Assembly: GCA_965644295.1 (NCBI GenBank)
Contig: CBFFRP010000278.1
Span: forward strand, 1 to 23,955
DNA: 23,955 nt
Direction: 5' to 3'
DNA from: Paraphysomonas bandaiensis
Lineage: Eukaryota > Protista > Chrysophyceae
Below the pieces are notes generated by a model. It did not search any database. It was given only the letters and a program-made list of their open reading frames with translations, and was not told the origin of the DNA. Position 1 is the stretch's first letter, and each line of letters starts with the position of its first letter. Shown here one piece after another: positions 1 through 23,955 of this stretch. The position numbers and the translations under genes were made by a program.

Positions 1-42
1 ACACACGATAAAGGCGAATTTCATATCACACAAAAAGAACGG

Positions 43-228
43 AAGTGGTTGCACCTTGGTGCTTGCGGCGACGCACAAGCAGCTTTCGTAGCGTTAAATA
101 GTAGGATAAAAGAGTTTGTATTGATTAGTTACGGGTAGTGGTCTAACTAGTATGACTAGCATTCTTCTAGCCACTAATTGATGCAAGGTCTCAACGCCTA
201 TTGCTAAATAATCAGACATTCACTACTA
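43..228. repeat. Copy of a dispersed degenerate repeat, homologous to 19656-19808; partial copies at 584-607 and 3289-3333
   Basis: aagtggttgcaccttggtgcttgcggcgacgcacaagcagctttcgtagcgttaaatagtaggataaaagagtt...acgcctattgctaaataatcagacattcactact aligns with aagtgatggcaccatggtgctttgcagtggcgcacaagcagtttttgagcgtgaaatagtaggatatcagagtt...acgcctattgctaatacagacattcactact. Confidence 0.8.
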
Positions 229-947
229 TAGCTCATGAATAGTATGGAAGAGGTGATATAAATAAAATATATTTGGGAAATGGAGATATCGTATGGCTCT
301 CGTAGTAGGTATCTTACTTGTACAAGGTTTAGTTAGCTAAACTTTGCTCTACAGTATCTATATGCTATGTATATAACACATATGACTTAATTCAAAATGA
401 ATGAAGTTCAGCATTTTGCTAGAATAATTGAAACTCTTTTACAATGTTCATCGATTCCGCTTTATATCTGCTTTAAGCATAAAACATACGTCTAACATTA
501 AACTCAACAAAATGAACGAGCACAAGACTATCTGTATAAGATACGACAAATAAAAATAGATTTTATTCACATTGACAGATCAAAAGTGGTTGCACCTTGA
601 TGCTTGCAGATTTATTTTGGAATGACAAGAATTACATAATATAGTAAAATATAGCACATCTGTTGTATGTTATGTTTGTGCTCGGTGTAACGATAGAACT
701 GAAACACTATTAAAGTACACGATAACACTATTTGATAACCACTCTCGTCATACAGTGAGCCATTCTCCGCTTTATTCATCGTTACTTGCAAATAAAAAGT
801 AATGCAATTTATGTCATCTCTGAAAGCACAACGGTATAATCAATCTTTAGAAGCGAACAGGAGTTGAGAATAATGCTACATATAAATTATAATTTCATTA
901 TATATTATTTAGCTAAGTTATCATGAAAATGCACCATTATAATGTGC

Positions 948-1240
948 CTATTCCTTCTTCTTTGACTCCAGATTTTCAATCTCTGCCAGCTCCCCGATAT
1001 CACTCTACAAAGACACATTAACCGCATCACCACTGTAAAAAAAAAACTTACAACTCCTGCCATTTGTCGGATAGACATTACGTATATCCCGCAAACCATA
1101 GCCAATAGTGTGACAGCCACCACTGCATTCTTTTGCGTGGGTCTATTTCCATCAGACGGGCGACACATGTTGCGAGATATAACAACACGGGAGCGATACC
1201 CCATTAGGCTTTTCTGAAGAAATCGAACATTTTGTATCAT
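948..1240 (-). CDS. COA3: Small single-TM mitochondrial protein resembling cytochrome c oxidase assembly factor 3 (COA3/CCDC56); 2 exons (1240-1052, 1004-948), 81 aa
   Basis: Removing a 47-nt GTAAGT...TTGTAG intron (1051-1005) from the 905..1240 ORF gives MIQNVRFLQKSLMGYRSRVVISRNMCRPSDGNRPTQKNAVVAVTLLAMVCGIYVMSIRQMAGV|SDIGELAEIENLESKKKE*. The N-terminus is Arg/Ser-rich like a presequence. It is followed by KN + hydrophobic helix + GIY..SI + an acidic coiled tail, which is the COA3 pattern (RN/KN..TM..GIY.YT...acidic). Family assignment is by eye. Confidence 0.6.
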
Positions 1241-2485
1241 TTGGATGGAGTTGTGGGTGAGGGAAAGTAGCTGCTATATACTTATGTGGAATATATTTGC
1301 ACAGTGAGCAAGAGATATACACATACATAATATACATATACACCATACAGGCGTATAGGCAGGTATACATACATACACCACCATACTGCACATACACAGT
1401 ATATACTACATAGGTATACGTGTGCGTATATGGCAGTATACCTCTGGGTAACTTCGAAGTGAATGTGATGTGGATATATGTATATATGGGTACATGATTC
1501 AGAGGCTCTGCTGCTGCCTCTACTCACAGACACGAGTGAGGACTATCAACAGTGTGTGGTCATAGTGGTGTATAGTGGTGTGTGCTCCTCATGAGGAGAG
1601 AGACTCGTATGATCATATGAATAATACCGCAGCAGATACACACACTTACATACAGAACACCCACACACACATACATGCATAGACCGCATGGAGCACCCTG
1701 AATAGTCATACAACTGAAACAGAAGCGTTCACCACTAATGCGCTCCTGAGTATGTTACTTTATATGGTGTATCTGCATTAATGGTGCTGTGGAAGCATAG
1801 TATCCGTTAGAAGACTGTGACGCTGTTGCTAACCGCTCTGGTGGTGATCATCCATACTGCATCATCTCGTTACGATCTGATGTGTGCTGTATATTCGACA
1901 GAGGTTACATGTATGTATGAGATGAGGGTGCTGTGCAGACAAGAGATGAGTGTCAGTGTGTCGTATACCACACACTGTTGTAGCGTATGAACTTGTATGC
2001 AACACTGGACTGATTACTTAATCTACAGATTGACTTATACAAACTACGGTACGACACTCTGTGCTTTTGGTCTACCTCATAAACACTGGAAAGTATTTCA
2101 CTACCAACTCACAGGTCATAATTGAGATTGCAGCAACCATCTGGAAACATGAATTATCATGGATAATACAGCAGTAATGTTGGTAAATTACTTTGTGTAT
2201 TTGAAATATTGATAAAATCTTGCTGCTGGTAACATGTCTGGTTGGGGATGTATTGTTTCATTGGTATTAATTCCATTTAATGTATGATTTCATTTGTTTC
2301 GTGTCTGCGCACGTTTTTGCCTGTGATTCATTTTCGTTACAATTGACTTCCGCTTGGAATTTCAACAAGTGTGCATTTACGTATTTACTTCGTCAGAATG
2401 GTTGAAATGTCTCGTGAAACTGATAGCAAGGGAAATTCGGCAAGGGAAATACTGACTGTTGGAATGCGTAGGTGTCTCAAGATAG

Positions 2486-3105
2486 ACACACATAACGGGA
2501 GAAGGGGGCTTCTTCGAATCTGTAATGGTCTAAAGCGAATGTATATACTGATAACAGGCACTGTTAATATATACTGACTGCGCCCTGTTATACGTAGTAG
2601 TAATAGTAGACACTAATAGTACACACTTGTAATTCTCCTATAGTATTTTGACATTATATAATAAGGTATATTTTGAGGTATATTTACATACTCTTTTAAT
2701 TATTAAGATTTATATTTTTAGTATCAAAACATACCAGTAAACAGTAAATATACCCAGAAGATCGATTGATAAAAGTACTATACGATATACAATATAAAAT
2801 ATAGTGATCGACGTATACTAAACTCCGAATGAAGTGCACCAATGCGATGTATGATTTACTGATGATTGACGATTGACGTATATATATACTTTGGTAATTT
2901 ACTTCATATTTTAACTGTTAAATTAAAAAATATATATAATACGAATACTATAGGAGTATTACAAGTGTGTACTATTAGTGTCTACTATTACCACTACGTG
3001 TAACAGGGCACAGTCAGTGTATATTAACAGTGTCTGTTACCAGTATATGCAGTCGCTATAGATCAATACAGATTCGAAGTAATTCCCTTCTCCCGCTGTG
3101 TGTGT
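2486..3105. mobile_element. Non-autonomous TIR element (MITE-like), 620 bp, ~160-bp imperfect terminal inverted repeats, 5-bp target-site duplication GATAG
   Basis: Bases 2486-2647 (acacacataacgggagaaggg...cactaatagtacacacttgtaattctcctatagtatt) are the reverse complement, with scattered mismatches, of 2944-3105 (aatactataggagtattacaagtgtgtactattagtg...cccttctcccgctgtgtgtgt). GATAG flanks both ends (2481-2485 and 3106-3110). The interior is AT-rich with no credible ORF. Confidence 0.9.
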
Positions 3106-3814
3106 GATAGAGCTGTAGTATACTTTAAATATAATGTGAAAATCAGTAATACGTAGCCAAAATACGGTATAGCAGCTATAGTGTAGACTATAGCTATAAC
3201 TATAAACTGAACGATTCAAGATAAGGAAGGTTGGCGATATGCTTTAAGGTTTATGCGACATGACACAGTTGTGTATAATAATCTAATCGTTTTGCTACAA
3301 TAGTTCTGATGCACTCTTACACGCTTATTGATAGTAATTGTCATTCAATGATATAGTAATCTATCGAATCTGACGACTTTACAAAGTAACAAAATGAGCA
3401 AAAGTCAATACTGATTTTTACTTTAGGCTCACGCCTATGCCTATATCGATATATATCTCTATTCTTCGACTACTGAGTGACCTGGCCTGAGCTATGCTGC
3501 ATTGGTTTGATCTCACTGCTATGATCTCATTGTTCTGCAATTCGTAGAATTTGCGCGCGATCAATATGGTCAGCCAAGATGGTGAACGGGTGGGCGGATG
3601 TGTGACAACGTAGAATCAGCGCAAAATCTTGGTGTTGAATGTGGTGGTGTACCAGCGAGTCTACACTATGGCCGCACTGCCGGAGTGGAGCACGTAGGTA
3701 TAGGCGACCATAGTTGGTTACTAAGTTTTAAACTTAAAGTTGACCAGTTCGAATCATTTATATCTTTGACAAAACCCAAATCCCATACTAACTTATAGCG
3801 ACGACCGTACTGAC

Positions 3815-4007
3815 TCAGTTCAATAAGACATCTCTGCATATCTCTGTAGTAATAACGGTGGTACATGGGCATGGAGGGTCCTGTGAACGAAGCCATTTCA
3901 AAACATTTAAGTGGCCACACTCTGCAGCGATCTCAATATAAGTCCGTCCACCCCATTGACAGGGAAGGTCCTGTGAACGAACCACTTAAAACATCAAGTG
4001 CTCACCC
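3815..4007 (-). pseudogene. Out-of-frame, degenerate continuation of the ankyrin-like repeat array beyond the stop codon
   Basis: After the TGA at 4008-4010 the minus strand reads cacttgatgttttaagtggttcgttcacaggac, which is the canonical cacttggatgttttaaagtggcttcgttcacaggac with three 1-nt deletions. It then encodes RSQDLPCQWGGRTYIEIAAECGHLNVLKWLRSQDPPCPCTTVITTEICRDVLLN*. Confidence 0.75.
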
Positions 4008-5525
4008 TCATGTCAGCATCCAAGCATCTAAGTTGCAAATAATTTCATTCGCTGGGCATGGAGGGTCCTGTGAACGAAGCCACTTCAGAACACCAAAGCG
4101 GAATGATTTTGCAGCGGCAGTGCAAGTGGCTTCATTCCATGGGCATGGAGGGTCCTTTAAACGAAGCCACGTCAGAACATTCAAGTGTCCACCTCTAGCA
4201 GCCATGGCGCAAGTGGTTTCATCCCATGGGCATGGAGGGTCCTGTGAACGAAGCCACTTTAGAATCTCCAAATGTCCACACTCTGCAGCAACAACAATAC
4301 AAGTCCGTCCATCCCATGGACAGGGAGGTTCCTGTGAACGAAGCCATTTCAGAACATCCAAGTATCCACACTCTGCAGCAACACTGCAAGTGGCTTCATT
4401 CCATGGACAGGGAGGGTCCTGTGAACGAAGCCACTTCAGAACATCGAAGTGTCCACCTCTAGCGACCATTACGCAAGTTGATTCATCATCCCATGGGCAT
4501 GGAGGTTCCTGTAAACGAAGCCATTTCAAAACGTCCAAGTGTCCACCTCTAGCAGCCATGACGCAAGTGGCTTCATCCCATGGACAGGGAGGGTCCTGTG
4601 AACGAAGCCACTTCAGAACCTCCAAGTGTCCACACTCTGCAGCAACCACAATACAAGTCCGTCCATCCCATGGACAGGGAGGTTCCTGTGAACGAAGCCA
4701 TTTCAGAACGTCCAAGTGTCCACCTCTAACAGCAACACTGCAAGTCCAATCATTCCATGGGCATTGAGGGTCCTGTGAACGAAGCCACTTTAAAACATCC
4801 AAGTGTCCAACAAAAGCAGCCTGTATGCAAGTCCATTCATCCCATGGGCATGGAGGTTCCTGTGAACGAAGCCAGTGAAGTACATCCACATGTCCACCGC
4901 TAGCAGCAGCACTGCATGTCTTTGTGTACCACAGAAACTTAGGGTCTTCTGAACGAAGCCAGCACAGTACATCCAAATGTCCACCTCTAGCACCAGCCTC
5001 GATGCAAACCTGTGTTTCCCATGGACATGGAGGTTCCTGTGAACGTAGCCAACGCAGTACATCCAAGTGTCCACCTCTAGCAGCAGCACTGCAAGTCTGT
5101 CCATCCCATGGACATAGAGGTTGCTGTGAATGAAGCCACTTTAGAACATCCAAGTGTCCACCTCTAGCAGCATTTTCTGCAGCCTTACAAGTTCGCTTAT
5201 TACCCCATTTGTATATAGGGTGCTGTGTATGTGTATATATACGGCATATGAGGTGTTGCAGCTGTTCGAGTCTGCCATCCAGTGCACATCTATTTATTAT
5301 CAGTATGTGTGGGCAGCCCATAGACAGAGCCCATGAGACCATTGAGTTGGTCATACAGTAGTGAGATGCACGTGACTCAAGTCTCTCTCTGCTCTTGTCT
5401 CTCGTGCTATCAGCCATATCGTGAAGTCTCTTACAAGTCATCATCACAGGAAGGAGAGCTGAGTGTGGGATCATAGAGATGATGACACGAATCACATCAT
5501 CATTAAGATCAGATATATTCAACAT
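4008..5525 (-). CDS. Intronless F-box-like domain + 13 tandem 29-30-aa ankyrin-like repeats (GHLDVLKWLRSQ(E/D)PPCPW type), 505 aa
   Basis: The N-terminus ISDLNDDVIRVIISMI......VMMTCKRLHDM fits the F-box consensus (L..LP.E.L..I...L......L..VCK.W). It is followed by 13 units of consensus ARGGHLDVLKWLRSQ(E/D)PPCPWDxxTCxxA. The ORF is uninterrupted. Confidence 0.88.
   Translation of the reverse strand: MLNISDLNDDVIRVIISMIPHSALLPVMMTCKRLHDMADSTRDKSRERLESRASHYCMTNSMVSWALSMGCPHILIINRCALDGRLEQLQHLICRIYTHTQHPIYKWGNKRTCKAAENAARGGHLDVLKWLHSQQPLCPWDGQTCSAAARGGHLDVLRWLRSQEPPCPWETQVCIEAGARGGHLDVLCWLRSEDPKFLWYTKTCSAAASGGHVDVLHWLRSQEPPCPWDEWTCIQAAFVGHLDVLKWLRSQDPQCPWNDWTCSVAVRGGHLDVLKWLRSQEPPCPWDGRTCIVVAAECGHLEVLKWLRSQDPPCPWDEATCVMAARGGHLDVLKWLRLQEPPCPWDDESTCVMVARGGHFDVLKWLRSQDPPCPWNEATCSVAAECGYLDVLKWLRSQEPPCPWDGRTCIVVAAECGHLEILKWLRSQDPPCPWDETTCAMAARGGHLNVLTWLRLKDPPCPWNEATCTAAAKSFRFGVLKWLRSQDPPCPANEIICNLDAWMLT
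4050..5175 (-). repeat. Coding tandem repeat array of 87-90-bp units with high DNA-level identity
   Basis: The motif cctgtgaacgaagcca(c/t)ttcagaac...aagtgtccac recurs every 87-90 nt. Near-identical blocks at ~4261-4352 and ~4615-4706 are offset by 354 nt, equal to 4 units. Confidence 0.95.
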
Positions 5526-8500
5526 ATCAACACTGATTCATAGTGTATATGAGACTGTTAAAGTGCTTATACACTCCAAGTCACATGAATACTAGTACCA
5601 CTCTACACAGCAGAGTACCATACCGCATACCCACCATATGGTAGCTAGGTACACGTATAGGCGTATATACCAGTGTAGGTGTGTATGTACATGTAGGGGA
5701 CGAGAAGACCAAAGATCACAAGAATATCCTCCACTTCGAAGTAGGAATTCAAAGTGGACCAGCCCTCCACTTGTCGGACTGTATTTGGTCCCACTCGAAA
5801 TAAAAAAAATATTGTGGTCATTTTGACTACAATTTCAAAGCTCTACACTCATATTCCATACGAAAAAACACAATACAAAAAAATAAAGTGGGACCAGACT
5901 GGTCCGCTTTGTCGAAAAACGTCTACTACGTAGCCTGACACACATACACTGTACCAATCATGTACGTATAACAGGTAGGTACAGTATGTACTTTGTACTG
6001 GTACCTACCCACTGCTACGACGTGTACTTACCTACCTACAAACGTACAAACTTACATATACATACGTACAGACCACTCGCGATATATCGCGATTTTCTAT
6101 TATTTAGACTAAAAAATCCCGGGTTTTGCAGAGGAGTATCTTGAAACTTACAAATGTACGTACAGAGTATGTCCTCAATGTGACGGTGGTAACAGTCGAT
6201 GTTACTATAAGAAGAATTAAGTGAACAATGAAGCATTAAAGAGCAATCAGAGCAATCAGTACTATGTGAGAAGGCCTCTAGATTGTGGTGTAGCAATAAT
6301 GATATCAATGATTGAAAGCCTCATCAGAGTATGTGAAGGTACACTCCGGAGAAACGAGAGAGTTGATGTGAGCTCATACAGCAGGAGGTTGCCCCCGACA
6401 CTAGCTTGATTACCCCCGACACTAGCTGCCTATATCGACAATAACGAGGGCCGTACAAACAGGCACTGTACACCTATTTCAGACCATGATCTTCTATCTA
6501 TATGATTTCAACTGTCAACGATGTACCGGATGTTGCTAGTCTTGTATAGCTACACAGTTTGTGGTAACAACAACACGTGTGAAACGTTGACTGATAAACT
6601 AGTGGTAAACTGGGTTCTTGCTGAAGATAATTCTGATGTCATCGATCTTGAAGTGGATGATCTCACAGACAGACATGTCTGATACGCTCGTGATGGAGGA
6701 ACTTGAAGTTAATGAAAGAACAGATGTCAGTTTCCAGGAAGCAGAAATTGATCTACATACTGTCATTGATTATGCTATGCAAGATTGCCAACCTTCAGAT
6801 GCGTTAGCTACTTTAAGAAAAGTTGCAAAATGACATTCGTCAAAGAAGAATTACGAAGCATACAAAAACCCAGGTATCTATGGATCAATTTCTTATACAG
6901 CACAAGTAGTCTTTGTTAAATGCTATCTAACTTGATGCTCATACAGAATTTGATTAACATCTAACTAAAATGAGTAAATAAATACCGTATTTGCTAATAA
7001 TCTACTGCTCGTATAAATACTCCATAACATCATACAACTGTTGCTGTATGTCTCTCCTCGCTACTAAAACAACTACTATATAAACCCCCAGAATTGTCTC
7101 ATACAGCACCACTGTAGTCATACATTATTCTGCTGCACTGACGCTTTAGAAGGTGTCTAAGCTCCATAGAGTCCACCCTGCCTGTGAACCCACTACACAT
7201 GGCGAGTCAGCTGCTCACAAACAGCTATCCTCTGAGCACTGAGCACTGTATTCATGTATTCATACATCTGCAGCAGCAACAAAACTTACCAAGCATCAGA
7301 GTCTATCGGCAGCAGGCATGAGAGACGTCATGCAAAAGAAGATGCTCTACTCTGCTGTGTGTTCATTTATACACTACAGGTATGTGAGCTTATGACATAC
7401 ATATATAATGTTAGACGTGTGCACGCACTTGGTGTCTATAATCATACACACCGCTGCCATGCTGAGTAACAGTTTCAAAACAAATCCCACAACAGAGTTT
7501 TTAAAGTAAAAATCGTGGGTTTTTACTTTTTAGCTATAAACTATATCACGACTTCCTTTCCCGGACCCTGATCGCGTTTTATTGCGAGCTGCTGTACTGC
7601 AATTTCAAGTGCAGTACGTTGTACGACGTAGTATACATGAGCTCTTTCATTACAAGGGGTCATGAAATGAGTGTTGAGATGTTAGCCAAAGTGCTGATGT
7701 GATGTATTTTTCTTATGAAGAATAAAGTAGTAACTTCCGTATATATGATACTGTACCATACAACTACCTACCTGATGTAGTCATATATATATTCATATAT
7801 GTACAGTAGCCTAATATATAATGGATATACTATCATCCAACAACTTACAGCATAACCCAATTAAATTTAATATATATACATAGAGAGTCTTCTATTTAAT
7901 TGATCGTATCTGTGTGAATCTATGAGTTATATACAGCTATAAAAACTGCTTGTGTAAAAGCATTCTAATAACAGCAAATGGAAATAAACTTTTCTTGATC
8001 ATATATCCTCTCCGAGTTAGAACTATAGATCTTGATATAACACTCCTTAAATATAATATTGATTTAATACTCATATCAATTTTATTTGCTGTACAATGAA
8101 TGTAATCGTATAGTTGGACAACTCAATATCTTTTAGGCAACCAACTTAACTGCATTCCCTTGTCGTATGCATTCATAATTTATAGTATTCATTTTCACTT
8201 TTTCTGTATATCAAATCTACATTAGTAGATTCTGAACTTGCTGAACAGCTCTTGACTCAACTAGTTGTACATATATTTATTTGTATGAATGTTTACTGGG
8301 TACCGACGAAGGAATAACTATGTATATAATATATATTTTCGTATTAAAATTACATATGTAAAAACCACACGACGTTACTTAAGGTAATCTAAAGGAGTTA
8401 AAAATACGATTATTATTTAACGTCCAGAAGAATAAGAATCACATTAGAACATATACTCAATATTGGCTGTACAAACAACGAGCGAAAACAAGGAATAACC

Positions 8501-8586
8501 GCAGGCTACGAATGGCTTTGAGAAGTCGGTAGTGGTTTATCCGAGATCGACCTGTTAATTCAAGACATTATTAACGATAAAAAACC

Positions 8587-11500
8587 TTAACTATAGAGTA
8601 CACACCCAGGTTCACAATGATGTGGGTTCTGACACGGCCCGGAGCACATGGGGCTTCCCAGCCCTTCTCTATCGCCATACCTTCCACGAGGGCATGGCTC
8701 CTATTCAGTAGTGAATCTACTTCAACAATGGAAAAAGTATACGCATACCTCAACACTAATGGTAGATCCCACAGGGCAGTAGAAGCCCTTACGACAGGGA
8801 CCAGAACACAAGGGCGATGACAGCTCAGTCGTGTCCCCATACCTCCCAGCAGGACATTCTCGCAGCACGCCGTGTACGCAATACGTGCCTGGTGGACAGA
8901 CTCGGATATCGTCCCTACATAAAATGCCTCTATTTAATTGACTTCGCAGTCGATCAACTGGTATACCTCGTAGAGCTATTTCCATGTATGGAATAATATC
9001 CAGGAGGTACAACTAAGGGTTTAGGGGAACCTGGTGGGCAATACAGCGCATTGCGAGTGACTTCAGTTGCTACGATTCCACTCAATCCGTCGCGATAGAC
9101 AGAGATATAATCTCCACACTCGAGTTCATACTGTGAAGTACTCCCTTCTGGACAGTAGTAGCCTGGTGCGCAGAGATCAGTGCATGCCGAATTAGCCAGT
9201 CCAGTGGTATTTCCTGTATACATCCTCACACCCTCATCACGACAATGACATCTTCATTACCGTATCTGCCTGCTGGACAACGCCGAGATGTCCCATTCCT
9301 GGAGGCGGTAGGACAATAGTACCCAGCGGGGCATAGTGCGCTACATTCTGGCGTTGTCAGGGCAACATCGCTTCCATAAACCCCTGCGGCCCATTATCAA
9401 CCAATTTATTTAGTCAAACTGACGACAATACCTGGAGGGCATGGTATCTTTACACCTTTGTTGCAGTAATACCCCCTAACATACATATATACACCATCAC
9501 AAGATGCAATCTGTACAGGCAGGACACGCTCTTACAATTCACATTGCGTCTGGTCCGTTCGTTGGGTGGAAGAAGTACCGCCAATTGAGTAATATCCAGG
9601 TGATACTGGAATAGGTGCGGACGACGCTTTTGGGCAGAATACATCTGCGAAATGTTACATAACGTTTAAACCAGATTGATAAAAACTCACCACTTCCTCC
9701 ACATTCAGTGGGTACGGGTGTGGAGGATCCTTCCTCACAGTAAAACCCCTCCTTGCATTGGGCATCACTGATATCCTGGTTACTGCACAGCTCCTCTGAA
9801 CAAGGAACTGCGCAAGTCGAGTCTTTTAGACCAGTATAAGCACCGAATGCTCCTGGACAGATATCGAGTCACATACACAACATTCAAGCATCATTCGCAT
9901 ACCAGGGGGGCACTTTGTCGGAGTGGTAGACCCTGAGGGACAGTAATGCCCCAGTGGACATACAGCCGTACAATTACTATTGGTAAGGCCATATTCACTG
10001 CCATAAGTACCAGCTGGACAAGGAATTTGATCAGGTTTCGTTGATCCCTCAGGACAGTAGTGTCCAGGGTGACACAAGCCTACAAAGAGTACACATATTG
10101 GAGGAGAAAACCTGAAAGCGTCAATGTCCTACCTGAACAGAAATCTGCATTTAACTCTCCAAAAACAGGTCCGACAGCATTAGACAGGCCACGCACTGCG
10201 CCATACGTTCCTGCTGGACAAAAAAATCGTTCACCTGTGGTCTCAGCACAGTAATATCCTTCGTCGCATATGCGCTGGTCTTCTCGAGTGAAACTGCTGT
10301 TTCCCCCAATCGAATAGTAACCTCTTGACACTGGAATGGGCATACTACTTCCCTCAGGACAGTACAGTGCACTGCTGCCACATTCCATTGAAGTCGCTCT
10401 AGTGCTCCCAGCGGGGCAGTAGTAGCCTTTTTGACAGAGACCCGTGCAAGTAATATTCGACAGCCCTATCTGTGATCCATATCGGCCTGCAATATAATGA
10501 CGACAAGTGAGTTTTGGTGAGAAAATCGACTTTTCAGAGCATAACTACAGTAATATAGTACCTGCCGGGCATATATTTCCTGTAGCATAAATACTTCCTT
10601 CAGGGCAGTAGTATCCTAAAGGACATTTTCCACTACATTCTCTTGTTTTGAGACCTACGAAAACAAATCAAAGAAAGCAAAGTGACAAACACTGAATTTA
10701 TTTTCGAACCTTCGGAATCGCCATATGTGCCACCTGGACACTCTCTTTTAGTTTTGCCGTCTGGACAATAATGCCCCATTGGGCACACAATGGGTACCAC
10801 AGAACCAGTAGGACAGTATGTCCCAACTGGACACATACCAGTACATTCTCTAGTTGACAAATAGGACTGGTTTCCATAAGTTCCCACTGGACATTCATTT
10901 TCAACACCATCTACACAGTAGTGTCCAGGACTACAAGCCACCGATGATACTCGAGACTGAATTGATTCGGGCGATGCCAACCCATATATATCCAACGTTT
11001 TCTCACCAATTCCAGCCAACAAAGGAGCCCCACTACCAGGTGGACAGAATAGTTCTCCATGTCCACCACACAGATGCTGACAACTGACAGTAGATCCGCC
11101 TGTACAGAAACAACCTGCTCGGCACTTACCAGAGCAGAACTGATTGGAATTGCCAGAGACATTCCCAAACCGCCCAGCTGGACAGTCTAGACAATGCACA
11201 TGTGGCGATCCTTCAGAAGAATATTCATCATCTCTGTATCGCCCAACTGGGCAATCAATAGGTTCATCACACAGCCCCATCGCACCACAAAACTGGGACT
11301 TGCATGTCCTGTCAAATGCATGTAATGCACAAGCGAATCGCGGAGGTTTATCACATGACCCACACTTCTGACCGTTCAGACGTCCAAATGGGGCTTCATC
11401 AAAAAAGTAGAAAGTTCTCCCACCCTGGGCGTAGTCCTCGTCCACATAGTCATAAAGGTCAACGTGCTTGATCATCTGAAAGTTTTGTGTCAAGCTATTT

Positions 11501-13570
11501 GACCCATATAGTGTGAAGGTCATGGGGCAGCCTTCCGGAGCATCCGGGTTACCCGCACCGCACACAATTCGGAGGGCAGTCGGAAGAACTCTTCGACCCC
11601 GATCTATACCAGCCTTTTGCAATGGGCTAGGAGTATTTTCCTCAACTCCCATATCCAAAATAACCCACTGGGGCGTTGATATCTTATGTCGCCATGCGCC
11701 AACACTTTTCGTCACCCATGAACTACCACCTGAAGAATCTCCATCAAATGCTTTGAAACAGTGGTGAAGCTGGCTCTCAAAAGTGGAGCACATCACTGCT
11801 AACGGACTCGGATGGCGCGGTGACTGGAGTTTAGAGTAATTACGTGGAACTTCAGTCTGCGCAAGAAAACCCTCGTAAAACTCCAGCTCGTTGATGATAA
11901 GTCTACCACTAGTTGTATTGCCTCCAACCCGAGTAATTTCAAGTTTCAAGTATCTGTGCAATCGCATCGTAAGGAAAAAGCAAAATAATATATACCATAG
12001 CATTGTAAAGTATAAATCATTACAACAGACCTGTATCCCTCTGGCTCGCTTAATTTGCGCCAAAAGCCCTCATGAATAATATTTCCTTTCCACTCAATGG
12101 AGCCTTCAAAACTGGAAGTTCCAAACGGGTCCGTTGGCAGCACCTCACCTAGAGCCAAATCTGCTGACCAAATAGTTTCTGTCTGCCCCCATGTGTCTAA
12201 CAACTCTGCTTGCTTTTCATATTCCACAAACTGTCGGCCTACGCATAAACAAACATACATCACTCTAATAATAGTCGCAGAATACAATATTACCAGATGC
12301 TCTAAAGTCCACACCACTGATTGTATTCCCCCTGAGAATGCCCCACACTGACCCCCACGTGCGAGCATGGGGATGCTGAGTGGCAAAAAACAAGTGTCCC
12401 TGTGTCTCTACCCGAACTAAAGCACCACTGCTGTCTGCCCATAATCCTGTCAGGTTTAAAGCGGGTACTGGAGATGACGGTGAGTCGTGTTGTTCTCGAA
12501 GTGGGCTTAACGTAAGAGGATGCCACCCCTCATATCGCCCTCTTACCCCTTGTCCAGAGGATACATTGAGCTCAGTGAGAGGCACAAAACTTATGTTCAT
12601 CACCCTCGGGTCAGTACCCAGTACTGACTGGACACCGTGCCCATCATTTAACGACTCACGTACATTGTACTCCATGAACGACTGGAAATTTTCGTTAAAG
12701 TGGTAGAAGTTATCTTCCATTTCACGCTGGAGGACTAGTTGATGCAAGCGTAAGTCGCTGTCAAAATAAACCCGTGTAATTAGGGTCTCATATCCAGGTT
12801 GCTTGACCATGATGTTTAGATGCCGAGGAGGGCCGTAGGAAGGGGGCAGTGTTGTGCGTATCTCGAACCCGCCTTCCGAATCAGTGACAACCTCACCGCG
12901 ACACGACAGCGAGCGCATGGTTGCTTCGCTCCATGATGAATCCTGTATTACATCCACCATACCTTGAGCACTATGCTCAATTAATAGTCTGGTATCAATA
13001 TGCCAAAATTCGATCGTTACACCACCCAATGATTTGCAAATGTCCCCAAAGCGTGCACGCAGTACTCCATTGATTCGTAGGTTAGTAAGTTTCATGGGAG
13101 TAAAGAGTGGTGGTATACCGCTATCGATACCATAATAAGGTGGGATAAGGTAATCGTCATCCTCAGACTCTATACACATATGTGCATCACTAGTAGTGAG
13201 AAGAGGTGGTGGAATGAAGTCCACAGTATCAAGTGCTGTAGGTTGACAGGGACCACTAGGACTACACACTGCACTGGGACAACCCCTACTGGCATCGCTT
13301 AAACTCACATTGTCCACACACACGGGAAATATATTACTGCCTGTACATGAAAGTGTCACTGAATCAAAATTAACCCATGCACTGTGCGAGGAGAGCCAAT
13401 GTGTACTATACGATGCAAACGCTTCAGAAAACAGACCGCCTGAGATGGAAGCCTCGCCAACTGTAAACAACACATTACATTAATTGTCTCAACACCATCC
13501 ATTATACTCATAACGTACCGGATACTGCAGCTAGGGAGGTATAAATAAGGAGGAGAATGACGGGTGCCAT
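8587..13570 (-). CDS. Secreted cysteine-rich mosaic protein (~1419 aa): signal peptide + intradiol ring-cleavage dioxygenase-like domain + small beta-barrel + F5/8 type C-like domain + GCC2/GCC3 (ephrin-receptor-like) Cys repeats; 14 exons
   Basis: Exons 13570-13519, 13460-12294, 12238-12031, 11953-10710, 10654-10562, 10486-10133, 10079-9903, 9852-9691, 9644-9536, 9475-9432, 9383-9261, 9213-8967, 8914-8749 and 8700-8587 are joined by GT-AG introns of ~47-77 nt. They total 4260 nt and stay in frame to TAA. The protein starts MAPVILLLIYTSLAAVS. Dioxygenase motifs: PPYY, LRINGVL...CKSLGGVTIEFWHID, RGEVVTDSEGGFEIRTTLPPSY, HLNIMV..PGYETLITRVYF. Discoidin motifs: AFDGD....W, QWVILDMG, FTLYGS. There are many CP(A/P)G.YCP.GS and CPAG.(Y/F)G...GL....CSG.C repeats. 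No C-terminal TM segment. Confidence 0.88.
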
Positions 13571-14231
13571 CAATCAGATAATGAGATCCTATAAGGATAG
13601 AACGCCTATTAGATACCCCTGTAATGAGAAACCATACACAACCACTTGAACTGTTTGAGTGGTATGGGAATGGAGAGGGAGTTGAATGTGTCTCTTCATG
13701 AACATAATCACAAGAAACGATCCATATGAATACCTACATACACATACATACATATATATACATATATATATACATATATCTATACAGTCTACCTGCTGTA
13801 CACGTACATTATATACAGGCATATGGCAACTGAGCATATACAGTGGTGTATACACATGGAATACATCGTTCACAACTATTTCAGTTAAATACTCGAAACG
13901 GACTTTTTTTTCGTGTGTGATGAAGTTTTCGAATGCTATTTTCATGACATAGAAAACTAGGGTTTTACACTACTGGACTTACAATATCTTCATATTTTAT
14001 TGCAGAAATTCGTACCAAGTTTTTTTATACAGTTGTACTCCTGTATACATATACATGGTGTGGTGTACAGTGAATGCATTGAAAGTGTAGTATGTATATA
14101 TGCATACATACATATCTCTATACTCTCATCATCTTTTGCATGTACTACTCTATCAACTACTGCTCATACCATCTCGATAGCTCATGACCACTATTTTTCA
14201 CAGGTGTTAACGTTGTCTTGAGCAAGATCGA
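13571..14231. promoter_or_regulatory. Divergent (head-to-head) intergenic region shared by the mosaic gene and the MAPK
   Basis: The start codons at 13570 (-) and 14232 (+) point away from each other, 661 nt apart. A central T/A-tract region contains AAAACTAGGGTTTT (13953-13966). There is a probable 5'UTR intron acceptor on each side (ttttcacag at ~14203 on +; tatgtag at ~13734 on -). Confidence 0.5.
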
Positions 14232-15724
14232 ATGTCCACTAGAACCTATCACAGATTTAAAGCCTCTGGGCAACAGTTTGAGGTAAAACAATAAGGAGAC
14301 AATTATACTTCTGTATGCGATATTACTTCAACTCACTTCATTATTTATACAGGTGGAGTCAAAGTACTCCTTTATCCGGCCGATCGGACACGGAGCCTAT
14401 GGAGTTGTAATGTATTTTTTTCTCCCCCATTTAACCCTCTACTCTCACACACACTGTATATAGATCTGCACTTGACAAATCTTCTAGTCAAAAAGTTGCC
14501 ATAAAAAAGATTACACGTGCATTTGATGATCCTGTAGATGCAAAGCGAATTTTACGAGAAATAAAATTAATGAAAAAATTTAATCATGAAAATGTATGTA
14601 ATTTTGATAATTTTTGTCAATTTTATTTAACAATATATGTACTTATATACTATAGGTGATCCGTATCGTTGACATTATCGCCCCAGCGCCTACTATAGAG
14701 GAGTTCGAAGATGTTTACATTGTACAGGTGTCTTATATACGATTATCTTATCTGTTTGTTTTAATTTTAATTGTTATTTCTTTAGGATTTAATGGAGACT
14801 GATCTGCATCGTATTATATACTCCAGACAGCCTCTCACTATAGATCATGTGCAATACTTTGTCTATCAGATATTGCGAGGGCTCAAGTATATTCACTCGG
14901 CGAATGTGATCCACAGAGACTTGAAGCCGTCGAATCTGCTTGTGAATGCCAACTGTGATCTCAAGATATGCGACTTTGGCCTGGCTCGAGGAGTAGAGGA
15001 CGAGCAGTCGGGCGCTCTCACGGAGTATGTTGTGACTAGATGGTACCGCGCCCCGGAGATAATGCTTGCCTGCCATGAGTATACTAGAGCGATTGATGTG
15101 TGGTCTGTGGGGTGCATATTTGCGGAGCTTTTGGCGAGACAGGCACTCTTCCCCGGTGATGACTACATTGCCCAGCTACGACTAATTTGTGAAAAGATGG
15201 GCCGCCCCGCGGAAAGTGACCTCGATTTCGTGACTTCCGACCGTGCAAAGCAATTTATCGCATCCCTCCCTGTGAAGAAACCGTACCCTATGACAGAGAT
15301 GTTTCCTGATCACAAGGGAGAGAAGGAGGCTCATAATCTGCTGCGCAAGATGCTTGAATTCCATCCGCACCGACGTATATCTATCGAGGACGCTCTTGCC
15401 CACCCATTCATGTCGTCTCTACACAATCCTGATGATGAGCCTATTGCGGACTTCACATTTGACTTTGCTTTCGAGGACGATGACCTCTCTCGGGAGCGCG
15501 TGCAAGCCCTCATATGGGATGAGATTCGCGAATTGCATCCTGACATTCCGGAAAGTTGTCCGTGTGCCACACCCAGGAGGAGGCCCAGTAAAGCGGGAAG
15601 TGGGGTGTTTGCTGATGCGAAGGCGGATTCCAAGACGGAAGTGGATGACGACAGCAAAAATGCAGCCGATGACAGCCCCAAGAGATCGGGGCGTAAGAGA
15701 TCTGCTGCCCCGTCGGAGAAGTAG
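14232..15724 (+). CDS. Mitogen-activated protein kinase, TEY activation loop (ERK/plant-MPK-like CMGC kinase), 5 exons, ~416 aa
   Basis: Exons 14232-14282, 14353-14411, 14464-14593, 14656-14727 and 14786-15724 total 1251 nt. Motifs present: IGHGAYGVV, VAIKKI, AKRILREIKL, HENVI, DLMETDLH, IHRDLKPSNLL, ICDFGLAR, LTEYVVTRWYRAPE, DVWSVGCI, and the CD domain LHNPDDEP. Confidence 0.97.
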
Positions 15725-16656
15725 CCGGCACTTACCCTTTTTTTTATGTGGGTGAGACTACGCTGTACGTTATTCAGTTATTCTGTTGCAGTAATGGAGC
15801 ACGTTGGAATCGATCTTCAGCTGCGTTGTTGTTTAATCTACATATGCCGGAATTGAAATCATAATCGTTATGTTCTTTATTTAATTGAGGAGTCTCAACT
15901 ACAACATTACAGGAATCTAAGGTAATTTTCATCTAGGGAGTAATTGTAGTTGATGTGTAGGAATATCGTCGGTGCACATTCTTTCATATAGTTTGTCACC
16001 AACAGGAACTATGTTCCCTTTCTTTTTATGGTATTTCTAAACTTTCGGCTTCCAGGATTTTAGTAGAAGTCCAGAATAAGAGTTAATAAGAATTTATTCG
16101 TATTCATGGTTGGAATAAATAATACTATTGATGGAACGCTATCTAACAATAGTATTGCAATATATTGTTCCCTATCCCTGCTGCTAACTACCATTGTGCT
16201 GTAGCAAATGTCAATACGTTCTCCAAATTATGTATCTTGTGTTGATATAAATTGTCCTCATTAAGTAATCTCTTCATAAGAATACATTTCACAAGAACTT
16301 CTTCTAAATATGCGGATAGAAACACTTCATGTAGACAAAATTCTGAATTAGTAATAGATCTATTCGGTTTATACGTATACAATTGTGCTGAGGAACATCG
16401 CAAACAGTAATACTTTCCAGGACTAAGGACATTGTGTTATTGCAGTACACATAGCTGGAAACGTTAGATAAAGCATTGCAATGGTATGGTTTCCAGCCAG
16501 ACTACTATACTATTGAAATTTAAGGCTCCCTTGCACTCACTCCTATTGACTCTAACGACATGGTAGCGTGCTTTATACAATGCTATTAATATACAATTGA
16601 CTTCATTCGTCATACTATTCGCAAAGATACTATGGGCACATGATGTACATACAGTG

Positions 16657-17190
16657 ATGTATGTATGTATGTATGTATGTATGTATGTATGTATGTATGT
16701 ATGTATGTATGTATGTATGTATGTATGTATGTATGTATGTATGTATGTATGTATGTATGTATGTATGTATGTATGTATGTATGTATGTATGTATGTATGT
16801 ATGTATGTATGTATGTATGTATGTATGTATGTATGTATGTATGTATGTATGTATGTATGTATGTATGTATGTATGTATGTATGTATGTATGTATGTATGT
16901 ATGTATGTATGTATGTATGTATGTATGTATGTATGTATGTATGTATGTATGTATGTATGTATGTATGTATGTATGTATGTATGTATGTATGTATGTATGT
17001 ATGTATGTATGTATGTATGTATGTATGTATGTATGTATGTATGTATGTATGTATGTATGTATGTATGTATGTATGTATGTATGTATGTATGTATGTATGT
17101 ATGTATGTATGTATGTATGTATGTATGTATGTATGTATGTATGTATGTATGTATGTATGTATGTATGTATGTATGTATGTATGTATGTAT
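16657..17190. repeat. Perfect tetranucleotide microsatellite (ATGT)n / (TACA)n, 534 bp, ~133 units
   Basis: Uninterrupted atgt repeats are directly visible. They generate the MYVC and HTYI artefact ORFs. Confidence 0.99.
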
Positions 17191-17289
17191 ATGCAGGCAG
17201 GTGGGAGGTATGGGAGGTGTCAGTGGTTATAAGATATATAAACAGAGTCCATACACACTCCTTATAATTTAGTGGTATATCTCTAACCA

Positions 17290-18957
17290 ATGCTCTCCTC
17301 TTGTCTCTCTGTCGCTGGAGACTCTCTTCAAGATAAAATCTCTTATGTTCGTCGTATACAGACCTCTCTGCTATGTACATGGTCTCTTATCGCTCTCACA
17401 GTGTGTGTGATCACTGGGTGGATGGCATTCATCGGTGGAAGGAAAGAACACTATAATGATGTCAATGAGGATTGGAGAGCGTGTTTGTTTGAGCCCAATT
17501 ATGTCGTGTTGCCTGTTGATGAGTTAGCTACTACCTCACCATTGGCCCCTATATTAGATGCCTTACAAGTGTCTGTGGAGGATAAGAGTCTGAATTTTGG
17601 TGCCTTCGTCAACTCTCTGATCTACATATGCTGCAACACAATTGCTTTCACGTTAATTGGACAGGTGGTTATATACCGAAGTTGGAATCATGTGGGATGG
17701 ATACTTCCGTCTGGATTCTTCGGCTTGTGGTGTTCGTTGCTCTCTCTAACGTACTACACTGCGTCACCACCACTTCCAATTCCGAACGCAACCACGTCCA
17801 CTATTATATTATTATCATACTGGCTAAAAAAATCTGTATTTGATGATATGAACGACGGTGATAATGTCTGCGGGTCGGCGTATTATTTTGTGTGCATAAT
17901 TATAGTCCTCAATGTATGCTACATCTAAAATCACAAGACTTGATCTGATTTTTACTATGCATAGGTTCTGATGATAGCTATTCTAGGAGTTGGAAATATG
18001 ATGGCATTTTCAATAGAGTGGGCGCGGTACAAGGAGGTCAAGTCCACTTCCTCTCCTCGACCTACTCTGAAGGGTTCAACGGCCGTGCTCCTTCTAACTC
18101 TTACTATGATGTGCTGTTATGTGGGGGAGTTTTTAGGTCGCTTAGTGACCTCAATCAATTCTCTGAATTGCCTAAAATCCTATGATACAAATATATCGGA
18201 TATTATATACCAGGAAGGTGATAGCTCCATGGAGATATACTATCCCGATAGCTACTACCCGTTCCAGCCGGGATATATCAACCTCACAAGTGAGTTTAAA
18301 CTAACATTAGACAGCACCATGCACCTCATTGTAATTCTTGATTTGCAGGTTTATGCTGGGCAGTTGTTTTCGTTTCAGCTACACGAGCATACTTTGGTGG
18401 GAGAGTTGCTGCGTATAAGACAGTGGCTGCGGCGTCACTAACGTTCGCTCTAACTAACACGTCCTCTATGTTCTACGTTATGTCCTTATACTATGACTTA
18501 GACTTACAGAAGGACAGTGTTTGCTTCGATTATTTCAAAGAACGTATGTTTTTTCTTGTGTACCCGTGTGCGATATACACACATATGAATATTCTGACGT
18601 ATATAGTAATTGTCGCTATATTTATAATTGTTTCTCATGATGTATTGCAGCTGAAAATGCGGCATTATACGTATATCCCAACGATTACCAGTCGAAGGTG
18701 TACTGCCAGGGAACTCGTGTGTCAACTTTTTTAGCGGTGAGATTTTTCTAAATTTTCTCCGAGATGGTGCTCACATTTGATTTTTGCAGGTTATTCTCTA
18801 CATCTGTATGACCATCATGTTCTTTCTGTCGTCGTATCTGTATATTACCCATGCTGACGAGGAGGCGAAAAGTGAAATTAATCAGGATCTTTTGGGTGCA
18901 ACGGGGGAGTACTATGACCATAGACAGGGTACACTAATGAAAAGACCAAGTGTTTGA
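17290..18957 (+). CDS. Multi-pass membrane protein of unknown function, 5 exons, ~457 aa
   Basis: Exons 17290-17889, 17965-18289, 18349-18543, 18651-18736 and 18790-18957 are joined by GT-AG introns and total 1374 nt in frame to TGA. There are roughly 8-9 hydrophobic segments (e.g. LLCTWSLIALTVCVITGWMAFIG, VGWILPSGFFGLWCSLLSLTYY, SLCWAVVFVSA, FLAVILYICMTIMFFLSSYLYI) and luminal-looking loops with N-x-S/T sites. An in-frame TAA lies just upstream of the ATG. Confidence 0.8.
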
Positions 18958-19578
18958 GACGATTGTATACGGGAAGTTTGAAGATAAGTGGTTTCGTTGT
19001 AACACCTAACTCCTACGATATTGTTTATATTAGCACCGAATTCTTACTCTCTAGTTTGAGACAAGTATGTAATGGCGGTGAAATATGAATATTATTCAAT
19101 GGCTTTTTTTTCTGCGGTGCCATATATTTGACTACATGAAACTGTGGTAGCTAAACTAATGAAACATTTTTAAAGGATACAGACATCAAAACTAGTTATA
19201 TTGTGTATCTTTTTCTGGCATATGTGCTACAGATACTAGAGGAACGAATAGATGCCCCTTAACAGGAGATGCATTTCAAACAGGTTGCTTACATCTACCA
19301 ATATATAATATGTAGACCTCGTACTATAAAGTGAAGAGTAGTAATTTGTAAGTGTATAGGTAAATTAAAAAAAATTCAATTTAAAGAACAGATCAATATT
19401 GCCAATGCATCAACTACCGAAACCAAGTCTACTCATCTAGGGGAGACATATACAAATCTCTCAACAACGTCGGAATCGCACCTTTTCGTGGTGTTCTGGG
19501 GTTAAAATAGGTGAGCCGCATATATAGTCTGCAGATATTGTTCTGCCCACTCCGTGACAAATAAACAGACATACCCAC

Positions 19579-19876
19579 CTCAAGGGTATCCGGGGTATTG
19601 GGCTGCCTGCTGAAGTCAAGCATCCGCGCTAGTTCATCTTAAGGACAGAGAGCGAAAGTGATGGCACCATGGTGCTTTGCAGTGGCGCACAAGCAGTTTT
19701 TGAGCGTGAAATAGTAGGATATCAGAGTTAAGCACCAGTTAGTTAACATGTTTCGCTACATTAGTTCTGACTCTTACACGCCTATTGCTAATACAGACAT
19801 TCACTACTCAAGGGGCTCAAGGGCATCTGGTGTATTGGTCTGCCAGCTGAAGTCATGCATCCGGGCTGTTCACCTT
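19579..19876. repeat. Second copy of the dispersed repeat, bracketed by a local ~61-bp direct duplication (19579-19640 / 19816-19876)
   Basis: ctcaagggtatccggggtattgggctgcctgctgaagtcaagcatccgcgctagttcatctt versus ctcaagggcatctggtgtattggtctgccagctgaagtcatgcatccgggctgttcacctt (about 9 differences). The interval between them matches 43-228. Confidence 0.8.
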
Positions 19877-21244
19877 CAGAACTCAAAAATTCAGAACTAG
19901 ACAGTTATCGTCAAATGATTGCCACTTTGTATTTACTTAACTACTTGAAGAATACTTGCGTGTAAACTCATGCCGATAAATGTGCTTTTGATAGTATACC
20001 GTTTTCATATGTATAATTTTTTTCAAGAAAATATTTCGACTCTAGCCAACAACATAAAACTTGGAATCTGTCAATAATATTCAGCAATTGTACACCATCA
20101 TAGTTTAGAATTAACCTTGATGCTTGATAGCTCTACATCTTGTAGATGCATTAGCTAACCGTTGTAGTATTTAAGTCCTTCGTACTTCGTATATAACTAC
20201 CTTAATATCAATTGTACTTACGTTAGTTAGCCTCGATTACAATGCTATATTATTATTATCTACATCTACATGTAAACACACAGAATGTGTGTATATATGC
20301 ATACACACAAACACATATCCACATAATTTCTATGGGACGGCAGTGATGCACTTAAATCTAATCAAATCGATTGATATGTCTCACCAATGCCCTCCATCCA
20401 TTGCCGTGACATACTTATTTGGACACGTTCCAAATTTCTGGTGAGTATATGACCTCACAGTGAACTGTATGGGATCCCGTCTTTTTGGCCGTGATCCGCC
20501 TAAAATACAAGCTACAGGGATGATACGTGACCCCCACACCCTCTCTCCTCTCCAAACACTTTATATGCAATAATAAGTCAGCGATACAGACTCCTGAGTG
20601 GTTAACGTATCCCAGTGATCTGCATATAGAGATCGATAACCCATCTGAGGACTCAGTGTTATTACTCAAGACACTGGGTGTAATAGTAAATGAGTGTAGG
20701 CAAATTTAACATCCCCCATTCCAAGAAAGATAGTGTGCATGTTTCTGTATACTTTATATTTCGGGAATAAATTGAAGCAGAAATCCTTTACATTACTGCA
20801 ATACAACTACGGCTATAATACAGATAATTGTTGTCTCAATATTAGTGGCATCTTTCAACAAAAATGGTGTCCCTTTTATGAGCGAGGATCATTTTTTTGG
20901 GTACACTGTCGCGCATGAATGTGCGTGTATACGATACACAGCAGTAGGAAGAAGCAAGTCGTGTTGGTCATTATCAGGCAGATGCCCTTTACACAACACA
21001 CACACAGAACATCAATTGCAACACAAACTATATCTGATAATCAAGCATTCTCATTCTCTCATGAGCTGATTGTTGCAAGTGAGTGCCTTCAGCGGTTTTT
21101 GACTGATTTTCTTTAGAGCTCACAATGTGTATGTCTGATTAGAGAGGCCTCACGTGATGCTCCAGGTGAGTTGTGATCTTTCAATATATGAATGGTGATG
21201 TTTGTGTAATTCTTATTAATATGCAGTAGAAACAGCGGAACATT

Positions 21245-21980
21245 ATGATACATTGGATGACCGACAACTTGTATGATGGAGACTCAAAACGGGTGTATGT
21301 AAACAACCTTTCATGGTCAGTTCGTTGGCAAGATTTGAAGGATCACATGAGGGATGCAGGTCATGGAACACGAGCTGAGGTATGCTTCAATAAGCATAAT
21401 ATTCTTTATGATAGTAGCTTCAGCTACTGTTGTCATTTCATTCATATCAAAAGTATCGTCATGAGTATATTTTCAGGTGATGATGGGATCGGATAATCGT
21501 TCGATGGGATGTGGTATTGTTGAATACGCTACAAGTGATGACGCACGTAATGCGATTGCTACGTTGCATCGTACGGAGTTAAAAGTCGTCTTCTGTCAGT
21601 GCGGCAAGATCGGGATGATGTGAAACCTATGAGGCAGTTACACCAGAATGGCCATGGGGAAATCGGTATGTGACTGACCTAACGTACGCGATGAGCTGAT
21701 AACAAATGAGCGATTGCGTCGTAAAGATATATGACGCCTACTCTAGTGTGTTTTGCTCATAACTCAATGCATTATACCACGGCTAAGTAAGCTTGCTGGT
21801 GTACAGATAAATACGTAGTATCGGATCGCTGGGTTGCCGCTGATGGAGGTAGTTCTGGTGATAACGTTATATCCAATCGTGTGTACCTCATCACAGGATG
21901 CAAGGAATGCAATAATAGAACTGAACGATTCTATCTTGCATGGCAGGCCTGGCCTGTATTCGTCAGGGAAGAGAGCCAAA
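21245..21980 (+). pseudogene. Disrupted multi-RRM RNA/G-strand-binding protein gene (Gbp2/Hrb1/hnRNP-M/Chlamydomonas Gbp1-like)
   Basis: [24 protein letters not shown]...AE|intron 21380-21476|[36 protein letters not shown] is followed by a 1-nt deletion at ~21585; restoring a G gives GRLLSVRQDR. A second RRM starts as NRVY (~21877) and jumps straight to TSSQDARNAIIELNDSILHGRP in another frame, so its middle is missing. Confidence 0.8.
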
Positions 21981-22546
21981 AAATATATATTAGTTACATG
22001 TGATACACGCTTTGTGGTTAATCTTTGTTGACCGGGGGATAGATGTGGGACACAAGACTTTTTGCTTGAATTCTTCTTCCTTCGCCGTTAGAGTGGGAAA
22101 GGTAGTATATATCTAATAACGAATTCAATAATTATGGAAGAGGTTCTGTGTAAGTTCATTACTACCTATACTGTGAAAATGATGATGCTGTTTTAACTTT
22201 ACAGAATATGTATTAGGGGGTATGTCTTTGTGGAGCAATATTGTTTTTACTATGTATAGGGTAGTAATAAGTAATACTCACGTTGAGTATTAGTTAAGAG
22301 TTAGTAGTGCATTTGAAATTATATGTTACACAACATGAAACAAATTAGATAATCTTATTTCAACCCAATAAAGAAGTGAATTAGCATCTTATATAACTCA
22401 ATGATAATACTGTGATCATTTGTAATTCTGTGTTTAGTGTTGTTAGGTATTCAGTGGTCAAGGAAATGCATGTATAATGTATACTTTCCTTGTGTAATAC
22501 ATAGCCTCCGTGGCTACATTTGATGACAAGAGTTGCCTCTACTCAA

Positions 22547-23245
22547 TTAATAATTACCATCTCCCGTATGCCAGTTTTCAGGATATATATACTCGCTATC
22601 CAGAGACTCGTCTCTGCCATAATTGGAAACATGAGCGCTTTGATGGTTGGAATCATTATCTTGTAGTTCAAATGAACTACAGTCATTATCACTTCTTTCA
22701 TTCTCCCATATAAGCTCAATTTTTTGATGTGTCAGCTCATCAGAATCATATTCGATATCTGCATCGGTACTGACTTCCCTTTCACTCATCCTGAAACAAT
22801 TATCGTCCACAGATATATTACTATAGTCTGCATCACTAGATGACGATATGTTGCAGTCATTATCTTCTACTTCAGATAGACATCGCTTCCTACCAATCGT
22901 GTTATCATAATCTCTGCTATCATCCCATATCAATTGTTCTATAGCATCTAGCTCATCAAGTGACATGGCACACAACTCATCCACATCACTTCGAATATCC
23001 TCATCAATTGGGAAGTCAGTGCCGATCGTTACATCAGCATAGTTGTTTTGTATGAATATATCATTTTGACCTTGAAGGGGTAGAGATTGATGAGTGTTGT
23101 AGACATTCTCCAGTGTTCCGTAGTTGTTCGGGGGTGAGATAACTGTACCTTCTAACTCCTGTATGTTTGATGACTGTGCAAGTTGAATGAGCGTATGAGC
23201 TGCCTCCAGATCACATTTTGGGATGGCTAAATTATGATTAGACAT
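22547..23245 (-). CDS. Acidic, low-complexity orphan protein (232 aa; may be extended by a 44-nt intron 22557-22514)
   Basis: A 699-nt ATG-initiated ORF in AT-rich DNA is unlikely to be random. It is D/E/S/N-rich, with a short amphipathic LEAAHTLIQLA motif and a basic GRKR patch. I recognise no folded domain. Confidence 0.5.
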   Translation of the reverse strand: MSNHNLAIPKCDLEAAHTLIQLAQSSNIQELEGTVISPPNNYGTLENVYNTHQSLPLQGQNDIFIQNNYADVTIGTDFPIDEDIRSDVDELCAMSLDELDAIEQLIWDDSRDYDNTIGRKRCLSEVEDNDCNISSSSDADYSNISVDDNCFRMSEREVSTDADIEYDSDELTHQKIELIWENERSDNDCSSFELQDNDSNHQSAHVSNYGRDESLDSEYIYPENWHTGDGNY

Positions 23246-23955
23246 TGTGGATATGAATTAGAATGAAGTTGATCTTAATTGCAAGGCAGTTAGTTACGAG
23301 GATACGGAGATGCTTTCTATGAAGGTGTCCAACAAAAAAAGTATAATCTGTCCACGATTTTTTATCAAAATGATCCGCTCTCAAAAAATGAAGGAATAAA
23401 ACCCACCGAAGTGTGTATTTCTATTTTTTGTTCGTGCTGGGATGCGAAATTCCGGATTCCGAGGTATGCCCTCGATATGCAGAATGGAATGAATTTTCTT
23501 CTCAATTTCTATCAACTTAACACACCGACTATTATTTTATGGGCACATACAGTCGTCTTTGACTTACATCAGTGAATATAAGTTCCGATTCGGAGTCACA
23601 ATCAGACCACTGAGACGTCTCACACAACAGGAACTCCAACTGCCGCTTTGTCTTGAAAAGACGCCTTATAGTTACTATCTCTTTGGTACAGAGGCCATAA
23701 CACCTTTTCCCATAGCTCATATACTTAATCTTCTGTCTTTTAATTAGCATTTTGAGCTTTATATTATGCTTTAATATTAACACCACAGTGTCGATACCAT
23801 TATGCTCAAAGCAAATGTTGCTTCTGCTTTCGTAAGCACTTCGGCTTTCGAAAGCCAAAGGGCTCTGGCTTTCAACTACAAGATTTCAGTAGTTTTACGG
23901 AATGAAAGCAAAAAATGTAACAAAAACGTGGTTTTGGTTGTATCGCAAACACTCT

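Follow-up and report, generated by a model that had tools for sequence, protein, structure and literature searches.

A Predicted Secreted Rod Protein of the Chrysophyte Paraphysomonas bandaiensis Carries an Intradiol Dioxygenase-Type Domain without the Canonical Iron Site

Introduction

Among described proteins, the best match to the protein reported here, in both sequence and structure, is SACTE_2871 of Streptomyces sp. SirexAA-E (PDB entries 4ILT and 4ILV). It represents a clade of bacterial and fungal extracellular intradiol dioxygenases, and the substrates that it cleaves are catechol, protocatechuate, caffeate, and hydroxyquinol. The same fold is found in PcaG, the alpha subunit of protocatechuate 3,4-dioxygenase (1EO2 chain A), which is an iron-free, cytoplasmic protein and an obligate partner of the catalytic beta subunit. 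In this enzyme, the iron is bound solely by residues of the beta subunit. Thus, PcaG, which binds no iron, is a precedent for a non-catalytic copy of the fold.

In eukaryotes, spider mites have secreted intradiol dioxygenases that were acquired from fungi (PMC9167512). In addition, active extracellular intradiol dioxygenases are reported to show "absolute conservation" of a core of two His and two Tyr (PMC12420386). Meanwhile, the mastigoneme protein MST1 of Chlamydomonas (9B4H, 8WA2, 8TX1) is a secreted giant in which globular N-terminal domains are followed by a Cys-rich rod of ~700 residues. Its Cys-rich domain forms a 26-nm rod with 26 disulfides, dimerises, and polymerises (PMC11015965).

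Here, we analysed a stretch of 23,955 nucleotides (hereafter, the window) from contig CBFFRP010000278.1 of Paraphysomonas bandaiensis, in which a first-pass annotation had described an inactive dioxygenase-like domain fused to a lectin-like domain and a Cys-repeat stalk.

Results

Gene Structure

The gene for the rod protein has 15 exons (table 1), and an ankyrin protein is encoded beside it. All 14 introns have GT-AG borders, the exons open in phase, and the junction codons never form a stop. From the N- to the C-terminus, the parts follow each other as signal peptide, Cys-containing extension, intradiol-dioxygenase fold, beta domain, CBM32/discoidin fold, and rod. A length of ~1419 aa had been given earlier; the actual length is 1428 aa, since the short final exon had been overlooked. 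Searches with the window protein were run exon by exon, and full-length homologues were used in place of the whole protein.

Table 1. Features of the rod-protein gene, in positions of the window
Feature	Position	Strand	Remarks
Whole gene	8506..13570	minus	15 exons; coding 4287 nt; 1428 aa + stop
Exon 1	13570-13519	minus	Start codon and 17-residue hydrophobic N-terminus, a predicted signal peptide by reading of the sequence
Exon 2	13460-12294	minus	
Exon 3	12238-12031	minus	
Exon 4	11953-10710	minus	
Exon 5	10654-10562	minus	
Exon 6	10486-10133	minus	
Exon 7	10079-9903	minus	
Exon 8	9852-9691	minus	
Exon 9	9644-9536	minus	
Exon 10	9475-9432	minus	
Exon 11	9383-9261	minus	
Exon 12	9213-8967	minus	
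Exon 13	8914-8749	minus	
Exon 14	8700-8606	minus	
Exon 15	8551-8506	minus	Short hydrophilic tail; stop codon 8508-8506
N-terminal extension	13255..13460	minus	Conserved Cys 38, 47, 60, 65 (exon-2 translation); alignments A1, A2
Intradiol-dioxygenase-fold domain	12499..13254 (approx.)	minus	Exon-2 residues 69-320; VIA-align, Foldseek, HMM
First motif FWHIDTRLLIEH	12973-13008	minus	W[HQ]xD kept; G-x-Y giving the first Tyr ligand lost
Second motif PPSYGPPRHLN	12814-12846	minus	Asn at the second-His position; second Tyr, first His, and Arg retained
Beta-rich middle domain	12031..12469	minus	Exon-2 end (from ~residue 330) and exon 3, spanning intron 12293-12239
Discoidin/CBM32-fold (galactose-binding-like) domain	11383..11953	minus	Exon-4 residues 1-190; VIA-align wide search
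Cys-rich rod	8606..11364	minus	Exon 4 from residue 197 through exon 14; ~740 residues, 74 cysteines

The proposal that all these exons form one gene is borne out by the 14 in-phase GT-AG junctions and by collinearity with the relatives. The 1441-aa homologue P0039, encoded by a single ORF, has consecutive segments collinear with each of the 15 exons, and the homologous loci L002 and L003 are also collinear with the gene, with the parts in identical order. No poly(A) was visible on the contig of P0039. It could be argued that an artefact of the gene model joins two adjacent genes, one for the dioxygenase-like part and one for the Cys repeats, as prokaryote-style gene callers break the homologous loci at introns. 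However, single ORFs of 1100-1850 aa cover the head and rod parts in many relatives, transcript-derived ones included. Together with the intact junctions, they make the artefact hardly credible, and two separate genes were rejected on the exon-by-exon collinearity with P0039. Bacterial contamination was also rejected because of the 14 spliceosomal-type introns and the eukaryotic neighbouring genes.

The Dioxygenase-Fold Domain

The interval assigned to a dioxygenase-like domain in the first-pass annotation (12755-13165) spans residues 98-235 in the translation of exon 2, and the full fold extends wider. The quality of model 1 is middling (mean pLDDT 65), and two insertions in the domain have low model confidence (residues 162-175 and 244-275). 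In the VIA-align comparison, the domain (model residues 69-320) matched 4ilv with Z 12.2 and rmsd 3.0 Å over 148 of 157 residues, and 43 intradiol dioxygenase entries outranked every other fold in the structure search of the model. The top Foldseek matches were likewise all intradiol dioxygenases (E 8e-9, probability 1.0). Furthermore, the best phmmer match in the PDB was 4ilt/4ilv (E 1e-8), and the family profile gave E 3.6e-10 against the same database. By contrast, the transthyretin-like domains of carboxypeptidase D and teneurin reached Z 5-5.5 at most. A generic transthyretin/CnaB-type sandwich was rejected because of this distance between Z 12 and Z 5.5, and the dioxygenase affinity claimed earlier is therefore specific. 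Judged by sequence and model together, the domain is a true relative of the iron-dependent, catechol-cleaving intradiol dioxygenases. The Pfam profile Dioxygenase_C agrees in part: its match is significant (E 2.2e-5), yet the 24.5 bits lie below the gathering score of 27.3. Full-length relatives scored 16-25 bits with this profile. An ESM Atlas feature search with exon 2 gave no usable match.

Iron-Site Residues

Both motifs of the iron site quoted from the sequence were found (table 1). The canonical 2-Tyr/2-His site is indeed lost, not only in the window protein but across the family (63 relatives). The window protein keeps just two of the four Fe(III) ligands, namely the second Tyr and the first His, and no Tyr occurs between the Trp of FWHIDTRLLIEH and the Tyr of PPSY. 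The second motif aligns with PGLYpGRTRHIHV of 4ilt. Its Arg, which had been called displaced, directly precedes the His, just as in GRTRHIH of SACTE_2871.

The heptapeptide SYGPPRH is identical in 16 of 16 homologues from the word search and lies in the block that is best conserved among the 400 residues at the N-terminus. The Arg beside the first His is the one invariant residue of the site in the R-type family. At the second-His position, N, M, V, A, S, D, I, or F is found, and none of the 63 R-type members has His there; Asn as a family-wide ligand substitute for His was ruled out because this position is hypervariable. In addition, the first His is replaced by N, S, or Y in several R-type members, full-length orthologues included, and the remaining Tyr by F in three. 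Meanwhile, the canonical relatives of ~200 residues from the same search (n = 17) all keep Y, Y, H, and H, with the first motif W[HQ]xDxxGxY. Because the 2-Tyr/2-His Fe(III) site is gone, the domain is probably not a catechol-cleaving enzyme, and catalysis is likely to be absent. In the tree of the domain (131 columns, canonical sequences without taxon labels), the window's subclade and the deeper branches conserve Tyr, Arg, His, and Asn. This pattern may reflect a residual site for a metal or ligand, not simple decay.

The Remaining Domains

Hydrophobic leaders are also present at the start of the homologues, and no hydrophobic anchor was found at the C-terminus (exon 15), which resembles that of P0039. 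Together with the conserved Cys pairs, these features suggest that the protein is secreted. The N-terminal extension contains the conserved motifs W..H..W, PVC.D, and TP.DT.D..PP (alignments A1 and A2), and it is followed by Cys 71 and Cys 95 (exon-2 translation) just inside the dioxygenase-fold domain. Between this domain and the discoidin-like domain, there is an extra beta-rich domain that was missing from the earlier architecture. It has five beta-strands at residues 338-386 in model 1, and the same region is unbroken, without an intron, in the homologues P0008 and P0010. Pfam returned no match for the middle domain, for exon 3, or for the rod, and the middle domain had no PDB sequence match.

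The discoidin domain proposed earlier holds at the level of the fold. Exon-4 residues 28-186 match CBM32, F5/8 type C, muskelin, DDR, and factor V C2 domains (Z 7-8.7, ~110 residues), and exon-4 residues 1-157 match BT0290 (Z 10.7, VIA-align). In addition, the protein-language-model neighbours of the domain are F5_F8_type_C clusters (score 0.91). However, the Pfam profile F5_F8_type_C (PF00754) stayed below threshold, with 13.9 bits against a gathering score of 28.2 (E 0.06). It had no match at E ≤0.01 in the full-length relatives, and phmmer with the discoidin-like part found no match in the PDB. On the strength of the modelled fold, the CBM32-like domain may bind sugar.

The rod is built of repeated CxxGxYC-type units; its fold was taken from the model for the exon-4 part, and the remaining exons were assigned by internal repeat similarity. 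The rod part of model 2 has a pLDDT of ~90. Residues 233-413 of this model match the Cys-rich domain of MST1 (MST1 residues 1665-1848) with Z 11.1, and the rod part matches Elapor1 with Z 9.4 and the Cys-rich domains of CaSR, Eph, and thyroglobulin with Z 5-6.5. As modelled, the rod is an elongated disulfide-ladder fold of the growth-factor-receptor/ephrin-receptor type. This upholds the Cys-repeat stalk of the first-pass annotation but not its Pfam families: Ephrin_rec_like and GCC2_GCC3 had no match at E ≤10 in four rod exon pieces and none at E ≤0.01 in six full-length relatives.

Distribution of the Family

The whole architecture also occurs in the chrysophytes Mallomonas and Epipyxis, and Tribonema, Phaeothamnion, and pelagophytes have a sister group, a taxonomic range based on few named clusters. 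A pelagophyte MMETSP transcript has the parts in the same order. A word-index search with the head of P0039 had no match other than P0039, and the same search with the full-length alignment returned four proteins without names. Members in databases carry automatic names such as [quoted passage not shown] and "protocatechuate 3,4-dioxygenase beta subunit" (JGI). The architecture, which had not been recognised at first, is in fact that of a conserved ochrophyte family already in databases. We found no characterised member of this rod-protein family. In addition, the literature on intradiol pseudoenzymes, on mastigonemes with dioxygenases, and on diatom or stramenopile intradiol enzymes yielded no paper on it. 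Going by these sequences, the family is conserved and uncharacterised and is known so far from ochrophyte stramenopiles only.

Discussion

We think it probable that the window protein is a secreted, rod-shaped glycoprotein with a former dioxygenase as a non-catalytic head module, whose pocket remnant serves a ligand or a partner. The second module would derive from the signal-peptide-bearing "extracellular intradiol dioxygenase" lineage, with SACTE_2871 as reference. The pocket remnant would consist of the invariant Gly-Pro-Pro-Arg loop and the usually conserved Tyr and His, and, beside the adjoining CBM32-like lectin domain, it probably accommodates a ligand or a partner protein. Both domains would sit at the end of a ~740-residue rod of the MST1/growth-factor-receptor type. 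The rod may space the head from an extracellular structure (cell coat, hairs, or matrix) or build the head into one. We infer the binding role of the pocket and the extracellular location. A binding module had also been proposed in the first-pass annotation, with surface sensor, adhesin, or capture protein as conceivable roles.

Two other readings of the head need to be weighed. The sandwich might be purely structural, a spacer or plug without its own ligand, as are the transthyretin-like domains of carboxypeptidase D and teneurin or the iron-free PCD alpha subunit. The fold family is indeed often non-catalytic (Z 5-5.5 for teneurin and carboxypeptidase D, Z 8.7 for 1eo2_A), and members of the family differ at three of the four ligand positions. 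However, nowhere is the head better conserved than in the loop of the old active site, where the Arg is invariant and the Tyr and His are nearly so. This conservation exceeds the needs of core packing and therefore counts against a merely structural part, which we regard as rather unlikely. Alternatively, the head might still be a metalloprotein, either an enzyme or a metal or catechol capture module, in which Tyr, His, and Asn act together with residues of the N-terminal extension or the insertions. Such a site would fit the conservation of all four pocket residues in the window's subclade and deeper branches, as well as the conserved His, Asp, and Cys of the N-terminal extension. On the other side are the M, V, A, S, D, I, or F found in other members at the Asn position, the replacements of His and Tyr in full-length orthologues, and the lack, in the window protein, of any Tyr that could be the first ligand. 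Furthermore, none of the four ligands is missing from known active members (PMC12420386). We consider a surviving metal site distinctly improbable, and the non-catalytic binding head remains our preferred reading.

We also see a slim chance that the family is an unrecognised filament or coat component of ochrophytes, for example of flagellar hairs, scales, or a cell-surface layer. Its MST1-like rods would polymerise, and the Tyr-Arg-His pocket of the dead dioxygenase might then hold a phenolic or acidic group of a partner or residual Fe(III). If this were true, a major algal lineage would have put a pseudoenzyme to use in its extracellular architecture.

An intradiol dioxygenase is taken to be an enzyme by definition, and surveys of genomes and secretomes score every match to IPR000627/PF00775 as capacity for aromatic degradation. 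For instance, an "intradiol ring-cleavage dioxygenase" is one of the secreted proteins listed as enriched in a heterotrophic diatom (PMC9054022). The present family is a conserved ochrophyte branch without the iron site, placed within large extracellular rod proteins and mislabelled as active dioxygenase. Given the loss of the site across this branch, dioxygenase annotations would therefore overstate catabolic potential. In addition, the family is a natural example of a pseudoenzyme outside the cell, and its active sister enzymes are at hand for comparison. It is also a candidate constituent of stramenopile surface structures, which are poorly known in protein composition.

Comparison with Known Systems

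SACTE_2871 shares 26% identity with the window protein over 148 residues. Both have a short Tyr-to-His loop with an Arg directly before the His, and both are secreted (the window protein by prediction), with the dioxygenase domain fused to a carbohydrate-binding module. However, SACTE_2871 has two Tyr and two His as iron ligands, whereas the window protein keeps one of each. Unlike the bacterial enzyme, it also has two insertions, a Cys-rich N-terminal extension, and a 1428-aa eukaryotic context. The eukaryotic, secreted enzymes of spider mites (5VG2, 6BDJ) belong to the same short-loop subtype (PGHYpGRTPHIHY) and match the family with profile E 2e-7 and Z 9.5, but they are monomeric, iron-containing, active proteins of ~230 aa with four ligands kept. 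PcaG resembles the head in its iron-free fold and differs in its cytoplasmic location, its catalytic partner, and its lack of extra domains.

For the CBM32-like domain, the match to CBM32 and F5/8 type C covers nearly the whole target domains, and the AFDGD..W framework motif is present. The difference is that the two usual closing strands appear to lie before the domain of the window protein, not after it. MST1 is likewise a giant with globular domains followed by a Cys-rich rod, and the two rods match with Z 11.1 over 158 residues, at 19% identity. This match may reflect nothing beyond a widespread Cys-rich repeat. In MST1, however, the head consists of nine Ig-like domains and the end is a glycosylated polyproline helix, with no dioxygenase or CBM32 domain. 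By analogy with MST1, the rod of the window protein might associate with itself and form filaments.

Fold of the dioxygenase-like domain

The dioxygenase-like segment lies within a large open exon on the minus strand, and its affinity to intradiol dioxygenases, claimed in the first-pass annotation, was borne out by both sequence and structure searches. The Pfam Dioxygenase_C match reached E 2.2e-5 (24.5 bits), which is below the gathering score of 27.3 bits. In a phmmer search against PDB, the top match (E 1e-8) was SACTE_2871 (4ilt/4ilv), a secreted Streptomyces intradiol dioxygenase, followed by catechol, chlorocatechol, and hydroxyquinol 1,2-dioxygenases. In addition, a profile of 17 family members matched PDB intradiol dioxygenases at E 3.6e-10. 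Furthermore, exon 2 was modelled with AlphaFold2 (mean pLDDT 65); the top Foldseek matches of the model were only intradiol dioxygenases (E about 1e-8, probability 1.0), and VIA-align superposed this model on 4ilv with Z 12.2 and rmsd 3.0 A over 148 of its 157 residues, whereas generic transthyretin-like domains (carboxypeptidase D, teneurin) reached at most Z 5.5. Thus, the reading as a generic sandwich only was rejected, and the predicted fold of the exon-2 domain, together with the sequence matches, is specifically that of an intradiol dioxygenase. The domain is wider than the interval first proposed (12755-13165).

Coordinates of features in the window
Feature	Position	Strand	Remark
Rod-protein gene	13570-8506	minus	15 exons
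Intradiol-dioxygenase-fold domain	about 13254-12499	minus	model residues 69-320 aligned to 4ilv
First motif, FWHIDTRLLIEH	12973-13008	minus	as quoted in the first-pass annotation
Second motif, PPSYGPPRHLN	12814-12846	minus	as quoted in the first-pass annotation
YLKLEITRV/LIINELEFY strands	11872-11953		first 27 residues of exon 4
CBM32-like body	11383-11871		
F-box/ankyrin gene	4011-5525	minus	intronless, 505 aa
Low-complexity TA/TG-rich tract	13740-13810		~200 nt upstream of rod-protein start codon
Protein kinase ORF	14792-15721	plus	C-terminal two thirds of kinase domain (Pkinase E 8e-49)

Iron site

Both motifs of the iron site were found as quoted. In the alignment with 4ilt, PPSY-GPPRHLN pairs with PGLYpGRTRHIHV; the window protein keeps the second Tyr together with the Arg and the first His, and has Asn in place of the second His. 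The earlier reading of this motif therefore holds except for the Arg, which had been called displaced. The first Tyr ligand is lost, as had been noticed: there is no Tyr from the Trp of FWH to the second Tyr, and thus this ligand is unavailable there under any alignment.

The 169 domain hits of the exhaustive HMMER search were aligned to the domain HMM, and the ligands were compared between 63 R-type family members (with Arg in the GPPRH loop) and 17 canonical relatives, most of them near 200 aa in length. A 2025 study found the two-His, two-Tyr core to be absolutely conserved in extracellular intradiol dioxygenases (PMC12420386). Given the losses in the R-type members, the family is therefore without the defining feature of these enzymes, and the sequences support the proposed loss of catalysis; in the folded protein, other residues might still form a rebuilt site.

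Residues at the iron-site positions
Position	R-type (n=63)	Canonical (n=17)
First Tyr (GxY)	absent, variable-length insertion instead	present
Second Tyr	Y; F in three, H in one	present
Arg	invariant	usually present; one K, one Q, one S
First His	H; N in five clusters, S in one, Y in one	present
Second His	N/M/V/A/S/D/I/F, H in none	present

In P0029 (1574 aa, ENA metagenome), Tyr and His have apparently traded places, with His where other members have Tyr and Tyr where they have His. This arrangement is reminiscent of the axial-ligand-swap mutants that were engineered in protocatechuate 3,4-dioxygenase and occur among the PDB matches. Meanwhile, a 923-aa member without introns, present on 22 contigs (loci L004 and L005, 10001-12772, JGI metagenomes 3300061947 and 3300062158), has lost the first His too, and its site reads Tyr, Arg, Asn, Ala. 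These contigs come from an intron-poor eukaryote, and among the genes nearby are those for Mitofilin, DUF1764, and a SWEET transporter.

Gene model and architecture

The gene model was built from splice sites and then checked exon by exon against the full-length homologue P0039. By splice-site reading, every intron is GT-AG, the coding length is 4287 nt (1428 aa), the phase is open in all 15 exons, and no stop codon occurs at exon junctions. Consecutive segments of P0039, a single 1441-aa ORF, were matched in order by successive window exons, and tblastx recovered the parts in unchanged order from L002 and L003, two eukaryotic loci that derive from metagenomes or SRA data. These results support the architecture first described, namely a dioxygenase fold, a discoidin-type domain, and a Cys-rich rod in one gene; that head and rod form a split gene is very improbable. 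At its N-terminus the protein has a hydrophobic leader, a feature shared with the homologues, and its C-terminal tail is short, hydrophilic, and free of any anchor. The head domains are single-copy in the P. bandaiensis genome.

The rod-protein gene has as neighbours the genes of a protein kinase and of an F-box/ankyrin protein, neither of them evidently linked to it. The kinase ORF probably represents a single exon of the gene next to it upstream. The F-box (E 0.001, below threshold) is followed by many ankyrin repeats with a recurring CPW motif.

Searches and folds were run per exon, with natural full-length homologues as proxy for the complete protein. Besides Dioxygenase_C, Pfam recognised nothing in the window exons or six full-length relatives, and the F5_F8_type_C match expected for a discoidin domain reached only E 0.06 in the window exons. 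The exon-4 model (mean pLDDT 83.5) resolved two parts. Within its residues 28-186, about 110 residues aligned with many CBM32/discoidin domains at VIA-align Z 7-8.7. Among these were CBM32 structures with galactose or GalNAc, muskelin, DDR1/2, factor V C2, and neuropilin b1, and the C-terminal sandwich of BT0290 gave Z 10.7 against the model. Protein-language-model neighbours agreed with this assignment. Between this domain and the dioxygenase fold lies a beta-rich segment (end of exon 2 and exon 3) with no fold match.

Two strands resembling the C-terminal closing strands of discoidin precede the CBM32-like body. Most CBM32 matches span only residues 28-186, and BT0290 was aligned from residue 1. 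For this fragment, modelled without the preceding domain, the predicted strand order is compatible with circular permutation.

Relatives and distribution

The exhaustive profile search returned 915 proteins at E <=0.001 (54 at E <=1e-30), many of them 1000-1850 aa long. The suggested search for the architecture across protists found named members in the chrysophytes Mallomonas annulata and Epipyxis sp. (EukProt), and a Q-type sister group in other ochrophyte classes: Tribonema minus, Phaeothamnion confervicola, and the pelagophytes Chrysophaeum taylorii and Pelagophyceae sp. CCMP2097 (P0064, P0068, P0073, P0076, P0081). Q-type proteins have GPPQH (Arg to Gln), E, N, S or F at the second-His position, and a partly retained first motif (GWY or GRF); they may represent an intermediate stage of iron-site decay. 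The large ones (about 940-1800 aa; Tribonema, Phaeothamnion, CCMP2097) share head, CBM32-like domain, and rod, and the 395-aa Chrysophaeum protein matches the head only. In a FastTree phylogeny (131 columns, root not fixed), R-type sequences grouped with support 0.87, apart from Q-type and canonical sequences.

In UniProt, the Q-type proteins carry the name 'Intradiol ring-cleavage dioxygenases domain-containing protein', and the JGI pipeline calls several family members 'protocatechuate 3,4-dioxygenase beta subunit'. The literature search found the family described in no accessible paper.

Possible function

The family is a conserved pseudoenzyme branch of the extracellular intradiol dioxygenases, placed in a multidomain context that is novel, and we infer its function from sequence and fold. 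A secreted, rod-like glycoprotein would be consistent with the facts; its head would combine a dead intradiol dioxygenase with a lectin-fold domain. In family alignments, no block of the first 400 residues is better conserved than the one that holds the old active-site loop SYGPPRH, which argues for a kept, non-catalytic use of this surface. We lean towards a dead domain that would serve binding or recognition through its conserved Tyr-Arg-His remnant, and a rod that would space, or self-associate within, an extracellular structure.

A dead domain acting purely as a structural spacer has precedents in the transthyretin-like domains of teneurin and carboxypeptidase D, and in the iron-free alpha chain of protocatechuate 3,4-dioxygenase (Z 8.7 to the exon-2 model); we regard this role as unlikely. 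Less probable still is a residual metalloprotein, and the one point in its favour is the conservation of Asn in the subclade of the window protein.

The rod of the window protein contains 74 cysteines along its roughly 740 residues. In the exon-4 model, residues 233-413 gave Z 9.4 to Elapor1 and Z 5-6.5 to Cys-rich domains from CaSR, thyroglobulin, and Eph receptors. The best structural match was the Cys-rich domain of MST1, a mastigoneme protein of Chlamydomonas (Z 11.1, 158 residues aligned). This domain of MST1 forms a rod 26 nm long that is held by 26 disulfides, pairs into antiparallel dimers, and makes up the filament core (PMC11015965).
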